A DNA stretch of 64,000 bases, taken from positions 57,474,001-57,538,000 of the forward strand of contig OZ024746.1 of the NCBI GenBank assembly GCA_964016885.1, given 5' to 3'. The notes below the pieces were generated by a model. That model ran no database searches and was not told the origin of the DNA. It saw only the letters and a program-made list of their open reading frames with translations. This DNA comes from Eledone cirrhosa (lineage: Eukaryota). This document shows, one piece after another, positions 1-64,000 of this stretch (positions are counted from its first letter, which is position 1; every line of letters starts with the position of its first letter). The position numbers were made by a program, and so were the translations under genes.

Positions 1-860
<860 letters not shown>

Positions 861-1436
861 TTTAATATTCTTCTTTTTATTTCTTAATTTATAGATACAT
901 TTTTAAATAGGCAGTTTGTCTGACACCCGTAAATACTGCCCCCCCCCCACCTACTTTCTGTATCTGGATCTAAATATATGTGGCAGTGCTTATGTGCGCG
1001 CCTTAATGTCCATATGCTTATGATAATAATATATATACACACATATATGTGTGTGTGTGTGTGTGGGTGTGTGTGTGTGTGTATGTTCGTGGTTATGTGT
1101 ATGTTTATGCGTATATGCGCGTGTGTGTGTGAATGTATGTTTATGTGTGTATATATGAATGTATATATGTTTATATACGTGTATGTATTTTATCTGTAGA
1201 TTATAAACATACAGAGACATTAGCCCTGAATTTTTGTATTTACATACATTTTTTCGACATGCGTATGCATGTGAACATATATTTTTATGCATATCTGTGA
1301 ACGAAGTTACTTACATATATACACACACCTAACTGTATTTTCTAGATATATTTTTTGTGTATTTCATTGGTCAATTTGAACTCTGTTCCCAAAAAGACCT
1401 GTAATTTTGAATTGTTGTTATTATCAATAAATATAT

Positions 1437-1589
1437 TTCATTATTTCTGAAGACGGCATATATATGTGTTGGTATGTATATTAAATTTGATAGTTTGTAT
1501 AATTTTGTATAATTTTGTACATAGATCTGTTGAATATGCATGCCAATTCTAACACATATATGTCCTAGAAACGATCGTTAAATAATGAA
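1437..1589 (+). ncRNA. Type I hammerhead ribozyme motif with very long stem II
   Basis: TTCATTATTT-CTGAAGA-[~114 nt stem II incl. ATATATGTGTT..AACACATATAT]-GAAA-CGATCG-TT-AAATAATGAA; perfect 10-bp stem I and palindromic stem III ACGATCGT. Confidence 0.8.
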
Positions 1590-1643
1590 CTTTTTTTGTT
1601 TAATATAAGGAACTGTTTCATTGTTTTATTCATTATTTTCTTA

Positions 1644-1755
<112 letters not shown>

Positions 1756-1801
1756 TATGTATGTATATATTATATATGTATATGCGTATGCATATATTAT
1801 C

Positions 1802-1864
<63 letters not shown>

Positions 1865-1890
1865 AAATGTAATCTGAGTTTTTCGAGTAT

Positions 1891-1992
1891 TAATAATTGT
1901 TTCTACTTTAGGCACAAGGCCAGCCATACCCAGTGTATTACTGGTACTTTATTTTATCGACCCCGTAAGGATGAAAGGCAACGTAAACCTCG
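1891..1992 (-). mobile_element. tRNA-derived octopus-type SINE, 3' fragment
   Basis: Matches the window consensus (reverse complement of GCCTTTCATCCTTACGGGGTCGATAAAATAAAGTACCAG...GGCCTTGTGCCTAAAGTAGAAACAATTA). Confidence 0.85.
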
Positions 1993-2002
1993 TCCGAGTA
2001 TA

Positions 2003-2338
2003 AATAATAACATTCGATTCGTTTGCAATAAGGCAAAAAGCCTCAATTTTTATAGCTATGTCAGTAGAATGAACCCTTCATTTTAGCTCTTGTGTTGGCA
2101 TGTGAACAGAACTGCAGACACTAATGTTTCTGAGTATTACGCTTCATCAGTACAGCTTAACTGTTCACCTGCCAAACTGACAGAGCTAGTGAAAATATAT
2201 GCTATTTTCTAAAATACACAGTGATTGATCGGCCTGATTTGCATATTAGCAGTCTGGCTGATCAGTAAGATCTGCATATTAGCAGATCCACTGATCAGCC
2301 AGATTTGGGTATCTGCAAACGAATCGAATGTTATTATT
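2003..2338 (-). mobile_element. ~335 bp non-autonomous HHR-bearing element bounded by 25-bp inverted repeats
   Basis: AATAATAACATTCGATTCGTTTGCA (2003-2027) vs its reverse complement (2314-2338); internal HHR, octamer at 2237-2244, hairpin at 2253-2303. Confidence 0.7.
2102..2168 (-). ncRNA. Type I hammerhead ribozyme
   Basis: Minus strand: GTGAACAG-tta-AGCTGTA-CTGATGA-AGCGTAATACTCA-GAAA-CATTAGTG-TC-TGCAGTT-CTGTTCAC; 7+8 bp stem I with a 3-nt bulge, GUC cleavage triplet. Confidence 0.85.
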
Positions 2339-2578
2339 ATTATTCGAAAAACTTAAAACATACACATATAAACAACAAACAAATATAAACACACACTAGT
2401 AAACTAAGATAGAATACATTAACCAATACACAGTCACCCAAACTAAAACACACATCAAACAAAACACTATACACACACGCAAACGCATGCGCAGAGAAGA
2501 CAAAAAATAAACAAATAAATAAATAAACAGACTAAATAAAGATGGCGTAAGCATACAACGGGAGGAAACATAATAGCA

Positions 2579-2618
2579 CCACTGACGATGCTGCAGATGT
2601 GCAACGAAAGAACTTTGA
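2579..2618 (+). ncRNA. Degenerate hammerhead motif in a PLE-like terminal repeat
   Basis: CTGACGA-T-GCTGCAGATGTGCAAC-GAAA-GAAC-TT-TGA; same GAAAG(T/A)ACTTTGA signature as 9219 and 45327; stem I is weak. Confidence 0.5.
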
Positions 2619-2830
2619 TAGACTATATATACGTGTTTGTGTCTATATCGTATCTGTATATTGGTCAGTCACTGGCAACATTGAGGACCGAATAAATTAA
2701 ATTAACCGATATAAAAGACACAGAAGCGAAAACCAACTAAACAGTGAGTGTGTTCTGTTATTAATACTGGCAATATTGTTACACAAATATGACCCTCCCC
2801 AAGTATAACTATATATATATATATATATAT

Positions 2831-3200
2831 ATCATCATCATCACCGTTTTACGTCCGTTCTTCCACGCTAGCATGGGTTAGACCGGTTGTCCTGTTGTGG
2901 GCAGTGTCCGGTCAGCTAAGCTTCTCTTGCTCATACGGGAACTGATTCTGGCTTGATTTCTACAGCTGGATGCCCTTCCTAACACCAACCTCATTCACAG
3001 TGAGTGATGAGTGCTTTTTTGCCGTGGCACCTCCACGACCACTTTGCAGTCCCTATCATCTCATTTCTACAGCTGAGCAACCTGGAGCAATGTGAAATAA
3101 AATGTCTTTCTCAAGGAAACAACGCATCACCCCGGTCTGAGATTGAACTCACAACCTTTCGATTGCAAACCCAATGCTCTAACCACAAAGCCATGTGCCT
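2831..3200 (-). mobile_element. Second SINE family (tRNA-like head, RTE-like tail ending (GAT)n)
   Basis: Minus strand has an A/B-box-like head (AGGCACATGGCTTTGTGGTTAGAGC...GAGTTCAATCTC) and the tail GGAAGGGCATCCAGC...GGACGTAAAACGGTGATGATGA. Confidence 0.6.
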
Positions 3201-3216
3201 AAATATATAGTACATA

Positions 3217-3255
<39 letters not shown>

Positions 3256-3263
3256 TATATATA

Positions 3264-4377
<1,114 letters not shown>

Positions 4378-5255
4378 TATATATATATATAAATATAAAA
4401 AATATATGTATATACTTAAATAGCGATCAATTTCTTTGCAAATTGATGAGAAAAGTATAGATGTATATTAAAACACTTTTTTTTTCTGTAATCCGACAAA
4501 TTATATATTTCTATATTTGTTAAATTAATTTTTCTGAACTATTACTAGTTTCAATTTTTGAGTCATCTTATCAAATATGATTAATTTACAATAAAAATAA
4601 TGTTCTCATATTTTAAGAGCATTTAAACATATGGGTATAATCTCTCAAAATCCTCATATATATAATTAATGTAGTTGTGTTTATCTGGGTTCAAAGGGAC
4701 AGGATTCAATTGATTTACCATAACTTATATTGATTTAAATAGAATATGTTCATTTTTTTATTCAAAATAAACATCCCGTCGGCATTTTGAAATTCTGTGA
4801 TTTGTGTCTGGGTTTGTATTTGTGTGCGTGTCTCTGTGTTTGTCTGTGTGTGTGTCCTTGTGTGGTAATGTCTGCGGGAGTTTGTGTGTATGGTAGATAC
4901 AATTTTGTCAAACATCCAAGATTAATTAAGATTGTGTATATAAAAATAAGAATAAAACATAAAGAATAGAAATACTGATATACATATTAGTGAAAGAGTT
5001 CCTTTATGAAAAAATGATCTTTCTCGGTGTTCTATTGAAAGTCTTGGAAAAACATTTACATTGCGTATGTGTGTAGGTGTGTTCGTAGTTGTACATACAC
5101 AGATTTGTTACAGATGTATGTAACTTTGTCTATAATATCTATAATATCTAATGACATAATTTCGTAGTTTAAATGAAATGTAGCTTATATTTCCCAATAA
5201 GGTGCTTTCTTCATTTATGCCCTGCATATATATATATGGGGAGAAAGAGAGAGAT

Positions 5256-5312
<57 letters not shown>

Positions 5313-5770
5313 AAAAGATTGAAGGATAACATGGTCGGTTGCATAATAGGGCTTATTTACAGTATTAACAATTGTTTCTGTAGTCCGGTCAGTCTAAAAG
5401 TTGCTGATCGTTAGAAGCTACGTCGTTCCACCTTAATTGCAGTCGTATATATATATATATATATATATATACAGATGTATCACATCAACTAATCGCAGTA
5501 GCATCTATGACAAATTTTATTTAAAACGGGTAAAAACAAACTCAGACGAAATAAGATTATTGCTTATCGTAGTATGTATGTTCCTGGAGCTACATGCGTA
5601 TGTTTTTATGATGACTACTGAAGAATCCCACCTGTTGTAAAGAAATGGAAGGAAAACGTAGAAAAAAGTATATTTTAACATTATTTAAAACATAATATTT
5701 TCTAACATATATTTGTAAGAAAAATATATTAATTTAACTCACTCAAAAACTTAAATTATTAACTCTTATA

Positions 5771-5971
5771 TAATTGTTTCTATTTTTTGCACAAGGGCAG
5801 CAATTATCCTAGTGATTATTGGTACTTTATTTTATCGACCTTGTAAGGATGTAAGGCAAAGTTAACCTCGGAGTAAACCTTGGCTTAGTTTGAACTCAGA
5901 CCGTAAAGTTGGATAACTATATGCTGCAAAGCATGGTGTCTGATCCTCTACCGATACTGCCAATCTACCGC
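5771..5971 (-). mobile_element. Octopus-type tRNA SINE, full length
   Basis: Whole window consensus in reverse orientation. Confidence 0.85.
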
Positions 5972-6655
5972 ACATTAACCCTTACATAATGTAATGAGGA
6001 AACATTCGATAACATAAGCTATGGTAGTTTGGGTCAGAAAAGCATGTGGAATAAAAGGTAAGAAAAAGCAAACAATAATTCATCTGCTCCACCACAATGT
6101 TTGAATCGAGTCAAAACAGCAGCATTCATCCTTTCATAGAGATAATAATTTCAAATTATCTCATCACGGTGTTGTCCGTTTGATAATTGATTCTCGTTTT
6201 CTCATCAGTTTAAGACATATTTATTCTTATGGAGAATATACCTAATAAATCAAGTTCCCAATTTGCTTATCTTAGAACAATTTATAACAAAGTTTACAAA
6301 TAAATTATATCATGAATCTATAGATCATTATATCAGAGTTAGAAATATATTTGTCAACTTCAGTTTTAATATAGATTTAATATCACAATGTATATATATA
6401 TAGGTCTTGTAACGTCCAGTTTCTGGAGGTTAACCAGAGTCAACACCCGATGCGTAGTTTTCAGTAATTATAGAGGTGTACTAAGCAGAGTATAACATTA
6501 ATAACAATAATAATAATAATAAGGATGATTTGTTATGTCTTCATTACGTTTATTGAGTAGTGATGCGCGTTTCTTTGTTGAACTGCTCAAGGCTCGATCT
6601 GTATATATATATCAATGATATTAATAAATGGAAACTATATTTTTAAAACCATATT

Positions 6656-6716
6656 TATTTTATTATATATATTTCAAGGGTACCAAAATTGTGCTACGCT
6701 CTCATCAGATAAAATA
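6656..6716 (-). ncRNA. Type I hammerhead ribozyme downstream of a Naiad-type PLE endonuclease fragment
   Basis: Minus strand: TATTTTAT-CTGATGA-GAGCGTAGCACAATTTTGGTACCCTT-GAAA-TATATA-TA-ATAAAATA; perfect 8-bp stem I. Confidence 0.8.
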
Positions 6717-7854
6717 CACAATTTGTTTTATAAATGGTGACATACCCAAGCAACCAGACCTTATCGGTTCAGGTTCAGTTTGGATAGTGAAGGAAAAATT
6801 TCAAATCTTTAGGATGAATATGTAAATGGGGTTGAAACGTAACGCTGAAAAAAGATCGTTATATTTAGACGCTAGGTAAATTTAAATAATTATTAGGATA
6901 ATTTATAAATGGAAGAAGAAGAAAAAAAGAAGAAAAGAGAGGCTAATATTAATGTTATGGTGTAAGAAAATGTAAGTAATGATTATAAGAAAAAACTATA
7001 GTTAGAAATACACTATTGTTATTAAGATAAAAGTGTGTGGATCATATCAGTGATGGTGTAAAGAGAATGATATAATTATATTTAATTATTTAATTATATA
7101 ATCAGATATTTTGGTAGTATCTATAAAATAGTATGAGAGTTAAGAAATGTGTTGAAGTGGTAGAATAACAATTTAAGATATAAATAAAAAAAATTGAGAT
7201 ATACAACTAATTATTGGATCTATTCAAATCATGAGTTATAATATTATATAGATAATATTTATAAGTATATTTTAAGGTGGTAAGTATATTTTAGTTTATT
7301 ATATAACCATGGATTATTTATATAAGTATTTATATAAATATTTTTGGAGAGTATATATGTTGTTATTTTCTTAGTTAAAATGATTATGTTACATTTGTCT
7401 TTTAATTCTAGAATTTACTTTTAAAGAAATATATAATTAAGATATATGCGGAATATAAGTAGAAAACATTAATATATTATTTTACATATGATTATAAGGT
7501 ATTTTATATTAGATGTTTTCAAAGATGAGAATTATTTTATATATGTATTTAGATAGTATTATCTACATCAATGCATGTGTTAAAGTCTATATAGTGAAAA
7601 CATATTATTACAGACCTCATAAGTATATTTAGAAACATTATCAAATTTATGACAAAAAAAATATATTTCAAAATATCATTGAAATCCATTAAAAAGAATA
7701 TCATTTGAAAAAGATTATCATTTGAAGAAAGAATATCATTTGAAAATTATTAGATAAAAAGAAAAATATCATTTAAAAATCACCACAAAATCTCGACAAA
7801 AACATAGTGAAGACATATAAAATGTAAACAAGTGAAATATATTCTATAGATTAA

Positions 7855-8300
7855 AAACACTTCTGAAAGTCATTCTTTGGCGATGTCTACAAGAACTGAA
7901 ATATTCTTTCGTTTTGTTAATAAAGTTTTGGCAGGTAAGTATATAACATATTTCTTCAATACACCAATGACAGATACTTGAGAGAGCCATATTTCGGTAT
8001 GCGTGCGCTTTTGAAATCGTTCCGCAAGAGATTGAATAGTCAATATTATTTTCTTTTAAGTACCAAATTAGATGTGAAAGTGATGTAGAAAATGTTTTAT
8101 AGGATCTATTAAAAGTATGTTTGTGATTATATCATCTTACTTTAAATTTTATAGAATTGGCTCCTATATATTTATATATTTTATCTCTAGTTTTTACTGA
8201 GCATTTGTATACTAAGATTTTACCTAGGTAATTATTCTCTAAAGGGCAAATTGAATCGTCTCTACAGTTACATATTCCAGAGTTATTGTTACTATGAACG
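7855..8300 (-). pseudogene. Penelope-like (Naiad-type) GIY-YIG endonuclease 3' fragment
   Basis: CNCRDDSICPLENN..LVYKCSV..YIGANSIKFKVR*YNHKHTFN..TSLSHLIWYLKENNIDYSI aligns by eye to the 53768-54439 ORF; contains stops. Confidence 0.85.
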
Positions 8301-8379
8301 GTACTATTATTACTAGTATTAATACTGTCATTAACACCAGAACCCAAAGAAACTTGATTACCTGTGTATGTCCCTGTTG

Positions 8380-8455
<76 letters not shown>

Positions 8456-8458
<3 letters not shown>

Positions 8459-8716
8459 TTATTAAAATAACAGATTAAAGTTTAAGCAAAAAATCGCTGT
8501 TTTCACCCTTGACGGGATCTTCTGTGGTTTCACTACTGTGTGAATTCAACCTCAGCTGGATTTGAAGATCCCGTTAAGGGTGAAAGCACCGATTCTTTGC
8601 TTAAACTTTAATCTGTTATTTTAATAAATATTTGATCTAGGGTTCTTATATATTTGATATATATTTATCCTTATCGAGCCCTCTTTGCATCTTAGTCTTC
8701 AAATTTATTATTATTG

Positions 8717-8720
<4 letters not shown>
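8456..8720. mobile_element. Fold-back element family B (arms ~8456-8523 / 8564-8630 plus tail)
   Basis: ~65-bp inverted arms starting at HHR-like (T/C)TGAAGA-TCCC-GTTAA-GGGT-GAAA; second copy in opposite orientation at 49808-50080. Confidence 0.8.
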
Positions 8721-8748
<28 letters not shown>

Positions 8749-8946
8749 TTCTGTGTGTGTTTGTGTGTGTATGTGTGTGTGTGTATGTACGCATGAATTG
8801 ATGTGTAATGTGTGGTTACTGATGTTTCACACCTGTATGAATTCTAAACTAATATTTGTGTCCCGCTACCGAGCTGAGAGTCAAAGTTAGGTATCATTAA
8901 GAAGCATATTAGTTAATAATAAAAAAATATTACAATTAATTTTAAC

Positions 8947-9073
8947 AATAATTGTTTCTACTTTTGGCACAAGGTCAGAAATTATACCAGTCTATTACTG
9001 GTACTTTATTTTATCGACCCTGTAAGGATGAAAGGCAAAGTTAACCTCGGCGGGATTAGAACTCACACCGTAA
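8947..9073 (-). mobile_element. Octopus-type SINE fragment
   Basis: Consensus 3' two-thirds. Confidence 0.8.
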
Positions 9074-9164
9074 CAATAATACCATTACGATATTTCATTC
9101 GAAAATCCCCAAGCCTTTTGATCGATTAGTTCCAGAATCGTATCCGATTTTCATGAAAATGACA

Positions 9165-9345
9165 AGATCGCGTAGGACGGAAGAAAGGAGAGGCACAAAA
9201 GAAAGAAAAGAATCCCCAGTCACTGATGAGACCACAGAATGTGTGACGTAAGAACTTTGACAATATATGAAAAACCGTCCGGTTGTGGAACCAACCAACC
9301 AACCAGAAATTTATGATTTTCTAAAATTTATAATTTAATTTATAA
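9165..9345 (+). mobile_element. Solo PLE 3' terminal repeat with HHR (9219-9261)
   Basis: Homologous to the reverse complement of 45250-45420; GTCA-CTGATGA-GACCACAGAATGTGTGAC-GTAA-GAAC-TT-TGAC. Confidence 0.75.
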
Positions 9346-9473
9346 TAAATTGGAGTAAAATCCGTGGTGCGTGTGTTTCTTATTGGCAACGTATAACAAT
9401 ATCGGTTTCAACACACGTTTTCAGATAAAGAATCTTGCTAAACAAATTCAGAAACGAATTACATATATATATA

Positions 9474-9619
9474 TAGTGGTAGAACACTGGAAGGTAATAT
9501 CCGTGGTGGTAGAGTACTCAGTCCAAGGAACGTGTTAGGTTGAAGTGGTTACACAACAGTTAGTTCACCATAACGAAACAATTGTTCTGGGTATGGTGAA
9601 CTAATTGTTGTGTAACCAC

Positions 9620-9622
<3 letters not shown>
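9474..9622. mobile_element. Fold-back element family C
   Basis: Hairpin 9545-9619 around GAAACAATTGTTC; second copy at 20382-20565; TA tracts on both sides. Confidence 0.8.
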
Positions 9623-9662
<40 letters not shown>

Positions 9663-9786
9663 CATGTTACAAATGTTTCGCGGGCATGTAGCTCGAGTCA
9701 TGTAGCTGGTATGTAGCTCTGATGAATATAGAGTGCTAATTATGGTATACCGCCTAAAGAAGCACCATAGCTACCACTATATACAA

Positions 9787-10412
<626 letters not shown>

Positions 10413-10687
10413 ACAATCGTAGTAAATATCAGACGATCTTAAAAATATACGATAGTGTTCACTTGACACGGAAAATGCTTATCTTTCTACAGTTAACGGA
10501 CAACATAGTTGGACACAAATTCTTTACTTCCTAAATTGTATTTTGATTTACTCTTGTTAAGAGAGAATCACTTGAAGTTAACAATATAGTCATATCGTGT
10601 TTCCATAAATGACAATCTACCAGTCTCTAGGAACAATTTTTCGAAATTCTATCTTTATTTACTTATCGCCTAATGTCATTTCGGTTT

Positions 10688-10753
<66 letters not shown>

Positions 10754-10919
10754 TCTCTCTCTCTATATATATATATGTGCGTGTATATATATACATATAT
10801 ACATATGTTTATACATATATAAATATATATATTTATATATATTTATATATATATATTTATATATGTATAAACATATGTATATATGTATATATACACACGC
10901 ACACATACACATATATATA

Positions 10920-10964
<45 letters not shown>

Positions 10965-11612
10965 GAGAGAAAGAGAGAGAGAGATGAAAAGCGAAAGAGA
11001 GACATATAGAGAGAAATAGAGAGAACGAGAGAGAGAGGGGGAGCGGGAAGAGAGAGAAGAGAGAGTGAGAGAGAGAGAATCCATGCGGATTTATAATCGC
11101 CCGCCTGAACCATCAAATTATATCAGATTTTTTATTTCAGTTTTTTTTTTTAAGCACGGTTTAAAGATTATCATTGACATCAACAAACACACAGACTTGA
11201 GTATTACACGTCTGTCGTAGGAAAATAAAATTTAAAACAAATGTGTCGAGCAATTCTAGATGATATCTGACTCTAGTTGATTCAGGAATAGTAAAGAAAG
11301 GATAAAGAGAGAAGTAAAGGCAGGACGAAAAAGAAAGAAAGTAATAAAGAATGTAAGAAAAGTGATGGAAAAGAGGAAAGTGGTGAGTTTGGGTGAGAGA
11401 CGGAGAGTAAGTTGTAATCTCTATAAAGTATTTTCTAAAGCAACAATTGAAAAGGTATATATTCGATGTTTCGTTGACGTCGCTTATCTCACGTTTACAG
11501 AAGTACTTACATTATATATATATATATATATATAACCCCCCCCCCCACATATATATATATATATATAAATATGCATATACATATATACACACACATATAT
11601 ATATATATATAC

Positions 11613-11643
<31 letters not shown>

Positions 11644-11645
11644 TA

Positions 11646-11733
<88 letters not shown>

Positions 11734-12340
11734 AAAAAAAGTAATCAGCTTTATATGATAGTTTAATGAAAGATTGTTAAGATATTATTTTACTCTCGAT
11801 TTTTTGTACATATAATCAGCGATCCCTGTTGATACCTTGTATTATACAACGCTACAGCTGCTATCACTCAGAATTTGAGGCACGGGATCGCATTAAGTGC
11901 TGAATAATCATGTTTTCATATATTACTTGTATCCATTATATATATATATATTTATAATTGATACAAGTCATATGTGAAACTCCACTTTCGTAGAGCCTCG
12001 GAATGCACGTACACATTTTGAACTCGACCGATTTACTGCTGATCTATATGGGTTTGAAAATTAGACTAGGCTTATTATGCGGAAAATAAAACAAACGAAA
12101 ACAAATTTGCGAGTATAGAATTAAATGCAAGACATTTAAATCCACACCAGTGAGGAAAACGGCCAGTTAGATCTCGTGACGAGAGCATACATAGAGAACA
12201 TGACGCTGAAATAACTTTTAATTTGTGTCAACCTTCACAATAAGATGAAGTGGAATCACGAAGACAAGAGTACAGGAGAATAGTCTCACGAAAGGAATGG
12301 CGATCTGTCGTATTAAGAATAGGCAACATCCCCAAAAGGA

Positions 12341-12602
12341 AGTCTAATATTGATTTCTAATTGAGGCACAACGCTAGCAATTTTGGGGGAGGGGAAAGTT
12401 GATTAAATTGACTCCAGTGCGTGACTGGTACTTTATTCTATCGACCCTGTAAAGATGAAAGACAAATTTAACATGGGCGGGATTTGAACTCAGATCATAA
12501 AGGGCTATAACTCTATGTTGTAAAGCATAGCGTCCGACCCTCTACCGATACTGCCAATCCACGTCCCTATAATAATCCACCACCCTTGCAGTCTAATATT
12601 GA
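12341..12602 (-). mobile_element. Octopus-type SINE (long variant) with 13-bp TSD AGTCTAATATTGA
   Basis: TSD at 12341-12353 and 12590-12602. Confidence 0.85.
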
Positions 12603-13550
12603 CAACAAGTTAGGAATACGAAATCCGAGCTCGCCGACGGTCGACCTAGTCGTATACCTTTTCGAACCATGCCAACCGAAACTGCAAGCAACCTAAGCAT
12701 TTTTAATATCCTTTGTTAAAGTAGTGTCAAATAGTCTCCAGATTCTCGGTAATTCAGAAAATACTTATGCAGCAAGCAGATACAACTATATTACCTCTTT
12801 AGCTAGTGTGGTATACAAAGAAAAACTTCAGTACATAAAACATAATCCTACTGAACCACTTAACAGCACCCAAGTTTCTAAAACGACGGCAAATCATTCA
12901 TAACCAGAGCCCGCAGTGACAAAATATCCTCTCTTAGCAACTCCGTGAACATACTGAAATACAACACATACTACAGAATAAGGGCAATAACAGTGAGAAA
13001 ATAGACAACATATTTTATTATATTAAGGAAGGCAGCAATATAGAATTGATAAATGTGTCGGAACACGGGAGAGCCGAACTCTCACTGTCATCGCCACCAT
13101 CTCTCTTGCTCTCCTCTCTTTTTTATTATGAGCAAATGGGTCTCACGCGTTGGACGCCCCACGGTCCCGCGTACAAGATGGAGAAGGGGTTTCCCTGGTA
13201 GACGACAGGCAGAGACAAATTAGTGAATTTAACACGCTCTGTAGCAGCAACAACAGCAAGGCGAAAGTTTGCTAATAGTTTATGTAAACTTCAACCCCAA
13301 GATATAGCGTATTTGACGACATAAGATATGCATAATCTTAAAAGATACATCTCAATTCGGACAGGCATTTAAGAAAAAAAATGGGTTTACACTACGAATG
13401 TCTCGTAAAGTGTATAAATGTTTTACATCGTATTTGTTTATATTATCATTCTTTATAGAACTGATAGATATTATCTACCTATCTTATGCGTGGTATACAG
13501 TATTTCTTGTTTTACTGCCGGTTGGCTTCGCACGTGAAAACCATCCAGTG

Positions 13551-13778
13551 ATTATTTTCTTACAAATCAAATGAGCGGTGGTGGATTGGCAGTATCGGTA
13601 GAGAGTCGGACGCCATGCTTTCCAGCATAGTTACGTCCCTTTACGGTCTGAGTTCAAATCCCACCGAGGTTTACTTTGCCTTTCATCCTTACGGGGTCGA
13701 TAAAATAAAGTATCAGTAATGCACTGGGTAATTGGTGGCCTTGTGCCTAAAGTAGAAACAATTATTTTCTTACAAATC
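13551..13778 (+). mobile_element. Octopus-type SINE, full length, with 18-bp TSD ATTATTTTCTTACAAATC
   Basis: A box TGGCAGTATCGG, B box GAGTTCAAATCC; TSD at 13551-13568 and 13761-13778. Confidence 0.92.
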
Positions 13779-14256
13779 CTACCCACATATCCGTAGTATC
13801 GGAGCTGTAATCTCTCCATTCGGAGAAGTAGCGGTTCTATTTCGAGCGTATCTTTACGCGAAGCTCGATTTGAAAGAACGAACCCTTGTATTCCTGTTTG
13901 TATAATTTCAGCCTTTATGCAAGATTCATGAAGATATGTATGTGTAGGCATAAACTGCGAAGTGAAGTTACCCAACTGTCATACTTAATTTTAGATATTA
14001 GTTATTCCCCCTTATTCTTTTTCATTCGTTTTTCTTCTTTATTCCTTTTACAACCAAAAGTATTTAATTTACCTTGGATTGCATACTCCGGCATCATTGT
14101 AATAGCAGATATCAGGTTAGCTTTACAACTTTTCAAAAACATTTTTTTTTTTTTTGCTGCTCGTTATTTTCCTTCCCTTCGTTCTATTTTTCTTTATTCA
14201 GCTATTGTATTCGCCTGCCCCCAGGCTAAGTTATTAGTGATCCTGTTGGGTGTATT

Positions 14257-14300
<44 letters not shown>

Positions 14301-14391
14301 CCAAAGATTAGTGTGATTCGTTGATTACTCAACGAATATAATTTTACAATAGATTAGAAGCACTAAACAAGGGGTTTTCCTGGAGTTTTTA

Positions 14392-14663
14392 ATATTATTC
14401 AAAATGTTAATAAATGAAAAATATTGTGATAATCAAAACATATACTTTATTATACATACTTCAAAGGTACTATGGTGTTTAAGTACGTTTTCATCAGACA
14501 AAATATATGATTTGATATGTGACATACCACTACCGTCTTGGTTATTCAATTCCAGTACTGATGAAAACGTACTTAAACACCATAGTACCTTTGAAATATG
14601 TATAATAAAGTATGTGTTTTGATCATGAGAATATTTTTCATTTGTTAACATTTTGAATAATAT
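14392..14663. mobile_element. Fold-back element with ~105-bp arms beginning at an HHR core; HHR at 14443-14505 (-)
   Basis: Arms 14392-14497 / 14558-14663; minus strand TATTTTGT-CTGATGA-AAACGTACT..AGTACCTTT-GAAG-TATGTA-TA-ATAAAGTA (the right arm has GAAA). Confidence 0.8.
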
Positions 14664-15502
14664 ATATATATATATATATTATGTATAAACCGAAGTTGTA
14701 GCGGCCCACACATTAAGTAATATTTGATAGATTCGAGGCAATCACAAACCGCGTAATGCAGTGAAAAGTTTAAAGCATACACACACACACATAATCACAC
14801 TAATATGCATAGACATTTCAACAAAAAGATAAACATCAAATCAGAGAGAAACATTTAAATATATTTATATTAAGCCGAACTCTAAATTGGACGTAGTATA
14901 AGCTAGACATATTAAAATATAGCTGCTTCTCTCGTATAAGGTCCCCAACTGCAGTGCGGGATTAAGAATCAATACCAATTATCGCAATAAACTAAAACAA
15001 CTAATATTAGAATTTCATTCATCAGACTGAAATCTTTTAAGTAGAAAAAATATTCAATAGATACCATACAGACTATCGACACAGCATGGTGCGTTCAACA
15101 CGTGCCTCATTCACCCATTAATTAACATCTATCTAACTGTTTATCAGTACAACACAACATGTTTGTAATAACGCTATGGAGTCCCCCCCCCAAAAAAAAA
15201 CGCGTTTAAATCAAATCCATAAAAGAGGAGTAGTAAATTTCAAAGAGGTATTAGTTTCTAATATATATATAGACATTTCAAAGAAAGCAACGTTGTACTT
15301 TCACAAAGATATATTCTGTATGCTATATATTAAGTATTTTCGGTAGTTCCTAAGAACTCCTCCCGGTGATGGAATTTCTGGGGGGGGGGGGGCTGATGTA
15401 TTTGGCTTCAGATATATATACACATAAATATATCTACATTTATATACTTACTTACACGCACACACACATATATACTTATGCATCTATAACCCCCGCCCCC
15501 TC

Positions 15503-15574
<72 letters not shown>

Positions 15575-15684
15575 ATAAATGAAAGGTATAGAAAACACTG
15601 CAGCAAAAAGCGAACAGCATTCCATAGTATATAAGTGACTATAGCGTGAAAATGGGAAAAATAGTTAACGTAAGATGTGGGAAA

Positions 15685-15690
<6 letters not shown>
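15575..15690 (-). mobile_element. 3' end of family G element
   Basis: Homologous to 58357-58470 and to the reverse complement of 44665-44755. Confidence 0.65.
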
Positions 15691-15736
<46 letters not shown>

Positions 15737-15819
15737 ATATAGATATAGATATAGATATATATAAATGTAAGTATGTGAGTATACGTACATACATATATGT
15801 ATACAGACGTACAGTACCA

Positions 15820-15873
<54 letters not shown>

Positions 15874-16027
15874 CATACAGGTACACATACATATATGCAC
15901 GCATCAGTGTAGCGGACGCTTATTATAACGCCGCTTTGTTCGATTGTCAACAAACTGAACAGCCTGGATTTATACCGTACTGTGTTAAGGCAACCACGTC
16001 ACCTTTTTGTTCAACACTGACACAGGA

Positions 16028-16070
16028 ACGATGTACTAGTTTCAAGCTTGTTAGCTATCATCAGCACCGT
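16028..16070 (-). ncRNA. Type I hammerhead ribozyme (family A)
   Basis: Reverse complement of 16143-16185. Confidence 0.88.
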
Positions 16071-16142
16071 TTACCCATCTGCCAGTACCCATCTGCCAGA
16101 TAGTTGAACTTTCGAACGTTCAACTATCTGGCAGATGGGTAA

Positions 16143-16185
16143 ACGGTGCTGATGATAGCTAACAAGCTTGAAACTAGTACATCGT
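16143..16185 (+). ncRNA. Type I hammerhead ribozyme (family A)
   Basis: ACGGTG-CTGATGA-T-AGCT-AACA-AGCT-T-GAAA-CTAG-TA-CATCGT; GUA triplet, palindromic stem III ACTAGT. Confidence 0.9.
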
Positions 16186-16351
16186 TCCTGTGTCAGTGTT
16201 GAACAAAAAGGTGACGTGGTTGCCTTAACACCGTATGGCATAAATTCAGGCTGTTCAGTTTGTTGACAAACGAACAAAGCGGCGTTATAATAAGCGTCCG
16301 CTACACTGATGCGTGCATATATGTATGTGTACCTGTATGTATATATGTATA

Positions 16352-16417
<66 letters not shown>

Positions 16418-16579
16418 TGCTACTGTACGTCAGTATACATATATGTATGTACGTATACACACATACTGACATTTAAGTAAGTGCCATACTAAGAGTGAGA
16501 AATGAAATTTCGTTTTCATTTTTTTCAACTTATATATATATAGATATATATATATATATATATATATATAGATAGATAT

Positions 16580-16614
<35 letters not shown>

Positions 16615-16645
16615 TATATAGATATATGGATATATATAAATATAT

Positions 16646-16698
<53 letters not shown>

Positions 16699-16704
16699 TA
16701 TATG

Positions 16705-16735
<31 letters not shown>

Positions 16736-16743
16736 GATATATG

Positions 16744-16782
<39 letters not shown>

Positions 16783-16788
16783 TATATG

Positions 16789-16819
<31 letters not shown>

Positions 16820-16827
16820 GATATATG

Positions 16828-16881
<54 letters not shown>

Positions 16882-16916
16882 ATAAATAACAAAGAACGCC
16901 TATAGCATATGCATAT

Positions 16917-16974
16917 CTTTACTTGCTAACATTGTTTCATCCGCACTATAAGCGGGACTCATCAGAGCATAAAG
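16917..16974 (-). ncRNA. Type I hammerhead ribozyme
   Basis: Inverted copy of 20178-20235. Confidence 0.82.
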
Positions 16975-17583
16975 GTTAATTACATACCATATAAGCAATA
17001 ACAAATCCAAGACATTGAAGAATGAAAAATAATAGAAGATAAAGGATATTAAGGAAGTAAAAGTAAAAATAAGAATAAAAATAAAAATAAAAATAAAAAT
17101 AAAAATAAAAATAAAATAATAAAATAAACAATGAAAAATAAAGGGTGCTATCAGTCACAGTTGGGCGGGGTGCTGTCAACATATAGTTACATACAAGCAT
17201 ACACATGGATAAGAGAACAGACAAGAGTAGATAAGATAGATAGGATTAGGTAAGAGTAGGTAAAAAATAGGTGAAAAACAGACTTATAATATATATAAGA
17301 AAATATAAAGAAATATATAACAAACTTACATATAAAATATAAAATATACAGATAATAGTAATACAGGGTAAGGAATGAAATAAAATAATATATAATTAAA
17401 ATTAAAATTATATAAAATAGAACATAATATAATATAATCATAAAATAAGATAAAATAAGGTAAACTAAAATAAAATAAAATAGACTAAAGTAAAATAATA
17501 TAATATAAGATATAATTAAATGTAATTAAATAAATAAATAAATAAATAAATAAAATTAAATAAAATTAAAATTAAAATTAAAT

Positions 17584-17623
<40 letters not shown>

Positions 17624-19536
17624 ATGAAATTAAATAAGTAAATAAATAAAATTAGATAAAATGAAATGAAATAAAATAAAATAAAATAAAATGAAATAAA
17701 GTAAATTGAGATAAGATATATATTTTTCTAGAATATGTCTCTTGAATATATCAGGGGCCCACGAAGGCACTAAGTGTCACAGTTATCTGTATCACTTGAC
17801 CATTTTTTAAAAATATATTTCTTGAAAATATCAGGGGCCCACGAAGGCACTAAGTGTCACAGTCAGCAGTATCACTTGACCATTGCAAGGCAATGGAGGC
17901 GTCCCAGGTTGGGCAGTCTCAAAAGTTCACTCGAAAGTCACGGGTGTGCATTCACACAGTTGAGCGGTGGGGTAATCACAAACCGGTTCACACCCGGACA
18001 GGAGTCCAATGGTCAAAGAGAGGTGCATCGAAGGAAGGTTGGAGAATTCACGTGCAGTAGCAAGCGAGGTGCAGGCGGGTTAGCCAAAGCAAGCAGACAC
18101 AGTTGGAGCGCATACAAAAGATATATAAAAAGACAAAAAATATATAAAAAATAGCTTCAAGAGCCATGAATTCACCGCATTGGGACATCACAAGATTGTA
18201 CACATCAATATGTTCAGCACGTATATGCACATATACACACCACATGCATATGCAGAGACGGTATACATATATATATATATATTTTTTTTTATATACAGAC
18301 ATATACAACCACCTACACCCATACACATATAAATGTATACACAGACACACACGCACACACACACAGCGTAGGACACCCGGGTCAAAGCTGATATTAAACA
18401 CCGAAATACCACATTTGGCAAGACCCACCACCACGGATAATACATTCAAAATAAATACATACGATGAGATGTAGTAAAATAAAGTTGAATTCCTACGGAG
18501 ATAATCATGTCCGCACGTGCCATTGCCCGATTCAAGTGTACACTTGAATCGGGCAATGTTATATATTTCTTTATATTTACTTATATATATTATAAGTCTG
18601 TTTTTCACCTATTTTTTACCTACTCTTACCTAATCCTATCTATCTTATCTACTCTTTATTTTACTACATCTCATCGTATGTATTTATTTTGAATGTATTA
18701 TCCGTGGTGGTGGGTCTTGCCTAATGTGGTATTTCGGTGTTTAATATCAGCTTTGACCCGGGTGTCCTACGCTGTGTGTGTGTGCGTGTGTGTCTGTGTA
18801 TACATTTATATGTGTATGGGTGTAGGTGGTTGTATATGTCTGTATATAAAAATATATATATATATGTATACCGTCTCTGCATATGCATGTGGTGTGTATA
18901 TGTGCATCTACGTGCTGAACATATTGATGTGTACAATCTTGTGATGTCCCAATGCGGTGAATTCATGGCTCTTGAAGCTATTTTTTATATATCTTTTGTC
19001 TTTTTATATATCTTTTGTATGCGCTCCAACTGTGTCTGCTTGCTTTGGCTAACCCGCCTGCACCTCGCTTGCTACTGCACGTGAATTCTCCAACCTTCCT
19101 TCGATGCACCTCTCTTTGACCATTGGACTCCTGCCCGGGTGTGAACCGGTTTGTGATTACCCCACCGCTCAACTGTGTGAATGCACACCCGTGACTTTCG
19201 AGTGAACTTTTGAGACTGCCCAACCTGGGACGCCTCCATTGCCTTGCAATGGTCAAGTGATACTGCTGACTGTGACACTTAGTGCCTTCGTGGGCCCCTG
19301 ATATTTTCAAGAAATATATTTTTAAAAAATGGTCAAGTGATACAGATAACTGTGACACTTAGTGCCTTCGTGGGCCCCTGATATATTCAAGAGACATATT
19401 CTAAAAAAATATATATCTTATCTCAATTTACTTTATTTCATTTTATTTTATTTTATTTTATTTCATTTCATTTTATCTAATTTTATTTATTTACTTATTT
19501 AATTTCATTTATTTATTTATTTATTTATTTATTTAC

Positions 19537-19568
<32 letters not shown>

Positions 19569-19598
19569 ATTTAATTTTAATTTTAATTTTATTTAATT

Positions 19599-19638
<40 letters not shown>

Positions 19639-20177
19639 TTACATTTAATTATATCTTATATTATATTATTTTACTTTAGTCTATTTTATTTTATTTTAGT
19701 TTACCTTATTTTATCTTATTTTATGATTATATTATATTATGTTCTATTTTATATAATTTTAAGTTTAATTTTATATTATTTTATTTCATTCCTTACCCTG
19801 TATCACTATTATCTGTATATTTTATATTTTATATGTAAGTTTGTTATATATTTCTTTATATTTTCTTATATATATTATAAGTCTGTTTTTCACCTATTTT
19901 TTACCTACTCTTACCTAATCCTATCTATCTTATCTACTCTTGTCTGTTCTCTTATACATGTGTATGCTTGTATGTAACTATATGTTGACAGCACCCCGCC
20001 CAACTGTGACTGATAGCACCCCTTATTTTTCATTGTTTATTTTATTATTTTATTTTTATTTTTATTTTTATTTTTATTCTTATTTTTACTTTTACTTCCT
20101 TAATATCCTTTATCTTCTATTATTTTTCATTCTTCAATGTCTTGGATTTGTTATTGCTTATATGGTATGTAATTAAC

Positions 20178-20235
20178 CTTTATGCTCTGATGAGTCCCAC
20201 TTATAGTGCGGATGAAACAATGTTAGCAAGTAAAG
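20178..20235 (+). ncRNA. Type I hammerhead ribozyme
   Basis: CTTTA-TGCT-CTGATGA-GTCCCACTTATAGTGCGGAT-GAAA-CAATG-TT-AGCA-ag-TAAAG. Confidence 0.85.
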
Positions 20236-20381
20236 ATATGCATATGCTATAGGCGTTCTTTGTTATTTATTATATCACGGCTCTGTCCTCAGACATCGAG
20301 CTAACCTTATACTGCCTGCTGGATAAGTGGAGTGTTATACACCCCTGATCCTCTCCCTAGTATACTATATATATATATATA

Positions 20382-20565
20382 TAGAAGTGGTTACACAACA
20401 GTTAGTTCACCATACCGAGAACAATTGTTTCACCTTAGGATCCGCTACGTGAAACAATTGTTCTCGGTATGGTGACCTAAATGTTGTGTAACCACTTTTA
20501 CCTAACTCGTCCCATGGACTGAGTGCTCTAGCATTACGGATATTACCTTCCAGTGTTCCACTACT
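20382..20565. mobile_element. Fold-back element family C, second copy
   Basis: Hairpin 20385-20497; the left arm read on the minus strand gives an HHR 3' half GA-TCC-TAA-GG-T-GAAA-CAATTG-TT. Confidence 0.8.
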
Positions 20566-20650
20566 ATATATATATATATATATGAAATTATATATAGAGA
20601 GAGTCATAGCTCTTCTAGGCCAACGTCCGTTGAAATCTTCTATCGAGAAA

Positions 20651-20773
20651 CAATAATTGTTTCTACTTTTGGCACAAGGCCAGCAATTATTCCATGTATT
20701 ACTGATACTTTATTTTATCGACCCCGTAGGGATGAAAGGCAAAGTTAACCTCGGCGGGATTTGAACTCAGACC
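20651..20773 (-). mobile_element. Octopus-type SINE fragment
   Basis: Matches consensus. Confidence 0.8.
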
Positions 20774-20789
20774 ATACATATCATTGTGT

Positions 20790-20845
<56 letters not shown>

Positions 20846-21343
20846 TGTGTGTGAGTATGTGTGTATTCATATTTATTCAAACTTCCATTCATTTTGAAAT
20901 GCCTCGAAGGTTGAGATCATCTATTAATATATTAATATTACATAGGCGGGAATATTTACAAGTTTAGATAAAGCGGGTGGTAAAGTTAAGACATGATATA
21001 AACAGTCAGAAATACTACTTAAACAGAGCCGTGAAATCTTCGATAGCCTCATTTTGCCATTTGGAAATGTGTTGAACTGGCATATATAAATGTAAAGCAT
21101 TTAAAATAAATTATTGGACATTATTACTACAAGCTGTCTACTGTATATTGATGAAATGTCGAATGAACACGCAAACTAATCTGCATCGTTACGGATAGCT
21201 TGCGACAAACCTTGGACAATCTTATGAAATTTTAATATTATTGGAGTGCTGAGCTAAGTATAAATGAATAGAATATGTTACATAGGTTATGGAACTGTGA
21301 AATCAATAACGTGTTTAAAATGCTTTGTTGAGACCTTTTCATT

Positions 21344-21375
<32 letters not shown>

Positions 21376-21381
<6 letters not shown>

Positions 21382-22272
21382 TGCAAGGTGGAAGAATTAT
21401 TAGATAAAATATACACAGTCTATTCTCACCCTAGTCCGTAGGAATCAACCAGATAAATAATCATTTAAACGAGGCTATAAGTTTAAAATGTAACTATGAA
21501 GAAATAATAGACAAATGACAGACTATTTTTCCGCCAGGAACAGTCAGATAAAATGTATCTAGTCATTCCTTTTAGCCCGTAGAAATTAACTAGACAAATA
21601 ATCAATTAAACGGAGCTAGGTCTAAAATATAAGTTAGAAGAAAAATTAAATATTAACTTTACCAAAATCCCTCTAGGCTCGAATGTCGATAGTTTCGCTC
21701 GTCCTTTGTGGATACATCCGATCCTGGTATTATCCATGAAGCTTCGAGCTTATCAAAAGACCCCTAAGTTTGGACTAAAATTTCTACAGTGATCACCGCC
21801 GGAAATGAATTCAAAAATGGCTAAGAATCGTCATGTGGCTAGTGGTCGGATTAGAAAATTGTGAATGGTGGCCAGGCGGCAGATAGTCTGGCTGCTAGAA
21901 AGTGCAACCAGATACTGCCTAAAGTTTTTCTCTACCGTACAGGAGTATATATTGAATTCATAGGGATATATGTATATATTTAGACATATATTTAGACATA
22001 GTCACAGATACATATATGTGTATGGCTAGCTTTCACGGTGTGGCTCAATGAAACATTTAATTAAGCAAATAATTATTTATCAGAGCTATATATAAAATGA
22101 CAAGTTTGAAGAATTATTAGGTAAAATACACAGTCTTTCCTCGCCCTAGACCGTAGGAATCAACCAGATAAAGAATAATTTAAACGAGGCTATAAGTTTA
22201 AAATGTAACTATGAAGAAATAATAGACAAATGATACAGACTATTTTTCGTGAGGAACAGTCAGATAAAACTT
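21376..22272 (-). mobile_element. Partial-tandem element (~715 bp period, ~170-bp direct repeats) carrying a variant HHR
   Basis: ~21390-21552 repeated at ~22108-22270; microsatellites on both flanks. Confidence 0.7.
21673..21767 (-). ncRNA. Hammerhead motif with U3-A8 core variant, degenerate stem III
   Basis: TTAGG-ggt-CTT-TTGATAA-GCTCG...CGAGC-GAAA-CTATCGACAT-TC-GAG-CCTAG. Confidence 0.6.
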
Positions 22273-22280
22273 CTCTCTCG

Positions 22281-22545
<265 letters not shown>

Positions 22546-22594
22546 AATTTATATATATATATTTATTTATTAATATATTTATTTATTTATGTAA

Positions 22595-22698
<104 letters not shown>

Positions 22699-23015
22699 AT
22701 ATATTTATATTATTTATTTCAGGCTGTATACTACTGAGTAGAAATGATGGTGAGGGTTGATAAACGTGTGAAAATCAGCCATCGTAGAAATGGTATCCCG
22801 TGGCTGGTGAAGCAACGAAGTTCGGCATTCATTAACACTACAACAGAGAGCCGGACAGGAAATATGTGTAGTGCTTTCATAGAATTAAAATTCTAAAATA
22901 AATGTTGCTGTTGTTTTAATGTACAGATACACACACACACACACACACATGCAAACACACATACACACATATACAAACAAACACACACACACACATACAA
23001 ACACACATATAGATG

Positions 23016-23046
<31 letters not shown>

Positions 23047-23185
23047 ATGTGTATGGATGTATGTGTGTGTGTCTGTGTACAGAAACTTAGGAAAATTAAC
23101 AGAGGGAAGACAAGCCACCCAACGAAAACAAGGCAAAACGAAAGGGTGAACGGCTGTTGAGATGGACTTTGTCAGTTTCTACCAA

Positions 23186-23940
23186 TTAACAATAATACTG
23201 GTGGCCACCCGGGGACACTTGATTTTGACCGGTTCCGTACGGTGGCCTTTTACACTAGCAACATAGTAGGTATCGCTGTGCGTTGTAGCATTCATGTCCC
23301 TGAAAAAAATTACACATCTGCTTGCCACGTCTCACATACTTTACTCATCCCATCGAACGGCTTTCGTCCCCTCGTATTTAAGAGCCGTGGCGTAAGGTCT
23401 GACAATGCAGCTATCGTGCTTATAGTTGAACATTTCGCACAGGATCAATCTCACTCAAGCACTTCAGCAAGCACGCTGAGAGAATCTCCAGTCTTCGAAA
23501 ACAACTAACTTACCAGCTTGAACCGGAGAAATATGGGTCCAGTAGCAATGGACGATTTCCATAATTCCCCGGCCTGGTAATACTACCTGGCTGCACTGCC
23601 AGTAAGAGACAATCTCTAGAGGCATGGAAGTGTGATCAGCTGGAACTCTCTGAGATGCGTGCAAACCGAGGAAACCGTCCTGCACGCACTCATACAGTGT
23701 CCGTGTTTGCTGACTTTTGGATATTTTTCTAACAGTTGCAATCGTATTTTGGTCATATCCGGCTATTAGCTGTGTCCCGCATGGAAATCGACTCACCACC
23801 TTCTTTTGGTCAAGAAGGGTAGACATTTTCTCTCTCTGGTCGCTGTAAAATATTGTATAATTATATGTGTTTGCCTTTTGTCTATCTCTCTTGTCTATTT
23901 CATTAAATGACCTTTCTATGTAATCTTTCAGTTTACACAT
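23186..23940 (-). pseudogene. Decayed Cys/aromatic-rich ORF of unknown family
   Basis: 158-aa ORF continues through stops and a frameshift as ..RAC*SA*VRLILCEMFNYKHDSCIVRPYATALKYEGTKAVRW..CNFFQGHECYNAQRYLLCC*CKRPPYGTGQNQVSPGGHQYYC*; GC is higher than the flanks. Confidence 0.4.
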
Positions 23941-24945
23941 AATTTATTCGTCTATGTAGTGTGTTTTTTGTCTTTTTTTTTTTTATATTCGAATGTTTAC
24001 TTTCAGAATTATTTTGAATAAACTTTCGCATGTGCTAAAACAATATATAGCATTGTGAAATTCACTCATCGCTTGAATTGTTGCAGAAAGGATATGTAGG
24101 TTTAAGTCATTTATGAAATATATTAATACTATAGTCGGTAATTGAACCTTGTGATATATTGGCAGAGTATGAAGAAACTTATAATCTGCAGATGGACACG
24201 ATTTTAATCTGTATTGAAAAGGTTCCCAAAACACTCAGATTAAACATAAACATGGAATATATTTTCAAAATTCTGTTTAAAAATTCGTTTCTGATATTGT
24301 AAATTAAAACTGGTTAACACAACTGAAGAATACATAATCCTGCAACATGAGATTTGATGGGTTAAGAACAAATCTCTTTGAACGGCCTCTCCTGATAATT
24401 CAACACAATAGTATTTTGTGACAAACTTAATTAAACCTGAATCACAAACTATCTATGTGTTTGATAGTCAGATATATAATATACCCATCTAAGTGAATCT
24501 TGGCAGAAATCGCTACATATTCGGTTCAAACAACAGATTCTAATTGTATAGAATAGAGACTCCATTATCGATCGTATTATATCTGGTGTCAAGATGAAAC
24601 CTAATCTTCATTAGCTTTGTTCTCGTTAATCCATCAAATGCACACGGTAAAAGGGAAGTATTACAAAGAGTTCACGATATTTTGAAAAGGAATGTCAAAA
24701 TGGGTTTCTGTAATGCTGACTCGTTTGTTACTATGGATTCATGCATTACAAGATGTGCATTTAAATGGACAGCAGCGATATCAAGACAGATTCTGTTAAC
24801 ACATTATCAACGATCATATATTTCTTGAAGTAGTTCCCGCGATTATTCATACGTGTATGAATGTCATCCCTCAAAGATGTTCACTATATAGCAACCCTAT
24901 TCACACAACTAGACATGCCTATGTATTGGTGTAATTATTTAATGG

Positions 24946-24996
<51 letters not shown>

Positions 24997-25001
<5 letters not shown>

Positions 25002-25178
25002 GTTTCTACGTTTGGCACAAGGCCACCAATTACGCAGTGCATTACAGGTACTTTATTTTATCAACCCCGTAAGGATGAAAGGCAAAGTTAACTTCAGCGG
25101 GATTTGAACTCAGAATGGCAAGGGCCGTAACTCTATAGCGTCAAAGCATGGCGTCCAACTCTCTACAGATACAGCCAA
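24997..25178 (-). mobile_element. Octopus-type SINE
   Basis: Matches consensus. Confidence 0.85.
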
Positions 25179-25395
25179 TAATGAAAGAGGGTAATATTCA
25201 TCGTCAGTTGTATGCTAGGAATCATAGGTATTTCTTCATATATATATATATATATGTCTTTGTGTGTGTGTGTGAGTGAGTCTGTCTGTGTGTGGGGGGG
25301 GGGGGGGTTAAAAGGTAAACAGAAATAAAAACACAATCGGTACGGTATATGGAAGGAATATATTAGGTTAAAGCTTGAAATAGCAGGAAGAAGGT

Positions 25396-25429
25396 CTTAA
25401 CGTTTCGGACGCTAGTCTTTCACCAGAAG
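25396..25429 (-). ncRNA. Degenerate PLE-type hammerhead
   Basis: CTT-CTGGTGA-A-AGACTAGCGTCC-GAAA-CG-TT-AAG (core A6 changed to G). Confidence 0.55.
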
Positions 25430-26548
25430 GAAAAATTAGGAATTAGATAGATTGAAGGGACGGGCGGGGTGGAATATCAAGTCCATTCATGGTGCCATCT
25501 CTTGGAGGTAAATATACTTTCTATTTGTTTGAATTTACTTTAAAACAAGTTTTAAGATAGGATCACAAAGAGGATTTATGAATGATTGTTGTTTGTTTAC
25601 CAATCATGCTCCTGTTAGTAACCAAATATCTTAAGTATCTGTAATATGGCAAGAATAATGGAATCCTAAATTCATCACTACAACCGGTATATATGTAAAT
25701 AGACATCCTTCAACACTTCTTTTCTAGAGACCATCGACATATATCTGCATATATTAGAATGGAATGCCATGAGACAGACACCCATGGCAATTGTTTTGAT
25801 GAATGAAATATCCATCTGGAGAGATTAACCTTAAGTGGATATGCATTTATGAATCAGCTGTAACATTAACATAGTTATATATGAATTATTGCCAGAAACA
25901 TTGTATGGCATGGTGTGATCCATTCTATAACAGTTGCTTTCGAATCTGAAGCCTTCCAGTTTACCTATTTTAACTAATACGTTGTGGGTTGATCTGAAAA
26001 TATGGTAAATAATATTTGCTCCAGATGTCCTCTGGTGGGATTGAACCGAAATCTAATGATTGTGAAACTATTCGTGCAAGATTCATTCACTCAGCCTGTT
26101 GTATTCCACCACATAATATTCCTCCTTTGTTTCTAACTAAAATATATCTGTCTTTGTGCCAAAACTAGAACAAAATATTTATTATTACCATCATGAACAC
26201 AATCATCATCATCCGCCATGGAAATGGATTAAATACAGTAAGCAGTAATGAACAATTGCACCTGCTACCATGGCAACTCGTACAGAAAACGAAACAACCA
26301 CAAAAAAGCAACAAACCAATACAATATTAATTCGAACCTCAACAAGTGTTTCAATGAAATTAATTTAGTGTTTCAACCTAATTATATCGAATTGTCTGCA
26401 GTATTGTATTTTCATTAATCTGTAAATGTTTTATAATAATACACCTACTATAATATCTCACCTTTTTAAATGATCAAGTATCGATCTCACATTTTTCTTT
26501 CTTATGGTTTGTATTGATATTTTTCTTTTTATAATTGTTTTTCACCAG

Positions 26549-26623
26549 ATATCTAGAACATCAGCTATAGCAGTTAAACAAATAGCAGAAGCTGCATCAG
26601 TTGTAGGTGTAGCTTCAACATAA
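26549..26623 (+). CDS. Possible terminal coding exon (ISRTSAIAVKQIAEAASVVGVAST*)
   Basis: Long polypyrimidine tract and TTTTCACCAG acceptor, then 25 codon-like triplets to TAA; no upstream exon identified. Confidence 0.3.
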   Translation: MSRTSAIAVKQIAEAASVVGVAST

Positions 26624-27866
26624 ATAACGAAAAAGTGCAAATACAATGATATAAGAATTAATGAATATAGCAGTAATTATTTAGTTTAAACAATTTTAGA
26701 ATAAATAATATTTTTTACTATTGAAGGTACTCACTTATCTTTATTAAATCCGGAATGATGAAAGACAAACTTCTCCTCTTTATCATGTGTAAGGCATGAA
26801 TTTTTGGCTATTCCTTTTGCTAATAATAATGAATGTTCTGACTTTATTTTCGTTTTACATTGGCATAAAGCAAAAAATATTAAACCTCCGATTTAACATC
26901 ACTTAACACGCGGGTCTGGTGTCTCTCTAGAGAGGGATCAGCTCCACCAGGCTTAAAATGCCTCAGAAATAATGTATGCCAATACAGCGTCCCTACGAAT
27001 TTTATCAGGGGTTACAGGACGAACGAGGAGGAGAGGAAAACATGGGTAAATTTGCGGTCATACTTCACAGGAAACTTTCTGTACCGGTCTCTACTTTAGG
27101 GAAACCTTCTTCCCTTCCTTCAAAAAGAACTTGTAGTTCACACCTTCCATACGTTTAATAAATGGAGATGCATGCTGATATTTATTCTTTCGCAGCATTT
27201 AGCTCGTCTTAGCCAATGTCTCCTGAGTTGATACAACCGACAGATCCATTGTGTACGCTTGGAAATTTACGAGGGGGCACAGGACAACAAGGTGTGGCAT
27301 TGGGTTTTGTTGGAAATCAGGGAAAGCCGAGAAAAGAAATAGGTAGAAAATAAATATTATTAGCAGTTTGTAAACTTCTCAATATAAATAATTGAAAATA
27401 TGTAGATTGAATCTTCATTGTATAATGTTTCACCAACATTACAGTGTTTGTGAGATGCTGAGGCAATAAATTCTCTGAAAAGGAGAGGTATCCACAAAAG
27501 ATGTCTATACTAAAATCAGACTGCTTTCCGCAAAAACAGCAAAAGTGAAATAATCGTTTGTCGAGAAAAAAGATTATTCTATAAATAATAATAAAAATTA
27601 AGTCTAACGAGAAGATCTGTCTTTTACTTAGGCCGAATTTACTGATGTAGGAAATTAATGGATGTTAAACTAATTATTACTTTGAAATTAAAAGTGTTCA
27701 ATTCAATTTATTTTAAATTTGAGTTAATAATTGCGCACATGCCGATTTTACACACACATAAAGACGCCGACACACACACACACATATATATACTCTCTCT
27801 CTCTCTCTCTATCTATCTATGTCTCTCTCTCTCTCTCCCCCTCTCTCTCTCTTTCTCTCTCTGTGA

Positions 27867-27903
<37 letters not shown>

Positions 27904-28297
27904 CATACATATATATATATATATATCGCCAGTTTGTACGAGTCATTTTTCTTTTTACTTAATTTGTTTATCGGACGAACAATACTAATAACCGTTACAA
28001 TACATGTAATTAGAATGTTCCAGGTTTCGTGGCAATGTTCGTGTCTGATTCTCGGCAAAAACACTACCGGATTACTTAAATCACCAATTAGAAATACGAT
28101 TTAGTATATCAAATGCTGAAAACCTAATTTCATTTCCTATTTCAGCACACCCAAATCAACAAAATCACAAACTTACATCACTTAGACATATGCTCTACAA
28201 GTTACGCACACTGCCGCCTGTGTGAGTGTGTGAGTGGCTGTGTGCGTGTGTGTGTGCGTAAATTGTAAGTTGTAAATTTATATATACATATATATAA

Positions 28298-28368
<71 letters not shown>

Positions 28369-28490
28369 AGTTCATGTGTATGTATATTTATAAGTATATA
28401 TGTGTATGTACATATATGTAGGTTAGCTTTCAAATGCATAAGTGACCGTTTTTGCGTGCAGTTCTCTTTATCTCTCTCTCTCTCGTTCTC

Positions 28491-28621
<131 letters not shown>

Positions 28622-29327
28622 GTGTGTCAGTGTATGTTCAGTCGTCTATGTGTTATACTTTCCACTTTCCAACCCACTTCCTCACCCTCACTCTCATTAT
28701 TTGTGTCAAATTGAAAAGCGAGGAGCGTTTTCTTCTGAAAAGAATAGTAGGTGGTGTTAATTTATTTAACTGTCAATTACCTAGAGTAAGCACAGCTAAT
28801 AACATTACTCCATCAGCTAGTAGTTTAATCGAATTACACCGATATGCTATTGATGTATTTTACCTTCTATCTAGAGCATACCCATGTGATATGTGTAGGT
28901 TTTATCTCCAGTTATCGATCTCAATTTCACTGTTCAATACAAGCTACGACAAATTGGATCACGCTCCGAAACTGTTTCGCTATTCGATATGTTCAGATTG
29001 TGACACTTAGTTAGATTTGTGCTGAAGCAAATGGAGAAGGAGTGAGTTGGATAGATAGATAAATAGATATATAGACAGAAAGTAAGGCAGAATGACAGAG
29101 AATCAAATATCATTAGGTAGGCTCCAAACATAAACACATACATAAATAGACACAGGAACGCCAGCACTTACGCACACACAGTCACACACATATATGGAAT
29201 ATATGTATGTATATATCCGTATATACATATGCACACATACACGATGACTGTCGTTTATATATATATATATATATATATAAACGACAGTCATCGTGTGTGT
29301 ATATATATATATATATGTGTGTGTATG

Positions 29328-29359
<32 letters not shown>

Positions 29360-29360
29360 C

Positions 29361-29393
<33 letters not shown>

Positions 29394-29453
29394 TATATAA
29401 GTATATATGTATATATATATGTATATATATATATATATATATAAGTATATATG

Positions 29454-29517
<64 letters not shown>

Positions 29518-29519
29518 TA

Positions 29520-29569
<50 letters not shown>

Positions 29570-29571
29570 TA

Positions 29572-29640
<69 letters not shown>

Positions 29641-29734
29641 TAAGGTCGGTGCCCCAGCATGGCCTCAGCCGGATGGCTGGAACACGTAAAAGTTCAGATC
29701 TAGCTGTTAAAATGGCAGGAAATGAAAAAAAAAA

Positions 29735-29830
29735 CAGGATTTTTTCATTCTGAGGATTGAAAGCAAAACCTTTTGCTTTTAAGAAACCACTGGTAAATGG
29801 AATAATTGCCTTATGTTGTTTATTACATAA
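29735..29830 (+). mobile_element. Solo pseudo-LTR of the Naiad-type PLE with minimal HHR (29742-29786)
   Basis: Matches 56740-56840; CTGAGGA-TT-GAAA-GCAAAACCTTTTGC-TT. Confidence 0.8.
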
Positions 29831-29832
29831 TA

Positions 29833-29958
<126 letters not shown>

Positions 29959-30479
29959 GTGCGTGTGTGTGTGCGTGTGTGTACATATATATATATAAGG
30001 AAAAGAAATCGAAAATACAAGAGCAATCCTTTAAGAATATTTATTTATTTACTTTACAGGTTTCCTCACTTATGATTTTTAAAAGTAAAATTGAAATTTG
30101 GTTTTTGTTTCTGTTGTGGTTTGTCTCGCATATATATATATATGAATTCGATACTTGGGCAGGGCAATTCGTTTTGTCCTTGAAAAAGAGACTTAATTGA
30201 ACTTTGTTCCAGTTCGTTCGGCTTCAGAAATGAGTTGCTACTTCACTGCTAACAAGCTGTCTCGGCATTCGCCATTTTATTTGACTACTTCCGTGGATAT
30301 TTTAGAAAGTATATGAGAGTTCTAATGATAGGTAATCTCTAGTTTATCTGTAAATAGACAAATACCTTAAATGATATAAGTGAAAAGGGAGGTAAGTATA
30401 AAAAAAATTAGGCAACATGTTTTCCCTGGCGTTAAGTTGTAAAGTCGACGAAAATAAATTCAATTAATCTGGTCTAGAC

Positions 30480-31020
30480 TGTATAGTTTTAGAACGAATT
30501 TTGTTTCACGAGGACAGTGACTGAAGTAGTCAAGGCAAGTATAAGCAACATTTCCCTGAAGCCTGTTGTGAAATTATATTCCACATCTTCGAATTATACA
30601 GCGAACAAAACTTTTTATCTCATTTATGTAGTGAGTGGATTTTCCTAACATCGACCATGGATTACGTTGTGCCGTTATTTTTTAGCCTATATATATGATT
30701 CACGAGCTGAAAGGTATGTTGTTTGTCAGGATGGTTGAATGTGTTTTATGGTTCCAGAAAAGGCACTTCAGCTGAGTAATAGGCATTCCCACTTAAATAG
30801 AGACTTCAGGGTGTTGTTTCTGGTTGATGGGGGTCAATTCTGCTTCATATATCACCGCTGGAGTGTTGCACTGTTGATCTAGGAGGAATGCCTCTGGCCA
30901 TCTGCTTGAGGATCGGAAAGATGGAAGGGTTTTGCGTTTGTTGGTGATTCGGTATTTCGTCTTTTTGGTACACGAGTAGACTATTTTCACTGTGTGGCGG
31001 TTGAATGTTTGCAAATACAT
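30480..31020 (-). pseudogene. Highly degenerate Naiad-type PLE thumb/GIY-YIG fragment
   Basis: TFNRHTVKIVYSC and LDQQCNTPAVIYEAEL match IFNRNVVKISYSC and LQGKCNTKSVVYEAKI of the 53768 ORF. Confidence 0.7.
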
Positions 31021-32003
31021 ACAAACACACGCATTATGATAGTTGATTTGCATATTCTGATGCAAGTCAGTACACATGTAATACATTTTAAATATTCGTT
31101 CAATTTATTCATTTTCTTCTTTATTTATATCGATTTTAATACGCTTTTTATGGTAAAGTATTTCAGAAAATATTTTCAATTTTTGTTTTTAATATAATTT
31201 TACAAACATTGAATATTCGGTGATTTTAAATACATTTACATAATCAAATACTGTACTCACTACAATTATCTCAACCAGTGTGGTAATTAGGTTAGCAAGT
31301 GCTGTGACTGCCTTTGCAGAAATCAAAGACCAATGATGTGTGAAGCGTGGTTGGACATTAGTCATTAAGGCTACTGAATCAAGGAATTATATTATAACGT
31401 TTGAAAATTCGTTGTTCGTTATTCAACGTCCTCAGGGAACCGTTACTTTCATTTCTCGGCATGATATTGAGTAGAAAATAAGCTGAACTAATTACAATAG
31501 CGTCTATCTACATTTTTTTAATTAATCACTCGTATTGTTTAGATTCATCCTTGAAACCAATGTTATTCAATGGCGGAAGGTTTGAAAATGATAGACTACT
31601 TTTGTGAAAAGCTAAAATGTGTGCTTCATGCATATATTCGATATGCATCAATGGAACACTCTCGGTAAACAAGTCACATAGTGTAAGGAAAATCGTTCAC
31701 ATCAAGCAAGGAATAATAAATGGAAAGGGAATTTGACAGTTTTCTTTTGTTTAAGAAGAAGAAGAAGAAGAGTTGGTTACTAAATTCTACAAAGTCACCC
31801 TGTTTAACACAACCAACTGGTCCTTGCACGGCTTTAGTAAAATTGGAAGCATTCGAATGAGTCCTCCTGAGAAACATAGGCACTAAATCTTTCCTGATAT
31901 AGCTTTTTCTAACATGAACTATACGATGTTTAATTAAGTTTCTAATGATGTAATTCATAAGCTTTTTTTTAAAAAGTTTACCGAGATTTTTGGATGCAGT
32001 AGT

Positions 32004-32095
32004 CTTTGCCTTTCACCCTTACGGGGTCGATAACATAAAGTACCAGTAATGCACTGGGTATTGGCTGGCTTTGTGCCTAAGGTAGAAACAATTAT
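32004..32095 (+). mobile_element. Octopus-type SINE 3' half
   Basis: Matches consensus. Confidence 0.8.
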
Positions 32096-32993
32096 TTTAT
32101 ATATGTATGAACACTTATCTGTCAGTAGAGTTGTAAGGATGTCGTCGTGACATACAGCGTGTCTCGGATAATTAAAATTATACTGAGTCCATCACCTCTC
32201 TATGTCTGCGTCTGCACACAGCTGATTTCTTCGAGAGAATGAGAGCGAGAAGGAGAGAGAGTAACTGAGAAACAGAATAAATGAAAGTCTACCTAGGAAG
32301 GATTTGAATAAGACAGATGTAACAGCTAGAACGAATACCACAATGAATACATCCGATGCACTACCGACTCTGCCAATACTCTGCCTCGTAATATTTCATA
32401 TGTTGTATTTACTATGAGTATTCCGAAACATATGATTGCCTTATTACTATTCTCTGCAACTCTCCGCCACAAAAGACTCGTAGTAGGCACATGCTTTAAA
32501 CAGCTAACTAGGCTAACTGGGTATTAAATTAATTCCAGTTTTGTTTCATGTCATTTCCATGGTGTTCCTATTGAATAATAATTCGCTTCTTTATTCCATA
32601 TTCAGACCTGGTATGCTTCTGTTTATTCTGAGCAATCAACCTAAAGCTTAATTTCGTAAAACACACGTACGCATACACACTAAAACACCCACACATATAA
32701 ACACGCACATACGCCCTCGCACACATACATACGCACAACCACACACACACACGCACGCGCGCACACACACATGTATATTCACAGACATACTAAACACATA
32801 TACACACACACATCCCCCACACACAAACACACATACTCACACACATACACACTCACTCACACATACACAATCACACACAAACACACACACACACACAAGC
32901 ACATGCATATTCACAGAGTTACTAACCACATATAGACACACACATACACACGCCACACAAGCACATCGCATGCATATTCACATACGTATTAAC

Positions 32994-33028
<35 letters not shown>

Positions 33029-33599
33029 ACATACACACATACAGTTACACACACATATCAAATGCATGCTCGTGAAAAAGAAACACAATTACCACACACA
33101 TAACTATACATACGCACATGTAGACGTACACATTATAGAAACCTACACACTCACGCGCACATACAGACACCCACACACACACACACACAAACACCCATAC
33201 ACACACACACACAAATACACCCACACACACAGGCGCACACACATACACACACATACACGCACCCAACACAGACACACCCATACACAGACGCACACACACG
33301 CACGCATACACACCCACACACGCGCACACACATAGACACACATACACACACACACATACACATACAACCATACACACGCACTCAAACAACCTCCCCATCC
33401 TCCAGTTCTGGGATTTAGTCAAACAAGAAAAACAAAACCAAAAATAATAAAACAAGTTGTTTAGCATTTCTATTTTTTGCGTCTTCATTCCTTTATCTTC
33501 AATTATCGAAATTGCAAATTCATCCATCAACGTGCCCACGCTTCCTATCATATTTCTTCCTCTTCTTTTTAGTTGACTGCGCATGCTCCTACTCCTGCT

Positions 33600-33722
33600 C
33601 AATGTTGTTGTTGTTGTTGTGGTTGATGTCGTTGTTGTCGTTGCTGTTGTTGTTATTGTTGTTGTTATTGTTATTGCTGTTGTTGTTGTTCTCCTTCTTC
33701 TTCTTATTATTATTATTCGTAG

Positions 33723-33753
<31 letters not shown>

Positions 33754-33865
33754 GCTGCTGCTGGTGCTGCTGCTACTACTACCACCACCAGCACCACCAC
33801 CGCCACCGCCACTACTACTACTACTACTACCACTACTACTAATTCTACTACTACTACTGTGACTG

Positions 33866-33906
<41 letters not shown>

Positions 33907-34005
33907 GTTATTGCTGATGTCACTCCGACTAATTTTCAATCTTACCCTCTTCATTTTAATAATATTAGTAATATTAACACCACTACTACTACTACTGCCG
34001 CTATT
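33600..34005. repeat. Compound trinucleotide array (TTG)n-(CTA)n-(CTG)n-(ACC)n
   Basis: Seen directly; gives poly-V/T/S/L ORFs in several frames. Confidence 0.9.
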
Positions 34006-34526
34006 ACCAGAGCTGAATATCGGATGCATTAGTAATTAGTGTTAATTAAATATGATTTACGCATGATATATATATATATATATATACACAGATATATATA
34101 TAAATGTGTATATATATATATATTGTTATACTATAATATATTATATTATATGTGTGTATGTCATCTATTTGATGTAATTACATGTAAGAGAAGAGTTTGA
34201 GTAAACTACAGCGGTTTATCAATTAATTTTAACCCAGGATTTTTTTCCCTAGTAGGAGACGGAAAAGGCACACTCGTTCCCCAATCTATTTGCTATTCCT
34301 TGGTGAGAATTAGGCCTGGACTGCCTTTAAAAAAAACATCTGTTTATTTGGGTTAACCTCCCACGGTTACCGGTATTATCAACAGATGTAAGTACGAGAC
34401 AATCTTCAACACCAAAAAAATTAACAAGATCACCACCAAAAATACAAACATCACCGCCACTACTAACATTACCACAACTCTTACCAATGACAAGCAAAGA
34501 CAACAACAAAACTCAAATAAACCCAC

Positions 34527-34812
34527 GTGGATTGGCAGAAAGTACCAGTAATCCACTTGGATAATTGTTGGCCTTGTGCCAAAAGTTGAAACACTTATGA
34601 TGGGTGGTGGATTGGCAGTATCGGTAGAGTGTCGGACGCCATGCTTTGCAACATAGAGTTACGGTCATTTACGGTTTGAGTTCAAATTCTGCCGATGTTA
34701 ACTTTGCCTTTCATCTTTACGGAGTCGATGAAATAAAGTACCAGTAATATAAATAAAGTACCAGTAATATAAATAAAGTACCAGTAATATAAATAAAGTA
34801 CCAGTAATATAA
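34527..34812 (+). mobile_element. Two SINE copies, the second ending in a 4x 20-bp tandem (AAATAAAGTACCAGTAATAT)
   Basis: Internally deleted copy 34527-34600; head at 34602; tandem 34731-34812. Confidence 0.8.
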
Positions 34813-35780
34813 GTCAAGTAGAAATAATTATCAACACGAACACGATTAACACCACGAGCAAAATCAACAATCTAATCTGATCTGGCCGAGTTCACACTCG
34901 CAAATAAGAACCCAAGCCGCCGGCAGGAGCATTGGATTTGGTGTAACACAAGTAATATCTATAAGACCAACACAAACAACAAAGACATAATTAACTACCA
35001 ACAACAACAACAACAAAAGCCATAACAACTGGCAATACCAACACAACCATAAACAAAAACAAAATAAAACAATTCCTTACCCCCACTAACAAAACAACGC
35101 CAGTGACAAAAGCAATATCTTTAATAATTCCAAAATTAACACCAGCACTAACAACATCACCAGTTATAACAGCAAAACACCCAACAACAAGAAATCAGAA
35201 CAAACATCATCGACAGAAAATTATAACAAAACCTTCTCTATCAATACTAACATCTAAAGTTGACTACTGAGTGGATTTGAACCAGTGTAACTTCGACAAC
35301 AAATGCTAACTTCCTATCACATGGTCTATTCTATGCAGAATATATCTGAATAAATGAACAGCGACATGTTGAATATAGGTTATATGTATATTATTTGCTA
35401 GATATAGCAACAGGTTAATTCAGAGGTCATCGTATTAAGATAAAATTGCTGATCTGTAATCGCGTGCTAAAAGTTTTCCTCGCAAATATAAGATTCTGTT
35501 TAATGATAAGTTAGTATCAGGTAGCATATCAACGTATACATATTATCTTTTTGGCTCGTGCACGCATGTAATACATCCTCATACATACGCCATTAATGGT
35601 AGAATTTCGAGTCAAACAATAGCCGCATCTATTTAACCCTTTTGATATCAAAGCAACTGAAACCCTCATCGGTTTTACGATACAAATGTGGTTATTTTCA
35701 GAGAATATATTAACAAAATAACAAAATATCATAATTTTCTGTAGGAAACCTCGATAAGTTATATTGAAAACACTAAACTT

Positions 35781-36555
35781 GATAATTGTTTCTACTTTAG
35801 GCAATAGGCCAGCAATTTGAAGGGAAAGGAATATACGATTTTATCAAACAGAGTGCGTTACTGTAATATTATGTTTACGCTCGGTGGAGTTTGAATTCAG
35901 AACATACAGGGACTTAATTATATGCTGAAAATCATGCTGTCAGACTTTCTACCAGTACCGCCAATCCACAGCTCAAACATCAATTCAATAGTTGTTTCTA
36001 ATTTTAGCTCAAGGCCAGCAATTTAAACGGAAGAGGTGAGTCGATTAAATCGACAGCAGTACCTTATTCTGTCGAACGTGTAATGATGACAAGCAAATCT
36101 AACTTCGGAGGGATTTAAACTCAGAACGTAAATGGCAGTAACTCTATGTCGTTGAGCATACATAGAATACATGCGACCCTGTAGAAGCACACGTGTACCC
36201 CCCACAAGATTTTTACAGCTCGAGCATCTTTTATCTTCGTAAAATTAGTTGTAATGTGCGTAATTAGTTGTCGTGTGTGGCCCTCAGACAACACAAATAT
36301 TACCTATGTGGCCCTCGGGAGACCCTCACTTTGACATGCCTGTCGTAGAGCATCTTATCCGACACTCGACTGGTGCTGCGAATCCAATAATGATTTCTGA
36401 TTTACGCAAAAGGTAAATAGTTTTGGGGGTAGAGGAAGTCGATTAAATCAACCAGAGTACGTTACTGGTACCTACTTTCTCGACCACATAAGAAAGTCAA
36501 AACTAAATTCGTCCAGATTTGAACTCAGAAAGTTAAGGTATGCGACTCTGTGCGG
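35781..36555 (-). mobile_element. Cluster of old diverged SINE copies plus a hAT-MITE-like end (36270-36341)
   Basis: Diverged consensus blocks; GTGGCCC repeats followed by TTTGACATGCCTG resemble a hAT/Charlie TIR. Confidence 0.55.
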
Positions 36556-37542
36556 CAGGCAAATATTATTATCTACACAAGGAAACAAACTAAGCATAAT
36601 TTTACAGACGACTTATTTATCCCCTATCAAATGATCCCTTCTCAATTCCAATGCAAATATCTATATGAAAGGAATATATAATAAAAGCAAAGGAAGATAA
36701 CTCCTAATTGATAGTAGAATGGAGGAATCCCACTTCGACAAATTTGAAATATATACCAGTTTATCCAACAGCAAAATAAAAGCCGGCTTCGGGGCCAAAC
36801 TGTATGATCAAGAGTTTGTAGAAAGAGCTTTTGGTAGCAAATCTGTTTATTATCTCTTGACACAATTCTCAATTTCCAGGATGTATAGGACTAAAATATT
36901 AAAGATATTATCAGAAGCAGACGAACAGATGTGAAACTGGTTCTAGTCAATGAGGAAAAGAAACAATCATCATACTGCATAAATGTCATACATACCAGAC
37001 ACCGATAGACAAATGTTTAAAAGGCCTCACCGGGACACCCAGAAGTCATGAACTGGTTGGAACCCAGTCGTTTAGAGTTTAAGTGCCCGAAACCTTTACA
37101 TAAGGAAGCATCTTCTCTGATGATCTTTTATTGTCTAAATTTCTGTGCGATTCTGATAAACATAAGTAAATAGTTTATATATCTTTAAAATTATTATCGT
37201 TTAAACAACAAGACAACATTCTTAGCCTTTTATTATAAAACTACGTCGTGTATATCAAATTTCTATTCCTTAATTTCAGTGCAATTTTCATCTTAAGGAA
37301 AAAAGCAGAAACATCAAAGAAAGACTCCAATTATTTTACCAAGTCTCCCGAGTCTCTTAGTAATAAAATTAAATAAAAATTGACGACAAACTTCAAATTT
37401 TATTCAGGTGTGAAGGCAATAATCAGAGATATAAAAACAAGCGAACGTACTTAAGTAACTAAACAAGTTCTTCAAAGACAGAATGTAAACGATAAAAAAC
37501 ATGAGAAAGCAATAAGAACAATTTTTTTTATTATTACGCTCA

Positions 37543-37757
37543 GTGGATTGACAGTATAGGTAGAGGGTCGGACGCCTTGCTCTGCAGCGTAGAGTTACGG
37601 CCACTTATGATCTGAGTACAAATCCCGCCGAGGTTAAATTTGCCTTTCATCCTTATGGGGTCGATAAAATAAACTACCAGTGACGCACTGGAGTCGATTT
37701 AGTCGACTGTGCCCTCCCCCAAAATTGCTGGCCTTGTGCCTATATAAGTAACCATGA
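37543..37757 (+). mobile_element. Octopus-type SINE (long variant)
   Basis: Matches consensus. Confidence 0.85.
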
Positions 37758-39084
37758 TGCTCAATGACGAATATAATACAAACGTTTTAAAAACCTATAC
37801 TACAGAAGATAGTTTTCATGATGCAAGCCCGGAGAAGATGTTTTGTGGAAGACAGGCTATCACACATTGATGCCAGACATTTCCACATTAGTGGTGTCCC
37901 AAAACATTTCTTATAGTGGAGTGGACTGAATGAACATGAAATATAGCGTCAGGCTTAAGGACACAACACACCGTGTGGTCTATGAATCGAATAGTCATTT
38001 ATGAGACAAGCATAATAGCAAAGCCATCTAAATGAAGCTCACACAAGCACACACGATCACACAGGTATTTGAAAAGACTAGTTAACAAGCCAATCCCGAT
38101 TACAAGCTGAAAGTGAGTGATTTATATTTATGAGTTCGATTCCTTGCTGTGTGTTGTATGAGCACTTTGTAATTGAACATTTTATTTTTCATTGCTCAAA
38201 TTAAATCAGCAGAAAACATAAATTGTAGCTGTGATTCCAAGTGCAGTCTTGTCTCATTGAGCTACACTGAATCTTCCTGGGAATCACGTCATGAATACAG
38301 AAGTCTATGAAATGCACTCAGCCATTTGTGTGATAATTTTAAGAGCAGGTTGTTCCGTTGGTCAAATAACATGAACTTCCTTTGTGTAAACTAATGGATG
38401 TCCAACACATAATGTCAGAACATGAAGGGACCCAAAATTATCATAATTCTTTACGTACATATATTTCAGGCTATAGTATACATCAAACATGATATTTTAA
38501 AAGTAAGAATATAAAAAGGTTTTAACGGGTAAACATAAAATATACGAATGGGGTAGCATAGATTGGATGTTACAAGTTCTTATATAATTAACATTTTGCG
38601 TCTTTATGTACACTGGAAGAAATTAGCCAATCTAGAGTCGTTAGCACGCGGTATACAATCCCTCGAGGCATTCATTCAAGTTCTCTACGTTAAAGTCTCA
38701 CTTATGCCAACTTTGACCTTCGTAATGTCGATCTGATAAACAAAGTACCAGACCAGAGCATATCTTCTGCCCCTCTGTCCTTGTTTATAGAACTGGGTAC
38801 AGTTCATATCTGTAGATCAGTTGACCCTAAATTGGAGTTTAAGATGATAGTATTAGAGGAAGAAAGAGACTTTGAAGAGGTAGTAAGAATTGAAAAGGGG
38901 AACAAAAATTAATAACAACAAAGAGATGTAGAAGATGAAAGTTAATTTCCTAATAGGCATATTTATCTCCCTAGTAATAATCAAATTCCAACGAGTATGT
39001 TTTAGGAATTAAATGCAAATGAAATTAAATTATATCAATACAGATATACAGCTTAACATTATGAAGGTTAGGATAGGATTGATT

Positions 39085-39400
39085 ACAACAAACAAGATAT
39101 TGTTATAATTGAGAAAAGTGAGAGAACTTCTGTTCTCTTAGGTGTAGCGTGTTGATTATATCTTAACAATAAAAAGAGAAAATGTATGGGTTTATACCGA
39201 CTTCAAATGTAAAATCGTGAAAAACTTGAGTAATAAAGTGAAGACTGCCACCATTCTTCCAGTGTTGATTGGTGATCTTAGCAAGGTGACACAGAACTAG
39301 TTATCGAAGTCAGAATTTGCACCAGGGATTGAACCGTTGCAGGTCTGGATTATCAGCAGTTGTGAAATGACAAGGAATGATATGAAAAAGTTGCAGTTAC
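39085..39400 (+). pseudogene. Degenerate R4/Dong-like LINE restriction-like endonuclease end
   Basis: QDIVIIEK...ILPVLIGDL resembles the PDIVI..VPVVIGALG motifs. Confidence 0.4.
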
Positions 39401-39487
39401 CATGGATTACTAATTGTAGCCAAGTATTCACTAAAATAAACGACAAAAATCAACATCAAAGTAAGTCATTGTAAACAAACAAAGGAA

Positions 39488-39965
39488 TAATGATTTCTAC
39501 ATTAGACACAAGGGCAGCAATTTGAGGCTAGGGGAAAGACGATTAAATCGACTGGTGCTTTATTTTAAAGAAAATAAATAATTGTTTCTACTTTCGGCAC
39601 AAGGCCAGCAATCATCGCAGTGCATTACTGGTACATTATTGTATCGACCCCGTAAGGATGAAAGGCAAAGCTAACCTTGGCGAGATTTGAACTCAGACCG
39701 TAAAGAACTGTAACTCTTTTTTTGCAAAGTATGGTGTCCGACCATTTACCGATACTGCCAATCTACTGCCCTTCATAATTGATTCTACTTTTGGCACAAG
39801 GCCAGCAATTATTACAATGCATTACTGGTTCTTTATTTTATCGACCTCGTAAGGATGAAAGGCAAAGGCCTTCTCAGCTGGAATTGAATTCATACCGTAA
39901 AAGGCCGTAATTCTATGCCGCAAAGCATTGTGTTTGACCCTCTACCGATACTGCTAATCCACCAC
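39488..39965 (-). mobile_element. Three tandem/nested SINE copies
   Basis: Consensus repeated at ~39490, 39578 and 39776. Confidence 0.85.
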
Positions 39966-41930
39966 AAACAAATAAATGATAATAATAAATATTATTATTA
40001 TTTCTTCATTGGCCACTCGGGCCGAAACATAAAGGATAGAGGCAGAGGAGATTTACATAAAACGTGTAAAAATTAAAACAGATAAAGTTTCACAATGAAT
40101 TAATTACAATGACTTTTTTTCTGAATAGGGGCGAGTACAACCCACGGCTAATTTAGGAACACCAGTGATATCATAAAACACCATAATCACCAAGAGCACC
40201 ATCGGGTGTTTAAATTTACTTCTTTCTAAACTCTCCAACCTGAAAGCCAATGCTTACAATAGGCTCATTCTCTCGGTCATCCTCGCTAATACACCCACCT
40301 TTTAACAAATGTACGGGGGAACAGCACATCCCTCTCCACTCTCAACTTCATTTCCAAGTTCAAGGGCATGTAATTCCTGGCAAGAGTCAGCATGATATAA
40401 TATTTGTCCATTCGGGCTCATTGAATCAATGGTACAACTGAATGGACGGGGCACAACGTGCCACTAGGAAATTAATTCATGACATTATGATCATGACCTG
40501 ATCAAAGCTAACTAAAAGCCATGCATACGCCGTCACTCTCTATTATCATTGCTTTTTCTTGTGTTCCTTCATATATCAACCTAAAGCTTACTCTTCTCAA
40601 CATATTATCACCACGAAACAACTAACGGATAATATAATCTTCAGTTTCAGTATTGGTCTACACGTATTTTCAATTTCTGTACTTAATTAATGTATTATGT
40701 AATTGCCACTATAATTAGTTTCTTACTTATTCAATCTATCTGGAAATTATTAAGTAAAAAATAAAATTTAAATACAGTTTTATGTAGTACCGAAAGTTAG
40801 TGCAACATATAAATTTTAGAATTACGAAACTGTTCGGAAAATATACAAAGATAATTAATATTTCGATGCGATCATTATTTAAACTCAAGACAGTATAATT
40901 AATGACGAAAGATTGCATGAATCAAAATGATTAATTCGCATAAGATAAAGATATTTCTATAGATTAAATAAATTGTTTATCTCTATAGATTTAATAGATG
41001 GTAGGATTTATATATCTTAATTCACACCTGCCTGACAATAGAATTATTAACCGTTCGATATCCTCCCGACCTTATAGAATGTTTTGTTGTTGTAATCTTT
41101 TTTTTTTTTTTTTTGCATTATACTATCAGCTCCTAGTTTGGAAGTCATCTATAAATATTTCCGATTTACGTAGCAGAAAATATTGTTCAGACGATTTATG
41201 AAATGATGTGGTAAACTGGTGTAGAATACGAAACAAAACATATTACAGAAGTAGTAACAACACAATTTTGGCGGCACCGAGAAAGATAGATTACCTGCCT
41301 AGAGGAATTTTCTGGTTACCGCGTCTCCAGATAAATAGAAACACGGAATATAAAATTGCCCTACATCTGGACTTGAAGAGAGCTTCATGAGTTGTATAAT
41401 CCCAGTATGAAATCATCGGCTATGCATCCACTCTGGTATGAAATCATTGGCTATGCATCCACTCTGGTGCCATTAGACACCATCAGGTGTAATGAGTGTC
41501 GCACTTTAGACAATTTCTTTGGAATGCCAAGATGGTTGTTTTGTGGTATTGCAGAGGGGTGTATGGAGTGAATGCAGGGTGCGTGTATCTTTCAGATATT
41601 TCGTCTGATACCGATAACTCATTTCTTAATTATATCGATGCGACGGCTGCAAATCGCCTGAATGTACACGGTCTCCTCGTTGGATATACTCTCGGGATAT
41701 TTACGTTTTGATGTCTTGCGTTAATATCCGACTAATTGGTTTAGGTTGGCTTAGTTTAGAGATTTATATTTAAATAGAACTCGTTGAAAATATCAGTAAA
41801 TTCCTCACACATTTAATAGGTGTCGGTTCAAATTGCAGACCTGTCAACTCTCACCCTCCGACGAGGATATCTCCACCCCCTTCGAGGTGGGTGAGATATC
41901 TCTTCTCTTGTGAAAATGTGTATAGCTTTC

Positions 41931-42140
41931 ATTATGTAAAATGTAATGGTGGATTGGCAGTATCGGTAGAGGGTCGGACGCCATGCTTTCCAGCATAGTT
42001 ATGTCCCTTTACGATCTGAGTTCAAATCCCGCCGAGGTTGACTTTGCCTTTCATCCTTACGGGGTCGATGAAATAAAGTACCAGTAACGCACTGGGTAAT
42101 TGCTGGCCTTGTGCCTAAAGTAGAAACAATTATGTAAAAT
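41931..42140 (+). mobile_element. Octopus-type SINE with 12-bp TSD ATTATGTAAAAT
   Basis: TSD at 41931-41942 and 42129-42140. Confidence 0.9.
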
Positions 42141-42954
42141 CTTTCCAATTTATCTCATTTCTCTACATTTGGGGGCTTTTTCTTTTTCATGTTACTCTCC
42201 GTTTGGGCTTTTAGCGGTTGGTGTGTCTGAAAGTGTCTGTCAGTCAAATCTGTAGATGCCTGAGATATTGAAATGATGCGTTTCTTGCGGATTTATAGGA
42301 TAAATAATAGAAGAACTGCAAACACAGCTCGTTCCATGCTCCCAATTGAAACGCTTGGAAAGGGTCATCCTCTATTTAGAAATAGTAAACTTCCTCACTA
42401 TTGATCTTATCACCATAACATCAATATGGCTTAAAGAAACAAAGCTTATATATAGAGAAATAAAATAAGCTACCGTACTGATGATATCACAGTGTATGGT
42501 ATGGATTTTACACACTCACCACATTATACTACGTATCTCATGTATTATTTGTATTAATTGAAAACATTCTCCAAAAATAAATGGTTTGGAATATATCAAC
42601 GTGAATTGGTATCAAATGAGAATCAGGAACCAAATCTAATGTTTGTTTATTTATTTTACTTTATTTATAGACAAATATTTATCTCGTTCTCCCCATCTAC
42701 TTTGAGATGATTACCACACAATTTTTACCTTAGCACAAAGTCTAAATATTCTTATTGTGATGGAATCGTTCCAGTATTTACAATGCCAAAGACGGCAGCA
42801 GCAGAAAACTGTCTTTTGAAATAGTTATTACTATTTGTATAATTTATCAAACGTCTTTCCTATCCAAAACGGAAGAAAGATAAATACAACAAACTAAACA
42901 GAAAAAGATATTACACATAAAATCACACATACACGCTTACACATATACTCAGAC

Positions 42955-43220
42955 ATACATACTTTCATACACACATACATAAATATATACATATTTACAT
43001 ACGTTCGTACATACATAAATCATACATACACATTCATACATACATACATAAATATATACATACTTACATACGTTCGTACATACATAGATGCATACATACA
43101 TATTCATACATACATACATAAATATATACATACTTACATACGTTCGTACATACATAAATACATACATACACATTCATACATAGATACATATATACATACT
43201 TACATACGTTCGTGCATACA
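42955..43220. repeat. ~70-bp minisatellite, 4 copies
   Basis: ACGTTCGT anchor at 43001, 43070, 43140 and 43206. Confidence 0.85.
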
Positions 43221-43358
43221 CACTCAAGCAAATAAATACTCTCATACACGTGAATATCTATGCGTGTTTATGGTTTACATCTATGTATACACATACATAT
43301 ACGTATACACATACATATATATGCATATATTTGTCTCTCTTTTATTCTCTCTGTCTAC

Positions 43359-43455
<97 letters not shown>

Positions 43456-43509
43456 TTATCCGTGTGTGTGTATATATACATAAATCCACTTTGATTACAC
43501 ACACACACT

Positions 43510-43542
<33 letters not shown>

Positions 43543-44344
43543 ACACACACACACACAGACAGACACACATATATATATATGTATGTATTTATATATACAA
43601 AGACACTGATATACACATACATGCACACATATTAAACATATCGAATATATTTCTTTGCTCTGTGATTAATGATCATAATAACATACATTATAGTTCGTGA
43701 GCTTTCTCTCTATTGATTTAGACCTACAAATATTGTAAGGAAAAAAGAAAATCACGAAAACAATAATAGCAACAACAAATACTAAAAATACAAAAAAAAA
43801 AAAAACAAAACAACAAAAACATAGAAACAGACAACAAAACAACAAAAACCCGTGGTCAATATATCACAGCTTGTATGAGTAAAGTGTTGTTATATCAACA
43901 TAAATCTTGAAATCTTTCTGTCAGTTAAACTGCTAGAGAAAGAAAGATGTGGAGATGTTGATAATACGTTGGGTTGGTGGTTTAAAGAAAGACCAAGAAA
44001 CGAAGAAGAGAAAGAAAGAAGAAAATAAAAAAGAAGGAAAGAATGAAGGAAGGAAGAACGAAAATAGCCATATATTTTCCTCCGCCGTCGTCTTCTTTTC
44101 TGTTCTGCAAGTATATTGTGAATTTAATAAATATATGTATGTTGGTTTGGCAGCGAGACTTTAAATTAATTAAACTACACATATGGTAAAATAAAGTCTA
44201 TGTGTTACACTCACATACTCATGACACCTGCTCATACAAACGTTTACAGATACACAGACGGAGACACACACAGACGGACATACACAAACATATGCATGCC
44301 AATATAAGTCTGTATATATATATACACACACTAGCCATGTCTTT

Positions 44345-44750
44345 CCTCGTGTGCGTTTTTCATAATCACGCATGATGGTGATCTAGCCTGTTTTAAAATT
44401 CCCTTTTTGGCATATTAATCTGTGAGAATCCTGGTTATCGAGTTGAGCTCTGCTGAGGATTAAATTCCAACCGTGACCATCTCCACTGAAAGTTTTCATG
44501 AAATAGTCTTTAAAACTATACAGAGGATTTGAAGTTTTTCCAAATTGAAGGATGAGTATTTTAAACTTTATTTTATCATGAGTGAAGGCTCTATTGATTT
44601 TTCCCTGGATTTCACTAAATTATGTGGATGAATTTATATCCTGATTCTCTTTGAGATGAGTTTGAATTATTTTTCCCATGTTGACGCTATAGTCACTTAT
44701 AGATTATGGAGTGCTGCTGGCTTTTCGCTGCAGTGATTTCTATACCTTTC

Positions 44751-44755
<5 letters not shown>
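44345..44755 (+). mobile_element. Family G element with HHR-like motif (44447-44526)
   Basis: Inverted homolog at 58357-58800; GCTCTG-CTGA(G/C)GA...TA-CAGAG. Confidence 0.7.
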
Positions 44756-44832
<77 letters not shown>

Positions 44833-44952
44833 AAAATGTTTAACCCCGACGGCAGAGCTCAAGCCGTTTTGACGGCTATTTCTGGACTAATCGTGTGTGT
44901 GAGTGTACACCATAACGCACCAGAAATACCCGTATATGTATATATATATATT

Positions 44953-45088
<136 letters not shown>

Positions 45089-45117
45089 AACCTTTTACAT
45101 ACATATTTACATACATG

Positions 45118-45176
<59 letters not shown>

Positions 45177-45244
45177 TGTTATACTTTGGGAGGGTCATCT
45201 TGCCAATAGGAAACACACGCACCAGTTGCTTTCACTTCAATTTA

Positions 45245-46085
45245 TTATAATACATTTATAAATTTAGGAATTTATAAATGTCCGGTTCGTTGGTTGGTTC
45301 CACAACCAGATGGTTGTTTATATATTGTCAAAGTACTTTCGTCACACATTATGTGACTTCTTGAGTGACTTGGGATTCTTTTCTTCGTTTTTGTGCCTCT
45401 CCGTTGTTCTGTCCTACGCCATTTTGTTTCTGTGTGTGTGTTGACTGCTCAGTCTGCGCATGCGTCACATCTAGGTGTCTGTGTTTGTTTATATTCGTTT
45501 ATTTATTTGTTTATTTACATGTTACAGGTTGGTTGTTCGTTCCATGTGCGTGTGTGTGTTTCATTTAGTCTGTAATTGTAAGTTGTGATGTTGCTGTTCC
45601 ACTCATGTTTTCTATTTAATTTTGGTTGTAATTCTTTTATGTTTATTGCCTCTGTGATTTGTCTAAACATTGCGTCTTTTCTGTGTGTAGATTCTATTTT
45701 TATTTCTCTGTTCTCTAATTTACCCTTATGTTCTATTTTAGAATGTTGGTAGAGTACAGATGATTCTTTACTATCTTGAAGGTCTCGCCAGTGTTCATTT
45801 ATCCGTTCCCCTACACTACGAGCTGTCTCACCTATGTACACTATATTTTTGTCCCTACATTGTCCTTCAGTACATCTTATGCTATATACTACATTTCTAG
45901 CTTTACGGTTAATATGGGGATTAATTTACAGGTTATACATTTCTTATCTATACAGGGGGTCTTTGAAAAGGTTATATCTTGCTAATAAGTGTTTTTTTAC
46001 GGAGGTACCTGGTCTTTCTACTACCTTAATATTGAGTTTCTGTTTATCTAGGGCCCTTCTAATTTTGTAAGCTAATTAACCTCCA
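45245..46085 (-). mobile_element. Penelope-like element 3' part: GIY-YIG endonuclease + 3' repeat with HHR remnant (45327-45369)
   Basis: YIGETARSVGERINEH..RQITEAINIKELQPKLNRKHEW; GTCA-CTCAAGA-A-GTCACA..TGTGAC-GAAA-GTAC-TT-TGAC. Confidence 0.9.
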
Positions 46086-46089
46086 CTAG

Positions 46090-46983
46090 TTAAAACACCC
46101 CCACTAGAGAACAGTCAGAAATTAGAGAAAAACACAATGGAAAGCATCCAGCAAATAGCTAACTCCATCCACCAGAGTAATAGAGTTACTATAGACTACC
46201 AAAGTAAACACCCCAACCATCGATTACCTGTACTAGACACAGAACTCTGGTTAGATACCATTAATAACAAAAAAACAAATACTCCATTCCCATTATGCCA
46301 AACCCATGACTTCCAAATATCTGATCAACCGAAACTCAGCTGTTTCGGACCATACTAAAATCAACATACTGATTGCGGGTGTGGTACGGGTGATGAGAAA
46401 CGTGTCCCGCATGTGCAATCCCGAAGAACTAGAGAGACAGATACAACATTTTGTCCACCGTATGCAGGTCTCTGGTTACAATCAGAGAGATAAAATCAGA
46501 GTGTATAGAGGAGCCAGAACCAAATGGGAAAAAATGGTACATAATGACACAAATGGGCCCTGCCCCTTGTAAGGAGCACATTTTGGAATAGAATAGAAAG
46601 AACTAGGAATAAGGCTAATAGAATAAACTCATGGTATGATAGCAATAAATACCAGAGTGTAATGTTCATCGATACAACCCCTAGAGGTGAATTAGCTTAC
46701 AAATTTAGAAGGGCCCTAGATAAACATAAACTCAATATTAAGATAGTAGAAAGACCAGGTACCTCCGTAAAAACTCTTATTAGCAAGACACACCCATTTC
46801 AAAGCCCCCCCTGTATAGATAAGAAATGTATAACCTGTAAATTAAGCCCCCATATTAACTGTAAAGCTAGAAATATAGTATATAGCATAAGATGTACTGA
46901 AGGACAATGTAGGGACAAAAATATAGTGTACATAAGTGAGACAGCTCGTAGTGTAGGGGAACGGATAAATGAACACTGGCGAA
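46090..46983 (+). pseudogene. Penelope-like RT thumb/linker/GIY-YIG start, inverted relative to the adjacent copy
   Basis: LPVLDTELW, YAKPMTS, C-rich linker, IVYSIRC..YISETARS; frameshifts; 46683-46983 is the reverse complement of ~45786-46084. Confidence 0.9.
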
Positions 46984-47636
46984 TCGTAAAAGCACATATC
47001 GTTATATGCTTTTTCTATGAAAATTAGTAGTGGGCAGACTAATTTGCATAGAGTGTGAGTAAGTACCGGTTCAACGGAGACGATAAAAACAAATAACGAA
47101 ACGAAATTAAATTTCGTTTCGTTTGTAACTCACTTTTGTATGACGAAATTTAATTTCGTTTCGTTATTTGTTTTTATCGTCTCCGTTGAACCGGTACTTA
47201 CTCACACTCTATGCAAATTAGTCTGCCCACTACTAATTTTCATAGAAAAAGCATATAACGATATGTGCTTTTACGATTCTCTAGAAAGGCCGGAAGATAG
47301 GTAAATATTGCTGATGAGTTGTAACAACAACGAAACTAGTTCAATATTCCTTGTCTGGCTTTCTGGAGAATAGAGGAAAGGTGTTTCCTCAAAAACCAGT
47401 ATGACTCTAAAAACCGGTTTGTCTGTGTGTTTACATACAGAATAGCTGGCCACTCACAGTAAAGTGACCAGTGAAAAAACTTGGTACATCTACATATGTA
47501 TACGTGTGTGTATTCATATACATACTAGTATTTCAGTATACATATATGGATGTACATCTTTAACTTAATTGTTTAAGCGTCAGTCATACAAAAGTGAGTT
47601 ACAAACGAAACGAAATTTAATTTCGTTTCGTTATTT

Positions 47637-47640
<4 letters not shown>
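46981..47640 (+). mobile_element. Retrozyme-like family A' element: inverted arm + 467-bp monomer + ~30-bp terminal repeat
   Basis: ACGAAATTTAATTTCGTTTCGTTATTTGTT at 47143 and 47610; 46981-47118 inverted vs 47143-47279. Confidence 0.9.
47304..47348 (+). ncRNA. Canonical type I hammerhead ribozyme
   Basis: AATATTG-CTGATGA-GTTGT-AACA-ACAAC-GAAA-CTAG-TT-CAATATT; all core positions intact, perfect stems I and II. Confidence 0.93.
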
Positions 47641-47697
<57 letters not shown>

Positions 47698-48120
47698 ATT
47701 TAAATAAAAAATGTCATGCACCCAAAATATATGCACGATGATAGTCTAGTGTTGAAGCGCCTCCTCAACTATACAGTGGTGGCTATAACTGGAACCCGAA
47801 TTTTGTGGCACGCATGTTGTATCTATGAAATTTCGAATATACAAAATAAGTTTTTGGCAATAAATTGAATATTGTTTTCCTTGAACATTTATCTACGGAT
47901 ATCAGGACACACACATACCCACACACACACACCCGCAGAGACACACATACACACATGCGCGCGCGCACATACACACATGCACACAGACACACACGCATAC
48001 ACGAAGACACACATATATATATATATGGAATCTGGAAAAGTAAAAAATAGAGGAGGAAATGCTGGAGGGAATTATTCAATATAATATCAAAATATTTATT
48101 TATAAAGTGGATATTTCTTC

Positions 48121-48160
<40 letters not shown>

Positions 48161-48811
48161 TATTAATTCCTAGAATTAACGATTAATTGATTAATTTAAT
48201 TAGACAATTCTATTGATTGAATAATTGTTTATGCTTGTTTGATAACTTCTAGTTGAGTGCTTAATTCGTTTCGTGTAAGGGAATTTTATTTCTTTGTTCC
48301 AAATTTCGAATTGACCGCCAAAACCGGGGGTTACCTCCCTTTGGGAAAACCATCTGTCTTATAGCGGTGCTTACTGCTAGAACGCAGACCTGCGAGGTCC
48401 AGAACGAAAAACTTGTTGACGAAGTAAACTCCTTTGTTCTGTCGTCAAAAACCATTAACTTGCAGACCCCTGCAAGTGGATTTTGTCGATTTCGGATTCA
48501 CAGAAACCTAGCGGAAATATTATATATTATATGTGATGTATATTGTATGGTATATATTATGTGTTGTCTATGATATTAACGCGATGGTCCAGGTCAGTAA
48601 AACATTTTTCCTGAGTTCGGCTTTCTTCGTCGCTGTGGTCACTACGGCCCGTCTATCGGTCGCTGTATTTCATTTGCAAAGCTGTCTAAACGTAATGGTA
48701 TAATTCTAGGGTAATATTCCCTATATGGGGTGCCTAGCTGCACACCGAAACTGCATTCGTTAGCTTGGCTGCAACCAAACGCTTCGTAGATGCTGTGCTA
48801 AACTGTATATA

Positions 48812-48883
<72 letters not shown>

Positions 48884-49807
48884 CATGCACACAGACGTAT
48901 CTATGCATCTATAATACTTATAAAACGGATGTTTTTTTGTACATTGAACGTTAATAACTCTATATAAAATTGGTAATAATTATGATTTCTCTACTCTTTG
49001 AATATGACTTCCGACATGCACGCAATTGACGTTCTCTGTGGGTACCTTTTTTTCTTCTCTAGATTTGTTTCTTCTGTTTTTGAACGATCTGATATCCGAC
49101 AAATGCACTAATGACTTAGTGTTTTCGTGAAAACGGAGGTGATGAGCGCGGGGCTCCCTTGCAGTTACACATAGGTACATCTTAGCTGTTTAAAAACACC
49201 TAATGTTGCTGTTACTAGTGTGCTTGTAGGTGTAAATGTCCCAATTGTTGCTAATGTTGTTACTGTTATATTGCGGTTGTTTTTTAGTTATTCTTTCTAT
49301 ATTGTTGTCAGTGTTAATTGTTAATGTTGCAGTTGTCTCATTATGCGCTTCTCATGTGTGTTATAGTTGCGTTTGTTTTAGTTCATTTTTGATTTTGTTG
49401 TTATCTGACAGTTAAGTTTGTAGTTGTCGTGTTGCCATGAATATTTTTATTGCCGAAGTTATTGCTGGTATTAGTGCTACTCTTGCACTTGGTATTTTCA
49501 GATGTATTGCTGTTATTTACCCGGTTATTATTCTTGGTTGAACAATCTTACGATAAAAGGCATACATGGTATATTCAAGCACTGTTTCCCTCTTCGGTAT
49601 TATACAGTATTCCATAGTTGACGAGGCTAGTGTGTTTGATGCAGAGAAATATAACTATTGTTTAGATAATCTATACCGAATATATATGCGCTGGATTGAT
49701 TAGTAACTGGTGAAGTGAGCTGAATACGCAGATAATTAGCAACTGTAGGGTTTAAAGATGATGGAAATACAGTTACTATTTCTTGAATGTATGTCGTATA
49801 TATATAT

Positions 49808-50072
49808 AAATAGTAATAACAAAAATAAATTTGAAGACTAAAATCCAAAGGGCTCGATAAGGATAAATATATATCAAATAGATAAGAACCGTAGAGCAAA
49901 TATTTATTAAAATAACAGATTAAAGTTTAAGCAAAGCACCGCTGCTTTCACACTTAACGGGATCTTCTGAAAGTAAAAAAGTAAATCATTAAGATTGACT
50001 TTTTCAGTTTCAAAAGATCCCGTTAAGGGTGAAAGCCGCGATTCTTTGCTTAGACTTTAATCTGTTATTTTA

Positions 50073-50080
<8 letters not shown>
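49808..50080. mobile_element. Fold-back family B, second copy
   Basis: Homologous to 8456-8720 in the opposite orientation. Confidence 0.8.
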
Positions 50081-50118
<38 letters not shown>

Positions 50119-50220
50119 AGATTAATATCTCCACAGGTACTAAGTACCCATGAAAATATATAGGGTAACTATAATACATTTGTTGTTTAATGGTATTAAT
50201 TTGACATACCAGAACTATAA

Positions 50221-50600
50221 AATTGAGATGAGTGGAACAAGAAAACATTAAACAATCTTTTAAATAAATTAAAATACGATTTAATTATTTACGTATCCAA
50301 AATGCTATTACCGACGGTTTCATTTCACAAAAGATTGGAAATCCAGAGAATTTCCAACGCAAAGGTTCACTTTAACGGCCTGACCTCATACTAGCTGGCA
50401 GTAGGCGATATATTTATAAACTGTGAGACTTTACGTCCTATAGAATGGAAAGAGCTATCTGAGGAGGAAATTCTCTGGATTTCCAATCTTTTGTGAAGCG
50501 AAACCGTCGGTAATAGCATTTTGGATAGGTAAATATTTAAATCGTATTTTAATTCATTTAAAAGATTGTTTAATGTTTACTTGTTCCGCTCATCTCAATT
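50221..50600. mobile_element. Fold-back element (135-bp arms) with HHR at 50454-50517 (+)
   Basis: Arms 50221-50355 / 50466-50600; GCTAT-CTGAGGA-G...C-GAAA-CCGTCGG-TA-ATAGC. Confidence 0.8.
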
Positions 50601-50620
50601 ATATATATATATATATATAA

Positions 50621-50733
50621 GTTGAAATAAAATGAAAACGAAATTTCATTTCTCACTCTTAGTACGGCACTTACTTAAATGTAAGTATGTATGTATACGT
50701 ACATACATATATGTATACAGACGTACAGTAGCA

Positions 50734-50795
<62 letters not shown>

Positions 50796-51230
50796 CAGGT
50801 ACACATACATATATGCACGTATCAGTTTAGTGGACGCTTATTATAACGCCGCTTTGCTCGTTTGTAAACAAACTGAACAGCCTGATTTTATGCCGTACGG
50901 TGTTAAGGCAACCACGTCACCTTTTTGTTCAACACTGACACAGGAACGATGTACTAGTTTCAAGCTTGTTAGCTATCATCAGCACCGTATACCCTTCTGC
51001 CAGATAGTTGAACGTTCGAAAGTATATACTTTCCTTATGAAAATTAACGGCTGAGCAGCCTAATTTACATAACGAGTGAGTTAAGTCGGGCAGGCATACC
51101 GAAAACGATAAGTTGAAATAAAATGAAAACGAAATTTCATTTCTCACTCTTAGTACGGCACTTACTTAAATGTAAGTATGTATGTATACGTACATACATA
51201 TATGTATACAGGCGTACAGTAGCATGCATA

Positions 51231-51266
<36 letters not shown>

Positions 51267-51824
51267 CAGGTACACATACATATATGCACGTATCAGTTTA
51301 GCCGACGCTTATTATAACGCCGCTTTGTTCGTTTGTAAACAAACTGGACATCCTGAATTTATGCCGTAGGGTGTTAAGGCAACCACGTCACCTTTTTGTT
51401 CAACACTGACACAGGAACGATGTACTAGTTTCAAGCTTGTTAGCTATCATCAGCACCGTATACCCTTCTGCCAGATAGTTGCACGTTCGAAAGTATATAC
51501 TTTCCTTATGAAAATTAACGGCTGAGCAGCCTAATTTGCATATCGAGTGAGTTAAGTCGGTCAGGCATACCGAAAACGATAAGTTGAAATAAAATGAAAA
51601 CGAAATTTCGAAAGTTCAACTATCTGCCAGAAGGGTATACGGTGCCGATGATAGCTAACAAGCTTGAAACTAGTACATCGTTCCTGTGTCAGTGTTGAAC
51701 AAAAAGGTGACGTGGTTGCCTTAACACCGTACGGCATAAATCCAGGCTGTTCAGTTTGTTTACAAACGAACAAAGCGGCGTTATAATAAGCGTCCGCTAA
51801 ACTGATACGTGCATATATGTGTAC

Positions 51825-51899
<75 letters not shown>

Positions 51900-51957
51900 G
51901 CATGCTACTGTACGTCTGTATACATATATGTATGTACGTATACATACATACTTACAT
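50621..51957. mobile_element. Family A array: two tandem monomers (491 and 471 bp, minus sense) + short repeat + inverted copy
   Basis: GTTGAAATAAAATGAAAACG at 50621, 51112 and 51583; HHRs at 50946-50988 (-), 51417-51459 (-), 51639-51681 (+, core CCGATGA). Confidence 0.92.
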
Positions 51958-51974
51958 ATATATATATATATATA

Positions 51975-52296
51975 AAAATGATGTAATTCCGTCGGAAAAG
52001 TCCAGGATAAAAGAGTGCTCTATGTAGGTAACAGAGCTTAATAGTTATGTAATAAACAACATAAGGCAATTATTCCATTTACCAGTGGTTTCTTAAAAGC
52101 AGAAAAATTTGCGTTCAATCATCAGAATTAAAAAATCATGTTCTATTTATTGAATTAGATTTTTAAAAAACAAAATGCAGTCTATATTAAAGTGAGGCTG
52201 GAGAAGGAAGAAGGAAAATAAAAATAAAATAAAAACACACATGCAGAAACACACAAAAACACACACAAGATTATATCCATCCACACATATATATAC

Positions 52297-52367
<71 letters not shown>

Positions 52368-52568
52368 CACACATACATACATTCACACATATACAGATAT
52401 ATATGCGTATATATATGTACATACACATACATATACACATACATACATACACACACTCTCACACATAAATATACATATACAAATACATAAACACATACAT
52501 ACGCATACACAAATACATACACACACACACATATACACACACATATACATACACATATATATATATAT

Positions 52569-52645
<77 letters not shown>

Positions 52646-52831
52646 CATATATATATACACATACACACACATATATACATTGCCATACAATTATACACAT
52701 ACAAATACGTACATATCACAAACACGCACAACCAAATACAAACACACATATATATATATATATATGTGTGTGTGTAAAACTCATTCTTAGATAATTCATA
52801 TGAACCTTATTTAACGCTAAAATATACACAC

Positions 52832-52862
<31 letters not shown>

Positions 52863-52884
52863 CATATATACATGTATGTATGTG

Positions 52885-52970
<86 letters not shown>

Positions 52971-55900
52971 CACATACACATACATACACATACATACTTA
53001 CTAACATACACCTATATACCTACACACACATATATACATACACATACGTATGCATACGTACACACACACACACACACATATACATATATAACTCAATATA
53101 TATATATATATATATATATGAGAAAGAACAAAAATAATATAAAATAAAAAATAAATATTTTATATATAAAAAAATTTGACAAGTAGTAAATAAAAAAATA
53201 TATATATATGTATATATTTCGAAAAGGGTATACATGCCCATAGCAGACCTAGAGCACTCAATAAGTTCATGGGGCAAAAGATCAATGAAATATTCATCAA
53301 ATCATTATATATAAAGATGCACATACATACACCCTAATACAATTATACATATACACACACACATACACACAGTCACATAAAATTGTATACATACACACAC
53401 ACACACACAAAAACCCCAACCACAGAAATACAAACACACATAGAAAAACGTATATATACATATATATATATCTATATATACACACACATAGGAAGAAGCC
53501 TGACCCTATTGCATAGCTCAGGCCTTTTCTGAGGCTATGATATAAAAACACACAAAACCATTATATAAAAACTTAATATCTAAAAATAAAAAAAATGTTG
53601 GTTTGTGAAGGGTAAGGCAAAAATAGGGGGTAAAAGGAGGGGGAAAAATGACATAGGAAAAGGTTTAAATATAAGGGGAAATATGGGAGAAAGAGAATAC
53701 AAGAGTACAGAACCTGGATTCAGCAGGTAAAAAAAACCCTAGTAGAAGTAAAGAGCAGAGAAGGAGTTCAAGGCGGTTGAGTTATCATAGGAATGTTAAT
53801 CCAGTTACAGATCAGATGTGATTTCAGATGAGGACAACATCTGAAGATCTTGGTCTTTGAGTTCAGGCAAGCAGAAGTAGCTTTCAAGTTTAGCAAAATT
53901 TTATATTTTTCTGTGGTACACAAAGAACAATTCTTTGTGCCCCTTTGGTACTCCCTCGAAAGGTCTAAAATAGAACAATCGATAGAGTACGGGATGTTTT
54001 TATCCTTGAATTCCCACACCTTACTTGCGAGGGCCGTTGTTGTTCGTTTATCGGAGTGCTTAAAAGAAGCGACATGTGAGTAAAACCTGGTTTTAAACCT
54101 GTCCTGGGTCATGCCGACATATCGCTCACTCCTGGCTGTCTGGTTGTTGATTAAAGCTGTTATTTTAGCCTCATAAACAACAGATTTGGTGTTACATTTG
54201 CCCTGCAATGGGCATTCATCCGGCTTCCTGCAACTGCATCCTGGATTTGTTCTCGTATGATTTGAATTGGTGATCTTGGACTTCATAGATGGGCAACAAG
54301 AGTAACTGATCTTAACTACGTTCCTATTAAATATCTTATAATATCTATGATTAGGAGGAAAATGTTTATCTAAGAGTTCAAGGAATTTCCTTCCTACATT
54401 AGTTTTGACAGTTAGAGAGAAGGGGGGGGTGTAAACCAAATCATTTTCCTTTTCCTGTTATTGTGGTTAGTTTTAGAGGGGCGAGTAGGTAAATAATAAA
54501 TGTGTTCAGTTAAACCGCTGTTCTTAAGGGCTTTATTATAATAAGGGGCGGCTTTATTAAAAATGTCTATAGACGAAGATAAGGTAGAAATCCTACAGCT
54601 AATGTTGGGAATAAGATTATTAAAAACTATAGTGGGGTGGTAAGACACTTTGTGTATATGCCTAAGACTTTCATTCGCTTTATGATAAGGTTTAAAAGAG
54701 GCGGTAAGTAGATCAAGAGTAATATCAAGAAAGTTAGCATTGGTAAGGTTCATATCTATAGTGATTTAAAGGTTAAGATTAGCAAAGGTATTGATTAAAT
54801 ATTTACGGAATTTATCAAGGTTATGGCCGTTGGTGATATGAGAAACTGACAATCCGTCATCACGGTATAAACCGATATTATGGGAAGGAAATTTCTCTTT
54901 GAGGGTGTGGAGAAGGAATAATCCTACTAAGTCACACACATCCGCACTGTCATATGAACCCATTGCAACATAAAAAAGAGTTTTCTGTGTTTGACTTTTT
55001 AACCCAAATATTTTCATTAGTAAAGAGTAAAGTTTTTCTAGCATGAAAGATAATGTCTTTTTCTAATTTAGAAATATTAATGAAGGGTCTTGTAAACTCT
55101 AAGGCATTAATTAATAAGGAAACAGTAATAGAGGGGTAAAAATCAACAATATCAAATTGGGTAAATCTACACTTATTTTTACCTTGTATATTATTAAACC
55201 AAGAAAAAACAGAGGAAGTATTTAGCCACTGTGATAGGTCAGTCTTAGTTCTAATTTGGAGAATTATTTTTCTTAAGATTTTTTTTACTTGCAAAGCCAA
55301 CTTAGGATTTAGCCTGGTTAATCAGTCTACAACTAGGTCGATTAGTAAAGTCTACTTTATGGTCTTTAAGGGTAATATATACTTTACTCTTAGCTAAGCT
55401 TTCAATCCGGTTGTCTATTTTTAAAGAACTAGCTAGTTCTTTAGCTTCTTTATTAATAGTATTGTAAGTATTATTATTAGTTAATTGATATTTGTTGGTG
55501 ATACTATTAGTTAAAAGTTTGTTATACAAAGTACTATTAACTTCAAAGAGATTTTTAGTTTTATCAGAAAGAACAAAGGTGTTTGTAGAATTTTTAAAAT
55601 AAGAAATATCTTTAGACAGTTTAGTTTGAAAGTTATTATTGTACTTACGAAATTTGATATCACTAATTAAATTAACAATGTCTAATTCGAAGTTGACCAT
55701 GTCTTTAATTCTAGGTGGATATTTACGGGATTCTATGTCAAAACAATCATTAGTATCAACACTGAATAGTCCATCGTAAACCATTGCCTTCCATCTCATT
55801 CTTTTAACGACTTGTTCGATTTTATCTATAAGAATTTTGGTATAATTTGTGTTGGAAGGAGTAGGTATATTTTTGATTGAATAATCCAATTCATAAAGGT

Positions 55901-56325
55901 CCATGGTGTATGTCGGTTAATTCCTGAAAACTGTAGAGTGCTCAACTAATCGGGCTGGAAAGTGCCTATCGTATATGTAATATAGAATATGCTTCAATCA
56001 ATCCCCGTTGGAGTTGTATAAATGAAGTAATTCCTACGGAAAAGTCCAGGAAGAAAGAGTGCTCTATGTAGGTAACAGAGCTTAATAGTTATGTAATAAA
56101 CTACATAAGGCAATTATTCAATTTACCAGTGGTTTCTTAAAAGCAAACAATTTTGATTTCAATCATCAGAAAGAAAAAATCCTGGTCTATTTATTGAATT
56201 GGATTTTTAAAAAACAAAAATGCAGTCTATATGAAAGTGAGGCTGGAGAAGGAAGAAGGAAAGGAAAATTAAATAAAAACACACATGCAAACACGCACAC
56301 ACACACACACGATTATATACACCAC

Positions 56326-56356
<31 letters not shown>

Positions 56357-56524
56357 CACACATACACGCACACACACATATGCACATATATATGTGTATG
56401 TATATATACACATACATATACACATACATACACACATAAATATCAACATATCCATACATACACATACATATATACAACCACACACATATATATATATGTA
56501 TATGTGTGTGTGTATGTATGTGTG

Positions 56525-56615
<91 letters not shown>

Positions 56616-56834
56616 GTGGATGTATATAATCGTGTGTGTTTGCATGTGTGTTTTTATTTTATTTGTCCTTTCCTTCTCCAGCCTCACTTTCATATAGACT
56701 GCATTTTTGGGGTTTTTTAAATCCAATTCAATAAATAGACCAGGATTTTTTCCATTCTGATGATTGAAAGCAATTTTTTTTGCTTTTAAGAAACCACTGG
56801 TAAATGGAATAATTGCCTTATGTTGTTTATTACA

Positions 56835-56840
<6 letters not shown>
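51975..56840 (-). mobile_element. Near full-length Penelope-like retroelement (Naiad-type) with direct pseudo-LTRs (~51975-52260, ~56017-56290) and an inverted pseudo-LTR (~56630-56840)
   Basis: Repeats read directly; each carries a minimal HHR core CTGATGA-TT-GAA(A/C). Confidence 0.9.
53768..55904 (-). pseudogene. PLE RT + GIY-YIG ORF broken by stops and frameshifts
   Basis: YSIKNIPTP, KRMRWKA, CRLIN, FDIVDFYPSI, MGSYDSADVCDLVG, YRDD, FLDITLDL, CSCRKPDECPLQGKC, VVY..YVG, CSLC..EK, LN. Confidence 0.95.
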
Positions 56841-56910
<70 letters not shown>

Positions 56911-57034
56911 TATATGGATGTATATATAATGTATTTTGCAATACACTTTATGCTTAATTAAAAGCATTTTGAAGACCGTATGCTATTGCTTTAGAGTAGT
57001 GACAAATTCACTAACTTTAATCTCAGGAAACAGG

Positions 57035-57095
57035 GGAGATAAGCCGACAAGGCCTTGTTTCGCATTTATTGATGCTTATCAAGGCTAACTACTCC
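57035..57095 (-). ncRNA. Type I hammerhead, U3-A8 variant
   Basis: GGAG-tagtt-AGCC-TTGATAA-GCAT-CAATAA-ATGC-GAAA-CAAGGCCTTG-TC-GGCT-tat-CTCC. Confidence 0.85.
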
Positions 57096-57352
57096 GTCCT
57101 GTCTACCGAGATCACTGATTTTATATTCTTTTAGAATTCTAGTAAATAATCAGGAACTGATTATACAGAGCGGTTGTTGGTCAGGCAGAAATTAAAAATT
57201 AGAATTGGAGCTCTGAAATAGCAATATATATATGGATGTATATATAATGTATTTTGCAATATACTTTATTCTTAATTAAAAGCATTTTGAAGACCGTATG
57301 CTATTGTTTTAGAGTAGTGACAAATTCACTTAATTTAATCTCAGCAAACAGG

Positions 57353-57413
57353 GGAGATAAGCCGACAAGGCCTTGTTTCGCATTTATTGATGCTTATCAA
57401 GGCTAACTACTCC
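57353..57413 (-). ncRNA. Type I hammerhead, U3-A8 variant (second tandem copy)
   Basis: Identical motif to 57035-57095. Confidence 0.85.
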
Positions 57414-57527
57414 CTCCCTCCTAATTTTTAATTTCTGCCTGACCAACAACCTCTCAGTATAATCAGTTCCTGATTATTTACTAGAATTCTATAAGAATAT
57501 AACATCAGTGATCTCGGTAGACAGGAA

Positions 57528-57588
57528 GGAGTAGTTAGCCTTAATAAGCATCAATAAATGCGAAACAAGGCCTTGTCGGCTTATCTCC
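57528..57588 (+). ncRNA. Inverted copy of the family H hammerhead with core mutation (TTAATAA)
   Basis: Same stems; G5 changed to A. Confidence 0.7.
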
Positions 57589-57954
57589 CCTGTTTGCTGA
57601 GATTAAAGTAAGTGAATGTGTCACTACTCTAAAACAATAGCATACGGTCTTCAAAATGCTTTTAATTAAGCATAAAGTGTATTGCAAAATACATTATATA
57701 TACATCCATATATATATTGCTATTTCAGAGCTCCAATTTTAATATATATATATTGCTTCACCATTTTGTTTCTTTTCCCTCGCGTCCCCTTTATTTACGT
57801 GTCCCAACGACTTTTTTTAGCCGTTGCTCGCACCAACCGGAGGTATATGGTCTTTAAAGCGATGAAATGCCTATGAAGGTTGGAAGATCACTGATGAAGG
57901 ACAAACTTTTTTCATATGTAACCCATTTGCAACTCCGCAGCGCCCTTATTATCA

Positions 57955-58000
<46 letters not shown>

Positions 58001-58267
58001 CATACATATATAAAGATGGTGGTTTTACACTTAGAATGTTTCCAGCCAAGGCAAAAGCCTGGGTAAGGTTTGTTTCTGGAAGATCCTCAGTCACACATGT
58101 GCACCAGTCTCCCCTCCCCGCGTTACCTAGTTATCCATGGAAAAGGTAATGGCCGATGCCGCTTGGCACCAGTGACGACGCAACTGATTACAAAAGATGA
58201 GTAAACTCGAAAAGTGTGAAATAAAATCTTGTGGCTTACTGAAGGACACAACACATCACCCGGTCCG

Positions 58268-58356
<89 letters not shown>

Positions 58357-58358
<2 letters not shown>

Positions 58359-58800
58359 TGAGAGGTATAGAGATTGTTTTAGCGAGAAGCTAACAGTATT
58401 CTATAACATATATGCGACTATAACGTCAAGATGGGAAAAGTAGTTAACGTAAGATTTAGGAAAAATAACTCAAACTCATCTCAAAAGAGAATCAGGATAC
58501 AAATTCATACACAGAATTTAGTGAAATCCAGGGAAAAATCAATAGACCTTTAACTCATGATATAATAAAGTTTAAAACACTTATCATTCAATTTGGAATA
58601 ACATCAAATGCTCTGTATAGTCTTAAAAGACTATTTCATGAAAACTTTCAGTGGTGATGGTCACGGTTGGATTTCAATCGTCAGCAGAGCTCAACAGAAA
58701 CCAAGGCTACCACAGTATTATAATCCGAAAAGGGAATTCTAAAACTGGCTAGTTCGCCATCATGCGTGATTATGAAAACGCACGAGGAAAAACGGGGCTA
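58357..58800 (-). mobile_element. Family G element with minimal-HHR-like motif (58610-58690)
   Basis: Minus strand: GCTCTG-CTGACGA-TT-GAAA-[~55 nt]-TA-CAGAGC. Confidence 0.7.
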
Positions 58801-58896
58801 GTGACGTCAGGATGAAAGTGAATGTTTATTTACAAGAAATAGCAGTCAAATACATTCTGAAAAAAATCTCTACAAAAGGACTTCAGCAAATAGCAA

Positions 58897-58965
<69 letters not shown>

Positions 58966-59615
58966 TGTGAAGGTGCATGGCTTAGTGTTTGGAGCATTGG
59001 GCTGGCAATTGTGAGTTCGAATACATATATATATATGTCTAGGAAGGTCTCATCATATACTCATGCGAGATACTCATTATCTAGATTAACTGATGTTTTA
59101 GGTGGTTTTCTGTGACAAACTTGGAACTCAGTCAACTGCAGAATTCATCTAAGACTATCAACTGTCATGCAATTGTAAAGACACAGACACACACACAAAT
59201 GTACACACACGCACACACACATACACACGCACACACACACACACTCTCTCACACACACACAAACACACACACAAACATACACTCAAAGGCACACATTGAG
59301 AGACGTATATACATCATAAAGTAGCATACAGATATAACGAATGTTCACATAAAAAGAATAATGGCAAACTTCGCAGCTACTAAAGATCCAATGGAAAGAT
59401 ACCTCATTGTCAGCCTTTTGTTTTCAGGACAAAGTAAGTAAGAAAATTAATCGTAACCACATAAAGTGACTTAACGACGCACAGCATACATGTATGCACA
59501 CGTGAATACGCACATACGCGCATTCTACATATAAATATAAACAAATATATATATATATATATATACGCACACACCCACACACACACATATATATGAATAC
59601 ATATATACATACATA

Positions 59616-59705
<90 letters not shown>

Positions 59706-59870
59706 TTATATATATATATTTGTGTGTGTCTGTGTGTATGTTTGTGTGTGTCTCTTTCTGTTTGTTGTAGGGGTACACTAGAACACATGAGATCACATAT
59801 TCTCATTTATATTCGTATAATTAATTAACAAGTTTGTTAGTTTGTTATCGTATCAAATGATATAAAGAAT

Positions 59871-59910
<40 letters not shown>

Positions 59911-60758
59911 TTGCACACATTTATATATATATATATATTTATATATATGCATTTGCACACATTCATATATATATATATATATATATATATGTATTTATGT
60001 GTGTATATATAGATATATTAGTATGTATGTGTGTGTGTGTGTGTGTGTGTGCGTGTGTGCGTGTGTGTGTGTGGGTGTGTGTGTGTGTATCTGTATGTGT
60101 GCTTTTGCGTAATATAATATACAGTATCCACAGTATAATACGGAATGAAATAACCCAATCAGATAAGCTAAAGAACATGAGATATATATCAGGTAGAATC
60201 ACATCACTGCGAGGGACTACGGATGTGTTTAGTTTAAAAGACAGTTAAAATGCAACTTTTGAGAATTTAATTTTAATTCTTTAATTATGTTTTATTTTTC
60301 AAATTCTTTTTAACTGTCATCTCCGTTGGAACCTTATCAAATGTTCCTTTTATCACTGAATTTAACGGATTATATTTTAAGATTTCTCTCCTACTAAAAC
60401 ACAAGATTGGACTCTGAGAAAAAGACGAAATATGTCGTTCTTTAAAGTTTACATATTCGTACACACTTCCTCGTTGTTTGATAATTTATAGTGCTTTTTA
60501 TATTAACTCTGTCACTTTTTCTCACGTTTACGTTCACCATGTACCTGTTGTCTTCTATCATTCCATCTTTACAACTAGTGCTCTAAATCTAATATTGCCT
60601 TCTACTTCAGGAACAAGGCTAGCAATTTCATCTATTGTGGTTTAACGATAAAGATGGTCTCAGCGTGATTTGAATTCAGATAACGAAAATCTGGAACAAA
60701 TAACGGAGTATGTTTTCCAGACGCACAAAGGGTTCTACTAATCAAATAATTATAATAA

Positions 60759-61210
60759 TAATGGTTTCACATTTAACCACAAAGCCAGCAATTTTTATTT
60801 TTAAATCGATTATATCACCCATTATATCACTGGTGCTTTATTTTATCGACCCCGTAAGGATGAAAGGCAAAGCTATCCTCACCGGAATTTGATCTCAGAT
60901 CGTAAAGAGCCATAACTCTATGATGCAAAACATGGTGTCTAACGCTCTACCGATAGTGCCAATCCACCACCCTAACAACAACAATAATAATGATTTCTAG
61001 TATAGGCACAAGGCCTATACTAATTTAGGGCGAGGGGAAGGTCGACTAAATTGACTCCAGTACGTTACTGGTACTTTATTTTATCGACCCTGTCAGAATG
61101 AATGGCAAAACTATCCTCTGCAGGATTTGAACTCAGTGCGTATAGATTTAGAATTCCATGCTGCAAAACATGGTTTTTGACGCACTATCAATGCTGCCAA
61201 TACACCGCCC
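60759..61210 (-). mobile_element. Two adjacent octopus-type SINE copies
   Basis: Consensus at ~60759-60972 and ~60988-61210. Confidence 0.8.
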
Positions 61211-61212
61211 TT

Positions 61213-62660
61213 GTTTATTTATTGGTCACAAGGGCCTACATATAAGGGACAATACAAAAGAACGTGACAGCGGGTGTTTACAATAAAACCGATTAAAATA
61301 ATATATACAACTATAAAAAATAAACAAGAAAATTAAAGCAATAAAAATAACCAAGAGCTGGAAGAACACCCTAAGGCCGACTCAGGAACCCCACCAATTC
61401 ACAACAACTTGATTCACCGAGAGCACCTGAGGAGGACATCCCTCACTTCTTCAAAACAAACCAGCCTACAGGCGCAAGGACAGGGTACGCCCATTCACAC
61501 GAGCCATTCTTGCAATATTCGTTCATCTTTTAGCAAAAATACTGTAGAGCGGCACTTCCCGTCTACGCTCATTTTCCTTTTCAACAGAAACTTGAAAAAG
61601 TTGATAGGGCACGGCCGAATAGAAAAGTGTCTCTCTACGTACATGTCAACGTCGTCTACCACACATCTCTTTCGCAACGGCCACCAGACCAAGGAAGACT
61701 GTCCGCCATTCCGCGCCAAAAAACGATGGGGCGGCCACCTTCATTATAGTCTCAGTCGATAGCCAGATTTGTTTCACATAGCTCCGAAAGTCAGTAATGC
61801 TCGGACATTGGCCCAATGCTCACAGAACGGTTTCGTCGTTCTGAAACCGGCAGTGGCCCCACCCCCTTGAAACATTGCCAAGCAAGGGTTTCTGGACGTT
61901 TTCCATAGTCCACAATTCGAAAGTCTTCCGGAAGAGTATGGTCAATTCAATTTCAGCGACACCCAGCAACATTCCAAGAACGTCGTCACCTCTTCCCACC
62001 ACTATTTCTCTACAGAACTCTAGGGTGGAATTTGCAGACTGAATTGCCCACCTGGTGGTCGACAAAGAATGCCTGGTAACATTCCAGATTCCAGGCGCCC
62101 AGACTCGGTCTCTTATTGACCCAGGACTGCAGAAAGACATGACTCACAAAAGATGACCACAAATGCACACAGTTTAAGAATCTTTGAAGATGCCGTAAAC
62201 ACAACGGCTCTTTGCGCATCAGCCATGATATGCTCAAAGTTCCAGGAGGATGGTGCTAGCAGCAGATGGATGCCTTACAAATGGAATCTTCACCACCCAC
62301 AAAATGCGGAAGTGCAAACGTTCTAATTTGGTGAGGTACGAACGGGATCAATGCACGATGGTTCGGCGGTAATAGATGATGGACGCATTGTATGCACTCA
62401 ACTACGAGGTTGTTGAACGGCATGCATTTGCCTCACCGTGTCAGGAGTATGGTCTTTACCCTAAGGCCTAGGTCTTTCTTAAACAACACTGTTACCCCAA
62501 CTCCCATTCCCGGCCGTCTGAAATATCCGAATATTTTATTATCGCCGAAAATTGGGTTGAATACACGGAAACAGTAGTTTCGCTGCCGGCACTGACATCT
62601 ATATCTACTGATCGGAGGTCGTTCAGCAAGTGATCCATCTTCTAGGACTATCCCAAGCCA
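61213..62660 (-). pseudogene. Internally deleted Tx1/L1-like LINE ORF2 remnant
   Basis: Zn-knuckle-like HCRFQNDETVL, C-terminal INFFKFLLKRKM, and an endonuclease-like N-terminal stretch (GVGVTVLFKK) near 62480-62630. Confidence 0.6.
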
Positions 62661-63303
62661 TGAAGATTCAAATATCCCACTCTATATCCCAAATATCCCA
62701 ATGTTAGTTGGTTAAGTAAGTGAGGTAGGATCTACTTTCTTCCATTTCAACACCAACCTGGCTGATTCTATGAAATAAAAACACATTTTAAAATGTTCCT
62801 AATGAGATTAGAATTTTCCAACTTTATTTCATATCAGAAATGTATGTTAATTTGCTTTCTTATTAATCAAATCGTAAACAAATATACTAAATCCATTGGT
62901 AAACTCAAATAGAATACATTTTATTAGAAATGCGTGCACGAAACGGTTAAATAGTTTCTAAAAGATCGGTCAATAACTGAGCAGATGGATAGAGAACGCG
63001 GGAATATAATTACGCCAGAGAAAGGCATTTAAATATTTCAATGTGTATGTGCGATAGATAAAAATGGTTAATACCGTGAGCTGGTCATTTATAAGTATCG
63101 ATTGTGATTTTAGACGGAGATAACTGGTTCATCTGTACTTTTCAGGCTAAAACTCATGTTTTTAGATGTATGCTATAAATATACTTATAATTTTATACAC
63201 TTCTCTCTCTCTAACACACACACACACACTCTATCTCTCTCTCTTTTTCTCTCTCTCTATCTCTCTCTCTCTATCTCTCTCTCTCTAACACACACACACT
63301 CTA

Positions 63304-63385
<82 letters not shown>

Positions 63386-63461
63386 ATCCCTCTCTCTCTC
63401 TGAATATATATATGGCAGCACCCACATATGCAAATACACACAATAAACACCTGTATGTATA

Positions 63462-63500
<39 letters not shown>

Positions 63501-63534
63501 GAATATATATTTATATATATATATATATATATAT

Positions 63535-63595
<61 letters not shown>

Positions 63596-64000
63596 GTATA
63601 TATATATATATTATATATATAAAGCCCAACTTAATGTTTGTATATTGGTATTCCTCTGGATGTTTGCAGTCAATAATTACAGACTTGCAATTGATACGAA
63701 AGATATGGCTGATGGGTCGGTGAGATATTCTTCATAAATCACTCCCAATATTCGGAATACAGCCAAGTATCCACTCGCTAATTTCTTCTACAAAACCCAA
63801 GCAATCAACCAAAACAAGAACAAGAGTAACAGACAAAACATATAACGCCAAAGATTGAGGAAATCTTAGCTTCTATAAACAAACCAAAATGTTTATTCTT
63901 TCTAATACTAAAATATAGAAATAAAAGTGAAATTTAATATGTCTTTCTGTCTGGAATATCACATGAGAGTATGCTGCATTATAAGAGGGTGAGATGGGAA

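Follow-up and report, generated by a model that had tools for sequence, protein, structure and literature searches.

A two-armed hammerhead retrozyme insertion in Eledone cirrhosa and evidence for a circular or multimeric RNA template

We analyzed a window of 64,000 nucleotides from Eledone cirrhosa (GCA_964016885.1, contig OZ024746.1, positions 57,474,001 to 57,538,000 of the forward strand) together with related loci across the genome. The inverted repeat at 46981-47640 of this window is a damaged copy of a mobile repeat that is very common, does not code for protein, and carries a ribozyme. Its 467-bp unit is, judged from its sequence, a type I hammerhead non-LTR retrozyme, non-autonomous and non-coding. 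We consider it probable that the enzyme of a Penelope-like element (PLE) primes both target strands at two fixed sites in the retrozyme RNA, rolling on one unit that is probably a circle. A sequence-only reading of this DNA had already concluded that the template was circular or multimeric; that conclusion is probably right, but the local argument given for it fails. Positions within the unit are given as phases, with 47143 as phase 1, and the insertion has the following parts.

46981..47144, minus strand: left (inverted) arm, phases 441-467 and 1-137, with 0/164 mismatches to the forward copy
47143..47640, plus strand: right arm, 1.07 units (498 nt), with the outer end "A" (long) and one crossing of the ribozyme cleavage site
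47211..47218, plus strand: octamer ATGCAAAT, a candidate internal promoter element, also found in older relatives at 3732 and 51534
47304..47348, plus strand: type I hammerhead, with stem I AATATTG/CAATATT, core CTGATGA, 5-bp stem II, GAAA, and 1-bp stem III with palindromic ACTAGT
47570..47575, plus strand: location of the short outer end, "B", at phases 428-433, the inferred reverse transcription (RT) start site of the other arm
47571..47640, plus strand: "tail" of ~70 nt between the two fixed ends, holding a 13-bp perfect hairpin (47604-47632; fold z of -4.4)
47641..47693, no strand: (TA)n target tract at the right outer end

The inverted repeat at the locus spans 142 nt at 99% identity, far above chance expectation. 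The reverse complement of 46981-47144 runs through 47583-47609 and then 47143-47279 with 0 mismatches over 164 nt, as the sequence-only reading had described. The forward copy, described there as one 467-bp monomer plus a repeat of ~30 bp, measured 467 bp plus 31 nt (47610-47640) and terminates in (TA)27. The right arm is 99.7% identical to the nearest copies fetched. The left arm joins it over 2 nt (AC), meets the PLE frame over another 2 nt (GA), and lacks the outer stretch of at least about 290 nt that should carry it to the B end.

Other parts of that reading required correction. It held that the forward copy has no continuous end-to-start path; the junction is in fact present there as well (47583-47640; 27 + 31 nt, 58 nt), stopping sooner than in the inverted arm. 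Position 47143, taken as the monomer start, is only a truncation point, given that the inner (5′) ends of 135 arms elsewhere are scattered across all unit phases. The predicted hammerhead cut lies after GUU, 3′ of 47341, at phase 199 (the genome-wide scripts set it at 200/201, one base beyond), and the inverted arm falls entirely within one cut-to-cut unit. One linear cleaved monomer would suffice to produce it, so this arm is no proof of a circle or concatemer. The forward arm does need a circle or multimer, because a linear cleaved monomer primed at the outer end gives at most ~299 nt, compared to 498 nt. The claim that RT copied a more-than-unit template thus holds through the 498-nt forward arm and the genome-wide arrays, and not through the inverted arm. 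Formation of the inverted arm by fold-back on the same cDNA was rejected: the arm extends 106 nt further than the forward copy could template in that register, and arms of this type at other loci have a fixed outer end of their own.

Assignment of the unit to the retrozymes draws on its ribozyme, its abundance, and its lack of coding capacity. The ribozyme stems were 99 to 100% paired across 51 distinct copies. In stem II, 21 of these 51 rows had U-A exchanged for A-U; the rows are related, and the exchange thus represents one or few events. Among 305 copies the cleavage triplet was GUU in 233, GUC in 64, and GUA in 8; searches with Rfam models gave no match at the gathering threshold for the unit's hammerhead. 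The ribozyme core has 9,266 exact matches in the 3.0-Gb genome and a 37-mer spanning the junction has 6,757, and units occur in tandem arrays with periods of 466 to 471 bp and up to about 50 units. The longest stop-to-stop frame in the unit stretch is 65 amino acids, leaving no protein-coding capacity and no reverse transcriptase plus GIY-YIG reading frame. The G+C content is 163/467 (35%), and the predicted fold is far stronger than that of shuffled sequences (z of -9.7). No LTR pair was found in the fetched loci.

Older relatives of the unit, about 61 to 63% identical and with a 471-bp period, lie in the window at 15760-16530, 50746-51900, and 3547-4107. Those at 15760-16530 and 50746-51900 share the two-arm layout, with one long and one short end, and their hammerhead has GUA as its triplet. 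Unrelated hammerhead-like motifs were observed in the flanks of eight fetched loci (L004, L038, L040, L043, L057, L063, L087, and L143). Together, motifs of this kind suggest that the genome holds many more ribozyme-bearing families. The octamer ATGCAAAT is a possible internal promoter element of the unit, with a parallel in promoters of the snRNA type. A literature search returned no passage supporting an octamer promoter in newt satellite 2. The octamer is conserved over diverged families, yet a young 7-locus clade has lost it through three A>G changes lying close together.

We then compared the arms of fetched insertions: 27 loci came from the first 100 junction matches, 52 were picked for one end in TA, 6 more came from a young clade, and 11 more were young arrays; one fetched locus had no arm above the identity cutoff. 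Insertions consisted of two head-to-head arms, and nearly all outer ends abutted (TA)n. Outer ends clustered in two windows, phases 28-38 for A and phases 423-436 for B, which lie ~70 nt from each other on the RNA. The 27 loci that had not been selected by end contributed 47 arms, of which 25 ended at A, 19 at B, and 3 elsewhere. Pairing was similarly regular: 54 of 59 head-to-head pairs combined one A with one B, none was A-A, 1 was B-B, and 4 had one irregular end (a count that omits 3 complex loci and the 11 last-fetched arrays). The sequence-only reading had proposed checking whether genomic copies are circular permutations with scattered start points; scatter was borne out for the inner (5′) ends, whereas the outer (3′) ends are fixed at two sites in 44 of the 47 arms.

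Arm lengths spanned 0.1 to about 50 units, and the lengths of the two arms showed no clear correlation (rho of 0.20; P = 0.14; n = 54). In about half of 22 seemingly single-armed loci, a remnant second arm of <28 nt was present. The "B"-end-plus-TA pattern has 762 forward-strand matches in the genome. In run X1, which looks independent but may be the same sample, loose TA ends occurred at the same two places as A and B, including one at 47575. An insertion lying outside TA (L144) has a 12- to 17-bp target duplication with 4 to 5 nt matching each RNA end. Retrozyme insertions thus have an inverted truncated copy and a one-sided tail, as in PLE-type integration products (one A and one B in the 54 pairs), and an AT-rich or microsatellite target, another PLE integration trait. 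Because this two-armed, one-sided-tail geometry is common to PLEs, including the family neighboring our locus, the retrozyme bears a PLE integration footprint, and on the sequence comparison the two-armed inversion is the family's normal PLE-type integration product.

Several exceptional structures were also observed. The sole pair with two B ends is at L088 350-1985. The insertion at L031 7711-8273 has (CAT)n flanks instead of (TA)n and one irregular outer end. At L094 2044-4783, four arms of two subfamilies are present; here one insertion probably lies next to or within another, at the tail hairpin. Elsewhere in the window, 17374-17884 and 19248-19790 form a long inverted pair ~1.4 kb apart, with an 80-bp tandem dimer and A/T-rich microsatellites, possibly a foldback element.

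Copying beyond one unit was common. Of 135 arms with a fixed end, 74 were longer than one unit and 103 crossed the cleavage site, 47 of them at least twice. Arms within one insertion differed at only 10/1,309 diagnostic cells (53 pairs), compared to 37.6% between loci. Across 60 inherited variant sites, 232 locus cells had the derived state throughout, 1,299 had the consensus throughout, and 94 were mixed; once one nested four-arm locus and artifacts at alignment ends and homopolymers were removed, about 10 of the latter were left. In one young clade, 58/65 full units from six loci were identical, and new variants were again fixed array-wide in two other young clades. Where young loci had two long arms, these were near identical to each other (e.g., 12 + 6 and 6 + 6 full units, one haplotype each). 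The simplest reading of these variant data suggests that one unit was read repeatedly and served both arms.

When five array-wide variants were checked across the genome, four marked small clades of several loci, and we therefore rejected locus-private variants as proof of a single template. The fifth was private, with 9/9 genome matches in a single insertion, in every copy and both arms. A-to-I editing as the source of array-wide variants was not supported (7 A>G versus 10 T>C in a set of 42 rare fixed variants), although three A>G changes in a cluster mark one young clade. The end-to-start joint was seen in contigs, of unknown library type, from four runs; it arises equally from tandem DNA and carries no weight for circles. 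Over 47143-47609, runs X5 and X6 (depths of 11 and 188; different organism code) each contained essentially one haplotype, and X1 was a mixture.

Indels near the cleavage site were infrequent (5 events in 301 passes; 0.0012 versus 0.0035 per base-pass elsewhere). Inner ends were enriched at phases 200-232, just 3′ of the cleavage site (20/135 versus 9.7 expected; window chosen post hoc), and at the tail hairpin (23 versus 11.5 expected; window chosen after the data were seen). The former may reflect ribozyme-cut linear templates or stalling, and the hairpin excess would also fit stalling. A weak palindromic stem III is reported to let multimers cleave while monomer circles stay intact (PMC4209133, in the part consulted), which would favor circles as the surviving template. 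Variant patterns in a 31-unit array are shared and repeat between units, and a 50-unit arm (L164-L166; G000 C5, 39.86-39.885 Mb) has repeating 2- to 3-unit variant patterns. These repeating shared variants indicate that DNA-level expansion occurs. Variants within the heterogeneous 50-unit array were absent from the 4 clade mates examined. In one young array (L150 3265-3820), an older subfamily supplies the innermost unit, pointing to an in-register template switch or recombination.

Other templates could yield such arrays. Dual target-primed PLE integration might instead have used a linear, partly uncleaved multimer from a homogeneous array, with no need for a circle. We consider this unlikely, although the excess of inner ends at phases 200-232 persists after 1 to 3 earlier passes, long young arrays exist as candidate sources, and cleavage may be weak given GUU in 233/305 copies and a 1-bp stem III; moreover, the dominant substrate of the anole PLE is unprocessed RNA (PMC11167929, in the part consulted). 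Truncated copying from such a source can solely shorten arrays, however, and new variants were all-or-none at every genealogy step. Loci shared no ordered multi-unit pattern (across 147 non-fixed cases, 7 variants were non-fixed in two or more loci), the variation inside the 50-unit array did not extend to its examined clade mates, and the private variant would require a source absent from the assembly. Alternatively, RT might insert only one to two units, with unequal crossover or slippage then growing the arrays and gene conversion homogenizing them; local amplification of arrays is discussed in bioRxiv 10.64898/2026.07.22.740005. The 31- and 50-unit arrays fit such growth, but as a general explanation it is very improbable: many very young loci are long and uniform on both arms (12 + 6, 17 + 7, 20 + 15, 7 + 9, and 6 + 6 full units), two expansions per locus would be required before any mutation, and even single arms such as 47143-47640 exceed the cleaved-monomer limit. 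Still harder to credit is that rolling was only mimicked, with RT reaching the 5′ end of a linear cleaved monomer and jumping, time after time, to the 3′ end of that monomer or of another one. The in-register subfamily switch at L150 and the stops near the cleavage site are compatible with jumping. RT jumps would be expected to leave scars, as with the R2 RT, but the indel rate at the cleavage site was below that elsewhere, and mixed arrays were rare.

The history of the locus itself involves a second element, immediately to the left of the retrozyme.

45177..46083, minus strand: inverted arm of an older PLE, with the GIY-YIG C terminus, a 3′ UTR with a degenerate hammerhead, and a short outer end in (TA)n
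46084..46982, plus strand: forward arm of the older PLE, from the end of the RT region to the start of GIY-YIG, with stops and frameshifts, ending at the retrozyme junction

Since the right retrozyme arm has the A end, the left arm was expected to reach a B end in TA. It instead stops at phase 137-139, where it meets the PLE frame over GA. We infer that a young retrozyme inserted in the TA tract terminating an older PLE copy and that ~1 kb (the PLE 3′ end, the TA tract, and the outer left arm) was lost at or after retrozyme insertion. The two elements might alternatively derive from one event, with RT switching from retrozyme RNA to PLE RNA and the adjacent PLE family acting as partner. Direct joining by a 2-nt microhomology would fit such a fusion, as would the TA targets and two-arm geometry common to both families. 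We nevertheless judge it improbable: the PLE arms are 94% identical to each other and 95 to 96% identical to their best relatives, while the retrozyme arms are 100% identical to each other; the PLE segment is opposite in sense to the arm it joins; and the PLE and retrozyme tails have no homology. The PLE-retrozyme junction has one match in the genome, which also rules out a recurrent chimera.

The PLE family beside the retrozyme is abundant and two-armed, with a long and a short end ~60 nt apart (a tail) and one of each in 6 two-armed loci. Members of this family (L130 2037-5024 and 45177-46982 of the window) have open frames of up to 995 codons and a minimal hammerhead in the 3′ UTR. They also have a CX4CXXC linker before the GIY-YIG motif, making them Neptune/Nematis type according to the portion of PMC8557442 consulted. 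A second related PLE family was observed in L042, L078, and L155, and 9162-9389 of the window is an 83% match to the PLE 3′ UTR at 45200-45427. Among three PLE ends examined for homology to the retrozyme tail, none gave a convincing match.

Under the explanation we favor, a PLE RT/GIY-YIG protein would integrate the non-autonomous 467-bp retrozyme by nicking the two target strands 12 to 17 nt apart. Reverse transcription would then be primed from each target 3′ end at an internal RNA position, A for one strand and B for the other, and the two cDNAs would halt at variable points before being joined end to end. With less certainty, RT would read a single unit over and over, and the simplest such template would be a ligated monomer circle, which may have arisen from dimeric hammerhead cleavage of array transcripts; the longest arrays would have been extended later at the DNA level. 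A narrower version, in which a PLE dimer on one circular retrozyme RNA primes two strands at the two fixed sites with both subunits rolling, strikes us as evenly balanced; if true, each insertion would be a two-armed clone of one RNA circle and a genomic record of circle-templated integration, and the model would offer a general account of PLE tandem, inverted, and tail structures.

Some observations weigh against this explanation. With four of five array-wide variants being clade markers, a homogeneous source array could also explain the apparent one-unit template; a source array absent from the assembly could account for the private variant, and assembly could homogenize array units. The 31- and 50-unit arrays expanded in DNA, and the L150 array switches subfamily in register. 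In addition, the few PLE families seen include none with a homologous end, and a PLE in vitro showed no strand preference for start site (PMC11167929, in the part consulted).

Reverse transcription of animal retrozyme circles by PLEs has been proposed since 2014-2020 on the basis of co-occurrence and sequence similarity. The retrozyme family described here bears the footprint of PLE integration directly, remains young, as identical copies occur at several loci, and has two start sites defined to a few bases. A 467-nt RNA and purified PLE protein would therefore allow direct tests of the retrozyme mobilizer, of the circle as template, and of the origin of the inverted-plus-tail structures of PLEs. 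In twin priming by L1, an inversion arises because a further cDNA is primed from the second target strand, and the second priming point varies along the RNA. In the retrozyme the second strand would prime as well, but its point is fixed and both arms copy the same sequence.

The element kind and the circle hypothesis are in print (PMC7229834, PMC7761336, and PMC4209133), as is a PLE origin (bioRxiv 10.64898/2026.07.22.740005). Like metazoan non-LTR retrozymes in the sections consulted of PMC7229834, PMC7761336, and the bioRxiv preprint, the Eledone element is a short, AT-rich tandem unit that lacks coding capacity, holds one type I hammerhead, exists in thousands of copies, gives an RNA predicted to fold strongly, and co-occurs with PLEs. 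Circle-templated, more-than-unit reverse transcription by a PLE is the model proposed for them (Cervera and de la Pena 2020, PMC7229834; PMC7761336; bioRxiv 10.64898/2026.07.22.740005), with the mobilizing enzyme and mechanism left open in the parts consulted. Circular RNA has been shown for metazoan non-LTR retrozymes and would be the predicted form of the Eledone unit. The texts searched describe no inverted second arm, tail, or fixed end pair: "inverted" is absent from the main text of PMC7229834, and the searched text of the preprint has no "tail" and has "inverted" in a reference only. In our search, which covered main texts and few subscription papers, neither retrozyme insertions with two arms nor clonality at the level of the unit turned up as the subject of a paper. 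The element is therefore of a known kind, and its two-armed, mechanistically telling architecture is apparently undescribed.

The closest parallels to that architecture are in PLEs, which are known for a truncated copy in inverted orientation and for a tail on one side (PMC8557442). A purified PLE protein cuts and extends both strands at AT-rich sites, and the two internal RNA positions where it starts mark the limits of the tail (PMC11167929). As in endonuclease-positive PLEs (PMC8557442, PMC11167929, and PMC4209133, each in the part consulted), the retrozyme has an inverted 5′-truncated copy beside the main copy, a tail at one end, microsatellite targeting, a hammerhead upstream of two internal RT start sites, and a palindromic weak stem III. 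It differs from them in having no open reading frame, a 467-bp unit, a tail of ~70 nt rather than 30 to 40 nt, and arms that are often multi-unit on both sides. Its near-strict pairing of one A with one B end also contrasts with the PLE in vitro, where start sites did not differ between strands (PMC11167929). Chlamys derivatives such as MRC1 (PMC8557442) are likewise non-autonomous and form multicopy head-to-tail insertions by PLE machinery, but they resemble an autonomous family at the 3′ end, and no such partner was found for the retrozyme. Most Chlamys elements, as described in the part of PMC8557442 consulted, have no hammerhead, whereas the retrozyme unit carries one.

Follow-up and report, generated by a model that had tools for sequence, protein, structure and literature searches.

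A high-copy hammerhead repeat in the genome of Eledone cirrhosa with a PLE-type insertion footprint

The closest described systems to the repeat reported here are the animal non-LTR retrozymes and the endonuclease-bearing Penelope-like elements (PLEs). For retrozymes, RNA circles have been shown in coral, mussel and axolotl (Cervera and de la Pena 2020; PMC7229834), and mobilisation from the circle by PLEs was proposed both in that paper and in a 2026 preprint by Li et al. (bioRxiv 10.64898/2026.07.22.740005). In the available text of both sources, the spread of retrozymes as PLE-copied RNA circles is an assumption, proposed rather than shown. The preprint also links Xenopus retrozymes to pLTRs by phylogeny, and reports that 8 of 9 Xenopus dimers tested did not cleave. 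On the side of the PLEs, in vitro work with a PLE protein found AT-rich DNA to be nicked and extended on both strands, and the tail to be defined by two internal start sites of the reverse transcriptase on the RNA (PMC11167929). In the same work, ribozyme cleavage was not needed for PAc insertion, uncut RNA being the main substrate. Dimer hammerheads have also been described, as have pairs of motifs on opposite strands 100–700 bp apart (PMC4209133).

We analyzed a window of 64,000 nucleotides (contig OZ024746.1, 57,474,001–57,538,000) from the genome of E. cirrhosa, which is 3.0 Gb in size and rich in TA microsatellites. The feature under study, a member of what we call family A, lies at window positions 50620–51957 and consists of two head-to-tail units (491 and 471 nt) and an opposite-strand arm, all within a (TA)n tract. 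A sequence-only reading of the window had located this array correctly to 1 nt, and had described it as two monomers with intact hammerheads followed by an inverted copy. The two monomers are as it described them, with the core CUGAUGA at 50982 and 51453 on the minus strand. The opposite-strand arm (51606–51957) is present as well, but it is only a partial copy and its core has changed. In what follows, q1–471 denotes positions along unit 2, the reference unit, on the minus strand.

The locus is bordered on its left by a (TA)n target microsatellite (50600–50619). Unit 1 (50620–51110, minus strand) has its 3′ end at 50620, and this is the long end (q471), which carries a 59-nt tail (q413–471; 50620–50678, minus strand) with an AAUGAAA/UUUCAUU hairpin; the tail is one-sided, as the other arm is without it. 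This unit contains an internal variable (TA)n (50737–50795) and a first type I hammerhead (50946–50988, minus strand) with a predicted cut after 50952. Unit 2 (51111–51581, minus strand) likewise has an internal (TA)n (51228–51266), in line with what had been claimed of the monomer, and a second type I hammerhead (51417–51459, minus strand) with a predicted cut after 51423. The inner end of the left arm is formed by 28 nt of a 5′-truncated third unit (q444–471; 51582–51609, minus strand), which shares a 4-nt overlap, or microhomology, at the inversion junction (51606–51609) with the inverted, 5′-truncated arm (q90–412, plus strand). The hammerhead of this arm (51639–51681, plus strand) has the core change U4C (CCGAUGA), and the arm ends at the short end, in the loop of an ACUUAC/GUAAGU hairpin, where it meets the right (TA)n target microsatellite (51958–51974).

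One arm represents ~2.1 turns of the unit and the other 0.7. The changes at this locus are all unit-specific (7, 5 and 4; ~1.5% each), and because of this we consider it an older insertion, and one that cannot discriminate between models of the template. The unit is non-coding, its open frames (142 and 152 aa) being short ones that include (TA), and has a GC content of 39% outside the TA tract. Two fold-back elements were observed just to the left of the insertion, one at 50216–50605 with 140-nt arms (94%) and a second at 49900–50080 with 88-nt arms (90%); these may be MITE-like or small PLE-type inversions.

The tandem-unit hammerheads are made up of stem I (ACGGUG/CAUCGU), CUGAUGA, a 4-bp stem II, GAAA and a palindromic ACUAGU helix III, with stem II sitting under a U.U mismatch and an AACA loop. 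A 32-nt motif had five matches in the window versus none in 100 shuffles. The Rfam scan of the window gave no match at gathering thresholds, and the hammerhead call therefore rests on the motif scan and on covariation. The covariation first put forward was a change in stem I, where a G-U pair is exchanged for U-G in another subfamily. That swap exists, but it is a single wobble change between two subfamilies and weak by itself. The copy at 3806 in which it was noted (ACGTTG/CAGCGT) carries a swap that is real and subfamily-wide, but the core of that copy is broken (GACA for GAAA, CUAUUA for CUAGUA). Better evidence came from a check across sister families, in which 11 of 17 pairs had double changes (14 distinct rows of a 16-row alignment), a level reached by 0 of 500 shuffles; the rows are related, with changes mostly from sister families B and C, and the shuffle count is not to be read as a probability. 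The predicted hammerhead fold is supported, more by the sister families than by the single wobble swap.

The predicted cuts (GUA↓C) after 50952 and 51423 are 471 nt apart, which agrees with the monomer length given earlier, and their spacing defines a predicted cut-to-cut monomer RNA of 471 nt (50952–51422, minus strand) that was folded as a circle, its presumed form. The terminal AATGAAA/TTTCATT hairpin was likewise recovered, with a fold z of -3.2 for the 101-nt end region. The short end is in a hairpin loop and the long end lies just past this terminal hairpin; covariation is scarce in these parts of the unit. A count of 0 of 68 inherited changes in the ribozyme was discarded as a sign of conservation since it is circular, the loci having been picked by exact ribozyme match.

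A high copy number had been expected from the presence of four loci in 64 kb, and those four were all found (3470–4377, 15762–16530, 22377–22544 and 50620–51957). Genome-wide, the exact ribozyme 37-mer occurs 10,333 times, with 0 occurrences of the control, and family A loci are dispersed on many contigs. The earlier interpretation, that of a high-copy hammerhead repeat predicted to be able to release a 471-nt monomer, is supported. Other structured repeats were noted in the window. A ~3.3-kb non-coding fold-back (16917–20272), whose two ends have unlike type I hammerheads (at 16965, minus strand, and at 20187, plus strand), is nested directly against the family A locus at 15762–16530. Hammerhead-like motifs of other families occur at 29750, 56757, 58684 and 6708, that at 56757 being near an inverted repeat (56908–57715).

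Family A has a subfamily, A2, which includes the 3806 copy and for which 40 of 1,472 candidates were scored, all at least 95% identical. The U-G/G-U swap in stem I is general in A2, cores are mostly intact, and copies other than that at 3806 combine the swap with an intact core, although the counts behind this statement on cores were not de-duplicated for overlapping loci and are of qualitative use only. A sister family, B, is represented in the window at 47178–47639, where it aligns to family A along the whole unit, and has 7,983 motif matches in the genome. At 47003–47639 its unit is 466–470 nt long, with a hammerhead at 47311 (GUU↓C), and family B arrays have up to 31 units, some perfectly identical. 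With stem II left free, full pairing (GUUGU/ACAAC or GAUGU/ACAUC) was seen in 99 of the 100 family B matches listed, many of which share an array with others. Family C has a 310-nt unit and the ribozyme plan of A (U.U, an AAUA loop and a palindromic helix III); we noted one family C array (L157:4986–6094) that directly adjoins a family A array. When an additional family with different stem II pairing was sought, the genome gave 376 matches, and the 100 matches listed were decayed A copies. Contigs of four runs were compared with window 51290–51581: those of organism A had the letters of the family and of the subfamily, and those of organisms B and C matched less well; matches to such contigs cannot show ends, strand or circles.

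Within family B, a sub-lineage (L220, L270–L274) was observed to have three A>G changes that abolish the octamer-like word ATGCAAAT; its arrays, present at several loci, are very long and perfectly identical. These three changes may have originated by RNA editing. In a separate comparison, an editing signature was sought and was not significant, the ratio of A>G to T>C being 17:8 in subfamily variants (p 0.07), 5:2 in private shared changes and 43:53 in singletons. Newt satellite 2 has an snRNA-type promoter. A promoter of this type is unsupported for family A, in that ATGCAAAT at q41 had no significant likeness to three U2 upstream regions, themselves without a conserved octamer; the comparison is a weak one.

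The mode of insertion was analyzed in 99 loci. Merging gave 92 insertions, of which 86 are complete in that no locus edge cuts them. The sources were the 30 best matches to the window unit, together with 30 loci and 39 stretches behind the first 100 exact matches on C1, and the sample is biased in that loci from exact matches force one intact ribozyme per locus. Two arms, back to back, were present in 48 of the 86 complete insertions. Their 3′ ends are at two fixed sites ~59 nt apart, one per arm: 31 of the 48 are short/long, no short/short or long/long pair occurs, and in the other 17 an end is damaged or lies in the TA tract. Overall, 61 of 135 3′ ends fall at q460–471, 49 at q405–417, 16 in the internal TA tract and 9 elsewhere, and (TA)3+ follows within 4 nt in 115 of the 135, which is part of the basis for calling 50600–50619 a target. 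Family B has mixed short/long pairs in 15 of 17 cases, and subfamily A2 has the two 3′ ends of family A. The inner ends are scattered and unrelated between arms, and 23 of 38 inversion junctions have a 1–5 nt overlap. Adjacent junctions in the style of L1 twin priming were considered and rejected: the inner ends are within 20 nt of each other in 3 of 38 cases, and 3689 of 5000 shuffles gave values as high.

The insertion footprint published for PLEs combines a tandem and an inversion within (TA)n and a tail on one side, and this was missed in the sequence-only reading. Partial tandems with an inverted, 5′-truncated copy, the one-sided tail and the AT-rich or microsatellite target are all found in family A, whose two-armed footprint matches the PLE features as listed in the available text of PMC8557442. 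Also found are the attributes of a non-LTR retrozyme, namely two or more successive tandem units that each bear a complete type I hammerhead, a short, non-coding, low-GC unit, many dispersed copies, and a hammerhead fold kept by compensatory change. The RT and GIY-YIG ORF that marks an autonomous PLE is absent from the unit, and none is located inside family A copies in the fetched loci. We are therefore confident, although short of certain, that the two-armed insertion of this non-coding hammerhead repeat is a PLE-mobilised retrozyme.

An internal control for this footprint is provided by a coding PLE family in the same genome. It has an RT and, at the C terminus, a GIY-YIG domain in a 995-aa open frame with a CxxxxCxxC linker; the domain matches (RVT_1, E 2.4e-4; GIY-YIG, E 2.2e-4) are both under Pfam's cut-off, and a comparison of the ORF with solved structures gave no match. 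Judged by the description in the available text of PMC8557442, the family would be of the Neptune/Nematis type. Its copies end in (TA)n at two sites ~58 nt apart, with a footprint as in family A. Of 32 ends, 18 were scored as short and 14 as long, with one mis-scored variant and one tandem read-through among them, and one locus (L079) has one short and one long end on opposite arms. In the window, a two-armed fragment of this family (45170–46982) has its own hammerhead and 3′ ends ~58 nt apart; open frames of up to 995–1246 aa are found elsewhere in the genome. The fragment, which ends at non-canonical points, is fused to family B at 46980–47003; the fusion reads best as a deletion between two neighbouring insertions.

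Could this family supply the enzyme? BLAST of A and B against 89 PLE loci, obtained from three protein/family searches in a genome that holds more PLE families than were sampled in this way, found no shared pLTR except in nested A copies, and for this reason we regard the RT-GIY-YIG family as a candidate partner only. The window also contains a broken PLE-like ORF (53768–55916, minus strand) with a C-terminal nuclease, presumably Hydra-like from its look, for which there are 57,095 first-look candidates in the genome.

Evidence on the template comes from the uniformity of units within arrays. The divergence between units is 0.7% within insertions (160 pairs) versus 3.5% between insertions (1,711 pairs). 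For markers found in at least five insertions, every unit carries the marker in 260 of 286 cases, and the two arms agree in 127 of 136. In one young sub-lineage, whose marker has 254 copies, the first 100 matches include 12 arrays; their median unit lengths range between 469 and 522 nt, and unit lengths deviate by a median of 1 nt from their own array versus 11 nt overall (p 3.5e-7; 66 spacings, with those of 700 nt or more dropped). The unit length is common to both arms in three of four measurable arrays, the fourth being noisy, and at the family B locus L220, 18 of 18 units are identical over both arms. Only 1 of 139 inner ends is at the cut site (q155–165), and 184 of 185 units run across the cut site with no indel, although the search forced one intact ribozyme per locus. 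The low divergence within insertions, the fixed markers, the array-own lengths and the absence of scars at the cut site together speak for a single closed monomer that was copied repeatedly, and the template was probably a circular RNA of the predicted 471-nt monomer.

The same PLE machinery could instead have copied an uncut linear multimer transcript of a tandem donor, with the uniformity due to uniform donors and later homogenisation; the hammerhead would then not be needed. This explanation, which we think unlikely but deserving of weight, accounts equally well for the two 3′ ends, the inverted arm and the lack of scars at the cut site, and is in keeping with the finding that ribozyme mutants still insert and that the main substrate is unprocessed RNA (PMC11167929). 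Searches for locus-private haplotypes at L220, L157 and L159 found none that was private. The L220 marker is in 69 units at 7 places, and full units at three other chromosomal loci equal the L220 units except for one 1-nt insertion, while the L157 marker is in 254 units and the L159 marker in 10 units at 5 places. As identical haplotypes recur at several loci, a uniform donor array also fits. In addition, the arrays L014 (family A) and L221/L222 (family B) are mosaics, which points to later DNA-level expansion in some arrays. What a linear multimer explains less well is that young sub-lineage arrays mostly have a unit length of their own, common to both arms; array-wide fixation of markers would require repeated single-unit bottlenecks, and double changes between families preserve the hammerhead fold. 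Also observed was a cluster of family A arrays (L013–L015, at G000:C4:212.9 Mb) that are long and heterogeneous and in which unit haplotypes recur; it suggests satellite-like expansion after insertion.

A cut linear monomer, on which the RT would produce tandem copies by jumps that return it from the 5′ end to the 3′ end, would give an equal single-unit bottleneck. However, template jumps usually add or lose bases, and with nearly all junctions free of indels and truncations not piled at the cut site, we consider this very doubtful. A DNA-level repeat (a minisatellite, fold-back or rolling-circle DNA element) recombining among TA tracts, with the ribozyme incidental or a relic, is the least probable explanation and hardly credible, for although recombination could start from the (TA)n inside and beside the units, and later duplications are present in some arrays (L014), the paired 3′ ends, scattered 5′ truncations and microhomology inversions match PLE retrotransposition (PMC8557442), the coding PLE of this genome has a matching footprint, and there is covariation in the RNA stems.

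For the copying of a closed monomer, we hypothesize the following series of events. A tandem donor would be transcribed and neighbouring hammerheads would cut out one unit, likely as hammerhead dimers formed via the palindromic ACUAGU helix III, after which a host ligase would close the excised unit into a circle. A PLE protein would nick both strands of a (TA)n microsatellite, the target in which the insertions are found. Each DNA end would then prime cDNA at either of two fixed positions on the RNA, in the loop of the small hairpin (q412–415) or at the foot of the terminal hairpin (q471), giving the observed pattern of one short and one tailed arm. Each polymerase would round the RNA for anything from a fraction of a turn to many turns, and the two cDNAs would join back to back at unrelated points, mostly via microhomology of 1–5 nt, as is seen at the junctions. 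The full proposal, in which a PLE RT-endonuclease dimer primes both cut (TA)n ends on one ribozyme-made circle, such that the insertion is a clonal print and its internal (TA)n a barcode of the template, is one toward which we lean slightly.

Judged from its sequence, family A is a new family within a known kind, the animal non-LTR retrozymes, with a PLE footprint. In the literature searched we found no account of family A or of paired two-end retrozyme insertions, and the family may be catalogued in Repbase/Dfam or in supplements; the words “inverted”, “target site” and “microsatellite” are absent from the main text of PMC7229834, and paired two-end insertions are not described in the available text of bioRxiv 10.64898/2026.07.22.740005. 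The gain is one more well-documented case of a known kind of element and an extra argument, that of the barcode. Family A yields footprints that can be counted (paired start sites, per-array unit length and scar-free cut sites), and the in vitro PLE assay that already exists could use its unit as a defined substrate of 471 nt on which two start sites are mapped.

Like the animal non-LTR retrozymes described in PMC7229834 and bioRxiv 10.64898/2026.07.22.740005, family A has short non-coding tandem units with canonical type I hammerheads, a low GC content and thousands of dispersed copies. It shares with axolotl HHR_Amex2 (PMC7229834) the U.U mismatch at the base of helix II. The 471-nt unit, with its internal (TA)n, is larger than the 170–400 nt circles of PMC7229834 and within the 51–972 bp range of the preprint. 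Homology to pLTRs, which the preprint gives for 24 of 57 Xenopus families, was not found for family A among the 89 loci.

The endonuclease-bearing PLEs (PMC8557442; PMC11167929; PMC4209133) share with family A the partial tandems, the 5′-truncated copy that lies inverted at the 5′ end, a tail confined to one end, targets that are AT-rich or (TA)n and a hammerhead in the repeat. Family A differs from them in having no ORF and a tail of ~59 nt rather than the published 30–40, a length that resembles that of the coding RT-GIY-YIG family of this genome. Arrays of whole short units, which extend to 16 or more units in family A and 31 in family B, are also unlike those PLEs as described in the available text, and the hammerhead of family A is canonical with a palindromic helix III, whereas that of the PLEs is minimal. 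The hammerhead satellites of newt (satellite 2), schistosomes and crickets are also tandem type I repeats likely to cleave as dimers (PMC7229834, PMC4209133); they form large satellites, whereas family A occurs as dispersed, short, two-armed insertions.

Follow-up and report, generated by a model that had tools for sequence, protein, structure and literature searches.

According to the accessible text of the published reports, hammerhead ribozymes in which the C3-G8 pair covaries to U3-A8 occur in nature and are described as active in vitro (Perreault et al. 2011, PMC3088659), and the hammerheads of Penelope-like elements (PLEs) of Schistosoma mansoni include ~1,300 U3-A8 hits (Cervera and de la Pena 2014, PMC4209133). 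Non-LTR retrozymes are described, in the parts of these sources available to us, as tandem low-GC units carrying type I hammerheads (Cervera and de la Pena 2020, PMC7229834; Li, Clavereau and Pollet 2026, 10.64898/2026.07.22.740005), whose circles are expressed in coral, mussel and axolotl and for which PLEs have been proposed as the movers (PMC7229834; 10.64898/2026.07.22.740005). The same partial texts report that the invertebrate retrozymes tested mostly cut as monomers (PMC7229834), that 8 of 9 Xenopus dimer elements were uncut in vitro (10.64898/2026.07.22.740005), and that dimer cleavage through a palindromic stem III is known (PMC6765202). For PLEs, inverted truncated copies are given as the standard layout, often with a tail at one end only (PMC8557442; PMC3846280); the tail matches two internal RT start sites, and in the anole PLE cleavage was dispensable for insertion (PMC11167929, accessible sections).

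We analysed an insertion in a 64,000-nucleotide stretch of Eledone cirrhosa DNA (the whole stretch is hereafter called the window). Judged by its sequence, the element has the make-up and the presumed mode of action of an animal non-LTR retrozyme with Penelope-type ends, as opposed to those of an autonomous PLE. The insertion probably represents one genomic copy of a non-LTR retrozyme whose non-coding unit of 318 nt carries a U3-A8 hammerhead predicted to cut only as a dimer; a Penelope-like RT-endonuclease likely inserted it in trans. No part of this is new in kind, as U3-A8 cores, dimeric hammerheads and one-sided tails have all been published; the additions made here are a traced core swap, a predicted monomer lock and a counted end rule. 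In the literature covered (mostly non-subscription main texts) we found no report of the 318-nt family, nor of a core swap traced through subfamilies or of this inhibitory monomer fold.

Organization of the locus

The insertion and its surroundings comprise the following parts (positions are those of the window):

56908..57417, minus strand: left arm, 510 nt or 1.6 tandem units, 5'-truncated at unit position 127
56908..57225, minus strand: one complete 318-nt unit, 33.6% GC, non-coding
57418..57420, unstranded: head-to-head junction of both 5'-truncated arms, 3 nt between arms
57421..57743, plus strand: right arm, inverted 323-nt copy, 5'-truncated at unit position 24, 3' end at site B
57716..57743, plus strand: Penelope-type 'tail', 28 nt past the unit boundary, right arm only (cf. 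PMC8557442, Fig. 2 legend)
56839..56907, unstranded: left (TA)n target tract, which doubles as the inverted-arm end of an unrelated Penelope-like neighbour
57744..57753, unstranded: short right (TA)n tract
57046..57363, minus strand: candidate circle, a predicted 318-nt RNA from double cleavage

The original prediction had taken 56908..57742 as a 318-bp tandem, which is correct for the 510 nt (1.6 units) of the left arm; the remainder, 57421-57743, is an inverted third copy. Neither this head-to-head, Penelope-type arrangement nor the predicted dependence on a dimer figured in that prediction. The left arm's second unit is a 5'-truncated 192 nt that is 96% identical to the first, and the arms of the inverted repeat are 97% complementary over 295 nt. 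The truncated 5' ends meet at the junction and the 3' ends point outwards into (TA)n. The left arm ends 3' at site A, without a tail, and runs into (TA)n, its exact end being ambiguous across 56908-56915 because of TA identity with the target; the tail of the right arm reaches ~35 nt past the earliest possible A end. Since both ends sit within (TA)n, a target-site duplication is unreadable.

The unit shows the attributes of a retrozyme: it is tandem, AT-rich, dispersed in many copies and non-coding (longest stop-free frame in a three-unit concatenation, 34 aa sense and 52 aa antisense), with one hammerhead per unit. Compared with animal non-LTR retrozymes as the accessible text describes them (PMC7229834; 10.64898/2026.07.22.740005), it shares a low-GC, non-coding unit with one type I hammerhead, short tandems, thousands of copies and a proposed PLE mobilization, and its 318 nt fall, as had been suggested, within the 150-450 nt range of the class. 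Unlike the retrozymes described there, most copies carry U3-A8, and stem III is a 12-nt palindrome instead of 1-2 bp plus a short loop; and in place of their long arrays we find mostly short head-to-head insertions, known from sequence alone.

Hammerhead motifs and selection on the fold

Three hammerhead motifs are found in the insertion:

57021..57111, minus strand: hammerhead 1, type I, core UUGAUAA (U3-A8) at 57082-57076
57075-57062, minus strand: stem II of hammerhead 1, followed by its palindromic stem III (57058-57047) and the predicted cut after C17 at 57046
57353..57413, minus strand: hammerhead 2, intact UUGAUAA at 57400-57394, predicted cut after C17 at 57364
57528..57588, plus strand: hammerhead 3, core UUAAUAA, G5A at 57543

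The TTGATAA core had been noticed before in both tandem copies, and indeed it lies on the minus strand in two places exactly 318 nt apart. Other features proposed for these copies were recovered as well: a stem II of 4 bp with a 6-nt loop, a 12-nt palindromic stem III (ACAAGGCCTTGT, present in the minus-strand hammerheads), a GUC site with C17 at the two positions given above, and a stem I that is interrupted by an internal loop after 4 bp and then resumes. The palindrome ACAAGGCCUUGU stands in each of the two minus-strand hammerheads. The third copy, absent from that description, has the core TTAATAA (G5A), and this core is likely dead, since the change hits G5, a residue essential in the hammerhead core. 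Stem I of hammerhead 1 is lengthened by a 12-bp covarying helix; hammerhead 2 is without the 5' strand of this long extension, which was removed by the 5' truncation of the arm. The elements of a type I hammerhead are present (3-8 pair, UGA, GAAA and NUH site, with U3-A8 in copies 1 and 2 and G5A in copy 3), together with the internal loop in stem I and a conserved loop 2 that starts with CAA. In Rfam the three motifs match HH9 only below threshold (19.5, 19.5 and 16.9 bits, cut-off 52).

We aligned the window copy with ten subfamily representatives (n=11) and observed that 96.9% of cells are paired and that 13 of 27 pairs changed on both sides, cell counts that overstate the number of events because the 11 representatives are related along one lineage. 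The covariation score was reached by 0 of 500 shuffles, and slid controls were 32-43% paired. Changes on both sides were seen in all four stem II pairs, in one proximal and five distal stem I pairs and in two stem III pairs, and covariation supports three helices open at stem I, the type I arrangement. Stem III varies in length from 9 to 12 nt across the representatives, staying palindromic or nearly so. The case for selection on the hammerhead lies in this covariation of core and stems across subfamilies: judged from the alignment, the catalytic fold is under strong purifying selection across subfamilies that are 72-100% alike, and the hammerhead of the locus is genuine and, at family level, under selection.

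The core pair 3-8 across the family

The family is dispersed, with thousands of copies, in a 3.0-Gb genome. A 40-mer spanning the core has 152 genome matches (0 in the control), and the CTGATGA version of the same 40-mer has 0 in the context of this subfamily. TTGATAA was found in 52 of the 55 cores from the 30 loci of a first search (two of which are one place). The original prediction had named a CTGATGA family consensus, with these copies as decayed exceptions, as the outcome that would speak against it; the consensus is U3-A8, and this consensus and the covariation counts rule out chance decay. A looser pattern (6,699 matches, 332 in the control) exposed relatives with C3-G8. In family context, the whole genome holds 4,127 U3-A8, 689 C3-G8, 32 U-G and 42 C-A motifs (controls all 0), so that 3-8 is paired in 4,816 of 4,890 motifs; the 74 mismatched cores are scattered over many subfamilies, as expected of mutation after insertion. 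Strict CUGANGA descriptors thus overlook 4,127 of the 4,816 paired cores (~86% of the family), a loss that had been foreseen, as had the status of U3-A8 as a known natural variant, published for hammerheads in nature (PMC3088659) and in PLEs (PMC4209133). The accessible part of the former gives several scattered U3-A8 examples; here there are 4,127 motifs of one mobile family.

Clustering of 191 distinct segments gave seven multi-copy and seven single-copy clusters, with average identities to the window unit of 72-76% for the C3-G8 clusters and 80-95% for the U3-A8 clusters. In a tree of 41 rows (midpoint root, core columns included), all 11 C-G rows, plus one row with an unreadable core, fall on one side of a 100/100 branch. 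Since this single branch separates C-G from U-A subfamilies, the sequences indicate that the swap is a single ancestral event. Its direction was probably from C-G to U-A, because divergence is highest in the deepest C-G subfamily and because CUGAUGA is the core of a distant cousin family. Divergence from the own consensus is 3.8% in the deepest C-G subfamily and 2.3% in the window's subfamily; against a simple age order, another C-G subfamily stands at 2.8% and two U-A subfamilies at 3.2-3.3%. The double change had been put forward as a sign of selection, and this stands for the covariation across subfamilies; the two window copies are not independent evidence, because the double change is one ancestral event.

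The unit repeats itself without an ORF, and the subfamilies keep the hammerhead by compensatory change, including one C3-G8/U3-A8 swap, which is unusually well documented in this 318-nt non-LTR retrozyme or non-autonomous Penelope-like element. As far as the accessible text of PMC4209133 goes, PLE pLTR hammerheads are similar in their type I topology, palindromic stem III region, U3-A8 covariation and opposite-strand pairs 100-700 bp apart; unlike those, the present family has a full-size hammerhead with a long covarying stem I in an ORF-less repeating unit, and both core states can be traced in one subfamily tree. The subfamily series provides natural C3-G8 and U3-A8 hammerheads on nearly the same scaffold, with a stem III of 9-12 nt.

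Insertion ends and arms

For the ends we used 296 arms from 164 loci (170 less 6 duplicates), a non-random set of top matches or first-listed pattern hits. Two fixed 3' ends, ~30 nt apart, account for 263 of the 296 arms, with 134 arms stopping at site A and 129 at site B, the latter 20-38 nt into the next unit; the other 33 end elsewhere. The 5' ends are scattered. Arms are paired head-to-head in 110 cases and tail-to-tail in 3, and 76 of the 296 are unpaired. Among the pairs with both ends classed (n=85, 25 dropped), 77 are A+B, 6 B+B and 2 A+A (p ~1e-15); A+B was also found in 48 of 55 pairs of the pattern-picked subset, and the window insertion is A+B. Both end types were seen by eye in the deepest subfamily too.

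This is the layout of PLE insertions, with a partial tandem plus an inverted 5'-truncated copy and a tail of 30-40 nt that fits two RT start sites and is often at one end only. In the available text of PMC8557442, PMC3846280 and PMC11167929, endonuclease-positive PLEs share the partial tandem with the inverted, 5'-truncated copy at the 5' side, the one-end tail of 30-40 nt, the AT-rich or (TA)n targets and the two RT start sites; unlike them, the present family has no RT/GIY-YIG ORF and no pLTR homology to a sampled autonomous family. The tail at one end only, described for PLEs as optional in these texts, is counted here (77 of 85).

The long inverted repeat formed by the insertion is also what a DNA-level fold-back element, or a satellite with terminal inverted repeats, would show, the hammerhead then being a relic. 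Such an origin is highly improbable and largely refuted by the arm-end statistics, as the 3' ends are fixed and the 5' ends scattered, arm lengths are unequal, 76 of the 296 arms lack a partner and the tail sets the two outer ends apart; moreover, selection acts on the ribozyme fold. Twin priming of the L1 kind on a single linear RNA fits a few loci by eye and was rejected for the set because the 5' ends are scattered.

The 5' ends do not pile up at the cut site (1 of 165 high-identity arms, 3.6 expected), and the insertions therefore hold no trace of a cleaved template; where eight ends coincide at unit position 177, the alignment seems to have broken in diverged subfamilies. The cut site is crossed by 234 of the 296 arms, and 40 carry two or more hammerheads, with a maximum of six. 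The longest arm in the sample (L140:2802-4870) has six near-identical 316-nt units.

In the arms with a similarity of at least 91% to the window unit, the sharing of rare alleles is 32% for units of one arm, 7% for opposite arms and 0.5% for different loci, and minor subfamily variants agree at 81%, 60% and 8%, respectively. These values suggest a common source variant for both arms in most, though not all, cases; an equal arm-sharing signal could result from gene conversion or from a single dominant source locus, and within-arm sharing could arise from later tandem duplication.

The lack of a pile-up of 5' ends at the cut site and the many arms that cross it also agree with a template that is an uncut linear multimer of the same element, inserted in the same Penelope-type manner and with no circle, in which case the hammerhead would be slow or dependent on a PLE protein and have a minor role in processing. 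The accessible part of PMC11167929 lends this some precedent, the anole PLE ribozyme being protein-assisted and uncut RNA the main substrate. We nevertheless consider it unlikely. Against it stand the catalytic fold, which is under strong purifying selection in subfamilies that are 72-100% alike, and the arms of up to six near-identical units, which with the 32% within-arm sharing fit rolling on one template. The one-A-one-B rule and the between-arm allele sharing constrain models of inverted insertion built on two in vitro start sites.

Search for an autonomous partner

An ORF with RT and GIY-YIG between pLTRs was found neither in the insertion nor consistently attached to family copies. ORF and tblastn screens of the loci L001-L170 yielded no autonomous partner, a profile of the unit found no ORF-linked pLTR in these loci or the window, and neither contains an autonomous element using the 318-nt unit as its pLTR. 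Searches from two older subfamilies and from the distant cousin returned only further non-coding units.

These screens bear on the alternative that the arms are truncated ends (solo pseudo-LTRs) of an unsampled autonomous Penelope-like element and that the unit is not self-propagating. All end features do match PLE insertions, and the loci read were ~200 of several thousand, with flanks of 1.5-3.5 kb, chosen by unit similarity. Against it, longer arms continue into the next unit and not into an ORF, both in the window-type and in older subfamilies, no ORF is consistently attached and the unit profile leads to no ORF-linked pLTR; we regard it as improbable.

The element next to the insertion (53300-56340, minus strand) is a Penelope-like element, degraded but of almost full length, in which a region resembling GIY-YIG lies at the C-terminus. 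It gave no Pfam match, and we infer it to be Hydra-like; a Naiad is ruled out, as in Naiads the endonuclease is N-terminal. Its pLTR bears a CUGAUGA hammerhead, a further copy of which lies at 29750 on the plus strand, and its inverted, 5'-truncated arm (56617-56838, plus strand) ends in the (TA)n into which the retrozyme inserted. It is excluded as a parent by its lack of homology to the unit.

A few copies are joined to PLE sequences: to a Neptune-like PLE in L105:1284-1842, L155:2377-3889, L168:2117-3050 and, for the cousin family, L217:614-1900, and similarly to a Hydra-like ORF in L065:3336-5311. The Neptune-like joins do not point to that PLE as the partner, three of the four breaking the one-of-each end rule; those in L155 and L168 fit a later deletion or insertion equally well, and the retrozyme-PLE joins as a whole are ambiguous between template switching and later deletion. 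The 53 non-TA 5' flanks of unpaired arms are heterogeneous. In the Neptune-like autonomous family itself, one short and one long end were found in 5 of the 7 loci with at least two of its ends.

A weak profile match of the unit led to the cousin family (L201-L230, seed L036:1650-1746), which is distant, non-coding and of similar size, with 1,445 first-look candidates. The core of this cousin is the canonical CUGAUGA and its stem III is palindromic and short; it shares the head-to-head layout and has a similar motif at the 3' end. Another (TA)n-associated family (L144-L148), with CUGANGA hammerheads and a stem III of the ACAGUGCUGU type, apparently has two 3' ends too; it is not alignable to the 318-nt unit.

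Predicted monomer lock and proposed mechanism

Folding calculations, which use an energy model that ignores tertiary contacts such as that between loops 1 and 2, predict that in single hammerheads the end of stem I and U3-U4-G5 pair with the 5' half of stem III. The predicted probability of the active monomer is ~1e-4 in the window subfamily and <1e-3 in six of the seven multi-copy clusters. For two copies of the window subfamily, the minimum-energy fold is an active double hammerhead (-52.3 kcal/mol); this structure is the dimer minimum in 6 of 13 parsed clusters, lies within 2 kcal/mol of it in 5 and is far off in 2. The left arm of the window likewise folds as a double hammerhead, with a probability of 0.84 for the cross-unit stem III, and the circular unit keeps the core sequestered (z -4.3). 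By this model the hammerhead is predicted to cut only as paired copies, a dimer dependence resembling that of the axolotl retrozyme in the accessible text (10.64898/2026.07.22.740005; PMC7229834).

The inhibitory helix is 93% paired across the representatives, and position 3 and its partner occur as C-G, U-G and U-A, a covariation that reflects few events within a single lineage. Changing the core to C3-G8 in silico raises the predicted probability of the active monomer ~90-fold, from 1.8e-4 to 1.5e-2. U3 is nevertheless not required for the lock, because three of the four natural C3-G8 clusters are likewise predicted to be locked.

A stem III of 4 bp plus a tetraloop can form and could permit monomer cutting. 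The hammerhead might then cut efficiently as a monomer, with the palindrome and the alternative pairing as by-products of stem III growth and no switch, as the partial text on coral and mussel, whose monomers cut, would allow (PMC7229834) and as the few events behind the covariation of the alternative helix would permit. This seems quite improbable, given that stem III keeps its palindromic or near-palindromic character while its length changes from 9 to 12 nt, whereas a monomer hairpin needs no palindromic centre, and that the active monomer is predicted to be so rare in six of seven clusters.

On the reading that we favour, a retrozyme mobilized in trans, arms with at least two hammerheads, such as the left arm, would be transcribed. 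Neighbouring hammerheads would then form a pair by means of the 12-nt palindrome, and cleavage at the two GUC sites would free an RNA of 318 nt for a host ligase to circularize, if coral, mussel and axolotl are a guide. The beginning of the core is predicted to pair with stem III in a monomer or circle, leaving the RNA uncut and copyable through its own cut site. A Penelope-type enzyme, to which the layout points, would nick both strands of the (TA)n tract and prime on each strand at one of two internal sites that lie ~30 nt apart; head-to-head joining of the two 5'-truncated copies would follow.

More tentatively, and with considerable doubt, we hypothesize a conformational switch combined with a dimeric Penelope enzyme that primes both DNA strands at two fixed sites on one circular RNA. 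With the growth of stem III into a palindrome of 12 nt and the change of the core to U3-A8, the beginning of the core would have acquired its pairing with stem III, such that monomer and circle would be locked and two-unit transcripts cut. One tail per insertion would follow from the priming of both strands on one circle by such an enzyme. If true, the family would document, on the scale of a whole genome, the way in which inverted insertions are made by Penelope-type enzymes, and it would directly support PLE mobilization of animal retrozymes. Independently of this switch, an ORF-less 318-nt family bears a counted PLE end signature, which touches on the proposal of PLEs as movers of animal retrozymes; this question and that of the inverted PLE insertions are both testable with short RNAs.

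Other repeats in the window

Further repeats were observed in the window. At 44750-47000 there is a head-to-head insertion of a PLE with a weak GIY-YIG match, which we take to be Neptune-like from its motifs; at ~46980 the plus arm of this insertion meets a different family that bears a hammerhead (core at 47311, plus strand). A 471-bp tandem repeat (50757-51609; 1.8 copies, 96%) belongs to a family that recurs several times in the window. Both arms of a large inverted repeat at ~16900-20250 carry a canonical type I hammerhead (16965, minus strand, and 20187, plus strand, for the cores), and an 80-bp tandem and an A-rich tract are found in it as well.
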